Shown here piece after piece: positions 1-64,000 of a stretch of 64,000 nucleotides of DNA. A program made the position numbers and the translations under genes. Origin of the DNA: an uncultured delta proteobacterium (GTDB taxonomy: Bacteria > Myxococcota_A > UBA9160 > SZUA-336); contig CAVPHD010000004.1 of assembly GCA_963704165.1 (NCBI GenBank), positions 288,001 to 352,000 on the forward strand, read 5' to 3'. The notes under the pieces are model-generated. The model was not told where the DNA came from and ran no database searches. It was given only the letters and a program-made list of their open reading frames with translations. Numbering within the stretch: position 1 is the stretch's first letter; every line of letters starts with the position of its first letter.

Positions 1-615
<615 letters not shown>

Positions 616-642
616 GGCCCGACAGCGAGAAAGCGGGAAGTC

Positions 643-1540
643 TTGAGCGAGCAGCTGCGTCGCTACGCTTATCCGCTCGTCTATCTGCTGCTGGCATCGC
701 TTTCGGCGATCGGAATGGCCTCGCAGCGCGGCCCCGCCCCCATCGGCTTCGGGCCCCGTCTGGTCTTGAACCTGACCTTGCCGCTCGAGCGGATGGTCGC
801 CCTGCCGGTTCAGGAGCTCGGCGATCTGTGGGGGGACTACGTCGCGCTCGTCGCCGTGCGCGAGGAGAACGGCAAGCTGCGCGGGCAGCTCGCGCGACTC
901 GAGGACGAGAACCACCAGTACCGCGAGGCGATCCTGTCGTCGCGAGCGCTTTCAGAAGCTCGCGAGCTTCCGCGCTCAGCGCGAGATCCCGATGGTGCCG
1001 GCGAACGTGATCCACCACGATCTCTCGCCCTGGTTCCAATCGCTGATGATCGACCAGGGCGCCGCGGCCGGGATTCGGCCGGGAATGCCCGTGATCACGG
1101 ACGCAGGCGTCGTCGGGCTGATCTCCGGAACGACGCCCGGCGCCGCCAAGGTGATGCTGATGATCGACCCGCAGAGCCGTCTCGACGCCTATGTGGAGCG
1201 GACTCGGGCGCGCGGAACCGTCCGCGGCGTGGCGGCGCCGGTCTGCGACCTCGACTACGTGACTCGCCAGGAAAACGTCGAGGAGGGCGATCTGCTCCTG
1301 ACGTCCGGCATGGGTGGGGTCTATCCGAAGGGCTTGCGGGTCGGTCGAATCGCGGCTGTCGATCGAAGGACCTCGGGGCTCTTCCTCGGCGCGAAGGTCG
1401 TTCCCGCGGTCGATTTCGCCCGGCTCGACGAGGTCTTCGTGATCCTCGAGCAGCGCCAGATCCCCGAGGAGCACGAATTCTCCGCGGCGGACGAGGGGCT
1501 CTGGCCGCCGCCGCCCGCGGCTTCGGAAGCCCCGCCTTGA
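643..1540 (+). CDS. mreC: Rod shape-determining protein MreC (one apparent +1 frameshift near 940)
   Basis: Frame 1 from TTG 643 gives a TM helix plus coiled coil (VREENGKLRGQLARLE). Frame 2 continues ERFQKL...IDQGAAAGIRPGMPVITDAGVVG...GDLLLTSGMGGVYPKGLRVG, the MreC beta domains. Confidence 0.9.
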
Positions 1541-2075
1541 CGGCCCTCGCGAAGCTCGTCGGGGTCGGGCTGGCCCTGCTTCTAGGTCAGGTGCTCGCCC
1601 GCCTGCTCCTGCCGACCGAGATCCGACCCGATCTGATCTTGATCTTCGCGCTGGCGATGGGACTTCGAGGTGCCGGGCTGCAGGGCCTGATCCTGGCGTT
1701 CGGGGCGGGCTTCGTCGATGGACGTGCTCTCGGGCGCACCCCAGGGGCTGTTCGCGCTTCTGTGCGGAACGGCCTGCGCGGCGACTCGGCTCTTCGACAA
1801 GGCGCTCTACCTGCGGGCCGCCGCGCCCTGGGCGACCTACGTCGGCGTCTACGTCCTCGCCAACTGGGTTCTGCTCGGCGTCGCCCAGCGCTTGTTCGCG
1901 CCGGCGGGTGCCTCCGAGTGGGCCGATCTGCTGGTTCGGGCTCCCGGCACGGCCCTCGCCACCGCGCTCGCCGCCGCGCCGCATGCTCTCGGTGTTCCGG
2001 CGCCTGCTCAGCGAGTCCGATCTCAAGGGCGGTTGGACGGTCCTCGCCTCCCACGGACCGCGCGGCCGCTCGTGA
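1537..2075 (+). CDS. mreD: Rod shape-determining protein MreD (apparent frameshifts near 1717 and 1982)
   Basis: Hydrophobic protein with RPDLILI and GF.MDVLSGAP.GL motifs spread over three frames; TTGA overlap with mreC stop and GTGA overlap with mrdA start. Confidence 0.8.
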
Positions 2076-3934
2076 ACCGGCTCACCACGGGAGCGCCACC
2101 CTCGGACGGGATGATCGAACGTCGGCTGACCGGCGCTGCGCTGCTCGTCGTCGCGGCCTGGATGCTCCTGCTGACGCGTCTCTTCTACCTGCAGGTCGTG
2201 CAGGGCGACGTCTACAAGGTTTCGGCAGAACGAAACAGCGTGCGAACACAGCGCGTCCTGGCGCCCCGGGGCGCGTTGCTCGACCGGTACGGCGAGATCC
2301 TGGTCGACTCGCGCCCGGCCTTCGAGGTTCGCGTGGTGCCGAACGAAACCGACGACGTGCCGGCGACGCTGACGCGCATCGCCGGGCTGACCGGCCGCGA
2401 CCTCGAGGTGGTGAAGAAGAGCTATCGGACGTGCCGCGCGGGCGCGCGCGCTTCCAGCCGCAGCGCGTCGCGCACGATCTCGATCGCGACTCGCTCGCGC
2501 GCATCGAAGCGCGGCTCTGGGCGCTCGGCGGTGTGCTCACGCAGGTCACGCCCGTACGCGGCTACCGCTACGGGTCGAGCGCGGCTCACCTGCTCGGCTG
2601 GCTCGGCGAGGTCGGCCCCGAGCAGCTTCGCGAGAAGGAGTTCCAGAGCTACCGGCTCGGCGACGTGATCGGGCGGGGCGGGATCGAACGCCTGCTCGAC
2701 GCCGATCTGCGCGGGCCGCCCCGGCGGTCGGAACCTGCTCGTCGATGCACACGGCAAGGAGTTGAAGCTGCTCTCGCGGGTCGAGCCGCAGCCCGGGCGC
2801 AACGTCGTCCTCACGCTCGACCACGAGTTGCAGCTGACGGCGGAGGCCGCGCTGGAACGGAGTGGAAACACCGGCGCCATCGTCGCGCTCGACCCCGGAA
2901 CGGGAGAGGTGCTCGCGCTCGCGAGTCGGCCCGCGTTCGATCCGAACGGATTCGCCATCGGAATCGAGCCAGAGGTCTGGCGCGGATTGTCCTCCGACCC
3001 GGATAAGCCGTTCATGAATCGCGCTCTCCAGGGACAGTATCCGCCCGGCTCCACCTACAAGGTGATCACCGCGATCGCAGGTCTCGAAGAGAAGCTCGTC
3101 GACGAACACACGACTGTGTACTGCGGGGGGTCGTTCCGATTGGGCCGGCGCACCTATCGCTGCTGGAAGAAGGAGGGGCACGGGACGGTCGACTTGAACA
3201 AGGCGATCGTCCAGTCGTGCGACGTCTACTTCTACAAGCTCGGGCTCGAGCTCGGCGTGAATCGACTCGCGTACTACGCGCGTTCGCTCGGGCTCGGTGC
3301 CCGTACGGGAATCGAGCTCGGAGGGGAGATGCCCGGACTCGTGCCGACCAAGGAATGGCGCCTGCTCCGCGACGGAACGAGTTGGGTCGAGGGAGACACC
3401 GTCTCGGTCTCGATCGGGCAGGGCGCGAACCTGTGGACGCCACTCCAGCTCGCGGCTGCGTACGCCGCGATCGCGAACGGCGGGACGCGTCATCAGGTGC
3501 ATCTGCTGAAGCGGATCGAGGAGCCCGACGGGACGCTGGTGCGAAGCTTCGAGCCCGAGTCGTTGGGGGAAGTGCCGGTCTCCGCCGCGACGCTCGAGCG
3601 GGTCCGAAAGGGCCTCTCGGACACCGTCAATTCGCCGCGCGGAACCGGCGGCGCGATGCGGAATCTGCCCGGAGGCGTGCTCGCGGCCGGCAAGACCGGA
3701 ACCGCGCAGGTCGTCGCGATGGCGCAGGGCGAGCGTGTCGATTCGAAGGACCTGGCCCGACAGCATCGCGACCACGCCTGGTTCGTGACCTACGCGCCCG
3801 TCGAGAACCCGAGAATCGTCGTTGCCGTGCTCGTCGAGCACGGCGGTCACGGAGGAAGTGCGGCCGCGCCACTCGCACGCGATGTCGTGGTTCGCTTCCT
3901 CGAGCGAGAGGCGGAGATGCATGCCGGGAATTGA
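2072..3934 (+). CDS. mrdA: Penicillin-binding protein 2 (apparent frameshifts near 2427 and 2714)
   Basis: RLFYLQV, APRG.LLDRYG, AHLLG, G..GIE; transpeptidase motifs PGSTYK (SxxK), SCD (SxN position) and KTGTAQ. Confidence 0.92.
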
Positions 3935-5030
3935 CCGCCGACTGATTCAGAACTTCGAATGGCCGTTGTTCACGATGTCGGTCGTGGTCGCGGTGATCGG
4001 GATCGTGAATCTCGTCTCCGCCTCGCCCGATCCGACGGTCTCGGGTCTACCCGACACCGCGTTGCGCCAGCTCGTCTGGCTGGGGATCGGCATCGTGCTG
4101 ATGCTCGCGGCGCTCGTTCCCGACTACCGAACGCTCGAGCGCTTCGCGTTTCCGATCTACGCCGCGGTCGTGGGGCTCCTGGTCGCCGTCCTGCTCGGCG
4201 GACGGATCGTGAACGGTTCCCAGCGCTGGCTCGAGCTCGGCCCGTTCAACCTGCAGCCGTCGGAGCTCGCGAAGCTCGCGATGATCCTGATCTTCGCGCG
4301 GATTCTGGCGCGACGAAGTCCGAGCGCGCCGGTCGGACTTCGCGAGTTGATCGTGCCCGGCATCCTGATCGCGATTCCGGCGGCGCTGATCCTGAAGCAG
4401 CCCGATCTCGGAACGACGCTCGTGATTTGCGTCGTCTCGGCGAGCTTTCTCGGACTCACGCGCGTGCGGGTCTGGTCCTTCGTGCTGCTCGCCGCCATCG
4501 GGATCGCGGGCGCCACCGTCGCCTGGATGTTCTTCCTGCACGACTACCAGAAGGAGCGCGTGTTCACGTTTCTGAATCCCGAGCGCGACCCGCTCGGCGC
4601 CGCGTACCACGCGATCCAGAGCCAGATCGCCGTCGGCTCCGGGGGGCTCTTCGGGAAGGGGTTCGGACAGGGCTCGCAGAGCCAGCTCGATTTTCTTCCG
4701 GAGCAGCAGACCGATTTCGTCTTCTCGGTGCTCGGCGAGGAGTGGGGTTTCGTCGGCAGCGCGATCGTGCTCGTGCTCTACCTCGGCATCCTGATCCGCG
4801 GGCTCATGATCGCCCACTCGTCCAAGGATCAGTTCGGCTCCTACCTCGCGGTTGGCGTCGTCGCGCTCTTCTTCTGGGCGGGACTCATCAACGTCGGCAT
4901 GGTGATCGGTGTGCTGCCGGTGGTCGGCGTGCCGCTGCCGATGCTCTCGTACGGCGGCTCGTCCCTGCTCACGTTCATGATCGCGCTCGGCCTGCTGATG
5001 AACGTATCGATGCGCCGCTACATCTTCTGA
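3921..5030 (+). CDS. rodA: Rod shape-determining SEDS glycosyltransferase RodA
   Basis: GSQRW, LQPSELAK, QPDLGT, QSQIAVGSGG, FLPEQQTDF, P.LSYGGSS; ATG 3921 with GGAG upstream. Confidence 0.96.
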   Translation: MPGIDRRLIQNFEWPLFTMSVVVAVIGIVNLVSASPDPTVSGLPDTALRQLVWLGIGIVLMLAALVPDYRTLERFAFPIYAAVVGLLVAVLLGGRIVNGSQRWLELGPFNLQPSELAKLAMILIFARILARRSPSAPVGLRELIVPGILIAIPAALILKQPDLGTTLVICVVSASFLGLTRVRVWSFVLLAAIGIAGATVAWMFFLHDYQKERVFTFLNPERDPLGAAYHAIQSQIAVGSGGLFGKGFGQGSQSQLDFLPEQQTDFVFSVLGEEWGFVGSAIVLVLYLGILIRGLMIAHSSKDQFGSYLAVGVVALFFWAGLINVGMVIGVLPVVGVPLPMLSYGGSSLLTFMIALGLLMNVSMRRYIF

Positions 5031-5034
5031 CCGC

Positions 5035-5040
5035 TACAAT
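5035..5040 (+). promoter_or_regulatory. -10 element TACAAT, 6 nt upstream of GTG start (leaderless-type)
   Basis: ccgcTACAATcgaatcGTG; no SD. Confidence 0.6.
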
Positions 5041-5046
5041 CGAATC

Positions 5047-5730
5047 GTGAGGCGACCCAGGTCAGAAAACGTCGGGGCGTTCTTCGACGTCGACAAGACG
5101 ATCCTCGCCGAGAACTCCGGCACCGCCTACCTGAAGGCTCTGTACGAGCGCGGAGAGATCGACTGGAAGACCGTGCTCGCGGGTCTGGGCTCGTACCTCC
5201 GCTACAAGCTGAATCTGCTCGACATCGAGCGCTGGACCGAGCGGAACAGCGGCGCCTTTGCCGGTCGCAGCGAGTCCGCGACGTCCCGCGAAGCCGCGGA
5301 GCTGTTTCGAACCGCGCTCCTGCCGTCGATCTACCCGGAGGCCGAGGCGCGCGTCCGCTGGCACCTCGCGCAGGGACACCTGGTGGCGTTGGTCTCGGGA
5401 TCGACGAAATTCGTGCTCGATCCGATCGCCGAACACCTGGGCGTGAAGCACCTGCTCTGCACGCAGCTCGAGACGAGCGACGGTGTCTTCACCGGGCGCG
5501 TCGTGCGGCCGATCTGCTTCGGCGAGGGGAAGATCTACTGGATCCAGCAGCTGATCGAGCGCGAGTATCTCGACCTGGCTCGAAGCTGGTTCTACACCGA
5601 CTCGATCACCGACCTGCCGCTGCTCGATCTGGTCGGCCATCCCGTGATCGTGAATCCCGACCCGCTGCTGTATCGCAAGGCGCTGCAGCGCCACTGGCCG
5701 GTGCGATTCTTCCCGCACCCATCGCGCTAG
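5047..5730 (+). CDS. HAD-IB family hydrolase (SerB/PSPase-like)
   Basis: AFFDVDKTI motif I, LVSGS motif II, GEGK, YTDSITDLPLL motif IV, VNPD. Confidence 0.9.
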   Translation: MRRPRSENVGAFFDVDKTILAENSGTAYLKALYERGEIDWKTVLAGLGSYLRYKLNLLDIERWTERNSGAFAGRSESATSREAAELFRTALLPSIYPEAEARVRWHLAQGHLVALVSGSTKFVLDPIAEHLGVKHLLCTQLETSDGVFTGRVVRPICFGEGKIYWIQQLIEREYLDLARSWFYTDSITDLPLLDLVGHPVIVNPDPLLYRKALQRHWPVRFFPHPSR

Positions 5731-5754
5731 CGGGAATCCCGGCGGCGCGCGCGG

Positions 5755-6078
5755 CTAGAGAGCCGGGGCGATCATGGCCTTGATCTTGTCCTTGGGCTGC
5801 CGGCCCACGAGCTGTCCGACGACCGCCCCGCCCTTGATCACGAGCAGCGTCGGCATGGCGCGGACCTGCATCTTCGCCGCGGTGCCCGGATTCGCGTCGA
5901 CATCGACCTTCACCACGCGCAGCTTCTCGCCGTATTCCTCGGCCAGCTCCTTGACCGTGGGTGCGAGCTGCCGGCAGGGTGCGCACCACTCGGCCCAGAA
6001 GTCCACGAGCACGGGTACGTCGGACTTCAGCACGCTCGCCTCGAACGTGGCATCGGTCACGTCAAGAATCTTCGCCAC
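5755..6078 (-). CDS. trxA: Thioredoxin
   Basis: VLVDFWAEWCAPCR, MPTL; GTG 6078 preceded by AGGAGGA. Confidence 0.95.
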   Translation of the reverse strand: MAKILDVTDATFEASVLKSDVPVLVDFWAEWCAPCRQLAPTVKELAEEYGEKLRVVKVDVDANPGTAAKMQVRAMPTLLVIKGGAVVGQLVGRQPKDKIKAMIAPAL

Positions 6079-6436
6079 GTCGATCCTCCTCGGCAGGGAT
6101 GGCGACAGCATAGAACCTGCCGCGTTCGTTCGCATCGCGTGGGACGAAGACGAGCACGGGATGGTTTCCGGCGCGCGCGATCGCGGCTGCGCGCGCTCGC
6201 GTCGAATGCTCGTTCACTCCGAAGACGAGCACACCCGATCCCGGGTAGGTCGGCTCGGACGCTCGCGGGTGCTTCGGCATGACCTCGGGAGCCTCCACCA
6301 GAACGACCTCGCGGGTCCCGGCCAGGCGCTCCGCCTCTTCGAGATCGACGACGCGAAACGAGGATGGGGGCGCTGGACACGCGCCAAGACCCGTCGTCAT
6401 CAGGGCGAGCAACAGCGCACGGGCCGGCGAACGCAT
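6062..6436 (-). CDS. Small hypothetical lipoprotein, possibly a degenerate rhodanese-like fold
   Basis: MRSPARALLLALMTTGLGAC lipobox; TAGGCT 7 nt upstream of ATG; stop overlaps the trxA start region. Confidence 0.55.
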   Translation of the reverse strand: MRSPARALLLALMTTGLGACPAPPSSFRVVDLEEAERLAGTREVVLVEAPEVMPKHPRASEPTYPGSGVLVFGVNEHSTRARAAAIARAGNHPVLVFVPRDANERGRFYAVAIPAEEDRRGEDS

Positions 6437-6508
6437 TTCGCCAAGCCTACAGAAGGCCGCCTCTCGGTGCTTGCCGCGCCTGCCCGCGGGCGCGAAGATG
6501 CAGCGTCG

Positions 6509-7045
6509 ATGGGCCGGATTCTTCTTTCCGAGGGCGATATTACGGCGCTCGCCGTGGACGCCATCGTCAACGCGGCGAACACCGACCTGCAGCTCGGCTC
6601 GGGAGTTGCGGGTGCGATTCGCGAGCGCGGCGGCGCTTCGATTCAGGCGCAATGCGATGCGAACGGCCCCATCGCGCTCGGCGGGGCCGCCCTCACCGGC
6701 GCGGGTGAGCTTCCGGCCCGATACGTGATCCACGCGGCGGCGATGGGACGCGGTGCGACGGTGAGCGAGGATTCCCTGCGCGCCGCGACGCGGGCGAGCC
6801 TCGAGCTCGCGAACGCGCACCAGCTGCGCTCGATCGCGTTCCCGGCGATCGGTACCGGCGTCGGCGGCTTTCCGGTGCAGCGCTGCGCAGAGGTCATGCT
6901 CGAGGAGGTCCGCGCCCATCTCTCGCGTCCGACCAGCCTCGAGACGGTGCACTTCGTGCTGTTCGGCGAGCCTGCGTATCGCGTCTTCGAGCTCGCCGAC
7001 GACGCGGAGCGTGTGCGCGCGACCCTGGCAAGGTTCGCCCGTTGA
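6509..7045 (+). CDS. Macrodomain protein (YmdB/O-acetyl-ADP-ribose deacetylase-like)
   Basis: GDIT, DAIVNAAN, G.GVAGAI, VIHA, SIAFPAIGTGVGGFP. Confidence 0.93.
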   Translation: MGRILLSEGDITALAVDAIVNAANTDLQLGSGVAGAIRERGGASIQAQCDANGPIALGGAALTGAGELPARYVIHAAAMGRGATVSEDSLRAATRASLELANAHQLRSIAFPAIGTGVGGFPVQRCAEVMLEEVRAHLSRPTSLETVHFVLFGEPAYRVFELADDAERVRATLARFAR

Positions 7046-7833
7046 CGCTGATCGCCCACGGTCTCGCGACCGCGCTGTACCTGTTTGCCGCGTTTCTCGG
7101 CTGGACACGGAAGGACTCGGGTGGCGGCCGGCGCGGCGTTCCGTGGGTGATCGCGCTTGCAGCCGCGATCCACGCCGTCGGGTTCTACGGGCTGCACGTG
7201 CAAGACCCACCGGTGCCGCTCTCGAGCCTTCCGGCGGCGCTCTCGCTGGTGGGCTGGTCCACCGCGTTCGCGGGGCTCGTGATGATGCGCAGCCCGCAGC
7301 TCCGGCGGTTGGGGGGCTGGGTCGGATTCGCCGCCGCGGCGTACACGCTGCCGGCCGAGCTCGGCCTGCAAATCATGGCGCCAGCGACCGGGCCGGGGCG
7401 CGAGCCCGGTGGCTGGTCGCACGCCCACGTCTTGTTCGGCACGACGGGCTTCGCGCTGCTCGCGCTCGCGAGCATGGGCGCGCTCGGCTACCTGGCCAAG
7501 GAACGCGCACTGAAGCGGCGGCGCGGCTTCGCGCTCTCGCTGCCCGCCCTCGAGAGCCTCGACCGCGGCGAGCATCTGACGCTCACGCTCGGTTTCGCCC
7601 TGCTGACGCTCGGCGTCGCCAGCGGTTTCGGCTGGGAAGTGAACCAGGGCCACGACCTCTGGACGCAGCACACCGTGTTTCTCCTGATCGCATGGTGCGT
7701 GTACCTGATCCCGGTCGGGGCTCGGGTCGTGCGGCAGCAGCACGGGGCCTGGCCCGCGCGTGTCGTGCTTTTTAGCTTCGCGTTTCTCGCGTTCGCGTTC
7801 CTCGGCATCCGCATGCTCGGAGCGGTGCTGTGA
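7042..7833 (+). CDS. CcsA/HemX-like cytochrome c assembly family membrane protein
   Basis: About 8 hydrophobic segments, HV motif, LPALESLDR, GF.LLTLG; position directly before hemA. Confidence 0.8.
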   Translation: MTLIAHGLATALYLFAAFLGWTRKDSGGGRRGVPWVIALAAAIHAVGFYGLHVQDPPVPLSSLPAALSLVGWSTAFAGLVMMRSPQLRRLGGWVGFAAAAYTLPAELGLQIMAPATGPGREPGGWSHAHVLFGTTGFALLALASMGALGYLAKERALKRRRGFALSLPALESLDRGEHLTLTLGFALLTLGVASGFGWEVNQGHDLWTQHTVFLLIAWCVYLIPVGARVVRQQHGAWPARVVLFSFAFLAFAFLGIRMLGAVL

Positions 7834-9101
7834 ACCTCTTCATCGTCGGAATGAACTTCCGAACCGCGCCGGTTGCCGTGCGCGAGCGCTACGCGGTTCC
7901 GCCTGCGCAAGTCGTCGAGCGCGACGCGAAGCTCGTTCGGAGCGTGGGGCTCGACGAGGGCGCGATCCTCTCGACCTGCAACCGAACGGAGCTTCTCGGC
8001 GCCTCGCGCGCGGGCGAGTCGGCGCTGGAACGCATGCACGGATTTCTGCGCGAAGAGCTCGGCGACGGATCCGCGGCTCCGGGGCACGTCTACGAGCTGC
8101 GAGACGGTGACGTCGTGCGGCACCTCTTCCGCGTGGCCGGCGGACTCGACTCGATGGTTCTCGGCGAGGCGCAGATTCTCGGCCAGCTGAAGCAGGCCTA
8201 CCGCGCCGCGGTCGAAGCGCGCAGCACCGGCCCGGTGCTGAATCGTCTGTTCCAGCACGCCTTCCGCACCGCGAAGCGCATCCACAGCGAGACGGGACTC
8301 GGCGCTGCGACGGTGTCGGTGGCGCGCGTCGGTGTGCAGCTCGCGCGCGAGATCTTCGAGAGCTTTGCGGGCAAGCGCGTCTTGCTGCTCGGCGCGGGCG
8401 AGATGGCGGAGTCGGCGCTGCGCGGACTCTGCGAGGCCGGAGCGACCGATCCTTGCGTCGTCAATCGAACGCTCGCGACCGCGGTCGAGCTCGCGGGTCG
8501 TTTCGGTGGCACCGCGCGACCGCTCGATGCGCTCGGAGAGGAGCTCGAACTCGCCGATGTCGCCATCACGTCCGTTCAAGTCGATCGACCGATCGTCGGT
8601 CGGCCCGAGCTCGAGCGCGCGCTCGCGCAACGGCGCGGTCGTCCGCTGCTCCTGATCGATCTCGGCATACCGCGAAACGTCGATCCCGCGGTGCAGGAGC
8701 TCGAGAACGTCTACGTCTACGATCTCGACGACCTCGAGGCGACGGCGGAGCGCGGCCGCGCGAGCCGTGAAGCCGCGGCCGATCAGGCGAGTGCGATCGC
8801 GCGAACCGAGGCGGATCGCTTCCTGCGCTGGGTCGAAGTCCTGCCGCACGCTCCGACGATTCGCGAGCTGTACGCGCGAATGGACGCGCTCGCGCTCGAA
8901 GAGGTACGCCGGACCGTGTCGCGCCTGGGTGCGCCGTCCGAAGGCATGCAGCCCGAGTTCGAGCGTCTGGCGCGCGCGATCGTCGCCAAGCTCATGCACC
9001 GTCCGCTCGAGGAGCTTCGACACGAGGCGTCGATCGGCGCCGCACAGTACTATGCCGGGGCGCTTCGGGAGCTCTTCGGTCTCGAAGAGGAGGACCCGTG
9101 A
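7830..9101 (+). CDS. hemA: Glutamyl-tRNA reductase
   Basis: TAPVAVRE, STCNRTE, GLDSMVLGE.QILGQ, GAGEM, DLGIPRNVD. Confidence 0.97.
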   Translation: MNLFIVGMNFRTAPVAVRERYAVPPAQVVERDAKLVRSVGLDEGAILSTCNRTELLGASRAGESALERMHGFLREELGDGSAAPGHVYELRDGDVVRHLFRVAGGLDSMVLGEAQILGQLKQAYRAAVEARSTGPVLNRLFQHAFRTAKRIHSETGLGAATVSVARVGVQLAREIFESFAGKRVLLLGAGEMAESALRGLCEAGATDPCVVNRTLATAVELAGRFGGTARPLDALGEELELADVAITSVQVDRPIVGRPELERALAQRRGRPLLLIDLGIPRNVDPAVQELENVYVYDLDDLEATAERGRASREAAADQASAIARTEADRFLRWVEVLPHAPTIRELYARMDALALEEVRRTVSRLGAPSEGMQPEFERLARAIVAKLMHRPLEELRHEASIGAAQYYAGALRELFGLEEEDP

Positions 9102-10006
9102 CGCACCTCAGGCTCGGCACGCGGGCGAGCCAGCTCGCGCTCGCACAGGCGGAGACGATCGCGAAGCTCTTGCGCGGAAACGGCCACGAGGTCGAGATCG
9201 TGAAGATCACGACGACCGGCGACAGGCTGGAAGGGCCCGTCTCCGAGCACGGTGGCAAGCAGGTCTGGGTCCAGGAGATCGAGACCGCGCTCCTGCAGGG
9301 CGGCATCGACCTCGCCGTGCACTCCGCCAAGGATCTGCCGATGCAGCTCGCCGACGGGCTCACGGTCGGTGCGTACCCGCAGCGCGAGGATCCCCGCGAC
9401 GCGTTCGTCGGCGCGCCCGGAATGCGCTTCACGGCACTCCCCCCCGGAGCTCGGATCGGGACCGGATCGACGCGGCGGATCGCGCTCCTGCGCGCGCTCA
9501 GGCCCGAGCTCGAGCCGGTGCCGATTCGCGGCAACGTGCCGACGCGAATCGCGAAGATCGCGTCGCTCGAGCTCTCGGGCGTGATTCTCGCCGCCGCGGG
9601 GCTGGTGCGGCTCGGACTCGAGGATCACATCCTCGACCCGCTCGACCCCGAACGGTACGTGCCCGCCGGCGGGCAGGGAGCGCTCGCGATCGAGATCCGG
9701 ATCGACGACGACGACGTTCAGCAGGTCGTGAGCGAGCTCGAGGACGGGGACGTCGCCGCTCAGGTTCGCGCCGAGCGCGCGTTCCTGTTCGAGCTCGGTG
9801 GAGACTGCAAGAGCCCGATCGCGGCCTATGCGTCGATTCACGGCGTGCGCCTGCGCTTGCGAGCACTCGTGATGTCGCCGGACGGACGCGAACGGGTCGA
9901 GGGAACGGCCGAGGGCGAGCTGTCCGCGCCGGAGATGCTCGGAGCAACGCTCGGTCGCGAGCTTCTTGCCCGCGGCGCGCGAAGGCTGATCGAGGGACGC
10001 GGTTGA
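9098..10006 (+). CDS. hemC: Hydroxymethylbilane synthase
   Basis: GTRASQLAL.QA, TTGD, AVHSAKDLP, REDPRDA, IRGNVPTR, GGDC..PI cofactor Cys. Confidence 0.96.
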   Translation: MTHLRLGTRASQLALAQAETIAKLLRGNGHEVEIVKITTTGDRLEGPVSEHGGKQVWVQEIETALLQGGIDLAVHSAKDLPMQLADGLTVGAYPQREDPRDAFVGAPGMRFTALPPGARIGTGSTRRIALLRALRPELEPVPIRGNVPTRIAKIASLELSGVILAAAGLVRLGLEDHILDPLDPERYVPAGGQGALAIEIRIDDDDVQQVVSELEDGDVAAQVRAERAFLFELGGDCKSPIAAYASIHGVRLRLRALVMSPDGRERVEGTAEGELSAPEMLGATLGRELLARGARRLIEGRG

Positions 10007-11535
10007 GTGGGCACGTGCTGCTCGTCGGCGCAGGGCCGGGGGATCCCGATCTGCTCACCGTGCGCGCGCTTCGCGAGCTCGAGCGCGCCGAGGTCCTGCT
10101 CTACGACGCGCTGATCGATCCCGTCATTCTTTCGCTCGCGCCCGGGACCTGCGAGCGCATCGACGTGGGCAAGCGTGGCGACGGCTCCAAGGGCATCGAG
10201 CAGGACAAGATCGCGGATCTCATGATCGAGAAGGCGCGTGTCGGCCATCGCGTCGTTCGTCTGAAGGGTGGCGATCCGTTCGTCTTCGGGCGTGGCGGCG
10301 AAGAGGTGACACGATTGCGTGACGCCGGCATCTCCTTCGAGATCGTTCCCGGAGTCAGCTCGGCGATCGCGGTGCCCGCGTACGCGGGGATCCCCGTCAC
10401 GGATCGGCGGCTGTCGTCATCTCTCGCGATCGTCACCGGACACCGGGGCGCCGACGAACACGACCACCGGATCGATTGGGAGGGGCTCTCGCGCAGCGCC
10501 GAGACGCTCGTGATCCTGATGGGCACGGCCTGGGTCGAGGACATCGTCGCCCGCGTTATCGCGGGCGGCCGCGATCCCGCCACTCCGGCGGCTGCGATCG
10601 CCCGCGGAACGACTCCGCGACAGCGCGTCGTCGTCGCTTCGCTCGAGGACCTGCCTTCCCGAATGCGCGCGGCCGGACTCGAAGCGCCCGCCGTGATCGT
10701 GATCGGCCAGGTCGTCGAGTTCCGCGATCGCGCGGCCTGGTTCGAGCATCGGCCGCTGTTCGGCAAGCGCGTGCTGGTTGCGCGCGCCCGCGAGCAGAGC
10801 ACGGAGCTCGCTCTCGAACTGCGGCGTCGCGCGGCCGAACCGGTGATCGTGCCGCTGCTCGAGTTCGTGCCCACCGCCGACCCCGCTTCGCTCGCGGCGA
10901 CGTTGGCGCGCGCGTCGGCGTACGACTGGATCGTCTACACCTCGGCCAACGCCGTGCGGTTCGCGAGGCCTCGACAGGAGCTGCCAGCGAGCACGCGTAT
11001 CGCGTGCATCGGCGAGGCGACCGCGCGCGCGGCACGCGCTTCGGGCCTGCGCGTCGATCTCGTCCCCACGGGCGAGAGCACGCCCGAGCGCCTGGCGACG
11101 GCACTCGAAAGCGCGCAGCCGCTCTCGGGTCTGCGAGTCCTGCTGCCGCGCGCGGAACTCGCGCGCGACACGTTGCTTCGCGCGCTCGAAGCTCGAGGCG
11201 CGCGCGTCGATGCCGTCGAGGCGTATCGAACGCACGCACCCGAAGATGCGGGCGCGCGGCTCTCGGCGGAGCTCGCGTGCGGTCTCGATGCGGTGGTCCT
11301 GACGAGCCCGTCCAGCGTCACCCACCTCTTCGATCGGCTCACTCCTGCGCAGCAGGCTTCGCTCTGCGGCCGTGCGGCCTTCGCGTGCATCGGCCCGACC
11401 ACGGCCGCGGCGCTCGCGGCCACGCTCGCGGGCCGGCCGGCGCGAACATGGACGGCTTCACTCCAGACCACGACCGCCCTCGTCGATGCACTCGAACGCG
11501 GGTTTGCGGAGGAGGAATCGCATGGCCTTTCCTGA
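10003..11535 (+). CDS. cobA: Uroporphyrinogen-III C-methyltransferase / uroporphyrinogen-III synthase fusion (CobA-HemD)
   Basis: [35 protein letters not shown]; then [27 protein letters not shown] and CIGP.TA HemD motifs; TTG start overlaps hemC stop. Confidence 0.94.
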
Positions 11536-12496
11536 GCAGCGGCAACGCCGCCTGCGCCGGACGCCGGCGCTTCGCGCGCTCGCGCGTGAAACTCGCCTGC
11601 ATCCCGGAGATCTGATCGACGCGCTCTTCGTCGTCGAAGGAAGCGCGGTCCGCGAGCCGATCTCGTCGATGCCGGGCGTGCTGCGGCTGTCGGTGGATCA
11701 GCTCTCCGAAGAGGCGAAGCGAATCCTCGACCTCGGCCTCGGCGGTGTGATCCTGTTCGGAATTCCGGCGCACAAGGATCCGCTCGGTACGAGCGGATAC
11801 GACCCCGAGGGGATCATCGCGCGTGCGATCCGGACGATGAAGCGATCCACTCCCGAACTCGCCGTCATCGCCGACGTCTGCCTGTGCGAGTACACGGATC
11901 ACGGACACTGCGGCGTGTACGAGAACGGCGCGGTGGTGAACGACGAGACGCTGCCATTGCTCGCGAGAACAGCGGTCGTCGCGGCCGAAGCCGGTGCGGA
12001 CGTGATCGCGCCGAGCGACATGATGGACGGGCGTGTCGCGGCGATCCGGAGCGCGCTCGACGCGTCGCACTTCACCGAGACGCCGATCCTTTCCTACGCG
12101 GCGAAGTACGCCTCCGCGTTCTACGGCCCCTTCCGCGAGGCTGCGGAATCGACCCCGAAGAGCGGCGACCGGCGCGGCTACCAGATGGACGCCGGGAACG
12201 CGCGCGAGGCGCTGCGCGAGATCGCGGCCGACATCGAGGAGGGCGCGGACATGGTGATGGTCAAGCCCGCGATGCCCTGCCTCGACGTCGTGCGGCAGGC
12301 TCGCGAACACTTCGACGTGCCGGTATTCGCGTATCAGGTGAGCGGCGAGTACAGCATGCTGCAAGCTGCGATCGAGCGAGGCTGGCTCGAGGCCCCGCGC
12401 GTCGTCGATGAAAGCCTGCTCGCGATCCGACGGGCGGGCGCGGATCGCGTCGTCACCTATTTCGCAAAGGACTTCGCGAGGCGATACCGTGGCTGA
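11522..12496 (+). CDS. hemB: Porphobilinogen synthase (Zn-type)
   Basis: [50 protein letters not shown]. Confidence 0.97.
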
Positions 12497-12677
12497 TCTC
12501 GTCTACAAGGTCGTGGAGTCGTCCTCGGTCACCGAGGAGGAGCTCGAGCGGATCATCAACACGTACGTCGCAGAGGGATGGGTCTTCGACGGCATGCAGT
12601 TCGCGATGCGCGACTCGTCGAAGCGTCCCTCGATGGCGTTTCTGCTCTTCACGCGTGCCCCCGACGCCTCGAGCTAG
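12489..12677 (+). CDS. Small DUF4177-like protein
   Basis: YKVVE...LE.IIN....EGW......  ..LLF.R pattern in 62 aa; overlaps hemB stop. Confidence 0.7.
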
Positions 12678-12680
12678 CGC

Positions 12681-13974
12681 GTGCGTGCCGTGCTCGCGCT
12701 CTCGGCGGCCGTCGTCCTCGCCGCGTGCATCACCGGAGCGAACCGCGTTTCGATCGAGCCGCACCTCGACTGGTCGATCGCGAACGGCGAGGCTCGCGCG
12801 GGTGGGCCGAGACTCGGCCTCGGCGCGATCCGTCGACGTGCGCCCGGCGTCGACTCTCGAGAGCGAGCGCCCTGCGCTCGAGCTGACCTGGTGGGGGATC
12901 GCGCGCGAGGGTGTCGAGCGCAGCGGCGACGACACGTTCGAAGAGCCCGTGATCGATGCTTTGCGTGCGGATCTGCTCGCGACGCTCGAGCGTTCGGGGA
13001 CGTTCGCGGCCGTGGAGCCCGTGGCCTTCGATCCTCGCCGGGCCGGAGCGTGGCCCGACGGCGTGGACCCGGACTTCGTTCTCGTCGGCGAGCTCGAGGA
13101 GTTCCGGGGATCCCAGTGGCACAGCTTCGTCGTGACACCGTTTCGCGTCGGGTTCGTGCGCGATCGCTGGGGTGCGCCCCGGGGCCGCGTCGCGCTCCGT
13201 TTCGAGCTCTGGTCCCGAGACGGCCGGGTCGCCGACGGACGCGTTTCAACGCGAAGGGAGCGGACGCAAGGCGGTCTCGCGGATGCGGTGCTCGAGGCCC
13301 TCGCCGTGAACCACGAGGCGCTGGCTTCACGGCTCGATGCCCACCTTCGCCCTCGCGATCGGCCGCTGCGCGAGCTCGAGGTCCGCGTGCTCGACGCGTG
13401 CGCCGTCGGGACCGACGGCGTCCGGCGGCTCTTCGCCGAGATCAACGCCGTCTTCTCGCGCGAGGCCGAGATCCTATGGGTCGCGCGGCCGGAGACCTGG
13501 ACGCCGCGGCCGGCGGCACGCGACCTCGACGCGCTGCTCGAAGCGGTGAAGCGCGTCGATCCTCCACCCGGAGGCGTCGTGCTCGCGCTCGCGCCGGAGG
13601 AGCAGGTGCGCGACTTCTCGTTCGGTGCGCGGCGAACCGGTCTCGCGGTTCCGCTCGGTCGTCACGCCGTCGCGCTCTGCCCGGAGAAGGGCGAGGCGAG
13701 CGTGGGGACGGCGGCTCACGAGCTCGCGCACCTCTTCGGCGCGGTGCACGTTCGCGAGTCGTCGTCGATCATGAATGCCACTTCCGAGTTCGACGCCCGC
13801 TTCTTCGACCCGCTCAATCGCCGGATTCTGCGCGAACTTCGCGTGCGCGATTTCGATCGCCCTCTCGACGCCACCGTGAGCGCGCGGCTCTCCGCGATCT
13901 ACCGCGCGGCCGAGCGTCACCCCGACCGGGTCGATCGGGCCGCGATCGAGAGCGCGCTGCGCACGTTGCCATAG
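12681..13974 (+). CDS. Lipoprotein with C-terminal metzincin-type zinc metallopeptidase domain (apparent +1 frameshift near 12830)
   Basis: Lipobox VLAAC in frame 3; frame 1 continues VDVRP... to HELAHLFGAVH (HExxHxxGxxH) and a SIM Met-turn. Confidence 0.75.
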
Positions 13975-14006
13975 CGGGCGCCCCGCGCGACTCCGCCTGC
14001 GCGAAA

Positions 14007-14969
14007 TCAGAGCTGGGTGGAGAGCTCGGCGAGAAGTTCGAGCGCGGATTCGATCTCGGCGGCCTCGGCGCCCGGGACCTGCACGCGAGCGATCAGGTGG
14101 GTCATGCCGATCGCTTCACGGTAGCTCGCGATTCCGTCGGCGACCTCGGAGGCTCCGCCGACGAGCGCGAAACTCGAGACGTCGGATTCCGCGGCGCGGC
14201 GGATGCTCGCGGCCCTGGATCCGGCGAGCGCCGCGGTCTGGGCGGAGAGCGCGTCCCGGACGCGTGCGGCGAGCGCGTCGTCCTTGCAGATGAAGACCGT
14301 GCGCATGACCGGCACGGCCAGGGCTTCCGCGGGTGCTGCCGTGCTCGACACGCTCCGGTGTCGCTCGTGGTTCTCGACGAGCGTCTCGAGCGACTCGATC
14401 GGCGAGGCCAGATACGGCAGGCCCAGTCGCCCGGCCTGCTCGACGGCCTTCGGGCCGAACGCAGCGACCCAGAGCGGCGGGTGCGGCCGTTGGACCGGGA
14501 GCGGTGCGAGTCGAACGGCTTCGCCGCCGTCGCCGTCGGTCGTGATCGGCTCACCGCTCCAGGCGCGCACCATTTGTTCGAGGGCCGCTTGAAAACGATC
14601 TCGCTTCTCGCTCGGGGGCACGGCGAACGCCGCGAACAGGTCGGAGCGAAAGCCGCGTCCGATGCCCAGGATCACGCGTCCCTCCGAGAGTCGATCGAGC
14701 ACGGCGACGTCTTCCGCGACCTGGAGCGGGTGACGTACCGGCAGCAAGTACGACGTCGTCCCGAGCTTCAGGGTGCGGGTGTGTGCTGCCACCGCGGCGA
14801 GCAGGAGGAGTGGCTGAGGCAGGGCTCCCCGGGCGCTGAAATGGCTTTCGGGAAGCCAGAACGACGCGAACCCGAGTGACTCGGCGCGCTCGCCCTGCGC
14901 GACGAGCGGACCGGCGGCTCCGTGGATGTCGGGCCGCCAGGGCGTGAGACCGACGTGGAGCCGACTCAT
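14007..14969 (-). CDS. LLM class flavin-dependent oxidoreductase
   Basis: AE.LGF.S.W.PESHF, HPLQVAEDVAVLDRLSEGRV.LGIGRG, P.PVQRPHPP.W. Confidence 0.92.
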   Translation of the reverse strand: MSRLHVGLTPWRPDIHGAAGPLVAQGERAESLGFASFWLPESHFSARGALPQPLLLLAAVAAHTRTLKLGTTSYLLPVRHPLQVAEDVAVLDRLSEGRVILGIGRGFRSDLFAAFAVPPSEKRDRFQAALEQMVRAWSGEPITTDGDGGEAVRLAPLPVQRPHPPLWVAAFGPKAVEQAGRLGLPYLASPIESLETLVENHERHRSVSSTAAPAEALAVPVMRTVFICKDDALAARVRDALSAQTAALAGSRAASIRRAAESDVSSFALVGGASEVADGIASYREAIGMTHLIARVQVPGAEAAEIESALELLAELSTQL

Positions 14970-16304
14970 CGGCCCTCGAAGAGCCGCGGCAGCAGCGCTC
15001 GCACCGGATTGACCCGCACGCCGAGTTGCTGCGAGACGCCGGAGAGCAGACCGAGCACGCGTCCGAGCAGGAAGACGTGAGGCGGGACGCTCGCGAGCGG
15101 GTCCTCACGAAGAAGTCCGCCGATCTCGGAGCCGAGCACCGGAACGACCGAAGCGAAGCCGTCCGAGTCCGCGCGTCGCAGCGCCGAGGTGATCCGCTCC
15201 GCGATCTCCTCGATGGTGCGTGCGGCGGGATCTCGGGTTTCGAGCCCGAGTGCGATCAGTGCCGCGGCGGTGCCCGTCGGATCGCGCGCGAGCAGGCTCT
15301 GGATCAGCGCGACCGCACCCGAATGAAAGCTCGCCGGCACTTCCTGCACGATTCCGAAGTCGACGAAGCAGAGCTCGAACTCGCCGTTTCGGCCGGGCAG
15401 AACCAGCAGGTTGCCGGGGTGCGGGTCGCCGTGGAAGAAGCCGTGCTCGAAAACCTGTGCGGCGTAGGCGTCGAGAAGTGTGTCGAGCACTCGCGAGCCA
15501 TCGACCCCTGCACGCTCGAGTCTCGCGCGGTCGGTCACCCGAATGCCGGGAAGATACTCGCTCACCAGCACTCGCTCGCGCGTGAATTCCGGAACGCACC
15601 AGGGAATTCGCACGCGGTGATCGCCGGCGAAGTTGCTGCGCCATTCGCGAAGCGCTCTCTTCTTCGAGCCGGAAGTCGAGTTCGCGGTCGAGGCTCTGTT
15701 CGAGCTGGTCGAGCAGGATCGAGAAGCCGAGCGCCCCCTCGATGCTCTGGATCGCGCGGGCCGCGAGACGAAGCGTACCGAGGTCGGCCTGGAGCACGCC
15801 GCGCACGTCGGGTCGCTGGATCTTGATGGCCACCTCGCGTCCATCGAGGAGCGTCGCGCGGTGCACCTGCGCGAGCGACGCCGATGCGATCGGTCGGCGC
15901 CAGATGCGCGCGAAGAGGGCTTCGGGCTCGGCGCCGAGTTCCTCGCAGAGAACGCGGCGAACGTCCGCGTACGGCAGCGGGTGCGCTCGGTCCTGAAGCC
16001 GGGCCAGCCGCTCGATGTAGACGGGCGGGAGCACGTCGGCGCGCGTCGCCAGGAACTGCCCGGCCTTGAGCAGCACGCCGCCGAGATCACTCGCGGCGTC
16101 GTTCAGCGTAGATGCGGAGATCCGGTCCCAGCGGCGGCGCGCGATACCGACGACGCCGCGCAGAACGCCACGATCGAGCCAGTGCAGGCCCTTGTAGCCG
16201 ATGTAGATGCCCGCGATCGTGCTGCCCGTGCGCGCGGCGCGGCGCAATCGTTCGCGCCGACCGAGCTCGACGCTCGACGCCGCGGGGGCCGCGGGCTGCG
16301 TCAC
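14966..16304 (-). CDS. ABC1/UbiB/AarF family atypical kinase (apparent +1 frameshift near 15641)
   Basis: LKAGQFLATRAD.LP, PIASASLAQVHRA, VAIKIQRP, ELDF; then GFFHGDPHPGN and VDFG in the next frame; GTG 16304 with GAGGA. Confidence 0.88.
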
Positions 16305-16323
16305 GACGAATCCTCGGAGTTCT

Positions 16324-17688
16324 TCACCAAAGCTTCGGGGGCTCCTCCGGGCAACTCCACGATCCCTCGAGACCCCGTTCCGCGAGTTTGGCTGCGAGCG
16401 CCCGATCTTCGGCCGTGGGCTCCGTGCGAGCCGCGACGTCGGGCGAGTCCCAGGACTCCATGGCCTCGCCAGCCTCGACGTCGACCATGTCTTCGTCGGC
16501 GAACTCGTCGGGATCGGCGGCCGCGAACTCGTACGGCGGGCTGTACTGACACTGGACCCAGAGCACGCTCGCGAACTCGAGGGCATAGGAGTCCCCGTAG
16601 TTCGAGTACGCGAAGCGGTCGTCATCGTCGCGGATCAGGCCGATCGCCGGGCGTGGAACCGCTTCGAGGTACTTGGGGACGAGATCCTCGAGCGTCTCGG
16701 GATAGGTGCTGAGATCCTTCTTGTACGTCTCGAGCGCGACCAGGAGATCGAGTGCGGTCTCGTCACGCGCCGCGCGCTGGAGCGCTGAAGCGATTTGCGC
16801 GGAGCCGAAGATCGCCGCGAGCAGGAGCGCTCCAGCCGTGAGTCGGAACAGGCCGGAACGTCGGCCTTCTTCCGCGTCGCGTGGCGCGAACACCAGGCAC
16901 ACGAGCGAATGGAGTGCGGCGATGAAGGCGACCGCCGTCCAGCCGCTCGGTGCGGTGAAGATGAGCCAGCCCGAAGCGAGACCGACGACGACCGCGACAA
17001 GCTCGCCGAGCGCGAACCCGGGCGCGCCTCCGACGCGATTGCGAATCCAGACCGCCGCGCCGCCGGCCGCGTGCGCCGCAGCGATCGTCGCGCCGACGAG
17101 CAGGAAGCCCACGAGCGTCACGATCGGCCACGGACTGATGTTGAACGGCATGTCGCCGTTGGTGCCCGTGACCTCGGTGGAGAGCACGAAGATCGAAGCG
17201 GCCGCGGCCCCGACCGCGAGCGCGGTCAGCGCGACCGATCTCCGCACCAGTCCCCGCAGCAGCGAGGGCGAGAAGACGATCAGACTCGTGATCGCGGTGA
17301 ACGAGATCACCACCGCGCCAAATCGCCACTCGAAGAACCGCCAGACCTGCTCCGCTCGATAGCCGTACCAGACGAAGATGCACATCGTGAGCGCCAGGAA
17401 GAACACGTAGGCACGAGCGACCGCGCTTCCCCGGAAGAGCGTGAACGACGCGGCGAAGAGCGCGAGCGGCGGCCCGCAGAACAAGGCAAAGGGTACGAGC
17501 GCATCGGGAAGGCTCGAGCGCGCCATCGCGGTGAGACCGGTGAACGGCAACCAGCGCACGAAGCTTCCCCAGGGATGCCACCACTCGAGATCGTCGAGGT
17601 ACTCGGACGCGGACGGTCCGGCACCGAAGCCGAAGTAGTACACGCAGGCGAGCGCCGTCACGCCCGCGAGGAAGACGAGCCGAACCAC
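16324..17688 (-). CDS. Polytopic membrane protein with C-terminal pseudopilin-like soluble segment
   Basis: About 10 hydrophobic segments, then ALETYKKDLSTYPETLEDLVPKYL..VP.P and an acidic tail; GGAGG before GTG. Confidence 0.7.
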   Translation of the reverse strand: MVRLVFLAGVTALACVYYFGFGAGPSASEYLDDLEWWHPWGSFVRWLPFTGLTAMARSSLPDALVPFALFCGPPLALFAASFTLFRGSAVARAYVFFLALTMCIFVWYGYRAEQVWRFFEWRFGAVVISFTAITSLIVFSPSLLRGLVRRSVALTALAVGAAAASIFVLSTEVTGTNGDMPFNISPWPIVTLVGFLLVGATIAAAHAAGGAAVWIRNRVGGAPGFALGELVAVVVGLASGWLIFTAPSGWTAVAFIAALHSLVCLVFAPRDAEEGRRSGLFRLTAGALLLAAIFGSAQIASALQRAARDETALDLLVALETYKKDLSTYPETLEDLVPKYLEAVPRPAIGLIRDDDDRFAYSNYGDSYALEFASVLWVQCQYSPPYEFAAADPDEFADEDMVDVEAGEAMESWDSPDVAARTEPTAEDRALAAKLAERGLEGSWSCPEEPPKLW

Positions 17689-17814
17689 CGGAACCCTCCG
17701 TCAGAGACGCGCACACGCGCGTGAGCTGATCCCGCGGGCACGAGCGCCCGCGAAGCTCCAGCCATCCGCCGCGATTCTACCGCGAAGCCGGGCGAAGCTC
17801 TTGCGGAATCGGCC

Positions 17815-18204
17815 CTACTTCCGTCGGGTGACGAGCGAGAGCTCCGGAGAACGCTCGGTGCCCTTGCGCTCACCCGAGATCGAGATCCGGAGCTCGAGAT
17901 CGTTGTCTGCGAGCAGCTTGCTCACGACCTGCGTCAGGTCGATCGTGCGCAGCCAGGCGCCGAACTCGGCCGACATCCGCTCGATCATCTCGGACCGGAG
18001 CTCCGTGCTCTGACGGTTCGCGTAGTCGACCCAGTCTCGCGGCACGGAATCGGAGAAGGCCCTTCGGACGGCGTCCTCGGTCGCGAAGAAGCTCGAGAAG
18101 CCCATCTGGGCGGTGCGCCGGATGGCCTCGTGGAGCAGGGCCTCGAAAAGGCCCGCCCGACCCTGCGCGTCCCGCTCGAAGTCGTCGTCCCGGTCTCGAC
18201 CCAT
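17815..18204 (-). CDS. Hypothetical alpha-helical protein (phasin-like pattern)
   Basis: Open frame with G..FF.TEDAVRR pattern; extended -10 TGcTATCAT 6 nt upstream of ATG. Confidence 0.7.
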   Translation of the reverse strand: MGRDRDDDFERDAQGRAGLFEALLHEAIRRTAQMGFSSFFATEDAVRRAFSDSVPRDWVDYANRQSTELRSEMIERMSAEFGAWLRTIDLTQVVSKLLADNDLELRISISGERKGTERSPELSLVTRRK

Positions 18205-18269
18205 CTGCGCATGATAGCAGGGGGGAGTTGGAGCGGCCGCGATTGTAACGCGACGGCCCCCCGTGATAG

Positions 18270-18695
18270 ATGGGGCGTGTGGTCCCAGTTTGCGACGTCA
18301 TGAAGAAGAACGTGGTGCGGATCTCCGCGGACGACACGCTTTGGATCGTCAAGGAGATCATGGATCTCGGCAGCGTCCGACACATCCCGGTGGTGGACCG
18401 TGGGACGCTGGTCGGTGTGGTCTCGCAGCGGGACCTGCTGCGCGCCTCGCTCTCGAACATCATCGGGATCTCCGCCGAAGAGCAGAAGATCTTCCTCGAA
18501 GGCGTGCAGATCTCGGAGGTGATGTCGGTTCCGCCGCGCACCATCGCACCGGACGAGGGCATCCAGACCGCGGCGCGAATGATGGCCGAGAACAAGATCG
18601 GTTGCCTGCCCGTGGTCGACGGTCGCGAGATCGTCGGCATCCTGACCGAGACCGACGTCCTGCGATACTTCGCGATGCTTCCGGCGCAGGGCTAG
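18270..18695 (+). CDS. CBS domain pair protein (AcuB-like)
   Basis: RHIPVVD..LVGVVSQRDL and IGCLPVVD...VGILTETDV. Confidence 0.92.
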   Translation: MGRVVPVCDVMKKNVVRISADDTLWIVKEIMDLGSVRHIPVVDRGTLVGVVSQRDLLRASLSNIIGISAEEQKIFLEGVQISEVMSVPPRTIAPDEGIQTAARMMAENKIGCLPVVDGREIVGILTETDVLRYFAMLPAQG

Positions 18696-20116
18696 ACCTC
18701 GAGCGTCGCCCAGCGTCCCTTTCTGAAGCGCCAGAGCAGCAGCGTCGCCTTCATCGCGTAGTCGAGCACGAGCATGCTCCAGACCACCTGCACCCGCGCT
18801 TCGAAGACGTACGCGGCGAGCGCCGCCGGGAGCAGTCTGCACAGGAACAGGCCCGCAAAGATCGCGAAGAGCGGGAAGCGCGTGTCGCCCGCGCCGCGCA
18901 GCGCGCCGCCGATCGTGAACTCGATCGCCATCAGAGGCTGCACCAATCCGAGCGTCCAGATGAAGTCGACCGTGAGCTCGATCACCCGCGGGTCGGTGCT
19001 GAAGACGCCCGCGAGCGCGGGTGCAGCGGCGATCGTCGCGGCGCCGAGCACGCTCATCGAGAGGATCGCGCCCCACATCGACCGCCAGGTCGAGCGCTCG
19101 GCGAGCTTCGGCTCACCCTCGCCGAGGTGCTGTCCGACGAGCGTCGCGGCCGCGGTCGCGAAGCCGATCCCGGGAAGAAACGAGAACGACAGGATCTGGG
19201 CGCCGACGTTGTACGCGGCGATCGCGGCCGTCTCGTAGCCGCCGAGCACGCGCATGAACGTGAGCAGACCGGTCTGGAAGATCACGCCCTCGAAGGCGGC
19301 CGGATAGCCGATGCGGAGGATGCGCCCGAGAACCGCTCGGTCGGGCCACGGACTCGCTCCCGATGGCTTGACCGCGAGTCGGCCACTCTGCCAGAGCCAC
19401 CAGAACACGGGCAGCTGCAGCGAGACCGCGATCGTCGAGGCGATTCCCGCCCCCGCGACTCCGAGCGCCGGAAAGCCGAGTCGTCCGTAGATCAACGCCC
19501 AGCAGAGCCCGACGTTGAGCAGGTTCGCGAACGCTCCGATCCAGAGCGGTGTCCGCGTGTCGCCGGCCGACCGCAGCGCGGCGCCGAAGACGATCGCGAG
19601 CGTCATCGGCACGTTCCCGACGATCGTCCAGTACAGATACACACCGCCGAGCGCGACGACGTTCTCGTTCACGCCGTAGAGCGAGACCGCGAAGTCGGAG
19701 AGCGGCAGCAGGACGACGGTCGAGATCGCGCCGATCGCGGAGCCCAGCCACAGACCCTGACGCAAGCTCGCATCGACGAGCTTCGAGTTCCCGGCGCCGA
19801 CCGCGCGCGAGAGCAGCGCGACCAGCCCCGTCGGTGCCAGCGTCGCGAGCGACTGCACCAGCCAGAAGAATTGGTTTCCGATGCCAACCGCCGCGAGCGC
19901 GTCGGCGCCGAGGTTTCCGACCATCGCGAAGCTCACCCAGCGCACGAGCGACTGGGTCAGGAACGACAGAATCGTCGGCCACGCGAGCTCCCAGACGCCG
20001 AGCGACGCGGGCGAGGCCGACGGGGGAGAGGATCCTTCCTCGTAGAGGTCGACGAGATCGGATGCGAGCTCGGGAGCGATCTCCGGCTCGCCGGAGGTGT
20101 GGCGCGTCCCGCTCAC
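18692..20116 (-). CDS. MATE family efflux transporter
   Basis: LAWP, LG.DALAAVG, LRSAGDTRTPL, LGVAGAGIAS, LVGQHLG, LRGAGDT. Confidence 0.93.
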   Translation of the reverse strand: MSGTRHTSGEPEIAPELASDLVDLYEEGSSPPSASPASLGVWELAWPTILSFLTQSLVRWVSFAMVGNLGADALAAVGIGNQFFWLVQSLATLAPTGLVALLSRAVGAGNSKLVDASLRQGLWLGSAIGAISTVVLLPLSDFAVSLYGVNENVVALGGVYLYWTIVGNVPMTLAIVFGAALRSAGDTRTPLWIGAFANLLNVGLCWALIYGRLGFPALGVAGAGIASTIAVSLQLPVFWWLWQSGRLAVKPSGASPWPDRAVLGRILRIGYPAAFEGVIFQTGLLTFMRVLGGYETAAIAAYNVGAQILSFSFLPGIGFATAAATLVGQHLGEGEPKLAERSTWRSMWGAILSMSVLGAATIAAAPALAGVFSTDPRVIELTVDFIWTLGLVQPLMAIEFTIGGALRGAGDTRFPLFAIFAGLFLCRLLPAALAAYVFEARVQVVWSMLVLDYAMKATLLLWRFRKGRWATLEV

Positions 20117-20125
20117 GGCGCGCGG

Positions 20126-20154
20126 GTTATCTCACAGGCGTGTGCGCGCGTCAA
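20126..20154 (-). promoter_or_regulatory. Putative sigma70 promoter of the MATE gene (TTGACG-N17-GATAAC)
   Basis: Read on the minus strand; -10 ends 9 nt before GTG 20116. Confidence 0.5.
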
Positions 20155-20164
20155 AATCCTCTGA

Positions 20165-20194
20165 TTGACACGGGTTTCGCGATCTTCTAGGAAT
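20165..20194 (+). promoter_or_regulatory. Putative sigma70 promoter of the aldehyde dehydrogenase operon (TTGACA-N17-TAGGAA)
   Basis: Perfect -35 hexamer, imperfect -10, in divergent intergenic DNA. Confidence 0.5.
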
Positions 20195-20232
20195 CGGTCG
20201 TCGGCGACTCGCCGGCGGGGGGAGGCGAAGAA

Positions 20233-21777
20233 ATGGCGTTGCTCCAGCCGGTGACTCCGCGCGAGCTTCACGGCCGCCGCAAGCTCGAGGTGTTCTCGCC
20301 TGCGACGCTCGAGCGGCTCGGCGAGATCGAGGTCGCGAGTCCCGACGACGTGCGTGCAGCCGTGGCGCGCGCGCGTGCCGCGCAGCCGGACTGGGCGGCC
20401 CGGAGCTTCGACGAACGCGCTCGGTTCCTGCTCCGCGCGCGCGATCTGCTCGTCGAGCGCGCGGACGAGATCGCCGACGTGATCTGCCGCGACACCGGCA
20501 AGCCAAAGCTCGAGGCGATGACGTCGGAGATCCTCGGGGCCTGCGACGCACTGACGTTCTACGCCAAGAACGCGAAACGTCTGCTCCGCGACGAGAAGAA
20601 GAGTCTTCACCTGATGAAGACGAAGAAGCTCGTGCTCTCGTACCGGCCGATCGGCGTGATCGGAATCATCACGCCCTGGAATTTCCCGTTCCTGCTCTCG
20701 CTCAACCCGGCCGTTCAGGCGCTCGCAGCCGGGAATACGGTCGTGCTCAAGCCCTCGGAGATCACGCCCTTCGTCGGTCTCGCACTCGCCGCGCTCTTCG
20801 CGGATGCGGGGCTGCCCGAGAACGTCTTCCAGGTCCTGATCGGGGATGGAGCGACCGGGGCCGCGCTCGTCGACGCCGGTTGCGACAAGATCTCGTTCAC
20901 GGGATCCGAACGCACCGGGCGGAAGATCGGCGAGACCTGCGGGCGTGCGCTCGTACCGTGCACGCTCGAGCTTGGCGGCAAGGATCCGATGATCGTCTGC
21001 GACGACGCCGACATCGAACGCGCCGCGCGCGGTGCGGTCTGGGGTGCGTTCACGAACTCCGGCCAGGTGTGCATGTCCACGGAGCGGGTCTACGTGGTCG
21101 AGAAGGTCGCGCAGGCGTTCACCGACCGCGTCGTCGCGCTCACGCGCGAGCTGCGGCAAGGACCGGAGGCCGAGGGCGACGTCGATGTCGGCGCGATCAC
21201 GAGCCCCGCCCAGCTCGAGATCATCGAGCGGCACGTCTCCGACGCCGTGGCCAAAGGTGCGAAGATCCTGACCGGGGGTCGGCGCAATCCGGCGTATCCG
21301 GGGCTCTTCTTCGAGCCGACCGTGCTCGTCGACGTGAATCACGACATGGCGATCATGCGCGACGAGACGTTCGGTCCGTGTCTTCCGATCCAGGTCGTGA
21401 GCGACGAGGAAGAGGCGCTGCGACTCGCGAACGACTCCAGCTACGGGCTGCAGGCGAGCGTCTGGACGCGGGACACGTGGAAGGGAAAGCGCCTTGCGAA
21501 TCGGATCTCGGCGGGCGGCGTGGTCGTCGACGATTGCATCGTCACCTACGGAATCACCGAGAGCCCGTTCGGCGGCGTGAAGGAGAGTGGACTGGGGCGC
21601 GTGAACGGAGAGCTCGGTCTGAAGAGCTTCTGCAACGTGCAGTCGGTCGTGCTGCCGCGAATTCGCGGGAAGTCGGAGATGCTCTGGTATCCGTACAGCG
21701 CGAAGACGCTTCGCCTGGTGAAGCGAGCGCTCTCGCTCTTGTACCGGTCACCGCTCGGCAAGCTGCTCGGAAACTGA
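20233..21777 (+). CDS. Aldehyde dehydrogenase family protein
   Basis: ITPWNFP, LKPSEITP, FTGS, LELGGKDP, NSGQVC catalytic Cys, ETFGP, PFGGVKESG. Confidence 0.95.
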   Translation: MALLQPVTPRELHGRRKLEVFSPATLERLGEIEVASPDDVRAAVARARAAQPDWAARSFDERARFLLRARDLLVERADEIADVICRDTGKPKLEAMTSEILGACDALTFYAKNAKRLLRDEKKSLHLMKTKKLVLSYRPIGVIGIITPWNFPFLLSLNPAVQALAAGNTVVLKPSEITPFVGLALAALFADAGLPENVFQVLIGDGATGAALVDAGCDKISFTGSERTGRKIGETCGRALVPCTLELGGKDPMIVCDDADIERAARGAVWGAFTNSGQVCMSTERVYVVEKVAQAFTDRVVALTRELRQGPEAEGDVDVGAITSPAQLEIIERHVSDAVAKGAKILTGGRRNPAYPGLFFEPTVLVDVNHDMAIMRDETFGPCLPIQVVSDEEEALRLANDSSYGLQASVWTRDTWKGKRLANRISAGGVVVDDCIVTYGITESPFGGVKESGLGRVNGELGLKSFCNVQSVVLPRIRGKSEMLWYPYSAKTLRLVKRALSLLYRSPLGKLLGN

Positions 21778-21784
21778 GGCGACG

Positions 21785-22831
21785 TTGCTGCTCGCGGACC
21801 TCGCGGCCGCGCTCTCGCTCGAATTCGAGGGTGACGGATCGGTTTCGCTCGACGGGGTCGCGAGTCTCGAAGACGCCGGACCGAGCGAGCTCGCCTTCGT
21901 CACCGGTGCCAGGTACCAGGGCGCGTTCGCCGCTTCGCGAGCGGGCGCGTTTCTGCTGCCGCCGGGCTTCGACGCGCTCGACCGGCCCTGTCTGCGCTCG
22001 CCGGCCGCCTATGCGGACTTCGCGCGTGCGATCGACCTGTTCCACCCGAGGCGCCTCCCCGCGCCGGGCATCCACGCGAGCGCGGTCGTCGCCTCCGACG
22101 CGGTGATCGGGGCCGAAACGTCGGTCGGAGCTTGCGCCGTCGTCGGGGCGGGAGCTCGGATCGGCGCGCGAGTTTGCATTCACCCACACGTCACGGTGTA
22201 TCCCGACGTCGAGATCGGCGACGACAGCGAGATCCACTCCGGCGCGCAGCTTCGAGAGGGTGTGCGAATCGGCAAGCGCGTTCTGATCAACAACGGTGCG
22301 GTGATCGGCGCGCCCGGCTTCGGCTTCACCACGCGCGCAGACGGCGTTCGCGTGCGCATTCCGCACGTGTGTCCGGTCGAGATCGGTGACGACAGCGAGA
22401 TCGGTGCGAACACCACGATCGACGCTTCGCATCCGGGACACCTGCGACGCGGGCACGCGCAGGTTCGCACCCGGATCGGCGTCGGCGTGAAGATCGACAA
22501 CGGCGTGCAGATCGCCCACGGCTGCGAGATCGGCGACCACTCGACGCTCTGCGCCCACGTCGGGCTCGCGGGCAGCACCGTGATCGGGCGCTTCGTGTAC
22601 GTCGGCGGCAAGGCGGCGAGCGCGGGGCACCTGACGATCGGAGACCTCTCGCTCGTCGGCGCGATGGCCGCCGTTTCGGGTGATCTCCCGCCGGGTTCGC
22701 AGGTTCTGGGCGTCCCCGCGATCGAGCGTGGTCTCTGGGCGAAGGTCATCGCGGCCCAGAAGCGTCTGCCAGAGCTCCTGCGCCGCGTCCGCGGGATCGA
22801 GAAGCGTCTCGACCGAGACGGTGGGGACTAG
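21785..22831 (+). CDS. lpxD: UDP-3-O-(3-hydroxyacyl)glucosamine N-acyltransferase LpxD
   Basis: N-terminal UBD (A....LAF), hexapeptide repeats, IG.PGFGF, EIGANTTID, KIDN.VQIAH catalytic His. Confidence 0.93.
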   Translation: MLLADLAAALSLEFEGDGSVSLDGVASLEDAGPSELAFVTGARYQGAFAASRAGAFLLPPGFDALDRPCLRSPAAYADFARAIDLFHPRRLPAPGIHASAVVASDAVIGAETSVGACAVVGAGARIGARVCIHPHVTVYPDVEIGDDSEIHSGAQLREGVRIGKRVLINNGAVIGAPGFGFTTRADGVRVRIPHVCPVEIGDDSEIGANTTIDASHPGHLRRGHAQVRTRIGVGVKIDNGVQIAHGCEIGDHSTLCAHVGLAGSTVIGRFVYVGGKAASAGHLTIGDLSLVGAMAAVSGDLPPGSQVLGVPAIERGLWAKVIAAQKRLPELLRRVRGIEKRLDRDGGD

Positions 22832-22837
22832 GCCGAC

Positions 22838-23647
22838 GTGGAGATCGCGGGGGTCGCGCTGGCTCGACTGCGGGAGCGTTTCGTCGCCGACGGCGAGGTC
22901 GTGACGCCCGAAGTGCTTCAGGCGCTGCGCGCCGATCGGCGCGGCGGAGCTCGCGAGCTCGCGGAGTCCCTCTCGGCGCGAGCGCGTCGCGAGGAGGTGG
23001 AGCGGTGCCGCCTTGCCGGGCTCTTCGCGCTCGAGCGCGAGCTCGCCTCCGAGGGCTACGCTCGGATCGCGGGGGTCGACGAAGTCGGTATGGGACCGCT
23101 CGCGGGCCCCGTCGTCGCGGCCGCCGTGATCCTTCCCGCGGACGCATGGCTGCCCGGTCTGGACGACTCGAAGCGGCTCTCGCGTGTCGCGCGCGAGCGA
23201 CTGGCGGGCGAGATCGAGCGCATCGCCGTCGGCGTCGCGCTCGGGTCGGTCGAGCCGGGCGAGATCGACCGCGTGAACGTGTACCGGGCCGGCTTGCTCG
23301 CGATGCGGCGCGCCGTCGACGGGCTCGCGAGCCCTCCCGACGTCCTCGTCGTCGATTCTCGCCGCGTTCCGGGCGTGGCGTGCCGCCAGGAGTCGCTCGT
23401 CGGCGGGGATTCCCGAGTGGCCGCGATCGCAGCGGCCTCGGTCGTCGCGAAGGTCTGGCGTGACGCCCGCATGGCAGAGCTTGCGCGACACCATCCCGGG
23501 TACGGCTTCGACCGACACTCAGGCTACGGAACGCCCGAACACCTCGAGGTTCTGGCGCGGCTCGGGCCGAGCCCGATCCACCGCCGCTCGTTCGAGCCCG
23601 TTCGCGCCTCGGCTGCGCGGTTCGGGGATTCATGCCGCACGTCGTGA
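22838..23647 (+). CDS. rnhB: Ribonuclease HII
   Basis: GVDEVG.GPLAGPVVAAAV, DSK, GD.....IAAASVVAKV.RD, GYGT..H, HRRSF. Confidence 0.96.
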   Translation: MEIAGVALARLRERFVADGEVVTPEVLQALRADRRGGARELAESLSARARREEVERCRLAGLFALERELASEGYARIAGVDEVGMGPLAGPVVAAAVILPADAWLPGLDDSKRLSRVARERLAGEIERIAVGVALGSVEPGEIDRVNVYRAGLLAMRRAVDGLASPPDVLVVDSRRVPGVACRQESLVGGDSRVAAIAAASVVAKVWRDARMAELARHHPGYGFDRHSGYGTPEHLEVLARLGPSPIHRRSFEPVRASAARFGDSCRTS

Positions 23648-24005
23648 TCGAGGGCGTCGTGGATCTGACGGCGTTCGCGCGCGACTGGCGGCCGTTCGTG
23701 CTCCGGCGCGGAGCGGACATCCTGCGCGCGGATCACCTCTACCTGTCGCCCGACGCTCGCGCCTGTCTGATCGACGCGCTCTGCGTCGAGGCCGGTCGCA
23801 AGCAGCCCTTCTACGTGAAGCTCTCCGTGCACGATCGTGGCAGCGCGACGGTTCGCATCGATCCGATGACGCACCCGGAGCGGAGCCCCGGCGTACACGA
23901 TCTGGTCGCGCATGTCGGCGCGCTGCTCCTGCGCGCGACGCCGGGAGGGCGAATCGGCACGACCAACGTCGTGGTACCATCCCAAAGCGACGGAGGTGAA
24001 CCGCG

Positions 24006-24009
<4 letters not shown>
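23632..24009 (+). CDS. Hypothetical protein
   Basis: MPHVVIEG... ORF overlapping rnhB stop and coupled by ATGA to cysK. Confidence 0.7.
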
Positions 24010-24955
<946 letters not shown>

Positions 24956-24959
<4 letters not shown>

Positions 24960-25576
24960 AGCCGGGCGCGAAGCGGGGTGAGCGAAGCCGCAAGCGCATC
25001 GTCGACTCCGCACGCGAGGTCTTCTTCGAGCAGGGCTTCGAGCGCGCGAACCTCGACGAGGTCGCTCGCCGCGCGGGCCTGGCGAAGGGCACGATCTACC
25101 GCCACTTCGAGAGCAAGGCCGAGCTCTACGTCGAGATCCTCGTCCAGAACGCGGACACGTTCATCCAGCGCATGGTCCGTGTGATCGACCCGGAGCTTCC
25201 CGCCGCCGATCAGATCCGGCGGCTCGCACGCTTCTACTTCGATCACTACACGACGCAGCTCGAGTACTTCCGGATCTTTTGGGCGATCGACAACCAGCGA
25301 CTGATCGGGCAGCTCCCGCCCAACCTCGTCGAGCTCGTGACCGAGGTCTGGAAGCGCGCGCTGCTCCTGCTCTCGGAGGTGATCGAACGCGGCGTCGCGC
25401 GCGGTGAATTCGAGCCGTGCGATCCCTGGCTCAGCGCGAACGTGGTCTGGATCGGGGCCAATGCGGTGATCCAAACGCTCGAAGTTCCCGAGCGCCGCGC
25501 CCTCTGGGAGCGCGACGTCCCGCTCGTCTACCACGAGGCGATCGAGCTCTTCCTGCGCGGCCTCGCCAAGCGCTGA
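24956..25576 (+). CDS. TetR/AcrR family transcriptional regulator (probable CTG start)
   Basis: [10 protein letters not shown]...G.....[28 protein letters not shown]; only plausible start is CTG overlapping the cysK TGA, with GGGAG 9 nt upstream. Confidence 0.85.
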
Positions 25577-25595
25577 TCGGACAAGCGGGCCTGCG

Positions 25596-25624
25596 TTGAC
25601 AAGCCGAGAACCGTCGGGGAAACT
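25596..25624 (+). promoter_or_regulatory. Putative sigma70 promoter of acpP-fabH (TTGACA-N17-GAAACT)
   Basis: Perfect -35 with canonical spacing in the intergenic region. Confidence 0.5.
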
Positions 25625-25707
25625 GAAACGCGCTGAATGTGACCGTGAGTCATGTTTGGAGCGAGAGTGGGACGGCGCCGTCAGCTGCGCCTGGGGAGGA
25701 GAGGACA

Positions 25708-25950
25708 ATGGATCTCGGTGAGCGGATCTTTGCGATCGTTGGCGAGCAGCTCGGTGTCGAGAAGGAGACGCTGGTCCCCGAGGCGAACCTCCTCGATGAC
25801 CTCGGCGCGGATTCACTCGACGTCGTCGAGCTCGTGATGGCGATCGAGGAGGAGTTCGGCATCGAGGTCCCGGACTCGGACGCGGAGAACATCCGCACCC
25901 TCGGCGACATCATGACCTACATCGAGGCGCGCGTAGAGACCGCTGCTTGA
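25708..25950 (+). CDS. acpP: Acyl carrier protein
   Basis: DLGADSLDVVELVMAIEEEF phosphopantetheine Ser motif; strong GGAGGAG SD. Confidence 0.96.
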   Translation: MDLGERIFAIVGEQLGVEKETLVPEANLLDDLGADSLDVVELVMAIEEEFGIEVPDSDAENIRTLGDIMTYIEARVETAA

Positions 25951-26939
25951 GCGTCCTGATCCGCAGCACCGGCTCCGCACTTCCGGAGCGGGTGATCTCG
26001 AACGCCGACCTCGAGAAGATGATCGATACGAATGACGAGTGGATCGTCACGCGTACCGGTATCCGCGAGCGGCGCATGCTCGCGCCGGAAGAAGCGACGA
26101 GTGACATCGTCACACGCGCCGCGGAGCGTGCGCTCGAGCAGGCGCAGCTTTCGGCGGCCGACCTCGACCTGATCATCGTCGCGACCTGCACGCCCGACAC
26201 GTTCACGCCGGCGACGGCGAACCACGTGCACCGGAGCCTGTGCCGCGGGCTGACGATTCCGGCCTTCGACGTGAACGCCGCCTGCTCCGGATTCGTGTAC
26301 GGCCTCGAGGTCGCGACGAGCATGCTGAAGTCGGGGAGCTACCGGCGCGTGCTTCTGGCGGGCGGTGAAGGCTTGACGCGCTTCATGGACTACGAGGAGC
26401 GATCGGTCTGCATCCTGTTCGGCGACGCCGCGGGCGCGGTCGTACTCGAGCGAAGCGACGAGCCCGGGGGCGTGCTGGCCACGACGCTGAAGTCCGATGG
26501 TCAGTACAGCGACCTGATCCAGATTCCCGGCGGTGGTGCTCGCAAACCGATTTCACCGTACGTGCTCGCTCAGCGCGAAGCCTTCGTGCGCATGAACGGC
26601 CCGCAGGTCTTCAAGGTTGCGGTGCAGTCGATGGAGCAGGTCGCGCGCGACACGCTCGCGAAGGTCGGCTGGGGCATCGAGGACGTCGATTGGGTGATCG
26701 CGCATCAGGCGAACCAGCGGATCCTGCGCGCGGTGGCCGATCGTCTCGAGGTTCCACCGGAGAAGATGCCGACGAACCTCGACGTGCGTGGCAACACGTC
26801 GGCGGCGTCGATCCCGGTCCTGCTCGACGAGTGCAATCGGGCCGGGCGCTTCGAGCGCGGGGACAAGATGCTCCTGGTCGCGTTCGGCGGTGGCCTCACC
26901 TGGGGCGCGGCGGCCGTGGAGTGGAATCAGGGTCGGTAG
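25947..26939 (+). CDS. fabH: Beta-ketoacyl-ACP synthase III
   Basis: WIVTRTGIRERR, AACSGF (Cys), LFGDAAGA, HQAN, GNTSAAS, FGGGLTW. Confidence 0.96.
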   Translation: MSVLIRSTGSALPERVISNADLEKMIDTNDEWIVTRTGIRERRMLAPEEATSDIVTRAAERALEQAQLSAADLDLIIVATCTPDTFTPATANHVHRSLCRGLTIPAFDVNAACSGFVYGLEVATSMLKSGSYRRVLLAGGEGLTRFMDYEERSVCILFGDAAGAVVLERSDEPGGVLATTLKSDGQYSDLIQIPGGGARKPISPYVLAQREAFVRMNGPQVFKVAVQSMEQVARDTLAKVGWGIEDVDWVIAHQANQRILRAVADRLEVPPEKMPTNLDVRGNTSAASIPVLLDECNRAGRFERGDKMLLVAFGGGLTWGAAAVEWNQGR

Positions 26940-26949
26940 CGCGCACGCA

Positions 26950-27162
26950 TCAGCGTCGAGCTCGCCAGACGGCGACGATACCGACGATCAGGAAGGCCGC
27001 CGCCATCAACCACGTCACCTTGCCGTCGAGGTGTGACTTGACCCGCTCGGCCGTGTAGTCTCGGATCGCCCCCGCGGGTGGTGTTTCGAGCAACACGGGC
27101 AGCGAGTAGAGCAGCGTCAGTACGACGAAGAGCGCGAAGCCAGCGACGACGACGAGCGTCAT
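26950..27162 (-). CDS. Small two-TM hypothetical membrane protein
   Basis: Two hydrophobic helices in 70 aa; fills the gap between fabH and the next gene (alternative start 27174). Confidence 0.55.
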   Translation of the reverse strand: MTLVVVAGFALFVVLTLLYSLPVLLETPPAGAIRDYTAERVKSHLDGKVTWLMAAAFLIVGIVAVWRARR

Positions 27163-27268
27163 TCGGGGGAGCATGCTCGTCGAACGCGCCGGTGCGGGGC
27201 CTCTCTGCACGGCGCAGAGATACGCGGCCTTGTCCTGCGTCGCAAGTCCCGCGAGATTGGGGATCGAC

Positions 27269-28396
27269 ATGCATTTCGACTGGACCGAGATCCTGAAGGA
27301 CGTCGACGCGCAGCTCGAGGCCGCGGATCTGGTCGCGCGCGAAGACGTGGGACTGGATCCGGACCAGATCGAACGGCACGCGCGTGCGATCGCATCGGGT
27401 GAGCTCGGGAAGAGCTCGAGTGTCGTGTCCGGAGCGCTGAGGCTCGCCGGTCGCGAGGACGTCGAGAACATCGAGAACGCAACCGCAGGGGAGCGCGCCG
27501 AGTTCGATGCGCTCGGACGCGATGCGATCACCGCCGGACGTGTCGCCGTCGTGGTCCTGAACGGCGGCATGGCGACGCGCTTCGGCGGCGAGGTCAAGGG
27601 GATCGTCGAGGCGGTCGGCGGCCGTACCTTCCTCGAAGTCAAGCTCGCGCAGGCGCGCAAGTTCGGCCGGGTGCCGTTCCTGATCATGAACAGCTTCGCG
27701 ACCCACGCGCGCACGGTCGAGTTCCTCGCCGGCCACGAGCTTCGGGACATCGCCGAAGTCTTCCTGCAGAGCGTCAGCCTGCGTCTGACACCGAGCGGTG
27801 ATCTCTTTCGCGACGCATCGGGCCGCGTCTCGCTCTACGCGCCGGGCCACGGCGATTTCCCCGGGAGCCTGCGCCGCTCGGGCCAGCTCGCCCGCCTCGG
27901 TGAGCTCGGGGTCGAGACACTGCTGCTCTCGAACATCGACAACCTCGGCGCGGAGCTCGATCCGCTCCTGGTCGGATTCCACCTCGCGCGGGAGAGAGAG
28001 CTGACCGCCGAGCTTGCAGAGACCTTGCCGGGAGACGTCGGCGGCGCGCCCGCGTTCGTCGACGGGCGGCTGCAGATCGTCGAGGGCTTCCGCTTCCCGC
28101 CGGGCTTCGATTTCGCAACCGTCCCATTCATGGCGACCAACACGTTCGCGATCTCGCGAACCCTGCTCGATCGCGAGTATCCGCTCTCTTGGTACTACGT
28201 CGAGAAGACGGTGGACGGACAGACGGCGGTGCAGATGGAGAGGCTGGTGAACGAACTCTCGAGCTTCGTCCCGACCCGCTATCTGGTCACGCCTCGCGGC
28301 GGACCGCGTGGACGCTTCTTCCCGATCAAGACGCGTGACGACCTCGAAGCGTTGCGTTCGGACGCGTCCCTCGTGCGGCGATTCTCCGGGCTATGA
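27269..28396 (+). CDS. UTP--glucose-1-phosphate uridylyltransferase, eukaryote-type UDPGP family
   Basis: LNGGMATRFG..KG, MNSF.TH, PGHGD, SNIDNLGA, RF.PIK. Confidence 0.85.
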   Translation: MHFDWTEILKDVDAQLEAADLVAREDVGLDPDQIERHARAIASGELGKSSSVVSGALRLAGREDVENIENATAGERAEFDALGRDAITAGRVAVVVLNGGMATRFGGEVKGIVEAVGGRTFLEVKLAQARKFGRVPFLIMNSFATHARTVEFLAGHELRDIAEVFLQSVSLRLTPSGDLFRDASGRVSLYAPGHGDFPGSLRRSGQLARLGELGVETLLLSNIDNLGAELDPLLVGFHLARERELTAELAETLPGDVGGAPAFVDGRLQIVEGFRFPPGFDFATVPFMATNTFAISRTLLDREYPLSWYYVEKTVDGQTAVQMERLVNELSSFVPTRYLVTPRGGPRGRFFPIKTRDDLEALRSDASLVRRFSGL

Positions 28397-28405
28397 TGAG
28401 CCGAG

Positions 28406-31078
<2,673 letters not shown>

Positions 31079-31127
31079 AGAAAACCCAACGAAAGCACTG
31101 CACTGGCCGAATTCGGCGGGGCGGGCG

Positions 31128-31811
31128 ATGGTCGAAGCCGTGGGTGAACAGAACCGGAAGGACAATCCGCGCGTGGATGCCGTGACCACACTGGGTCGCT
31201 TGCCGGGCCTTGGCCGGACGGACAACGTCTCCCAGACCGATTCCGAGCTGATCCGGGATGCCCAGGCCAATGACCACGCGGCCTTCGAGACGCTCGTTCG
31301 CCGCTATGCCGAGCGGGCCTTCCGCGCCGCCTATCGGGTCGTCCGCGACCAGCAGGCCGCGGAGGAGGTTCTTCAAGAGGCGCTGATCAAGGCCTATCGC
31401 GCGCTGCCCCGGTTCGAGGCGCGCTCGTCGTTCTACACCTGGCTGTATCGGATCACGGTGAATCTGGCGCTCGATCGTCGCCGTCGCGGCAAGCGCGAGC
31501 CGACGCTCGAATGGGACGATGCGATCGCGCACCAGGTCGATCCGCGCGCCGTCGCCGCCGTGTCGCACGATCCCGAGGTGGAGGTGCGCAGGCGGGAAGT
31601 CCGCGACCTGGTCGCCCAGGGGATCCAGACGCTGCCGGACGCGCAGCGCGAGGCCCTCCTGCTACGAGAGGTCGACGGGCTGTCGTACGAAGAGATCGCA
31701 GAGTCGATGGGGATCTCGAAGGGAACGGTGATGAGCCGGCTACACTACGCACGCAAGAAGATGATCGTGTTCCTCGCCGAGCGGGGCGTCGATCCCGAGG
31801 ATGTGATTTGA
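31128..31811 (+). CDS. ECF sigma-70 family factor (start uncertain)
   Basis: AF..LV.RY, QE..IKAYR.L..F...SSFYTWLYRI.VN, LREVDGLSYEEIA..MG...GTVMSRL.YAR. Confidence 0.93.
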   Translation: MVEAVGEQNRKDNPRVDAVTTLGRLPGLGRTDNVSQTDSELIRDAQANDHAAFETLVRRYAERAFRAAYRVVRDQQAAEEVLQEALIKAYRALPRFEARSSFYTWLYRITVNLALDRRRRGKREPTLEWDDAIAHQVDPRAVAAVSHDPEVEVRRREVRDLVAQGIQTLPDAQREALLLREVDGLSYEEIAESMGISKGTVMSRLHYARKKMIVFLAERGVDPEDVI

Positions 31812-32470
31812 AGAGCTCCGATCTCGACAAGCGCGTCGGCGCGTATCTCGACGGCGCGCTCGCGGACGCCAAGCGCGAGCGACTCGAGCGCGAACTCGCG
31901 CAGGATCCCGCGTTGCAGAAGCAGGTCGCCCGCTCACGCGCGCTCACGCATCTGGTTCGCGAAGCCTGGAGCGAGGGTCCGCCCGCGCCCACGCCGGAGG
32001 TCCTCCTCAGCGCGCTGCGACCGCAGCTTGCCGCGATCTCGCGTGAGCGCGGTGCGCGGCCCGCCTGGCAGCAGGCGCTCGAGCGCGCCCGGACGCGGTT
32101 TGCGAGCTGGTTCGGGCCGATGCCGATCGCGGCCTCCGCAGCCGCGGCATTCCTGCTCGCGCTCGCCTTCCTGCCCCGTCCGAGCGGCCCGGTTCCGGAT
32201 CTCTCCGCGCTGCTGCCGGCCCCGCGAAATCCAGCGCTGCAGTCCGCGCCGGTGCTCCACTCGACACCATCACGCGCGCAACCCGGACGGCCGACGGCGT
32301 CGTTCGAGCCCGCGAGTCTCTGGCAGGATCCGGCGGCCGGGATCTACGATGTCTCTCCGCGCGAGACGCCAGCGATGATCTTCCACAACGCGGACGGCTC
32401 GACGATCCTCTGGCTGCTCGAGGGCGACGACCTGTCGCTGCTTCTCCAGCGTATGGACCGGTGGAGCTGA
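31808..32470 (+). CDS. Transmembrane anti-sigma factor (ZAS-like N-terminus without Zn ligands)
   Basis: AYLDG.L....R..LE..L..DP N-terminus, one TM helix, Pro-rich linker; TTGA coupled to the ECF gene. Confidence 0.8.
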   Translation: MKSSDLDKRVGAYLDGALADAKRERLERELAQDPALQKQVARSRALTHLVREAWSEGPPAPTPEVLLSALRPQLAAISRERGARPAWQQALERARTRFASWFGPMPIAASAAAAFLLALAFLPRPSGPVPDLSALLPAPRNPALQSAPVLHSTPSRAQPGRPTASFEPASLWQDPAAGIYDVSPRETPAMIFHNADGSTILWLLEGDDLSLLLQRMDRWS

Positions 32471-33045
32471 TGCAGGTCGCAGGTTCGAGCCGGGCGCCGC
32501 TCGCCTTCGCCGCCGCACTCGTGCTGGCCGGTTCCGCGGCTCACGAGCTGCGCGCGCAGTCGACGACGATGCCGCTCGTGCCCGACTCGAAGCACGCGAC
32601 CGAAGCCGTGGCGTCGATCCCGCCGATCACGATCCGCATCTCGATCGCTTCCGCGAGCGAGGACGAGGGGACTCTCGATCCCGCCGCCACCGACATCTAC
32701 GAGCAGCTGCCGGCGAAGTACCACTCGATCCGGATGGTCGAGGAGCGCACGATCGCCGTTTTCTTCGGTGAGCAGGCGCGAGTCGTGCTGCCGACCGGCT
32801 CCGAGGTCCGGCTGCTCCCCGTCGCGGTCCACGGTGGTCAGCTTCATCTCCAGCTCGAGATGCCGGAGCTGCTCAACACGAGCATGCGCATGGCCAACAA
32901 CCGCGCGTTCTACGTCGGTGGCGTTCCCTACGAGAACGGCACGCTGGTCTTCAAGCTCGTGCCCGAGTTCAGCGCCTACGTCGAGGCCCCGGCGGTCGAT
33001 CGGCCCGCTTCGCCCGAGACGCGCAAGGCCAGGAGCGGCCGTTAG
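32470..33045 (+). CDS. Exported hypothetical protein, accessory to the ECF/anti-sigma pair
   Basis: Signal peptide (LAFAAALVLAGSAAHELRA), beta-rich body; TGATG coupling to the anti-sigma gene. Confidence 0.7.
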   Translation: MQVAGSSRAPLAFAAALVLAGSAAHELRAQSTTMPLVPDSKHATEAVASIPPITIRISIASASEDEGTLDPAATDIYEQLPAKYHSIRMVEERTIAVFFGEQARVVLPTGSEVRLLPVAVHGGQLHLQLEMPELLNTSMRMANNRAFYVGGVPYENGTLVFKLVPEFSAYVEAPAVDRPASPETRKARSGR

Positions 33046-33102
33046 CACGAGACGACTCGTGTAGACTGCGCCTCCGGTGCAGCGCGCGCCGGAGGAGACC
33101 GC

Positions 33103-33777
33103 TTGGGCCAGGCGTGGAGCTTGACGATGCCTCTCGACGAGGCCATGACGACGCAGCGGGCGATCCGTCGTCTCAAGCCAGATGCCGTCCCCGATGACCT
33201 CGTCCTGCGTTTGATCGAGCTCGCATTGAAGGCGCCGACGGGCGGGAACGCGCAGGGTTGGGAGTGGATCGTCGTGCGCGATCCGGCGGTGAAGGCGAGC
33301 CTCGCGCGTCAGAACCGCCGCGCGTTCCGCATCTACGGTGCGATCGGCCGACGCGTGACGGCGAACGACCCGAAGCTCTCGCGTCTGCTCGACGCGGTCC
33401 AGTGGCAGGCGGACCACTTCGAGGAGGTTCCCGTCGTCGTCGTCGCTTGTCTTCGCGGGTTCCGACTCGCGTTTCCGAACGCCGTGGCCAGTTCGTACTA
33501 CGGCTCGATCTTCCCGTCGGTGCAAAATCTCTTGCTCGCCGCGCGCGCATCGGGTCTCGGCGCGGCGCTGATCACGCTGCCGCTCTGGAGCACGTTCGCG
33601 GCGCGGCGAATTCTGGGCCTGCCCTGGAACGTGACGCCGTGCGCGGTGATTCCGCTCGGCTGGCCGATCGGGCGCTACGGCCCGACGACGCGCCGCGACG
33701 TCGGCGACGTCGTCTCGCTCGATCGCTACGGGAACAAGCCGTGGCGCGGCCGCAGGTCGGGCGCGGAAGGTACATGA
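33103..33777 (+). CDS. Nitroreductase family protein
   Basis: TQRAIRRLKPD.V, APTGGNAQ.W.W, SIFP.VQNLLLAAR..GLG, VIPLGWP. Confidence 0.92.
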   Translation: MGQAWSLTMPLDEAMTTQRAIRRLKPDAVPDDLVLRLIELALKAPTGGNAQGWEWIVVRDPAVKASLARQNRRAFRIYGAIGRRVTANDPKLSRLLDAVQWQADHFEEVPVVVVACLRGFRLAFPNAVASSYYGSIFPSVQNLLLAARASGLGAALITLPLWSTFAARRILGLPWNVTPCAVIPLGWPIGRYGPTTRRDVGDVVSLDRYGNKPWRGRRSGAEGT

Positions 33778-34853
33778 ACTTCGGCCTGACCGACGAGCAG
33801 GAGCTCCTTCAGGAGACCGTTCGGGGATTCTGTGCCAAGGAGTGTCCCCCGAGCCGGTTGCGCGAGCTCTTCGATGCATCGGACGGACACGATGCGTCGC
33901 TCTGGAAGGGCCTCGGCGATCTGGGCGTGCTCGGACTCGTCGTTCCCGAGATCTACGGAGGGGCCGGCCTCGAGCTTCTCGATCTCGCGCTCGTCGCGGA
34001 AGTGATGGGGCAAGCCGCGCTGCCGGGTCCGTTCCTCGGACACCAGCTGGTGTCGATCGCGATCTCGAGCGCCGGTAGCGACGAACAGAAGTCCTCGTGG
34101 TTGCCTCGGCTCGCCTCGGGGCAGGCGATCGGTGCGGTGGCCCTGGCGGAAAGCGCGGTGGCCTGGGAGCCCGAGAGTTTCGGAGCGCGGGTGGACGGAG
34201 ACCGGCTCAGCGGCGTGAAGTGCTTCGCACCGCTGGCGGAGGTCGCGGATCTGCTGCTCGTCGGTGTCGAGGGCGGTGGGCTCGTTCTGGTCGAGCGCGG
34301 AGACGCCGGCGTCGTGATCGCGGATCAGGACGGGGTCGATCGCACGCGCCCGATCGCGCGCGTCGAGTTCACGCGCGCGCGCTGCGAGCCCGTGACCGGC
34401 GAGGCGCGGACCACACGCCGGGTCCGCGACGCGGGTCTCTGTCTGCTCGCAGCCGACGCCTTCGGCGCGGCCGGGCAGTTGATCCAGGCCACGCTCGGAT
34501 ACGCCGGCACGCGGCAGCAGTTCGGTCACGTGCTCACGCAGTTCCAGGCCGTGAAGCACCAGCTCGCGAACATGGCGACCGAGATCGAGCCCGCGCGCGC
34601 TCTCTGGTGGTACGCCGCGCACGCCTTCGACCAGATCCCGCAGGAATCGGAGCGGGCGGCGGCGATCGCCAAGGCGCACGTCACCGACCGCGCGCTCGAC
34701 ATCGCGCGCGGCGCGGTCGAGCTCCACGGCGGGATCGGATTCACCTGGGAGTGCGACGTGCAGATCTGGTTCAAACGCGTGATGTTCGATCGCGCGTTCC
34801 TGGGCAATCCCGAACACCACCGCGAGCGCAGCGCGCGCCTGGCGGGCTGGTAG
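33774..34853 (+). CDS. Acyl-CoA dehydrogenase family protein (short partner subunit)
   Basis: MNFGLTDEQ, YA.TR.QFG....FQAVKH.LA.M, LHGGIGFTWE. Confidence 0.92.
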   Translation: MNFGLTDEQELLQETVRGFCAKECPPSRLRELFDASDGHDASLWKGLGDLGVLGLVVPEIYGGAGLELLDLALVAEVMGQAALPGPFLGHQLVSIAISSAGSDEQKSSWLPRLASGQAIGAVALAESAVAWEPESFGARVDGDRLSGVKCFAPLAEVADLLLVGVEGGGLVLVERGDAGVVIADQDGVDRTRPIARVEFTRARCEPVTGEARTTRRVRDAGLCLLAADAFGAAGQLIQATLGYAGTRQQFGHVLTQFQAVKHQLANMATEIEPARALWWYAAHAFDQIPQESERAAAIAKAHVTDRALDIARGAVELHGGIGFTWECDVQIWFKRVMFDRAFLGNPEHHRERSARLAGW

Positions 34854-34860
34854 GAGAGCG

Positions 34861-36069
34861 ATGGACCTTCGCTTGGGTGAGAAGTACGAAGCGTTTCGTT
34901 CGGAGGTACGGGCGTTTCTCCGCGAGCACTGGCCGCTCCGCAACGCCGAAGCCGAGCTTCCGGCGGAAGAACAGGAGAAGCTCTTCCGCGAGCGCGCACT
35001 CGCACGCGGCTACGTGTACCGGAGCTTCCCGCGCGTCTACGGGGGTTCCGAGCAGGATCCCGATGCCCTCGAGGACATGATCCTCGACCAGGAGTTCCAT
35101 GCGGCGGGGGCGCCGCGCGACATCCGAGGCATCGGTCCCGCCATGCTCGCGCCGACGCTGCTCGACTGCGGAAGCGAGGAGCAGCGCCTGCGCTTCATCG
35201 CTCCGACGCTGCGCGGCGACATGCGCTGGTGTCAGGGATACAGCGAGCCCGGGGCCGGTAGCGATCTGGCGTCGCTTTCGAGCCGTGCGGTGCTCGAAGG
35301 CGAGTCCTGGCGGATCAATGGCCACAAGATCTGGACCAGCGACGCGCAAGACGCCGACTACATGTTCGGTCTGTTCCGAACCGAGCCCGACGCCGCCAAG
35401 CACGCGGGCATCTCGTACCTCTTGATCGACATGCGGTCGCCGGGCATCGAAGTGCGGCCGCTTCGTCAGATGACCGGCGGCTCGGAGTTCAACGAGGTCT
35501 TCTTCAGCGACGTGCGCATTCCGGCTGCTTCGATCGTGGGGAGGCGCGGCGAGGGTTGGAAGGTCTCGCGCTCGACGCTGAAGCACGAGCGGAACCTGAT
35601 CGGCGATCCGCGCTTCCTGCGCAACGCGTTCGAGGCGCTCGTCGAGCTCGCGCGGCGGTCCCAGCGGAACGGCCGGTCCGCGATCGAGGACGCGCACATC
35701 CGTCAGCGTCTGGCCGAGATCGAGGGCTACGTGTGCAGCCAGGAGTATTCCGGTCAGCGCCAGTTCTCCGCTGCGCTGCGCGGTCAGGAGCAGAAGACGA
35801 TTCTGCCGATCCTGATGAACAAGCTCTACTCGACCGACACGACCCAGCGCATCACGCGGCTCGCCTTCGATCTGCTCGATGCCGACGGCTTGATCGCGCC
35901 CGTCGCGGACGAGTACGGAATGGCGTCGAAGCTGCGCACGCCCGGTGGATGGGTCGCGCAGTACATGTTCGCGATCGCGAATTCGATCGCGGGCGGCGCC
36001 TCGAACATCCAGCGGAACATCATCGGCGAACGCGGGCTCGGGCTGCCCCGAGACCTGCGTCCGTCCTGA
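34861..36069 (+). CDS. Acyl-CoA dehydrogenase family protein (FadE26/FadE29/FadE17-like subunit)
   Basis: WCQGYSEPGAGSDLASL, NG.KIWTS, EFNEVFF, L.HER, SIAGGASNIQRNII.ER.LGLPR. Confidence 0.93.
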   Translation: MDLRLGEKYEAFRSEVRAFLREHWPLRNAEAELPAEEQEKLFRERALARGYVYRSFPRVYGGSEQDPDALEDMILDQEFHAAGAPRDIRGIGPAMLAPTLLDCGSEEQRLRFIAPTLRGDMRWCQGYSEPGAGSDLASLSSRAVLEGESWRINGHKIWTSDAQDADYMFGLFRTEPDAAKHAGISYLLIDMRSPGIEVRPLRQMTGGSEFNEVFFSDVRIPAASIVGRRGEGWKVSRSTLKHERNLIGDPRFLRNAFEALVELARRSQRNGRSAIEDAHIRQRLAEIEGYVCSQEYSGQRQFSAALRGQEQKTILPILMNKLYSTDTTQRITRLAFDLLDADGLIAPVADEYGMASKLRTPGGWVAQYMFAIANSIAGGASNIQRNIIGERGLGLPRDLRPS

Positions 36070-36081
36070 CGTGGAGCCAGA

Positions 36082-37164
36082 ATGACGATCTCTCTCCCCG
36101 ATGCACATCCGAGCTCGCAGACCGGCGTGAAGACCTCGTTCGAGGCGCTCTACAACTGGAACTACGGCAGCGAGATCGACCAGCTTCGCACCCTGTACGC
36201 CAACGCGCTCGACCGTCAGTGGATCGCACTGCGCGATCTCGACTGGGAGCGCGAGATCGACCGCGAGGCGTTCTCGCGCACCTTCTCGCTCGCAGGGATT
36301 CCGATCCAGGAGACGCGCTTCTGGCGCGATCTCGGTGAGGATCTCCGCTGGAAGCTCGCGCGTTCCAGCGCGGCGTTCATGCTCTCGAACTTCCTGCACG
36401 GCGAACAGGGCGCGCTGATGGTCGCCGCGCAGCTCGTCAACGCCGTTCCGCACATGGACGGCAAGTTCTACGCCGCGACGCAGACCCTCGACGAGGCGCG
36501 GCACGTCGAGGTCTTCGCCGCCTACATCCAGAAGCTCGACGAGGTCCACCCGATCGCCCCCGGTCTGAAGCAGCTGCTCGACAACGTGCTGCAGGCCGAC
36601 GACTGGAAGAAGAAGGCGGTCGGCATGCAGGTCGTCACGGAGGGGCTGGCGTTGTACTCGTTCCGCGACATGCGAAACCAGACCGAAGAGCCGCTGCTGA
36701 AGCAGCTTCTGACCTACGTCTCGCGGGACGAGGCGCGCCACACGGCCTACGGCGTGAAGTACCTGTCGGCGGTCGTTCCGACGCTCGGCGATGCGGAGCG
36801 CGCGGAGCTCGAGGACTTCGCCTTCGAGGCTGCGCGGCTTCTCGTCGATGCGCGTGCGGGGAACTCGATTCGCGAGACGATCTTCAAGCTCTGGACATCG
36901 CTCGGAATCGACATGGCTGCGGCGCTGACGTCGATCCTAGAAGACCGGGAACGCATCGTGAAAGGGATGGAGCGCTCCGGGGGGCGGCTGGGGCCCGTGC
37001 GCGGGTTCGTGATTCCGACGCTGAACTCGATCGGCCTCTACAGCGATCGTGTGCGCGGTCATTTCGACGAGATGTTCCGCGCGAACCTCGGCGACGATCT
37101 CGCGCGCGACACGTCGGTGATTCCCGACCTGCCCGACGATCTCGAGGCCTGGGCGGAGAGCTAG
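36082..37164 (+). CDS. Ferritin-like diiron protein (AurF/decarbonylase-like superfamily)
   Basis: HGEQGAL, DEARHVE, TEGLA, DEARH: two E...ExxH halves. Confidence 0.85.
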   Translation: MTISLPDAHPSSQTGVKTSFEALYNWNYGSEIDQLRTLYANALDRQWIALRDLDWEREIDREAFSRTFSLAGIPIQETRFWRDLGEDLRWKLARSSAAFMLSNFLHGEQGALMVAAQLVNAVPHMDGKFYAATQTLDEARHVEVFAAYIQKLDEVHPIAPGLKQLLDNVLQADDWKKKAVGMQVVTEGLALYSFRDMRNQTEEPLLKQLLTYVSRDEARHTAYGVKYLSAVVPTLGDAERAELEDFAFEAARLLVDARAGNSIRETIFKLWTSLGIDMAAALTSILEDRERIVKGMERSGGRLGPVRGFVIPTLNSIGLYSDRVRGHFDEMFRANLGDDLARDTSVIPDLPDDLEAWAES

Positions 37165-38205
37165 CTACTCGGCGTCGCCAGGCCAGTCCGCGGAGTAGTG
37201 CGCCGCGCGAGTCCAGCCCGAGGTTTCCCAGGTCGTGCCGCTCTCGTCGATCAGGATGCCCTCGGCATCGGGCAGGGACTCGAGCAACTCGATCCCCTCC
37301 TTCTCGCCCAGGATCAGGAGCGCCTTCGACAGCGCCTCCGCTCGCGCGCCGTCCTCCGCCAGCGCGGCGGCGACACGCGCCCGTGTCAGGGGCTCACCGG
37401 TACGGGGATCGATCACGTGACCGAAACGTCGGCCCTCGATCTCGCTGTACTGGCCGAGGCTCCCCGATACCGAGAGCGACCGGTCGGCGAGCTGCGCCGT
37501 TCCGGCAAAGCCTCCGGAGGCATCGCCGAGGAGGACTCCCCATCCGTCCCAGCCCGCGGGTCGACCGAGCGCGCACAGGCTGCTCTGGCCGAACGCGAGC
37601 AGTGCGCGCGAGACGCCGGCCGCGCGCAGCTTCGCGGCGAGCCGATCGAGCGCCCAGCCTTTCGCGATCCCGCCGAAGTCGAGCATCGCGCCCGCGTCGC
37701 GAAGCTCGACGGTGCTCGCCGCGAGATCGACCTTCACGCCGTCGGGTCCGACGAGGGCGCGTGAGGCAGCCAGCGCGTCCGCATCCGGCAGCGTGCGCGA
37801 TCGGTCGGCCTCGATCCAGAGGGCGACGAGCGGCCCGACCGTCACGTCGAAGGCGCCGCGGGTGAGTGCAGTGTAGTCGATGGACCGCTCCGTGAGCTCG
37901 GCGAAGGGCTCGGCGACGGAAACCGGACCCGACCCCGCCGCGCGGTTCAGCTTCGAGAGATCGCTCGCTACGTCGAAGCGCGAGAGCATCCGTTCGAGCC
38001 GCGCGACCTCGTCGAACGATTCGCGCAGCAGCGCCAAGCCGTGCGCGCGCTCGGTGACGCAGACGCTGATCTCGAGGACCGTGCCCATCAGGTATCGACC
38101 GTCGGACACCGTCACGGGGCAGACCTGGGCGGGATCCTCGTGAAGCGAAGGGCTCGTGCAGCCCGACAGGGCCGCGAACGCCATCGCAGCCAGTCTTCTC
38201 CTCAA
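37165..38205 (-). CDS. apbE: FAD:protein FMN transferase ApbE (lipoprotein)
   Basis: MGT, G.FDVTVGPLV.LW, DFGGIAKGWA.D, SVSG, H.IDPRTG, AE.LSKAL; MRRRLAAMAFAALSGC lipobox from TTG 38205 (alternative ATG 38184). Confidence 0.93.
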   Translation of the reverse strand: MRRRLAAMAFAALSGCTSPSLHEDPAQVCPVTVSDGRYLMGTVLEISVCVTERAHGLALLRESFDEVARLERMLSRFDVASDLSKLNRAAGSGPVSVAEPFAELTERSIDYTALTRGAFDVTVGPLVALWIEADRSRTLPDADALAASRALVGPDGVKVDLAASTVELRDAGAMLDFGGIAKGWALDRLAAKLRAAGVSRALLAFGQSSLCALGRPAGWDGWGVLLGDASGGFAGTAQLADRSLSVSGSLGQYSEIEGRRFGHVIDPRTGEPLTRARVAAALAEDGARAEALSKALLILGEKEGIELLESLPDAEGILIDESGTTWETSGWTRAAHYSADWPGDAE

Positions 38206-38705
38206 ACTTCGCCGCTCCGATAGCCGGTGCTGGTTCCGCGGAAGGACGACCAGAGCGAGAGGACCACCAATACGGCGAGGCTCGTCTGCAGTCCGAGAAA
38301 CCCGGCGATCTTGAGCCACGCGAAGTGAGGCGACACGAAGCGGACGAGCCAACCGGATCCCTCGTCGACCAGACCGAACAGGAATGGCAGCGCGATCAAC
38401 CACGCCTTGGTGCGATTCGCGAGCGGAACGAAGAGTACCAGATGCGTCAGGACGAGCAAAAGCATCCCGATCGCGAAGAGGTGGAAGTGAGACACCTCGA
38501 GCAGGCCCGCGTAGCTTCGCGGCTCGCGGAACTCCTCTTCGGAGCCGAGGTAGTGCGCGACCACCGACTCCGGTGTGAGTCCCATCCGGTCGAAGTAGAG
38601 CGCGGTATTGGTCAGCCAGAGCAGCGCGACGAAGAGGGAATAGAGCACGACGATCGTCTGGAGCAGACGATTGCGATTCATCTCGCCCGTGATCACGAAC
38701 CGCAC
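38202..38705 (-). CDS. Four-TM membrane protein with clustered histidines (possible heme b protein)
   Basis: Hydrophobic helices with LEVSHFHLF, VLTHLV and SPHF; co-operonic with apbE. Confidence 0.75.
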   Translation of the reverse strand: MRFVITGEMNRNRLLQTIVVLYSLFVALLWLTNTALYFDRMGLTPESVVAHYLGSEEEFREPRSYAGLLEVSHFHLFAIGMLLLVLTHLVLFVPLANRTKAWLIALPFLFGLVDEGSGWLVRFVSPHFAWLKIAGFLGLQTSLAVLVVLSLWSSFRGTSTGYRSGEV

Positions 38706-38717
38706 GCGCGGCTCCGG

Positions 38718-39290
38718 CTACTCGGCGGCGTCGTGGTTTCCAAGCAGGACTTGATATAGCGCGAGGGCCGTGCGGACGCTGCGCGTCACGGCCTGCGACG
38801 AGAGCGTGGCGCCTGCGATCGTGTGGATCCCGCGCTTCAGGTGGAGATCCGGCCCGAGATGCCTTCCGCCGATCGTCGCGAGCCAACGCTCCGACGGCTG
38901 GTACTCGGTTGGTTCGTGAAAGGCGAGGATGCGCAGCGAGTGGACCGATCCGTCGGGTGCGATCACGATGAGCAGCGCCTCGGGCAGCGTGCGCACGTTG
39001 CGCACGTCGATGACCGCGGAGCCGAGCATTTCGTTCCCGCGAAAGGCCGAGTAGACGGTCCAGATCTGGCGCTCAAGGGCTGCGAGCGATCGGGTCTCGA
39101 TCGCCCGCGCCTGCTCGGGTGTCAGGACGAAGCTCTTCTCGTCGATCCGATCCGCGTCGGGAAAGGCCTGGCGCAGCGCTTCCTGCTTGCTCGCGTACAC
39201 GGTCGCGTGCGCCCCCGGAGCGAGCAGGGTCGCGAGCAGGGCGACGAGTCCCGCGGTGGCGAGCGTCCTAGAAGACGAGACCGAAGCCAA
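38718..39290 (-). CDS. Exported FMN-binding domain protein (ApbE substrate)
   Basis: Signal peptide ending AHA; FHEP.EY; C-terminal TIAGATLSS flavinylation-type motif; GAGGTGA before TTG. Confidence 0.85.
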   Translation of the reverse strand: MASVSSSRTLATAGLVALLATLLAPGAHATVYASKQEALRQAFPDADRIDEKSFVLTPEQARAIETRSLAALERQIWTVYSAFRGNEMLGSAVIDVRNVRTLPEALLIVIAPDGSVHSLRILAFHEPTEYQPSERWLATIGGRHLGPDLHLKRGIHTIAGATLSSQAVTRSVRTALALYQVLLGNHDAAE

Positions 39291-40590
39291 GGCTCACCTC
39301 GTTGGTGCTCGAGTGGGCGAAGTCATCGACGCTGCGATAGTCGAGCTTCAAGACCACGTTTGGAATCGGCTTGAACTGAACGCCCGGGATGTACATGCGC
39401 TGCTTGTAGGCGCGGTCGGCGGTGAAGCCGCGCGGAACGTCGTTCTGGGTGTCGATGTACTCGAAGCGGAAGAACGGCTCGAGTGACATCTCCGAACCCG
39501 GGAAGAAGAACGGCATCAGGTCGTACGCGACCTCGGCATAGCCGCCGATCATGCGACGCGAGACGACCGGATGATCCTCACCCGCGAGCGTCAGCAGGTT
39601 CGACAGAGCCCCGGCATCCGCCACGTGTGCCTGGGTCCAGAGTGCGCGGGTCGTGAGCGCCTGCCAGCGGTACTCACCGTGAACCTCCCAGATCGTCGTG
39701 CGGGCGTTGGGCAGCGAGAAGTCGCTCCCACCGATCTCGATGTCCTGATCCTGACCGGAGTTGCCGACGTAGTACGAGCTTCCGAGACGAAGTCCGTCGG
39801 TCACGTCGAGGTCGACGCGGCCGACGAACGCGAGATCGTTCGCGAGCGCTTCGCTGCCGCTCTGCCTTCCGCTTCGCAGCCCGCCCGAATTGAAGTCACT
39901 CGCAACGAAGCCGTTCACGACGTAGACGCGGTAGCTCAGCCGCTCGCCCAGATTCCCGAAGATGCCAAGACCGTTCTCGCGCCAGGTCGAAGGAATGATC
40001 ACGCGCTCCGCCGTGGGCCGGAACGTCGAGTAGTAGAACGGCGGCTCGTGAAGCTCGTTCACGAGGCCCATCGGGATCAGGACCTCACCGAGGCGGACGT
40101 TGAGCTCGGGCATGAGCAGGAAGTCCAGCGTCGCGAACTCTACGCTCACCGAGCCGTCCTCGTCGGTGCTGCCGTGCTCGAACTCGATCTCGGTGTTGAA
40201 GACGATCCAGTCGTTGAATTTGTAGCCGAGGTACGCGACGAGCCGGAGCATGTCGGTCTCGTCGTCGGCGCCCGAATCCCGACGCCGGTAGTAACCCTCG
40301 GAGTAGCCGCCGATCGAGAGGCCGCGTGCGACGCTGTAGACCTTCGACGCAGCGGGGCCGAGCCCGTACTGGCTCTCGAGCGCGCTCGGTGCTTCCGGCG
40401 CGGCCACCTGCGTCCGGATCGACTCGAGTTCGCTGACCACCACCCCGAGCTGGCGCTTCAGCTCGGCGATCTCGTCGTCGCGCGCGATCTCGCGATCGCT
40501 GGGCTCCTCGGCCCGCGCGGGCGGAGCCCAGGGAGGAGCCAGAGCCAGGATCAATGTCAGAAACCCCAGAAGCCGCCCCGAAAACGCCAC
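39268..40590 (-). CDS. Outer-membrane beta-barrel porin with N-terminal coiled coil
   Basis: Signal peptide, DEIAELKRQL coiled coil, RLV.YLGYKF....FNTEIEFEH, NE.HEP, IIPSTWRE.G, C-terminal LGFGLVF. Confidence 0.85.
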   Translation of the reverse strand: MAFSGRLLGFLTLILALAPPWAPPARAEEPSDREIARDDEIAELKRQLGVVVSELESIRTQVAAPEAPSALESQYGLGPAASKVYSVARGLSIGGYSEGYYRRRDSGADDETDMLRLVAYLGYKFNDWIVFNTEIEFEHGSTDEDGSVSVEFATLDFLLMPELNVRLGEVLIPMGLVNELHEPPFYYSTFRPTAERVIIPSTWRENGLGIFGNLGERLSYRVYVVNGFVASDFNSGGLRSGRQSGSEALANDLAFVGRVDLDVTDGLRLGSSYYVGNSGQDQDIEIGGSDFSLPNARTTIWEVHGEYRWQALTTRALWTQAHVADAGALSNLLTLAGEDHPVVSRRMIGGYAEVAYDLMPFFFPGSEMSLEPFFRFEYIDTQNDVPRGFTADRAYKQRMYIPGVQFKPIPNVVLKLDYRSVDDFAHSSTNEVSLGFGLVF

Positions 40591-40612
40591 AACGCTCTCC
40601 TTGGCCTTTGTC

Positions 40613-40637
40613 GATATTGAGAATCGATCTCATAATC
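40613..40637. promoter_or_regulatory. Fur-family operator-like AT-rich inverted repeat
   Basis: GATATTGAGA-ATCGA-TCTCATAATC; core TGAGAAT-C-GATCTCA resembles the 7-1-7 Fur consensus TGATAATnATTATCA. Confidence 0.75.
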
Positions 40638-40667
40638 AACCTACCGAGCGGGGGAGCGAGATGTCAA
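40638..40667 (-). promoter_or_regulatory. Putative sigma70 promoter of the porin operon (TTGACA-N18-TAGGTT)
   Basis: -35 overlaps the RND stop codon; the predicted start site falls inside the Fur-like box. Confidence 0.6.
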
Positions 40668-43600
40668 GCGCGGGTGCCGGGACGGGCCTCCTTCGCGGCT
40701 CCGGTCCGCGAGTCGCCGCGCCGGAGCCGCGTGCGCAGCGCCTCGACCGCGTCGTCGAGCTTCAAGTAGAAGACCGGAACGATCAGCAGGGTCAGGAGCA
40801 TCGACGAGGTCATCCCGGCGGCGGTCGCGATCGCCATGGGCTGGCGGGTCTCCGCGCCGGGACCGATGCCGAGTGCGGCCGGCAGCACGCCGAAGATCAT
40901 CGAGATCGCGGTCATCAACACGGGCCGCATGCGGATCGGCGCCGCCTTCCGCATCGCACTGACCTTGTCGAGGCCCTCGGCGCGAAGCTGGTTCGCGTAG
41001 TCGACGACCAGGATCGAGTTCTTCGTGACCAGTCCGAAGAGCAGCAGGATTCCGATCATGCTGAACAGGTTCAGCGTGTTTCCCGTCGCGAGCAGTCCGA
41101 TGCAAGCGCCGACCAACGCGAAGGGCACGGCGAGCATGACCGAGAGCGGATGCACGAAGCTCTCGAACTGCGCCGCGAGCACCATGTAGATCACGAGCAG
41201 GCCGAGAAGCAGCGCGGTGCCGAACTGACGCACGCTCTCCTGCATCGCCTCCGCCGAACCGGAGAGCGAGACCGTCACGTCCTCGGGCAGCACCTCCTTC
41301 GCGGCCGTGAACGCATCCTGGATCGCGGCGCCCAGCGGTTTGCCGTCGAGATTTCCGGAAACGGTCACGCTGCGCTGGCGGTTCGAGCGCGTGATCGCAG
41401 ACGGTGCGGCGCCGGTCTCGACGCTCACCAGGTTGCGCAGCTCCGTCAGTTTCCCGCCGCTGCCGCGCACGTAGAGCTGTTCGATCGACGCCGGGGTGTC
41501 GCGGTTCCCGCGGTCGAGCCGCATGCGGATGTCGAAGCGATTGCCGCCTTCCTTGAACACGCCGACGTCGAGTCCACCCACCATCAGCTGGACGACCTGG
41601 GCCACCGCCGACGCGTCGATCCCGAGCGCCGCGGCCTTTTCGCGATCCGGGAGGATGCGGACCTCGGGAAGGCCGAGCTTCAGGCTCTTGTCGAGATCGA
41701 CGAATCCCCCGCGCTCGCGCAGTGCACCGATGAAGCGATCGGCGTGGTGATCGAGCTCGGTCAGCGCGAGATTCCCGCGCAGCAGCACCTCGAACTGTGC
41801 GCCGCTGCCGCCTCCGCCCTGCATCGTGGACGGATCGAAGATCTTGATCTTCTGACCCGGGATCGCGCCGAGCACCTCGCGCGCCTCCTTGATCAGGTCC
41901 TGCGAGGTGCGATCGCGCTCGTGGCTCGGACTCAGCGTCGCGAACATCATTCCGGTGTTCGGTCGGCCGATGCCGTCCCGCCCGCCGGTCCCGATCGACT
42001 CGAAGACGCCCTGGATCTCGGGTTGGACGAGCAGGTGGGCCTCGTTCATCTCCAGGTACCCCAGGGTCGCCGCGAGCGTCGATCCCGGCGGCGTCTCGAA
42101 GTTCGCGAAGAACATGCCGCGGTCCGAGGTCGGGAAGAATTCCGTACCGAGCCGCGTTCCCGCACCGCAGGCGACGAGAAGTGAGCCGACCGCGATCGCG
42201 AGCGTCGACCATTGGTGCGAGATCGACCAATCGAGCGCCCGTTCGTAGAGGCGCTCCAGGGCCAGGAAGCCCGCTTCGAGCGAGTGATAGACGCCCCCGT
42301 GTTTGCGCTCGGTCGGCGGCGGCATGCGCGATGCGAGCATCGGCGTGAGCGTCAGGGCGACGAAGAGCGAGATCAGCACCGAGCCGGCGACGGTGAGCCC
42401 GAACTCGCCGAGGAAGTTCCCGACGATTCCCTGCACGAAGACCACCGGAAGGAAGACCGCGCTCACGGAGAGCGTCGCGGCGGTGGCCGCGAAGGTGATC
42501 TGACGCGTGCCCTCGATCGCGGCATCTCGGGCGTTCTTGCCCATCTCGCGGTGACGCTCGATGTTCTCGAGCACGATGATCGCGTCGTCGATCACGACGC
42601 CGATCGCGAGCGCCATGCCGAGAAGCGTCATCGTGTTCAGCGTGTAGCCGGCGAGCCAGACCAGCGCGAAGGTCGTGATCAGCGAGACCGGGATCGCCGC
42701 CGCGACGATCAGCGTAGGTCGCGTCCGACGCAGGAAGACGAAGACGGTCAACACCGCGAGCAAGCCGCCGAAGACGAGCGCGAACTCCGTCTCCGCGACC
42801 GACTCGCGAATCGAGCGCGAGAAGTCGATGAAGCCGCTTCCCTCGTCGATCGAGATGCCTTCCGGGAGCAGCGGCCGGAGCTCCTGCAGGCGTCGGAACA
42901 CCTCGTCGCAGATCGCCACGGTGTTGCCGCCCGTCTGCTTGCGCACTCCAACGCCGACCGTCGGCACGCCGTTGTAGCGCGCGAGCGAGCGCACGTCGGC
43001 CTCGCCGTCCTCGACGCGTGCGACATCCTTCAGATAGACCGCCGCCTCGCCGCGATGCGCGATGACCATCCGCTCGAGCTGCTGCACCGAGCGGAACTCG
43101 GCGTCCGTCCGCACGCTCCATTCGATCATCGAGCCTTCGACCACGCCACCCGGAACGTCGACGTGCTCGCGGCGAAGTGCCGAGAGGATGTCTCCGGCGG
43201 CGAGGCCATGCGAGCTCAGGGCGTTGCCATCGACCCAGATGCGGATCGCCCGGTCGCGGCGACCGAAGACGACGATCCCGCCGACGCCCTCGATCGTCTC
43301 GAGCATCGGCTTGACGTGCCGGCGCACGTACTCGCTGGTCTCGACTGCGGGCCGAGTCGACTGGAACGGGATCCACAGCACCGGTTGGTCGTCGAAGTTC
43401 GTCTTCGAGACCGTCGGCGGCTCGACGTCGCGCGGAAGCATGCGGCGGGCCTTGGCCACCTCGTCCCGCACGTCCTGGATCGCACTGTCGAGATCTGTGC
43501 CGAGTTCGAACTCGACGAAGATCTGCGCGACGCCCGCGAGTGTCGTCGAGCGCAGGCTGCGAACGCCCGAGATCGTGTTCAGGTTCTCTTCGAGAACGTC

Positions 43601-43792
43601 GGTGACGTCCTCCTCCATCCCCTCGGGATCCGCGCCTTCGAGGTTGGCGATCACCATCACCACCGGGAATTCCATCGGTGGGAAGTGATCGACTCCGAGT
43701 CGTTCGAAGCCGAGCGCGCCCCCGACGACGAGCGCGAGCATCATCATCCACGTCAGCACCGGTCTCTGGATCGAAACGTCGGAGAGCGTCAT
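40664..43792 (-). CDS. RND efflux transporter permease (AcrB/HAE1-like)
   Basis: SI.RPV, GVVIDDAIIVLENI.RH, AVFLP, YMVLAAQFES, GLVTKNSIL.VD, R.RPVLMT. Confidence 0.96.
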   Translation of the reverse strand: MTLSDVSIQRPVLTWMMMLALVVGGALGFERLGVDHFPPMEFPVVMVIANLEGADPEGMEEDVTDVLEENLNTISGVRSLRSTTLAGVAQIFVEFELGTDLDSAIQDVRDEVAKARRMLPRDVEPPTVSKTNFDDQPVLWIPFQSTRPAVETSEYVRRHVKPMLETIEGVGGIVVFGRRDRAIRIWVDGNALSSHGLAAGDILSALRREHVDVPGGVVEGSMIEWSVRTDAEFRSVQQLERMVIAHRGEAAVYLKDVARVEDGEADVRSLARYNGVPTVGVGVRKQTGGNTVAICDEVFRRLQELRPLLPEGISIDEGSGFIDFSRSIRESVAETEFALVFGGLLAVLTVFVFLRRTRPTLIVAAAIPVSLITTFALVWLAGYTLNTMTLLGMALAIGVVIDDAIIVLENIERHREMGKNARDAAIEGTRQITFAATAATLSVSAVFLPVVFVQGIVGNFLGEFGLTVAGSVLISLFVALTLTPMLASRMPPPTERKHGGVYHSLEAGFLALERLYERALDWSISHQWSTLAIAVGSLLVACGAGTRLGTEFFPTSDRGMFFANFETPPGSTLAATLGYLEMNEAHLLVQPEIQGVFESIGTGGRDGIGRPNTGMMFATLSPSHERDRTSQDLIKEAREVLGAIPGQKIKIFDPSTMQGGGGSGAQFEVLLRGNLALTELDHHADRFIGALRERGGFVDLDKSLKLGLPEVRILPDREKAAALGIDASAVAQVVQLMVGGLDVGVFKEGGNRFDIRMRLDRGNRDTPASIEQLYVRGSGGKLTELRNLVSVETGAAPSAITRSNRQRSVTVSGNLDGKPLGAAIQDAFTAAKEVLPEDVTVSLSGSAEAMQESVRQFGTALLLGLLVIYMVLAAQFESFVHPLSVMLAVPFALVGACIGLLATGNTLNLFSMIGILLLFGLVTKNSILVVDYANQLRAEGLDKVSAMRKAAPIRMRPVLMTAISMIFGVLPAALGIGPGAETRQPMAIATAAGMTSSMLLTLLIVPVFYLKLDDAVEALRTRLRRGDSRTGAAKEARPGTRA

Positions 43793-43802
43793 GGACCGCG
43801 CG

Positions 43803-44936
43803 CTATTCCGCTTTGCTCGGCTGCCCGCGCTTTCCGCTCGCGACGTCGGGATCGAGCGCGCTGCCGTCGGCTGCACGCACCGTCACCACCGAACCGTCGA
43901 TGAGAGCCGTGTGTCCGCGGCTCACGACCTTGTCACCCAGGGTGACGCCTTCGACGATCTCGACGCGCCCGCCCTTGAATGCGCCCGTCTTCACGACGCG
44001 CCGCTCGACCCGGTTGCCTTCGACGAGACGGAAGATCACCGGACCATCGGAACGCTGGAGGATCGCCTCCTCCGGGATCATCACCACCCCGTCGCGCTGC
44101 GAGATGCCGAGGTCCGCGCGTGCGAACAACCCCGGGCGGAGCCGTGCATCGGGATTCGCGAGCGAGGCCTTCACGCGGAGCGTGCGGCTGTCCGGGTCGA
44201 TCGTGGGGGAGACGACCGTCACCGTGGCGCGGAAGACGTCGTCCGGGTAGGGCGCAACGCGCACGTCGACGATCTGCCCGATCTCGACCCGGCTCGAATC
44301 GATCTCGGCGACGCGGAACTCGACCTCGATCGGGTCGAGGGCCACGAGCTCGAACAGGCGGGTGCCGGGTTGTACGAACTCGCCGACGCTGACGAAGCGC
44401 CGAGCGATCATGCCGTCGAAAGGCGCGGTGACTTCGGCGTCGCGCTGAGCGCGCAGCGTCTCGTCGAGGCGCGCGGACGCGCCGTCGGCGCGCGAGCGTG
44501 CGAGGGCGAGCGCGGTTTCCGCCTGATCGAGCTGAGCCTGGGAAGCCACGTCGCTCTCGAAGAGCATCCTCACGCGTTCGGCCCCGCGCTTCGCATCGGC
44601 CCACGCGGCCCGGGCCTCGGCATCGACCGCGCTCGCGGCCTTCACCTCCAGGTTCCGTCGCTCCGGATCGATCTCGAGCACCCTCTGTCCGCTGGCGGCG
44701 GGCGCGCCGTCTTCCAGATACAACGCGGTGATCCGCCCACCGATCTCGGCTGCGATCGTCGCGTGATTCGGCGCGACCAACTCACCGGTCGCTTCGATTC
44801 GGTCCTCGAGATCGACCACGACGACATCGGAGAGCGCCACCATCGGTGCGTGCACCGTCGGCTCGTCACGCCCGCGCGAACATGCGAGCGCGAGCGGGGC
44901 GATGACGAAGAGCGCGAGAGCGATGCGAGAGGTCAT
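43803..44936 (-). CDS. RND periplasmic adaptor (membrane fusion) lipoprotein
   Basis: LAC lipobox, AEIGGRI, APFDG.I, G.FV.PG, LRPGLF, IPEEAI. Confidence 0.93.
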   Translation of the reverse strand: MTSRIALALFVIAPLALACSRGRDEPTVHAPMVALSDVVVVDLEDRIEATGELVAPNHATIAAEIGGRITALYLEDGAPAASGQRVLEIDPERRNLEVKAASAVDAEARAAWADAKRGAERVRMLFESDVASQAQLDQAETALALARSRADGASARLDETLRAQRDAEVTAPFDGMIARRFVSVGEFVQPGTRLFELVALDPIEVEFRVAEIDSSRVEIGQIVDVRVAPYPDDVFRATVTVVSPTIDPDSRTLRVKASLANPDARLRPGLFARADLGISQRDGVVMIPEEAILQRSDGPVIFRLVEGNRVERRVVKTGAFKGGRVEIVEGVTLGDKVVSRGHTALIDGSVVTVRAADGSALDPDVASGKRGQPSKAE

Positions 44937-45553
44937 CGGGCGGTCCTTTTCTCGGTGCCCGCGCGCAAGATGCCGCGGAGCATCGCGTCGAGTGCGACTT
45001 CGGCGAGATTCTTCGACCACGGGTAGGACGGATTGCCGATCTGGAGCGCGATGATCCCGTGCAGAAGAGCCCAGATCGACTGCTGTACGGCAACGACATC
45101 GTCGGTTTGCAGCCGGCCTGCGGCTGCGAGCACCTGGAGCGGCTCGGCCATGATCTCGCGAGTCTGCTCGGCCGCCGGCACCGTCCGCTGCTGTCCGTCG
45201 CGCGCGCCGCGCATCATCAATTGGTAGAAGGCGGGATTGCCGCGGCTGAAGCGCAAGAAGGCGCGCGCGTACTCGCGCGTGTTCTCGACCGGATCCGAAC
45301 CGAGCCGGACACGCCGAACTCGCTTCAGGAGCCGAGAGAACCGCTCCTCGAGCAGAGCGTCGATCAGTCCGTCCTTGTCGCGGAAATAGTGGTATATCGT
45401 GGGCGCCGTGAAGCCGCAGCGCGTGGCGAGCTTGCGGATCGAGAACTCCTCGATCCCGTCCTCGAGCAAGATCGCTTCCGTCGCGTCGAGAACCGCGCGG
45501 CGGGCCTCTTCGCGGTGGCGTGAGCGGCGGACTTCGGAGGGTTGGGTTTCCAT
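44933..45553 (-). CDS. TetR family regulator with WHG-type C-terminal domain
   Basis: FSIRKLA..CG.TAPTIYHYF.DK HTH; IWALLHG. Confidence 0.92.
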   Translation of the reverse strand: METQPSEVRRSRHREEARRAVLDATEAILLEDGIEEFSIRKLATRCGFTAPTIYHYFRDKDGLIDALLEERFSRLLKRVRRVRLGSDPVENTREYARAFLRFSRGNPAFYQLMMRGARDGQQRTVPAAEQTREIMAEPLQVLAAAGRLQTDDVVAVQQSIWALLHGIIALQIGNPSYPWSKNLAEVALDAMLRGILRAGTEKRTAR

Positions 45554-45570
45554 GGAACGGCGTGCAAGAC

Positions 45571-45587
45571 CTATAACGGTGTTATGG
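45571..45587. promoter_or_regulatory. Inverted repeat, putative TetR operator
   Basis: ctATAAC-GGT-GTTATgg, 18 nt upstream of the tetR ATG in the divergent intergenic region. Confidence 0.65.
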
Positions 45588-45653
45588 ACGCGCGATCCGG
45601 TGTATACCATCGCCATGGCCGAAGTCAAAACGCCCTCGGAATAGGTCGATCGC

Positions 45654-46814
45654 GTGCCCCTCGAGCTCACCGCGCGCGCCCGCGCATCCCGAACCTCGCC
45701 GATCCGCAGCATGACCGCGGAGTGCGCGCGCGTCGGTGGCATCAATCTCGCCCAGGGCGTCTGCGACACCCCGGTTCCCGAGCCGGTTCGACGCGCTGCG
45801 CGGTCGGCGATCGAGGAGGGCGCGAACAGCTACTCGCGCTCGGAGGGGTTGTCGGAGCTGCGGCGCGCGCTCGCCTCGAAAATGCGCCGCGACAACGAGC
45901 TCGACTGCGATCCGGACGCCGAGATCGTCGTCACCAGCGGGGCGACCGCGGCCTTCTACGTCGTCTGCCAGGCGCTTCTCGAGCCGGGAGACGAGGTGGT
46001 CCTGTTCGAGCCGTACTACGGCTACCACCGCAACACGCTCGAGGCGCTCGGGGTCGTCCCCCGCTACGTCACGCTCCGCGGCCCCGACTTCGCGTTGCCT
46101 CTGGGCGAGCTCGAGATCGCACTCTCCAAGCGAACGCGCGCGATCGTCGTCAACACGCCCGGAAATCCCTCGGGCAAGGTGTTCACGCGCGCCGAGCTGG
46201 AGGCGCTCGGCGCGATCGCCCGGGAGCGGGACATCTTCCTGCTCACCGACGAGGTCTACGAGCACTTCGTGTACGGCGGACGCCGGCATCTGAGCCCGGC
46301 GTCGCTGCCGGGCCTGCGCGAGCGCACGATCACGATGAACGCGCTCTCGAAGACGTTCGCGGTCACCGGCTGGCGGATCGGCTGGATCGCGGCCGACCGT
46401 CGCTTCGCCGAGGCCTTCACCCACCTGCACGATCTGGTGTACGTCTGCGCGCCCACGCCGCTGCAGCTCGGCTGCGCGCGCGGGCTCGATCAGCTGTCCC
46501 CCGAGTACTACGCCTCGATCGCCGTCGAGTACGAGCGCAAGCGCGATCAGCTCTGCCGGGCGCTCGCCTCCGCCGGACTCGCTCCGCAGGTGCCGCAGGG
46601 CTCGTACTTCGCGCTCGCGGACATCTCGCGCCTGCCCGGTTCGAACGGCGACGAACGCGCGCTCGCGCTCCTTCGCGCGTCGGGTGTCGCGTGCGTCCCC
46701 GGTACCGCATTCTGGCGCGATGGCGATGCGCACCGTCTCGGTCGGTTCTGCTTCGGCAAGACCGAACCCGATCTCGAGGAAGCGTGTCGGAGACTCACAA
46801 ACCTGCAGGTTTGA
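45654..46814 (+). CDS. PLP-dependent class I/II aminotransferase
   Basis: INLAQG, TSGAT, NTPGNPSG, DEVYE, SKTF.VTGWRIG, RFCF.K. Confidence 0.94.
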   Translation: MPLELTARARASRTSPIRSMTAECARVGGINLAQGVCDTPVPEPVRRAARSAIEEGANSYSRSEGLSELRRALASKMRRDNELDCDPDAEIVVTSGATAAFYVVCQALLEPGDEVVLFEPYYGYHRNTLEALGVVPRYVTLRGPDFALPLGELEIALSKRTRAIVVNTPGNPSGKVFTRAELEALGAIARERDIFLLTDEVYEHFVYGGRRHLSPASLPGLRERTITMNALSKTFAVTGWRIGWIAADRRFAEAFTHLHDLVYVCAPTPLQLGCARGLDQLSPEYYASIAVEYERKRDQLCRALASAGLAPQVPQGSYFALADISRLPGSNGDERALALLRASGVACVPGTAFWRDGDAHRLGRFCFGKTEPDLEEACRRLTNLQV

Positions 46815-46839
46815 CGGTTTCTTCGGACTCGACTAGAGT
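46811..46839 (+). promoter_or_regulatory. Sigma70 promoter of the tetR-SDR-hydratase-thiolase operon (TTGACG-N17-TAGAGT)
   Basis: Near-consensus hexamers with 17-nt spacing, overlapping the aminotransferase stop. Confidence 0.65.
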
Positions 46840-46869
46840 GCGGCCGCGTTCATCCCACCCGAGGTCCGC

Positions 46870-47529
46870 TTGCCCCCCTCCACCCGAGAAGCGCGCGCAC
46901 GCGTGCCGCGCGTGCGCCGCACGCAGGAAGAACGCAGCGCCGACACACGCGCGCGCCTGCTCGACGCGACCGTCGCGTCCCTGGTCGAGGTCGGCTACGC
47001 GGCCACCACGACCACGGCGGTCTGTGCGCGGGTGGGCCTCTCGCGCGGCGCGCAGCTCCATCACTTCCCGACGCGCGACGATCTCGTCATCCACGCCGTG
47101 GCTCACCTCGCGAAGCGCCGCGCGGACGAGGTTCGTCGCGATCTGAAGCCGTCGGACGGCGCGCCCGACCGGCTCGCCCGCGCGCTCGATGCCGTCTGGG
47201 CCAGCTTCTCGGGGCCGCTCTTCTACGCCGCCCTCGAGCTCTGGGTCGCGGCGCGGAGCGACGCGCAGCTGCGCACGAACCTTCTGCGGTTCGAACGCGG
47301 CGTCGGCCGCGAAATGGCGAAGCTCTTTCGCGAGATGGCCGGGTCCGAGGCCTCGCGCGCTCCCCACTTCGAAGATCTGCTCGAGCTCACCTTCCACGTG
47401 ATGCGCGGCATGGCAATGCAGCGAATCCTGCGCGACGACGATTCACAGCGGCGACGGCTCTTCGAACTCTGGAAGAAGCTGGTGTCCGCTTGCCTCGAAT
47501 CCCCCGTACAGAAGGAGACAAAGCGATGA
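46870..47529 (+). CDS. TetR family transcriptional regulator (start 46870 or 46903)
   Basis: RRTQEERS..TR.RLLDA, GLSRGAQLHHFPT, ELWVAAR.D..LR. Confidence 0.92.
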   Translation: MPPSTREARARVPRVRRTQEERSADTRARLLDATVASLVEVGYAATTTTAVCARVGLSRGAQLHHFPTRDDLVIHAVAHLAKRRADEVRRDLKPSDGAPDRLARALDAVWASFSGPLFYAALELWVAARSDAQLRTNLLRFERGVGREMAKLFREMAGSEASRAPHFEDLLELTFHVMRGMAMQRILRDDDSQRRRLFELWKKLVSACLESPVQKETKR

Positions 47530-48431
47530 GCGAGATTCGCTTCGATGGACGCGTTGCCGTCATCACCGGCGCGGGTGGTGGCCTCGGGAAGACATACGCG
47601 CTCGAGCTCGCTCGGCGCGGCGCGCACGTGGTCGTGAACGACCTCGGCGGCGCGCCCGACGGCAGCGGCAAGTCGAGTTCGATGGCCGACGTGACGGTGA
47701 ACGAGATCAAGGCTGCCGGCGGAAACGCGGTCGCGAACTACGACACCGTCGCGACGCCCGCGGGCGGCGAGGCGATCATCAAGACCGCGATCGACTCGTT
47801 CGGTCGTGTGGACATCGTGATCAACAACGCCGGCATCCTGCGCGACAAGAGCTTCGTGAAGCTCGAGCCGCAGGATCTCGAGATCGTCCTCGACGTGCAC
47901 CTGAAGGGCGCCTTCTACGTCTCGCAGCCCGCCTTCCGGGTGATGAAGGAGCAGAACTACGGGCGCTTCCTCTTCACCGCGTCGGCGGCGGGCATCTTCG
48001 GCAACTTCGGGCAGACCAACTACGGCGCCGCGAAGATGGGAACCGTGGGGCTGTCGAACGTGCTCGCGGTCGAAGGCGCGAAGAACAACATCAAGTCGAA
48101 CGTGATCGCGCCGATCGCGCGGACGCGGCTCACCGAGAACCTGCTCGGGCCGATCGCGAGCGCTCTCGATCCCGCGACGGTGACACCGCTCTCGTGCTAC
48201 CTCGTGTCGGAGGCGTGCGAGCTGAGCCACGAGGTCTTCTCCGTCGGCGGCGGGCGCTTCGCGAGGATCTTCGTCGGCCTCGGGCCGGGATGGTTCGCGG
48301 GCAAGGGGAAGGTGGTCTCGCTCGAAGACGTGCGCGACAACCTCGAGCAGATCATGGACGAGAAGGGCTACACCGTGCCCAAGAACATCGGCGACGAGAT
48401 GCGACTCATTGCCAAAGATCTGATGGGATAG
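47526..48431 (+). CDS. SDR, MFE-2-like (3R)-hydroxyacyl-CoA dehydrogenase
   Basis: RFDGRVA.ITGAGGGLG, VVVNDLGG, NNAGILRD, GNFGQ.NYGAAK. Confidence 0.92.
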   Translation: MSEIRFDGRVAVITGAGGGLGKTYALELARRGAHVVVNDLGGAPDGSGKSSSMADVTVNEIKAAGGNAVANYDTVATPAGGEAIIKTAIDSFGRVDIVINNAGILRDKSFVKLEPQDLEIVLDVHLKGAFYVSQPAFRVMKEQNYGRFLFTASAAGIFGNFGQTNYGAAKMGTVGLSNVLAVEGAKNNIKSNVIAPIARTRLTENLLGPIASALDPATVTPLSCYLVSEACELSHEVFSVGGGRFARIFVGLGPGWFAGKGKVVSLEDVRDNLEQIMDEKGYTVPKNIGDEMRLIAKDLMG

Positions 48432-48440
48432 GAGAGAGAC

Positions 48441-49298
48441 ATGCCGATCGATCTCGAGAAAGCGCGGGGTGCCAAGCTCGCCACCACCACCGGTGAGTGG
48501 GGCCCGGATCAGGTGATCCTCTACCACCTCGGAATCGGTGCGGGCATGGGGAAGCCGACCGATCCGAAGGAGCTCGAGTACACCTACGAGAAGAGCCTGA
48601 AGGTGCTGCCGAGCTACGGCGTGATCCCCGTCTTCGGTGCGGTTGGCGGGATGGCGGGCGTGCCCGGCATCCAGATCAACTTCGCGCTCGTGCTGCACGG
48701 AGAACAGGACATCGAGATCCACCGCCCCATTCCGGTGCGCGCGAAGATCGAGAGTTCGGGCCGGATCGCGGGGATCTACGACAAGGGCAAGGCTGCGCTG
48801 ATCGTGATCGAGGTCGAGACGCGCGAGACCGGTGGCGAGAAGCTCTTCACCAATCGGTTCTCGATCTTCGCCCGCGGAGAGGGCGGCTTCGGCGGCGACT
48901 CGGGTCCGAAGGCCGGCAACGACGCGCCGACGCGTGCGCCCGATGCGGTCGTCGAGTCGGTGACGGTCCCGCACCAGGCGCTGCTCTACCGCCTGTCGGG
49001 CGACAAGAACCCGCTGCATGCCGACCCCGCCTTCGCCAAGCTCGGCGGTTTCGACAAGCCGATCCTGCACGGGCTGTGCTCGTTCGGAATCGTCTGCAAG
49101 GCGGTCGTCGACGAGCTTCTCGACGGGGACGTGTCGCGCGTCGCGCGCTATCAGGTGCGCTTCGCGGGCGTGGTCTTCCCAGGGGAGACGATCGAGACCT
49201 CGATGTGGCGTGACGGGAACAAGATCCTGATCGCGGCAAAGTCCAAGGAACGCGGCGCGCCGGTGATCAGCAACGCCGCCATCACGCTTCGGGCGTAG
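48441..49298 (+). CDS. MaoC double hot-dog enoyl-CoA hydratase 2
   Basis: LHGEQ, hydratase-2 motif YRLSGDKNPLHADP, PILHGLC. Confidence 0.92.
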   Translation: MPIDLEKARGAKLATTTGEWGPDQVILYHLGIGAGMGKPTDPKELEYTYEKSLKVLPSYGVIPVFGAVGGMAGVPGIQINFALVLHGEQDIEIHRPIPVRAKIESSGRIAGIYDKGKAALIVIEVETRETGGEKLFTNRFSIFARGEGGFGGDSGPKAGNDAPTRAPDAVVESVTVPHQALLYRLSGDKNPLHADPAFAKLGGFDKPILHGLCSFGIVCKAVVDELLDGDVSRVARYQVRFAGVVFPGETIETSMWRDGNKILIAAKSKERGAPVISNAAITLRA

Positions 49299-49310
49299 GG
49301 AGAAACGGAA

Positions 49311-50507
49311 ATGGGTCGCAAGGTATTCGTGGTCGGCGTCGGCATGACGAAGTTCGAGAAGCCCGGATCGAAGGCGTGGGACTACCCGGACATGGGCCGC
49401 GAAGCCGGCCAGAAGGCGCTCGCCGATGCCGGCGTTCCGTTCGACGCCATCGAGCAGGCCGCCGTCGGCTACTGCTACGGTGACTCGACGGCCGGTGAGC
49501 GCGCGTTCTACGAGCTCGGACTCTCGGGCATTCCGATCTACAACGTGAACAACAACTGCTCCACCGGATCGACGGCGCTCTTCATGGCGAAGCAGCTCGT
49601 CGAGGGCGGCCTCGCGGAGTGCACGATGGCACTCGGCTTCGAGAAGATGGAGAAGGGGTCGCTCGGCATCAAATACACCGATCGCACCACGCCGATGGAC
49701 AAGCACTTCAAGCTGATGGTCGAGGAGCGCGGCTTCGCCAAGGCTCCCGCCGCGCCGCAGATGTTCGGCAACGCCGGCCTCGAGCACAACGAGCGCTACG
49801 GCACGACGCCGCTGCACTTCGCCAAGATCGGCTGGAAGAACCACAAGCACTCGGTGAACAACCCGTACTCGCAGTTCCAGGACGAGTACACGCTCGAGCA
49901 GATCCTGGCTTCGCCGCAGGTCTACGGCCCGCTCACGAAGCTCCAGTGCTGCCCGACCTCGGACGGCGGCGGCGCCGCGGTGCTCGCGAGCGAGGACTTC
50001 GTGCGCAAGCACAAGCTCGAGGCGAAGGCGGTCGAGATCCTCGGCATGGCGATGGCGACCGACATGCCGAGCACCTTCGACGAGAAGAGCATGATCAAGC
50101 TCGTCGGTTCCGACCTGACCAAGAAGGCCGCCGGGAAGGTCTACACGCAGTCGGGGCTCGGCCCCGAGAACGTCGACGTGGTCGAGCTTCACGACTGCTT
50201 CTCGTGCAACGAGCTGATCACCTACGAGGGCCTCGGCCTCTGCCCCGAGGGCAAGGCCGGCGAGTTCGTGGACTCGGGCGCCAACACCTACGGCGGCAAG
50301 GTCGTGGTGAATCCGTCGGGTGGGCTGATCTCGAAGGGCCATCCGCTCGGCGCCACCGGCCTCGCCCAGTGTGCCGAGCTGACCTGGCAGTTGCGCGGCG
50401 AAGCGCAGAAGCGCCAGGTCGCGGGTGCGAAGGTCGCGTTGCAGCACAACCTGGGTCTCGGCGGTGCGGCGGTGGTCGCGATGTACCGCAAAGCGCAGAT
50501 TGCCTGA
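49311..50507 (+). CDS. SCP-x type thiolase (lipid-transfer protein family)
   Basis: [50 protein letters not shown]. Confidence 0.94.
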
Positions 50508-50510
50508 TGC

Positions 50511-51989
50511 GTGAACGGTAGGCGGTCGGATCCAGAGCGCGACGACCCGTCCGATCCGGAGATCGGTCTCGGGGCGAATCCAGCGGGGGCGGTTGCCGTC
50601 GCTGCGGGTGCCCCCACGCGCGATGCGCGCTACCGACGGACGGACCGTGACATCGTCCGGCTCGCCTGGCCGGCCATCATCTCGCAGGTACTCGCGAGCG
50701 CCGTATCGCTGATCGACATCGCGATGCTCGGTCGGCTCGGCACCGATGCGCTCGCCGCCGTCGGATACACGTCCCAGTTCTTCCAGCTCGCGCAAGCCGC
50801 GCTGCTCGCGCTCTCGGTCGCTTGCGTGGCGCTGATGGCACGCGCACTCGGCGCGGGGGAACCGGAGCGCGCGCGCGGCGCGTTCGCCGCGTCGCTCGTG
50901 CTCGCCATCGGTTCGGCGGTCGCGATCTGCGTCGTCTCGATCGTGTTCCCGAGAGCGCTTCTCGGCATGCTCAATGCGGACCCCGGGGTGATCGACCGAG
51001 CCGTTCCGTACTTCCGTCTCACGCTGGGCTCGACGATCCTGCTCGCCGTCTCACTTACGATCGAGAGCGCCTTCCGATCCGCGCGCAACACCACCACTCC
51101 GCTCCTGATCGCGGGCGTGGTCACGGTCGTGAAGCTCGCGCTGAACTGGCTGCTGATCTTCGGGACGCTCGGATTCCCGCGTCTGGACCTCGTCGGTGCC
51201 GGACTTGCGACGATCGGCGCGCAGCTCGTCGGTGTCGCTCTCTTCCTCGCGGCGACGCTTCGACGAAACCGACCTGAGTCGCAGGCGGTGCGGCTGCGCC
51301 GAGCCGACTTCGCGAACGTTCGCGCGTTCCTGCCCGAGACCGCACGCGTGTCATGGCCCGCGCTTGGCGAACGCGTGCTGCTGAACAGCGCGCTCCTGAT
51401 CTACTTCTGGGTGCTCTCGGATTACGGCCCGGCCGCGATCGCGGCCTATACGATCGGGGTCCGCCTGCTCTCGTTCTCCTGGATTCCGGGCGTGGGCATC
51501 TCGATCGCCGCGTCGACGCTCGTCGGTCAGGCGCTCGGCGCGAGTGACGCGCGGCTCGCCGCGCGTGCCGGCTGGCGCAGTGCACGGCTCTCCCTGTTGA
51601 TCTCGCTGGTTCTCTTCGTCGTCTTCGCACTCGCGAGCCGGACGCTCGCGGAGAGCTTCACGAGCGACGCGGAGGTGGTGGCTGCACTCGTGCCATTCAT
51701 GCTGCTGCTCGGAATCGCGCAACCCTTCCTCGGCGTGCATTTCACGCTGGCCGGCGCGCTGCGAGGCGCGGGCGACACCGTCACACCGCTCCTGTCGGCC
51801 ACGCTGGGCAACTGGGTCTTTCGCGTCCCACTCGCGCTCGTCGCGGCCAAGATCCTCCACGCCGACCTCGTCTGGATCTGGGCGACGCTGGTCTTCGATC
51901 ACGTGACGCGCGCTCTCTGGCTGACCTGGTCGTTCCGACGCGGACGCTGGGCGGAGAAGCTCGGTTCAGGGCTGGGCAAAGCCGACTGA
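50511..51989 (+). CDS. MATE family efflux transporter
   Basis: LAWP, LG.DALAAVG, LNWLLIFG, GAGLAT, TLVGQALG, LRGAGDT. Confidence 0.92.
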   Translation: MNGRRSDPERDDPSDPEIGLGANPAGAVAVAAGAPTRDARYRRTDRDIVRLAWPAIISQVLASAVSLIDIAMLGRLGTDALAAVGYTSQFFQLAQAALLALSVACVALMARALGAGEPERARGAFAASLVLAIGSAVAICVVSIVFPRALLGMLNADPGVIDRAVPYFRLTLGSTILLAVSLTIESAFRSARNTTTPLLIAGVVTVVKLALNWLLIFGTLGFPRLDLVGAGLATIGAQLVGVALFLAATLRRNRPESQAVRLRRADFANVRAFLPETARVSWPALGERVLLNSALLIYFWVLSDYGPAAIAAYTIGVRLLSFSWIPGVGISIAASTLVGQALGASDARLAARAGWRSARLSLLISLVLFVVFALASRTLAESFTSDAEVVAALVPFMLLLGIAQPFLGVHFTLAGALRGAGDTVTPLLSATLGNWVFRVPLALVAAKILHADLVWIWATLVFDHVTRALWLTWSFRRGRWAEKLGSGLGKAD

Positions 51990-52018
51990 TCGGGCAAACT
52001 ACATTCTGGAGGCGAGAC

Positions 52019-52426
52019 GTGGCGAACGCGGACTGGAAGAAGCTCCTCTCACCCGAGGCTTTCGCGGTTCTCTTCGACGAGGCGACGGAGCGAGCCGGGT
52101 CGAGCCCGCTCAACGCAGAGAAGCGCCGCGGCCGGTTCGTCTGCGCCGCCTGCTTCCTCCCGCTCTTCTCCTCGGACGCGAAGTACGAGAGCGGTACGGG
52201 CTGGCCGAGCTTCTTCGAGCCGGTCGCGGGGAACATCGCGACGAAGCGCGACTGGAAACTCATCCTGCCGCGAACCGAGTACCACTGCGCGGGCTGCGGC
52301 GGACACCAAGGGCACGTCTTCGACGACGGACCGGCACCGACGGGGCAACGCTACTGCAACAACGGCGTCGCGCTGCTCTTCGTGCCCGAGGGTGAACCGG
52401 TGCCGGATCCGCGGAAGGTCGGATGA
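52019..52426 (+). CDS. msrB: Peptide-methionine (R)-S-oxide reductase
   Basis: ATER, CAAC, SGTGWPSF, RTE..C..C.GH.GHVF.DGP.PTG.RYC.N. Confidence 0.96.
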   Translation: MANADWKKLLSPEAFAVLFDEATERAGSSPLNAEKRRGRFVCAACFLPLFSSDAKYESGTGWPSFFEPVAGNIATKRDWKLILPRTEYHCAGCGGHQGHVFDDGPAPTGQRYCNNGVALLFVPEGEPVPDPRKVG

Positions 52427-52896
52427 CCGCACCCGTTGCGAACGAGCGACTCGAGCTCGACCTGCGCGCGAAGGAGAAGCGGGTCTACGACCGCATGCGC
52501 GCCCTCGTCGTCAAGCTCGAGCCCGGGGCGGGCGCGGGGCTGCGGGATCTGCTGCTCTTTCTGCCCGACCTGGTCGTGCTCTTGTTGCGACTCACGCGCG
52601 ATCCGCGCGTGCCGGCCGGCGCGAAAGCCGTGGCCGTCGTCGGGATCGGCTACGCGCTGTCACCGATCGATCTGCTTCCCGAGATCTTCTTCGGACCGAT
52701 CGGCTTCCTGGACGATCTTCTGATCGCCGCCGCGGCCGTTTCCTACGTCGTGAATCGGGTCCATCCGGATCTCGTGCGCGCGCACTGGTCCGGCCCGGGT
52801 GATCTGCTCGACGTCTTGAAATCGACGCTCGGGTGGTCCGAGAAGCTCCTCGGCAAAACGCTCTCGCGCGTGATCGGATTCCGCGAGAAGAGCTGA
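52423..52896 (+). CDS. DUF1232/YkvA family membrane protein
   Basis: DPRVP, YALSPIDLLPE, GFLDD. Confidence 0.88.
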   Translation: MTAPVANERLELDLRAKEKRVYDRMRALVVKLEPGAGAGLRDLLLFLPDLVVLLLRLTRDPRVPAGAKAVAVVGIGYALSPIDLLPEIFFGPIGFLDDLLIAAAAVSYVVNRVHPDLVRAHWSGPGDLLDVLKSTLGWSEKLLGKTLSRVIGFREKS

Positions 52897-53236
52897 CCGA
52901 CGAGGCTTAGCGCGAGCGATCTGAACGCTTTCGAGGCGCTCGGGCGCCTCGGCTCCCGGGCCGTCGAGATCGACTGGAGCGCCGGTTCGTTCTGTTGTTC
53001 CGGCAGATCGACTCGCTGCACGTGGTCGTCGACGTCGGAGAAATCGCCGCGAGGAGCTCCGTCCCGTCGTCGAAGCGGAGTGTGACCCGCGCCTCCGGGT
53101 GATCCTGCTCGTGCCGCCCGGCAATGACCTCGGACTTCGGGCGCAGCTCAGCTCCAACAAACCGCGAGCACCCGCACACCGACTCGCGACGAACATCGCA
53201 TCGAGTCTTCGGGACGGCCGCGCCGAGCGGGGGTCG

Positions 53237-55030
53237 CTATCGGTCGAGCAGGTGATCGCGCTCCGCTGCGCGGAACACCCCGCGCAGGCGCTCGAAGTCG
53301 GCGGGCGTGAACCGCCGGTACGAGGTGTCACCCCGCTCCCGGAAGTACATCGGGTCGCTCACTCGACGCGGATCGAAGTGCACCTTCTTCAGGTTCCGAA
53401 CCAGCACCTTCTGCGTGCCGGTGTACTCGAAGTCCGGGACGATCCGCACGAAGTCGGGAAACCATTTCCGGTCCATGCCGCCGTCGCGGATCTGGCGCTC
53501 GCAGAACTCGAAGAACTCCTTCGGGTCGAAGGTCGCGCCCTCGCGAAGTTTGAGTGCTGCCATCAGAAGCTCGTCGGAGACCGCGCAGGGCACGCCGTAG
53601 GCCGCGGCGAGCGGCACGTCGGGGTGCTCGCCGAGCAGCCGCGCGACCTGCAGCGCGGAGAAGTTCTCCCCGTCCTTTCGGATCCAGTCGTCGGTACGCC
53701 CGTCGAAGAACAGGTAGCGCTTCGCGTTCCGCACGAGCACGTGCCCGAGATCGCCCGAGTGGTACACGCCATCGCGGTACTTGGACGTGTTCGCCTCGGG
53801 GTTGTCGAAGTAGCCCTGGAAGAGCCCCGTCTCGGGCGCGTGGCGGCAGATCTCGCCCACGGCGGCGTCGTAGTTCGTGATCTTCCCCTCGGCGTCGAGC
53901 TCGGCCGGCACGCACTCGCGGCCGCGCTCGTCGAGGATCTTGACGTTCGGGTCGGTGATCTCGCCGACGCTTCCACGCGGATCGCCCATTCGACGGAACG
54001 TGCTGATCGCGGCCTCCGTCGAGCCGTAGAGCTCGAACATGTCCTCGAGGCCCATCCACGCGACGAACTTGTCGATGTCGACCGGAGACGCTCCGTTGCC
54101 GATCGCGAAGCGCAGCCGGTTCTTCGGGTGCTCGGTCACCTCGCGCCGAATTCGCGCGAGATCGCCGCCGTGCTCCTTTTCGATCGCCGCGAGCACGTAG
54201 TGGACCGGTTCACCGACGTAGTTCCACATGCTGACTCCGTACTCGAGGCAGTCCGGAACGAAGCGGCTGCCGCTGAAGCGCTCGCGAAGTCCCATGCCAC
54301 CGCCCACCCAGAAGCACGGCATCAGTCCGACGAAGAGCGCGTTGGAGTGGAAGAGCGGCATGCACGCGTAGCCGATGTCGTCGCGGTGCAGGCCGGTGTT
54401 CATCGAAACGCCGACGCCCGTCGCGCAGAGCTTGAAGTGGTTGTTGTTGATGCCCTTGGGCAGGCCCGTCGTCCCGGAGGTGTAGATCACCATCAGGTTG
54501 GTCTCTGGCGTGACGGAGACGTCGGGGTAGGGCAGGGACTTCTCCGCCGGTCCGACTTCGCGATCGAGGGCGGCCCGGAACTCGGAGAGCGTGACGACGT
54601 TCTCGGCGGGAACCGTACGCAGGTCCGCGCGCACGCGCTCGACTTCGGGCATCAGCTTGTCGTCGACGACGAGCAGGCGGGCGCGCGCGTGATTGATGAC
54701 GCCCGCGAGGATCTCCCCGCGCAGGCCCGTGTTGATTCCGAAGAGCGTCGCGCCCGCGATGCCACAGCCACCGAAGAGCGCGACGAGCTCGAGGTGGTTC
54801 TCGAGCAGCATCGCGACGTGCGGTGGGCGCTTCTCGTCGCTCGGGCCGAGCCGTTGCAGCACGAAGTGCGCGACGCGCGTCGCCTCGTCGCGGAATCGAC
54901 GGTAGCTCCAGCGTCGCGCGTCGTGCATGAGGAAGATCTTCTCCGCGGAGTCGGGGTGCTCGGCGCGCACCCGGATCTGCTCGCGAAGGGTGAGTTCGGC
55001 CTGGGGAAAGGAGATCGGCGTCTGCGTCAT
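53237..55030 (-). CDS. AMP-binding acyl-CoA synthetase (FadD1/FadD17-like)
   Basis: IYTSGTTGLPK, MPLFHSNA, YGSTE, SGDLG, GRTDDWIRKDGEN, T.K. Confidence 0.93.
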   Translation of the reverse strand: MTQTPISFPQAELTLREQIRVRAEHPDSAEKIFLMHDARRWSYRRFRDEATRVAHFVLQRLGPSDEKRPPHVAMLLENHLELVALFGGCGIAGATLFGINTGLRGEILAGVINHARARLLVVDDKLMPEVERVRADLRTVPAENVVTLSEFRAALDREVGPAEKSLPYPDVSVTPETNLMVIYTSGTTGLPKGINNNHFKLCATGVGVSMNTGLHRDDIGYACMPLFHSNALFVGLMPCFWVGGGMGLRERFSGSRFVPDCLEYGVSMWNYVGEPVHYVLAAIEKEHGGDLARIRREVTEHPKNRLRFAIGNGASPVDIDKFVAWMGLEDMFELYGSTEAAISTFRRMGDPRGSVGEITDPNVKILDERGRECVPAELDAEGKITNYDAAVGEICRHAPETGLFQGYFDNPEANTSKYRDGVYHSGDLGHVLVRNAKRYLFFDGRTDDWIRKDGENFSALQVARLLGEHPDVPLAAAYGVPCAVSDELLMAALKLREGATFDPKEFFEFCERQIRDGGMDRKWFPDFVRIVPDFEYTGTQKVLVRNLKKVHFDPRRVSDPMYFRERGDTSYRRFTPADFERLRGVFRAAERDHLLDR

Positions 55031-55039
55031 GGGAGCGCG

Positions 55040-55054
55040 ATCTTACCGTAAGAT
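55040..55054. promoter_or_regulatory. Perfect palindrome ATCTTAC-C-GTAAGAT providing a TAAGAT -10 box on each strand
   Basis: Sits in the 30-bp gap between divergent ATGs 55030 and 55061 (9 and 6 nt from them). Confidence 0.65.
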
Positions 55055-55060
55055 GGGTGG

Positions 55061-55708
55061 ATGCCGAAAATCGATCGTCTGCTCGAGCTGATGGCCCGCT
55101 TGCGCGATCCGGACGGCGGTTGCCCGTGGGATCTCGCACAGAGCTTCGCGAGCATCGCGAAGTACACCGTCGAAGAAGCCTACGAAGTCGACGACGCGAT
55201 CCGGCGACAGGCCTGGCCGGAGCTCTGCGACGAGCTTGGAGATCTTCTGCTCCAGGTCGTCTTTCACGCGCAGATCGCGAGCGAAGCGGGCTTGTTCGCG
55301 TTCGACGACGTCGTGGACGCGATCTCGGCCAAGCTCGTGCGCAGGCACCCGAACGTCTTCGGCGACGCGCGCGTCGCGACCGCCGAAGAACAGGCGCGCG
55401 CCTGGGACGCGCACAAGGCGGCCGAGCGCGAAGCGCGCGGCGTGGATGATCTCGACGCCGTGCCGCGTGCGCTTCCCGCGCTGATGCAGGCCGCCAAGCT
55501 CGCGCGAAGAGCGGAGCGAGCGGGCCGCCTCGAACCGGCGGGTCGTGCCGTCCTTCCCGACCTCGGAGAAGCGGCCGTCGGCGACGCCCTCTTCGATCTC
55601 GCACGCGGCGCGGCGCTGCGCGGCATCGATCCGGAGGTCGTCCTGCGCGAGGCCTGCGAGCGCTTTCGCGCCCGGCACGCGCGCTACGGGCGGAATCTCC
55701 AGATCTGA
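55061..55708 (+). CDS. mazG: MazG family nucleoside triphosphate pyrophosphohydrolase (shortened second domain)
   Basis: LRDPDGGCPWD..Q, EEAYEV, ELGDLLLQVVFH, KLVRRHP.VF. Confidence 0.93.
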   Translation: MPKIDRLLELMARLRDPDGGCPWDLAQSFASIAKYTVEEAYEVDDAIRRQAWPELCDELGDLLLQVVFHAQIASEAGLFAFDDVVDAISAKLVRRHPNVFGDARVATAEEQARAWDAHKAAEREARGVDDLDAVPRALPALMQAAKLARRAERAGRLEPAGRAVLPDLGEAAVGDALFDLARGAALRGIDPEVVLREACERFRARHARYGRNLQI

Positions 55709-56790
55709 TAGGGCGCCTCCGAAGCGATCTCCGCCGGGCTCTTCAAGATCACTTGGTGCAAGGCGCTGCACGTCAGGTAGAGCCAACCGTCGGGAGCGAA
55801 TGCGAATCCGTCGGGCCAGCGCAGACGTTCGTCCACAAGGAGCGTGCGGAGCTCACGGTTCTGGCCGAGCGCGATGACTGCGGAGTGCTCGATGTCGGAG
55901 AGATAGAGCGTGCCGTCGGCGTCGATCGCGATGCCGTCGCTCATGGTCTTCTCCGCGAAGCGTTCGACTCGCGAGGCGAGCTCGCGCCAGGGCATGCGCG
56001 GATCGTGCAGGTCGGCAGTACGCACGCGGTAGATGTGATTGGCGGTCACGGCTGCGAAGTAGAGCCACTCGCCTGCGTCATCGAGCGCGATCGAATCGAC
56101 GCCCGGGCGAATGGTGAAGAGTCCGAAGAACTCCATCCGCGTGCCCTGTACGACCGGAGCGTAGTCCTCGGCCAACACGGATTCGTGGCCGTCGAGCACG
56201 CGATGCGCGCGTTGTGCCGAAACGTCGTAGACCACGACCGCGGGGAGCAGCGCGAACAGGCTCGCGTCCGCGATGTAGACGTGCTTCCCATCGGGTGAGA
56301 CCTGGAAGTCGTTCAGCATCGAGCCGCGCAGCGCGATCTTGTTCGGGAAATCGTGACGGTGGACGAGCGCTCCGGTCTCGAGGTCGAAGGCGAGCAGGCG
56401 CGCGGTACCGAAGCCGTAGCGTCCGTGGTCGAGCACCCAGAGCCGGTTCTTCCGATCGGCGCGGATCGAGAGCACGGTCTGATGGACGAGTTCCCCCGGG
56501 AGCCCTGCGGGCGGATAGGCGACCGGCTGGCCGTCGACGAGCTCGAACACCGATACGGGTGGACTTCCCTCCGGATGGAACGTCGCGAAGACGCGACCCG
56601 TCGGTGACACCGTGATGTTCCCCGGTGGGTGTGGGAGATCCGCGACGAGTTCGAGCACGTCGGATCCGAGCGAGGGTTCAGAGCTTCGATCCGGGAACGC
56701 CGCGCCGCCGCCGTAGCGCGCGCGCACCCCCGCGAGGACGAGCGCCGCGAGGGCGAGCAGCAGAACCAGAGCGTATCGAGCGATCCGCAC
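55684..56790 (-). CDS. Yellow/major royal jelly protein-like beta-propeller protein
   Basis: N-terminal TM/signal, PGN..V..GR.F, RLWVLD.G, YIAD, G.D.IAL, SDG...D..G.LY, L.WPDG. Confidence 0.82.
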   Translation of the reverse strand: MRIARYALVLLLALAALVLAGVRARYGGGAAFPDRSSEPSLGSDVLELVADLPHPPGNITVSPTGRVFATFHPEGSPPVSVFELVDGQPVAYPPAGLPGELVHQTVLSIRADRKNRLWVLDHGRYGFGTARLLAFDLETGALVHRHDFPNKIALRGSMLNDFQVSPDGKHVYIADASLFALLPAVVVYDVSAQRAHRVLDGHESVLAEDYAPVVQGTRMEFFGLFTIRPGVDSIALDDAGEWLYFAAVTANHIYRVRTADLHDPRMPWRELASRVERFAEKTMSDGIAIDADGTLYLSDIEHSAVIALGQNRELRTLLVDERLRWPDGFAFAPDGWLYLTCSALHQVILKSPAEIASEAPYQIWRFRP

Positions 56791-56984
56791 TCGCCGAGGC
56801 TAGCACCCGCCCAAAGAAGTCTCGCGGCGAGAGCGCCACCTTTCGCGCGCCGGGACGACGATAGAGACAGATGGTTTCGACATCGCGACCGCAAGAGATG
56901 CTCACGAGAGGGAACGGGATCCGAGTTCCGCAAGGAGCGCTGGGCCCAAAGTAGTCCCGCGCGGGCCGGGAAGGCTCCAGCTTC

Positions 56985-59248
<2,264 letters not shown>

Positions 59249-59252
<4 letters not shown>

Positions 59253-59608
59253 TCCGGCTCGGCTCCCGCGCGCAGAGGATAGCCGCGTTCCTCGGCCAGG
59301 CGATGGACCTGCGCGACCTTGGTCTCGGCGATCTCGAGCACGTACACGCCGCCGACACCCATTCCCGAGCGGTGGATCTGCAGCATCAACGCGGTGGCTT
59401 CCGACGGGCTCTTGCCGAAGACGTTCTCGAGCAGGTGTACGACGAACTCCATCGGTGTGTAGTTGTCGTTGTAGAGCAGCACTTTGAAGCGCGGTGGGCG
59501 CTCGACCTTGGGCTTCTCGCGTGTCGCGACGCCGCGGTCGCGATCACGCTCGACGTCCGGCTTGTCTCGCGGCACGCCCGTGGGCGGCTTCTTCGGCTCG
59601 TCCGGCAT
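59249..59608 (-). CDS. clpS: Clp protease adaptor ClpS
   Basis: KVLLYNDNYTPMEFVV, ML.IH..G.G, EIAETKV, YPL; ATGA coupled to clpA. Confidence 0.95.
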
Positions 59609-59656
59609 CGTCGGCAGGATAACCGAGCGGGCGGGCTCAAGGTACACTGCGCCCGG

Positions 59657-60796
59657 ATGGTCGAGATCGAATGCCTCTCCGGCGTGCGTGAGCTCCCTGC
59701 GTCGGAGTGGAACGCGCTCGTCGGCGACGGCTCGCCCTTTCTGGAGTGGGAGTTCCTCGCCTCGCTCGAGGAGGCTGGCTGCGTCGGCGGCCGAAGCGGA
59801 TGGGCGCCGCGCCCGCTCGTCGCGCGCGAGAACGGACGGCTCGTCGCGGCCGCGCCGCTCTATCTGAAGGAACACAGCGAGGGTGAATTCGTCTTCGATT
59901 GGGGCTGGGCGGATGCGGCGGAGCGCGCGGGGATCTCGTACTACCCGAAGATGCTGGTCGCCGTGCCGTTCACGCCGGCGGCCGGCGAGCGATTTCTCGT
60001 CGCCGAGGGCGCCGACCGGCCCGTCTGGACCGAGCGCCTCGCCGCCGCGCTGCTCGAGGTGTGTCGGCAGGGCGAGTTCTCGGGAATTCACGTCAACTTC
60101 TGCCGCGAGAGCGACGTCGAACCCCTGCGCGCGCAGGGCTTCGAGCTGCGCGTCGGCGTGCAGTACCAGTGGCGAAATGACGGCTATCGGGATTCGTCGG
60201 ATTGGCTCGCGCGCTTTCGCAGCAAGCGCCGAAATCAGATCAAGCGCGAGCGCCGAGAGGTGGCCGAGTCGGGCGTCGTGATCGAGACGTTCGCGGGCGA
60301 GTCGATTCCCGACGATCTCTTCGAGCCGATGTTCCGCTTCTATCTGGCGACGGTCCGCGGCCGGGTCTGGGGCCGGCAGTACCTGAATCGGCGCTTTTTC
60401 GAGCTCCTGCGCGAGCGTTTCAAGCACCGACTCTGTTTCATCGTCGCGCGCGCGGGAGACGAATTGATCGCCGGGACTTTCAACGTGCAGAAGGGCGACA
60501 CGCTCTGGGGTCGCTACTGGGGCGCGACGCGCGAGATCCGGAATCTGCACTTCGAGGTCTGCTACTACGCCGCGGTCGAGCATTGCATCGCGAACGGACT
60601 GGCGCGTTTCGAGCCGGGCGCGGGCGGCGACTACAAGCAGATGCGCGGCTTCGACGGCGAGCCGACCTACAGCCTGCACTGGCTCGCGGAGCCGCGCCTG
60701 CGGGAAGCGGTGCGTCGCTTCCTCGCCGAGGAGCGCAAACACACGCTCGGCGGCATCGAGTGGTTGCGCGAGCACAGCGCGCTGAAGCTCTCCTAG
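59657..60796 (+). CDS. FemAB-like / DUF482 GNAT-fold protein
   Basis: PLYLK.HS.GEFVFDWGWA, YYPK..AVPFTP, RR.QI.RER, GRYWG, LHFEVCYY, FEPGAGG. Confidence 0.92.
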   Translation: MVEIECLSGVRELPASEWNALVGDGSPFLEWEFLASLEEAGCVGGRSGWAPRPLVARENGRLVAAAPLYLKEHSEGEFVFDWGWADAAERAGISYYPKMLVAVPFTPAAGERFLVAEGADRPVWTERLAAALLEVCRQGEFSGIHVNFCRESDVEPLRAQGFELRVGVQYQWRNDGYRDSSDWLARFRSKRRNQIKRERREVAESGVVIETFAGESIPDDLFEPMFRFYLATVRGRVWGRQYLNRRFFELLRERFKHRLCFIVARAGDELIAGTFNVQKGDTLWGRYWGATREIRNLHFEVCYYAAVEHCIANGLARFEPGAGGDYKQMRGFDGEPTYSLHWLAEPRLREAVRRFLAEERKHTLGGIEWLREHSALKLS

Positions 60797-60804
60797 AGCT
60801 GCAC

Positions 60805-61656
60805 GTGGGACTCGATCCATTCGTCGCCTCGATGGTCCTCCTCGCCGCGATCCTGCACGCGGGCTGGAACGCGCTCACGAAGTCGAGCAGCGATCGCACG
60901 CTGACGCTCGCGGTCTTGCTCGGCACCTGCTCGCTGATCGGCGCGATCGCCTGCTTCTTCGTTCCCGTCCCGGATCCGGCCGCATGGAGCTACCTGGGTG
61001 TGTCGATCGTCTTCCACGCGCTCTATCAGATCTTCCTGCTTCAGGCCTACCGATTCGGCGATCTCTCACACGTCTATCCGATCGCGCGTGGCCTGGCGCC
61101 GGTCCTCGTCGCTCTGCTCGCCGCGCTCTTTGCCGGAGAGATGCCGGGATTCGTGCAAGGGCTCGGGCTCGCCGTGGCCTCGTTGTCGATTGCGAGCCTC
61201 GCGCTCGAGCCTCGGACGCTCGGTCCCGGTGCGACTCGCAGCGTCGTAGCCGCGCTGGTGACGGCGGCGATGATCGGCACGTACACGTTCATCGACGGGC
61301 AGGGCGTGCGGCGCGCCGGGACTTCCTTTTCCTACATCGCCTGGAACATGTGGCTCACGTCCATTCCGATGTTCTCGTTCGTGGTGCTGCGCCGTCGTGC
61401 GCGACTGCGCGCGATCCTCGGCAGCGTCGAGGGAGCGAAGGCCGTGGCTGGCGGTGTGGTCGCTGCGCTCGGGTACGGGATCGTGCTCTGGGCGATGGAC
61501 GGCGGCGCGATGGCGAGCGTCGCTGCGCTGCGTGAGACGAGCGTCGTCTTCGCCGCGCTGATCGGAACGGTGCTGCTCGGCGAGGCGTTCGGATCGCGGC
61601 GCATCGTCGCGGCCATCGGTGTCGCCCTCGGCGTGATCCTGCTGCAGTCCGGGTGA
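60805..61656 (+). CDS. EamA/DMT family transporter
   Basis: LLAAILHAGWN, GDLS.VYPIARG, YT..DG.GVR, ALRETSVVFA. Confidence 0.92.
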   Translation: MGLDPFVASMVLLAAILHAGWNALTKSSSDRTLTLAVLLGTCSLIGAIACFFVPVPDPAAWSYLGVSIVFHALYQIFLLQAYRFGDLSHVYPIARGLAPVLVALLAALFAGEMPGFVQGLGLAVASLSIASLALEPRTLGPGATRSVVAALVTAAMIGTYTFIDGQGVRRAGTSFSYIAWNMWLTSIPMFSFVVLRRRARLRAILGSVEGAKAVAGGVVAALGYGIVLWAMDGGAMASVAALRETSVVFAALIGTVLLGEAFGSRRIVAAIGVALGVILLQSG

Positions 61657-61722
61657 CGGCGTGCAGAGCCACGGGACGACGCGTGTCGCCGCGTGGTAGA
61701 AGTTCGCTTCGGGAGGAGCACG

Positions 61723-62451
61723 ATGGAAATTCGAAGCCGTATTGGGATGTCCGTGATCGCGCTCGTCGCCGTTGCGGCGTGTGCGAAGATCCAGATCTCG
61801 GACCGGAAGATCCTGGTCGATGAGCAGGCGGCGCGGCCGCATCACATCTTCGTATATGACTTCGTGGCGACTCCCGAGGACCTTCCGTCGACGTCTTCGC
61901 TCGCGGGACTGACTTCGGAGTCGAGCTCGCCGCAAACGCCCGAACAGGTCGCTCTCGGTCGAGAGGTCGGCGCCGAGGTCGCAAAGGCTCTCGTCGCGGA
62001 GATCGACGCGATGGGCTTACCGGGCGAGGAGGTGTCGGGGGAGCCGGCGCTCGAGGTCGACGATCTCGTCATCCGGGGAACTCTGCTCTCCGTCGTCGAG
62101 GGGAGTGCGACCGAGCGCGTCGCGGTCGGCATGGGCGTTGGCGCCGCCGAACTCAGAGTCGCCGTCGAGGGGTTCCAGATGACGCCGGACGGACTTCGCG
62201 CTGTCGGATCGGGCACGCTCGATACCAGCGCCGGGAAGTCTCCCGGTGCGGTCGTCCCGCTCGCCGTCGCGCTTGCGACCAAGAACCCGCTGGGCCTGAT
62301 CGTGAGCACGGGCGTGAAGCTGCACGGCGAGCAGACCGGAAGCAGCACGATCCACGGCAAGGCCAAGGACATCGCGAAGGAGATCGCCGATCAGCTCCGA
62401 CCGAAGTTCGAAGCCCAAGGCTGGATCCCGCGGTCGGAGACCTCGCCCTAG
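61723..62451 (+). CDS. DUF4410-like lipoprotein
   Basis: VAAC lipobox, I.VYDF, EG....RVAVG.G.GA, K.PG; GGAGGAG SD before ATG 61723. Confidence 0.75.
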   Translation: MEIRSRIGMSVIALVAVAACAKIQISDRKILVDEQAARPHHIFVYDFVATPEDLPSTSSLAGLTSESSSPQTPEQVALGREVGAEVAKALVAEIDAMGLPGEEVSGEPALEVDDLVIRGTLLSVVEGSATERVAVGMGVGAAELRVAVEGFQMTPDGLRAVGSGTLDTSAGKSPGAVVPLAVALATKNPLGLIVSTGVKLHGEQTGSSTIHGKAKDIAKEIADQLRPKFEAQGWIPRSETSP

Positions 62452-62460
62452 CGCCGACTC

Positions 62461-63216
62461 TCAGGCCGTCTTCGCGATCGACCGAGCCTCGGACGGCAGC
62501 TCCGCGGCGATGAGCGCGCGAACGCGATCGGAGAGTTCTTCGACCGAAAGGTTCGCGAAGCCCGCGGGCTCGATCGCGTCGAGCACGCGGACGTGGATTG
62601 GATGCTTCCCCTGGAGCAGATAGCCGCGCTTGGGAAGCGCACGCGACGTGCCGTCGAGGACGATCGGCACGATCGGGCTGCGCGTGCGCTTCGCGAGCTC
62701 GAACGCGCCGGGTTTGAAGGTGCGCATACGACCGTCCACGGAGCGCGTGCCCTCGGGAAAGATCATCACCGAGCTTCCGCCGGCGAGCGCGGATTCGCAG
62801 TCACGCATCATCTGCACGACGCTCTCGCGTTTCCCTCGCACCAGCTTGATGTACCGATTCAGCGTCATGTTCCAGCCGATCAGCGGCACGCGGAAGTTCT
62901 CGATCTTCGAGACCCACTTGAAGTGCGTGAAGAGTCGGAAGAGCACCAGGATGTCGACCAGCGACTGGTGGTTCGAGACCAGAACGCAGGCCGTGTCACG
63001 CGGAATGTTCTCGCGGCCTTCGATCGTGACCGGCCAGGCCGGATTGAGCTGCGTGTAGAGCGACGCCCAGAAACAGGTGAACCGGTGTAGAGCGACGAGC
63101 CGTCGATCGAAGGCAACCGTGGCCGCCCAGATCAGAACCGCAAACGGAAAGAGCAGGACCGACGACAGGACGAGAAACGTCCAGAACGAGAGTGACAGGA
63201 CGTGAAGGGCCAGCAC
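62461..63216 (-). CDS. 1-acyl-sn-glycerol-3-phosphate acyltransferase family protein (PlsC-like)
   Basis: NHQSLVD (HX4D), FPEGTRS, FK.GAF, PIVP. Confidence 0.93.
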   Translation of the reverse strand: MLALHVLSLSFWTFLVLSSVLLFPFAVLIWAATVAFDRRLVALHRFTCFWASLYTQLNPAWPVTIEGRENIPRDTACVLVSNHQSLVDILVLFRLFTHFKWVSKIENFRVPLIGWNMTLNRYIKLVRGKRESVVQMMRDCESALAGGSSVMIFPEGTRSVDGRMRTFKPGAFELAKRTRSPIVPIVLDGTSRALPKRGYLLQGKHPIHVRVLDAIEPAGFANLSVEELSDRVRALIAAELPSEARSIAKTA

Positions 63217-63325
63217 GGCGTCATTCTCCCGCTTTCCGGGTCGGCTGAAAAGCGGAACTGCCTTCAGGTACCCTGCTCGAGGTCGGATCCGATCCGAAGA
63301 GAGATCCGCGGAGGTCGCCAAGGCG

Positions 63326-63886
63326 ATGGCCGAGCTCAAAGTCAGCTTCACTCTCGGCGAGCGCGACCTGCGTCACTTCCGGCGAGAGATCGCGCGCGCG
63401 ATGGGGAGGGTCGACCGGGCCAAGGAGGATCAGATCACCGCCGCGGCCGTGGCCCTGATTGCGCGCGCGCGGGCGGTCGAGCCGCCCGACTACGTTCTCG
63501 ACCGTCTCGACCGCCTCGAGCGAATCGTGCAGATGACCTACGACTCGGAGTGGAGGCTACCGCGCCCGGTCAAGACCCGGATTCTCGCCGCGCTGTCCTA
63601 CCTCGCGGACCCCAACGACATCATTCCGGACACGGTTCCCGGACTCGGTTTCCTCGACGACGCGATCATGATCGAACTCGTCAGCGAGCAGCTCCGCCAC
63701 GAACTCGAGGCGTATCTCGACTTCTGCGATTTCCGACGGAACGACGATCGCAACGTCTTTCACCGCCAGGGGAAGATCTCTCGAGACGAGCGCCTCGCGA
63801 GAAAGCGCGAGGCGCTGCGAGAACGCGTCGCCGCACGCGAACAGGTGACGCCGAAGCGGAGATCGAAGCGGTTGCGCCTCTGGTGA
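63326..63886 (+). CDS. DUF1232/YkvA family protein
   Basis: ALSYL.DP.DIIPD..PGLGFLDDA. Confidence 0.85.
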   Translation: MAELKVSFTLGERDLRHFRREIARAMGRVDRAKEDQITAAAVALIARARAVEPPDYVLDRLDRLERIVQMTYDSEWRLPRPVKTRILAALSYLADPNDIIPDTVPGLGFLDDAIMIELVSEQLRHELEAYLDFCDFRRNDDRNVFHRQGKISRDERLARKREALRERVAAREQVTPKRRSKRLRLW

Positions 63887-63906
63887 CGGTCGCGCTCCGG
63901 CTGGAT

Positions 63907-64000
63907 TCAACCCCCGTCCGGAAGGCGCTCCGCGATGATCGTTCCCTGATTCTTCGAGTCGCTCTGGAGCGCCTCGATTGCGGGCAGCTTGTCGAGAAGT
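63907..64000 (-). CDS. C-terminal end of a CDS entering from beyond the window
   Basis: Open minus frame LLDKLPAIEALQSDSKNQGTIIAERLPDGG-stop; too short to identify. Confidence 0.45.
   Translation of the reverse strand, partial: LLDKLPAIEALQSDSKNQGTIIAERLPDGG

Follow-up and report, generated by a model that had tools for sequence, protein, structure and literature searches.

A Fur-boxed operon of porin, FMN carrier, PF27139 protein and ApbE: a candidate periplasmic ferric reductase in an uncultured delta proteobacterium

Relation to described systems

Several ApbE-flavinylation systems have been tied to iron assimilation by Meheust et al. (2021; PMC8238504), including PepSY-like, MsrQ-like and P19-FTR1 types. 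Fur repression was reported for the PepSY-like clusters, and the role proposed for the systems is iron reduction for uptake. A second group of flavinylation-associated cytochromes b, DUF4405/FezC, was described by Huang et al. (2024; PMC11334425), with FezC modelled to form haem sites by homodimerisation. The deltaproteobacterial dFUR motif and its double box with a 6-bp shift were published by Rodionov et al. (2004; PMC545781). That work also described psp of Geobacter metallireducens and Desulfuromonas, a putative porin behind tandem dFUR boxes that weakly resembles phosphate-selective porins (PF07396) and has homologues in Aquifex, and speculated on a role in iron transport.

The operon analysed here resembles the systems of Meheust et al. 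in combining ApbE with a flavinylated extracytosolic carrier and a membrane electron-transfer protein, the last two being predictions in our case. Compared with the main text of that paper, it differs in its membrane partner, which belongs to PF27139 and not to PepSY, MsrQ, NapH, DsbD or NqrB, in having a general-type porin instead of a TonB receptor, and in containing no DUF2271, DUF4198, VIT1, FTR1 or P19. The term ‘porin’ occurs 0 times in that main text. Like DUF4405/FezC, the membrane protein is small, bears histidines, lies beside apbE and may form a haem-site dimer; unlike the DUF4405/FezC described, it has four helices, with an HxH motif and a third histidine on one helix in place of four central histidines. 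Resemblance to Na+-NQR and Rnf is found in the weakly RnfG/NqrC-like FMN domain of the carrier, in relatives that abut an NQR operon and in a sister form of the membrane protein fused to NqrC beside NqrF, whereas the operon has no NqrB/D/E or RnfA/D/E genes. The porin fits psp by description only (porin type, tandem dFUR boxes and Aquifex), and the passages on psp name neither a flavoprotein nor a membrane protein or ApbE as its partner.

Our search, which covered few subscription journals, found no paper describing the four-gene unit and none on aq_1259 or aq_1262 to aq_1265. Measured against the main text of Meheust et al., the unit is undescribed; supplementary file 1 of that paper may list such clusters. 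The original prediction of an undescribed system therefore stands for the four-gene unit in the literature searched. It does not stand for the general kind, ApbE with an FMN carrier and a membrane cytochrome for iron assimilation, which is already published, and a Fur-boxed porin of fitting description dates from 2004.

Organization and control of the operon

The operon lies on the minus strand of the window, the 64,000-nucleotide stretch of DNA that was analysed. Its features are as follows.

40662..40667, minus strand: TTGACA, likely -35 element, a perfect match, read from the sequence
40643-40638, minus strand: TAGGTT, likely -10 element, 3/6 consensus match, 18 nt after TTGACA, read from the sequence
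40612..40638, no strand assigned: two overlapping Fur-type boxes with a 6 bp shift, located by position weight matrix (PWM)
39268..40590, minus strand: outer-membrane porin, 440 aa, OprO/P-like family
38718..39290, minus strand: exported single FMN-binding domain protein (the carrier), 190 aa, above the PF04205 cut-off
38202..38705, minus strand: four-helix inner-membrane protein, 167 aa, Pfam PF27139 (Aq_1264_TM), candidate b-type cytochrome
37165..38205, minus strand: lipoprotein ApbE (FAD:protein FMN transferase), 346 aa, PF02424

The predicted tight coupling of the four minus-strand genes, in the order porin, FMN-binding protein, membrane protein and ApbE, was confirmed. The carrier gene begins with TTG and overlaps the end of the porin gene by 23 nt, a 12 nt gap separates it from the membrane-protein gene, and the TTG start of apbE overlaps the TGA of that gene. 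The order is also conserved: of 49 related loci, 26 have all four genes in this order, and in 46 the carrier gene directly precedes the membrane-protein gene. The porin is present in 35 of the 49, ApbE lies no more than three genes away in 33, and many distant loci contain the carrier and membrane protein only. Upstream TetR-HlyD-RND genes recur in only 3 of the loci, so they were rejected as members of the system. A search for co-located FTR1 or FeoB had been suggested: feoAB adjoins the module in a single locus out of 54, and this 84%-complete genome yielded no FTR1.

The TTGACA hexamer (40667-40662) shares bases with the stop codon of the RND gene that lies upstream, and the Fur-type box lies directly downstream of TAGGTT, sharing one base with it. 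A sigma70 promoter overlapped by a Fur-like box had been proposed; the perfect -35 hexamer and a box far above chance agree with this, whereas the -10 hexamer matches at only 3/6 positions, a promoter scanner did not call the pair and the overlap is limited to the single base. De novo motif discovery in the upstream regions of homologous operons supplied the PWM, which was trained on other genomes only. Box 1 (40612-40632) scores 27.0 bits and box 2 (40618-40638) scores 18.5 bits. This site ranks first in a scan of the 3.87 Mb genome, and one shuffled genome gave 0 sites above 18 bits. Further sites precede feoAB (18.2 bits) and bfd (16.7 bits), and two sites of 17-18 bits precede iron-unrelated genes. 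The box matches the published dFUR consensus at 13/17 positions, the best match in the window, and both the motif and the 6-bp-shifted arrangement agree with those of Rodionov et al. In leave-one-out searches, 33 of 35 homologous porin genes had the de novo motif at a distance of at most 900 bp; it preceded 17 of 712 control genes, 15 of which head the same module or share its site. A Fur-type box accompanies the module almost everywhere checked. In 6 of 49 loci the gene next to the module on its upstream side is fur, and in L056 feoAB and the porin gene diverge. As a sequence motif, the site thus points to a Fur-type operator, as had been predicted, and to one common to the iron genes feoAB and bfd.

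The porin, the FMN carrier and ApbE

The barrel matches OMP_b-brl with an E-value of 1.6e-5, below the family cut-off. The Atlas places it among porin clusters, some with Porin_O_P in 19% of members, and a homologue at 27% identity exceeds the Porin_O_P cut-off. The N-terminal segment is coiled-coil in appearance, as judged by eye. Conserved residues include E134, E136, E138, H139, E151, H181, E182 and E205, and this Glu/His cluster among the invariant charged positions would suit a cation.

The carrier scores 24.6 bits against FMN_bind (PF04205; cut-off 22). The sequence AGATLSS (residues 159-165), previously noted as a variant of the [S/T]GA[S/T] flavinylation site, contains the predicted acceptor Thr162 (codon 38807-38805) within H-T-I-A-G-A-T. 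All 48 carrier homologues retain Thr (46) or Ser (2) at this position, which supports that assignment. The site reads AGAT here versus SGAT in 15 of the 48, and a histidine replaces the motif Asp, as it does in 27 of them. No second FMN_bind gene was found in this 84%-complete genome, which therefore gives no sign of Nqr or Rnf, in line with the stated absence of their partner subunits.

ApbE matches PF02424 with an E-value of 3.9e-59 and keeps the catalytic histidine (HVIDP), with E-A-L-S-K where solved ApbEs have D-x-L-S-T. Its N-terminus from the TTG start, MRRRLAAMAFAALSG-C, contains a lipobox read by eye. Together with the family matches, this bears out the pairing of an exported ApbE with an exported FMN-binding domain. 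The genome encodes a second ApbE, in a cluster that we take to be of the TlpA-DUF4266-DUF3570 kind.

The PF27139 membrane protein

A newer precomputed family assignment places the membrane protein in PF27139 (Aq_1264_TM). In local copies of Pfam-A and NCBIfam it has no match at E 0.1, including PF03929/PF16357 (PepSY), PF01794 (MsrQ) and PF14358 (DUF4405), and the pattern of two histidines on two helices seen in these cytochromes is absent. The structure model contains four long helices (pLDDT 93), with the conserved residues E70, H73, H75 and H88 all on helix 2. The description of a ‘His-rich’ four-helix protein thus holds for the helices and the conserved histidines and is overstated for composition (5 His in 167 residues). 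Foldseek searches with monomer and tandem models gave no match at E 0.001, a second look (VIA) returned generic four-helix bundles only (best Z 9.5), and PDB sequence searches with the membrane protein, porin and carrier gave nothing significant. A lead to heme A synthase (CtaA/COX15; E 0.11, TM 0.25) did not survive a comparison of profiles, in which hhalign with 17 CtaA proteins gave a probability of at most 0.4%, equal to the reversed control. A plasmid search with the membrane protein gave no match, and a search for an RNA holder listed none.

The family is present in 50 of 57 searched genomes of the source organism's class. A sister subfamily (HHalign 98.3%) carries CxxCH in a periplasmic loop and retains HxH, both in 120/120 proteins, while E70 is replaced by Arg and H88 is absent. 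This cytochrome c subfamily has respiratory, hydrogenase or Cyc2-like gene neighbours, and there the flow of electrons may be inward. Its members are deposited as ‘elongation factor-1 alpha’. Nine protein clusters join the PF27139 domain with its cytochrome c motif to an FMN-binding NqrC in one fusion, which is followed by NqrF in the one locus checked (L091). A porin adjoining the NqrC fusion has only faint similarity to the porin of this operon. Among 24 longer homologues scanned, four are ApbE fusions, and one homologue (P0149, on one contig) is fused to a DtxR-type metal-binding/FeoA module. Two genomes (G128 and G301) contain both the cytochrome c and the flavin forms.

Tandem versions divide the histidines between their repeats. 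In all 17 such proteins, repeat 1 has H73 and never H75 or H88, while repeat 2 has H75 and H88, with H73 in only 3. This pattern is the one expected of a shared haem site. Aquifex records include the tandem form; a search for loci of that form found none. The cytochrome c insertion, the NqrC fusion with its NqrF linkage and the histidine split together suggest that the family is an electron-transfer module, as the original prediction held. A transmembrane two-haem wire is doubtful, because H88 is missing from the cytochrome c subfamily and from tandem repeat 1.

Proposed function and alternatives

We favour the reading, at a probability of roughly 55%, that the operon encodes an iron-starvation-induced periplasmic ferric reductase feeding FeoB. 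Iron starvation would induce the operon through the Fur-type box, and the exported carrier would receive FMN on Thr162 from ApbE. Membrane electrons, probably from quinol, would then reach the carrier flavin by way of the PF27139 protein and its predicted haem b. In a putative dimer, H73 of one subunit and H75 of the other would bind this haem on the periplasmic side, and H88, near the cytoplasmic side, might contact a second cofactor or quinone. Iron entering via the porin, presumably Fe3+, would be reduced and then imported by FeoB, encoded elsewhere in the genome. This reading draws on the signs of iron control, on the electron-transfer features of the membrane family, its ApbE fusions included, and on the Glu/His-rich porin. 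In addition, a Ralstonia plasmid locus encodes the same porin and carrier families and has a cytochrome b561/DUF4405-like gene 1.7 kb downstream. Weighing against it are the absence of a significant solved relative and of the two-helix histidine pattern, the rarity of adjoining feoAB, the many distant loci with carrier and membrane protein only, the altered ApbE and carrier motifs, the possibly inward electron flow in the cytochrome c subfamily, the two high-scoring sites before iron-unrelated genes and, at the Ralstonia locus, no ApbE within 15 kb and no Fur-box match at the operon.

During iron starvation the flavin carrier could instead be an iron-sparing stand-in: it would take the place of a cytochrome c domain at an electron-transfer step of the envelope other than iron import itself, much as flavodoxin takes over from ferredoxin, and the porin would admit the substrate of that step. 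Flavin/cytochrome swaps are described by Meheust et al. and Fur-controlled flavodoxin by Rodionov et al., the same membrane domain is known with an inserted cytochrome c, both forms share a genome in the two cases above, and iron importers seldom adjoin the module. We nevertheless consider this unlikely: this 84%-complete genome gave a single family-profile match, which leaves no cytochrome form for the carrier to replace, and most loci retain the dedicated Glu/His-rich porin. The scarcity of adjoining importers would also suit a reading in which the membrane protein is itself the metal permease: E70, H73, H75 and H88 would lie along an ion path formed by a dimer or pseudo-dimer, with the flavoprotein tuning the redox state of iron by electrons from another source. 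Conserved ligands confined to one helix, the internal duplication common to many transporters, the failure to match known cytochromes and the DtxR/FeoA fusion are consistent with it. The cytochrome c and NqrC fusions point to electrons and not ions, however, HxH persists where E70 has become Arg, and the genome already has a Fur-boxed feoAB; a permease is accordingly improbable in our view.

Least probable, and a surprise to us if true, is control by some other member of the Fur family (Zur, Mur, Nur or PerR), with the module then serving oxidative stress or a different metal. Three Fur-family genes are encoded in the genome, its Fur lying at C8:13929-14336, and operator specificity is assigned from the motif. 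That motif nonetheless agrees with the iron dFUR box of the literature, and sites of it stand before feoAB and bfd. The regulator adjacent to the module gets its highest score with Fur models, ahead of those for Zur and PerR, yet below all cut-offs.

Beyond the ferric reductase reading of this operon, we raise tentatively, as a possibility we would not rely on, that PF27139 proteins form a class of inner-membrane cytochrome b that has so far gone unrecognised. The HxH motif would hold haem between two subunits, and bacteria would use the protein as a plug-in link from the membrane electron pool to the envelope. In this operon its partners would be a flavinylated carrier and a metal porin, serving TonB-independent iron uptake; elsewhere it would contain an inserted cytochrome c and work downstream of Cyc2-like cytochrome-porins, or be fused to NqrC next to NqrF.

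Implications

The module may be a main iron-acquisition route of these uncultured bacteria, currently missed by annotation, because the family occurs in most genomes searched of the class and the Fur-type box is so regularly associated with it. Many apbE clusters lack an assigned membrane partner, for which a sixth type can be named here, and the family behind the proteins deposited as ‘elongation factor-1 alpha’ gains a testable function. If the cytochrome b reading is true, PF27139 would supply a missing inner-membrane partner for reductive iron uptake and for Cyc2-type electron uptake. The components are all small, and the module is testable in E. coli.

Operon organization and conservation

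The four-gene operon is a real, conserved unit, kin to known flavinylation systems with a different membrane partner. As predicted originally, it consists of four tightly coupled minus-strand genes with closely packed reading frames.

Genes of the operon (window coordinates)
39268-40590, minus strand: porin; reading frame with a sub-threshold beta-barrel match in Pfam
38718-39290, minus strand: FMN-binding protein (carrier); Pfam FMN_bind, 24.6 bits (cut-off 22)
38202-38705, minus strand: membrane protein; PF27139 Aq_1264_TM through homologues
37165-38205, minus strand: ApbE; Pfam E 3.9e-59

The membrane protein has no match in local Pfam or NCBIfam. Its assignment comes from PF27139, a newer precomputed family that all 120 listed homologues carry, as do the top Atlas clusters. 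The signal peptides of the operon proteins and the lipobox were identified by eye. The proposed sigma70 promoter has a perfect -35 element, but its -10 element is weak and a promoter scanner made no call. No outer-membrane factor gene accompanies the TetR, HlyD-family and RND efflux genes that lie directly upstream on the same strand (40664-45769, minus); these genes are not conserved together with the operon. A convergent gene for a ferritin-like di-iron protein (36082-37164, plus; matching the AurF family) ends a single base away from the stop codon of apbE.

By record title, the closest relatives are MAGs of Myxococcota or Deltaproteobacteria. One locus, L011, is titled Spirochaetaceae, yet its coordinates coincide with those of a genome placed in the window's class, a conflict that makes MAG titles unreliable for taxonomic range. 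In the 14 loci of the closest relatives, tblastn detects an upstream carrier every time, the porin 13 times (the remaining locus is truncated) and an ApbE immediately downstream 11 times. The PF27139 profile matches in 93 of 301 genomes of the phylum, where the weakest matches include the cytochrome c form, and in 50 of 57 genomes of the organism's own class. Forty profile matches, on long contigs or distant, were taken for locus analysis with genes called by a crude script. The count covers 49 loci with the short form (the form in this operon), one duplicate being dropped and four cytochrome-type loci set aside. Of the 49, 46 have the carrier directly upstream of the membrane protein, 35 have the porin in position, 31 have ApbE immediately downstream and 26 have the complete set of four in order; these counts are lowered by contig ends and missed gene calls and include non-independent kin. 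Carrier and membrane protein are therefore the core pair of the module, and the proposed four-gene neighbourhood is conserved.

Several loci vary this arrangement. A different barrel-like gene replaces the porin beside the core pair at L069:9726-10532 and L071:6563-7258, with a strong Fur-box match (35-37 bits). At L082 and L084 the core pair is followed by an oxidoreductase gene resembling one in the window's own genome (G000:C4:11-3350), where a distant porin paralogue (E 1e-6 vs the operon porin) precedes an FAD-dependent oxidoreductase-like gene. Between fur and the porin at L005, L007, L052 and L058 lies a short Cys-rich reading frame (CRCxCG...LKCRRCKR) that matches nothing in Pfam or NCBIfam.

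A Fur-type operator

The de novo motif from 35 porin upstream regions of homologous operons, the window's genome excluded, is TGAAATTGAAAATCATTTTCA. Leave-one-out scoring placed it within 330 bp of 28 of the 35 porin genes and within 900 bp of 33. Control genes scored as high in 17 of 712 cases: 11 are carrier genes, mostly at the head of porin-less module copies, 2 are another barrel-like gene beside the module, 2 are divergent sharers of such a site, and the remaining 2 share one unrelated site. This genome has 22 sites above 12 bits; the best, at window positions 40612-40632, scores 27.0 bits, and a second one shifted by 6 bp scores 18.5 bits. Others stand before what we take, from sequence signatures, to be feoA-feoB (18.2 bits) and bfd (16.7 bits), and two of 17-18 bits before unrelated genes; one shuffled genome gave no site above 18 bits. 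The operon site, the best in the window, matches 13 of 17 positions of the deltaproteobacterial Fur box WTGAAAATNATTTTCAW, and double boxes shifted by 6 bp are described in the same source (Rodionov 2004, PMC545781). The predicted Fur-like box at the promoter is thus upheld.

A fur gene is directly upstream in 6 of the 49 loci. As to importers, one locus has feoAB divergent from the porin. FTR1 was not found in this 84%-complete genome. None of the genome's three TonB-dependent receptors is among the listed Fur-type sites.

Features of the proteins

The structure model of the membrane protein (pLDDT 93) shows four long helices; the loop joining helices 1 and 2 is probably periplasmic. Among 69 single-domain representatives, E70 (94%), H73 (87%), H75 (94%) and H88 (93%) are kept. 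In 17 tandem proteins, repeat 1 has H73 in 17/17 and H75 or H88 in none, and repeat 2 has H75 and H88 in 17/17 and H73 in 3. On an ideal helix H73 and H75 are separated by ~160 degrees. The simplest reading is therefore a single site to which one unit would contribute H73 and the other unit H75. Tandem forms are present in Aquifex records, and one is fused to ApbE. In P0149, a homologue known from one contig only, the membrane domain has a DtxR-type metal-binding domain and FeoA as fusion partners.

The flavinylation position, predicted to be Thr162 here, is Thr in 46 of 48 carriers and Ser in 2. The motif Asp position holds His in 27/48 and Asp in 13/48; its replacement has a minor effect only, according to an ApbE review. 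Apart from the operon carrier, no FMN_bind gene was found in this genome. The operon ApbE keeps the catalytic His and has E-A-L-S-K vs D-x-L-S-T in solved enzymes, a change also present in many operon copies, and is assumed to be active. A second apbE (G000:C12:189622-192588) belongs to a cluster that presumably encodes TlpA, DUF4266 and DUF3570 proteins, with divergent large unknown genes upstream.

Invariant porin residues include E134, E136, E138, H139, E151, H181, E182, E205 and several Arg. On Ralstonia plasmids, a homologue scores above the Porin_O_P cut-off. A same-subfamily carrier comes after it, and 1.7 kb further along lies a cytochrome b561/DUF4405-like gene; ApbE is absent within 15 kb, and the operon there gave no Fur-box match. 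Compared by description only, the operon porin fits psp as presented in Rodionov 2004 (PMC545781).

A sister subfamily with a cytochrome c motif

In another phylum the profile matches in 97 of 401 genomes, many of which look like Zetaproteobacteria by gene content, and nearly all of the matches are a sister form of ~250 residues with an inserted cytochrome c motif. It carries PF27139 under the deposited names 'elongation factor-1 alpha' or 'cytochrome c'; its alignment to the short form, spanning residues 63-159, has a probability of 98.3%. A loop CxxCH and the HxH are kept in 120/120 listed sister-form proteins (P0275-P0394; loci L079, L080, L081, L083, L085-L104 and L126-L174); CxxCH is absent from the 120 closest short forms, and H88 is not kept in the sister form.

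Genomes often have one to three copies, whose neighbours are small cytochromes together with hemN, a hydrogenase cluster or else a Cyc2-like gene. The last, called Cyc2-like from its motif, begins with an N-terminal CxxCH, looks barrel-like over its long remaining part, and has no NCBIfam match. It is directly upstream in 11 of 50 loci (relatives of the NqrC-fusion genome) and in 0 of 17 other loci. In nine clusters (70-100% identity; probably a single clade) the sister form is fused to an FMN-binding NqrC domain. At L091 such a PF27139-cytochrome c-NqrC fusion comes after genes for a porin-like protein and a small cytochrome c, and NqrF follows it; the same porin-like gene is upstream of the sister form at L125. 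This cluster is possibly a minimal NADH-to-envelope electron chain. The full order at L091:4379-9327, between heavy-metal efflux genes, is cytochrome c, porin-like gene, cytochrome c, fusion, NqrF.

Proposed role

The genes, synteny and operator of the module were observed directly; its cofactors, electron donor, direction and substrate are inferred. The most likely reading (probability about 0.55) is iron-starvation-induced, Fur-controlled reduction of periplasmic Fe3+ feeding FeoB. When iron is short, Fur would release the operon, and the porin would let iron into the periplasm. The membrane protein would pass electrons via a predicted haem b to FMN, fixed on the carrier by ApbE; the flavinylated carrier would reduce Fe3+, and Fur-controlled FeoB would import the resulting Fe2+.

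The flavin carrier could instead be an iron-sparing substitute for a cytochrome step, an appreciably weaker candidate; the cytochrome c motif of the sister form agrees with the flavin/cytochrome interchange described for flavinylation systems in Meheust 2021 (PMC8238504). The sister form also shows that the PF27139 domain is not confined to iron import, and electrons may flow through it in either direction. That the membrane protein is a metal permease is somewhat less probable again; the sister subfamily points to a role for PF27139 in electron transfer. Control by another metal sensor is improbable, the operator motif being that found before feoA-feoB and bfd.

The preferred Fe3+-reduction reading has the operon work like PepSY-, MsrQ- and DUF4405-type flavinylation systems, described in Meheust 2021 (PMC8238504) and Huang 2024 (PMC11334425), but its membrane partner fails the family tests of those systems. 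No description of the four-gene unit was found in the literature searched. At L011, L013, L060 and L064 an operon of this type converges on an NQR operon; those of L011 and L060 lack their own apbE and adjoin the NQR apbE, which suggests a flavin transferase shared with the NQR operon.
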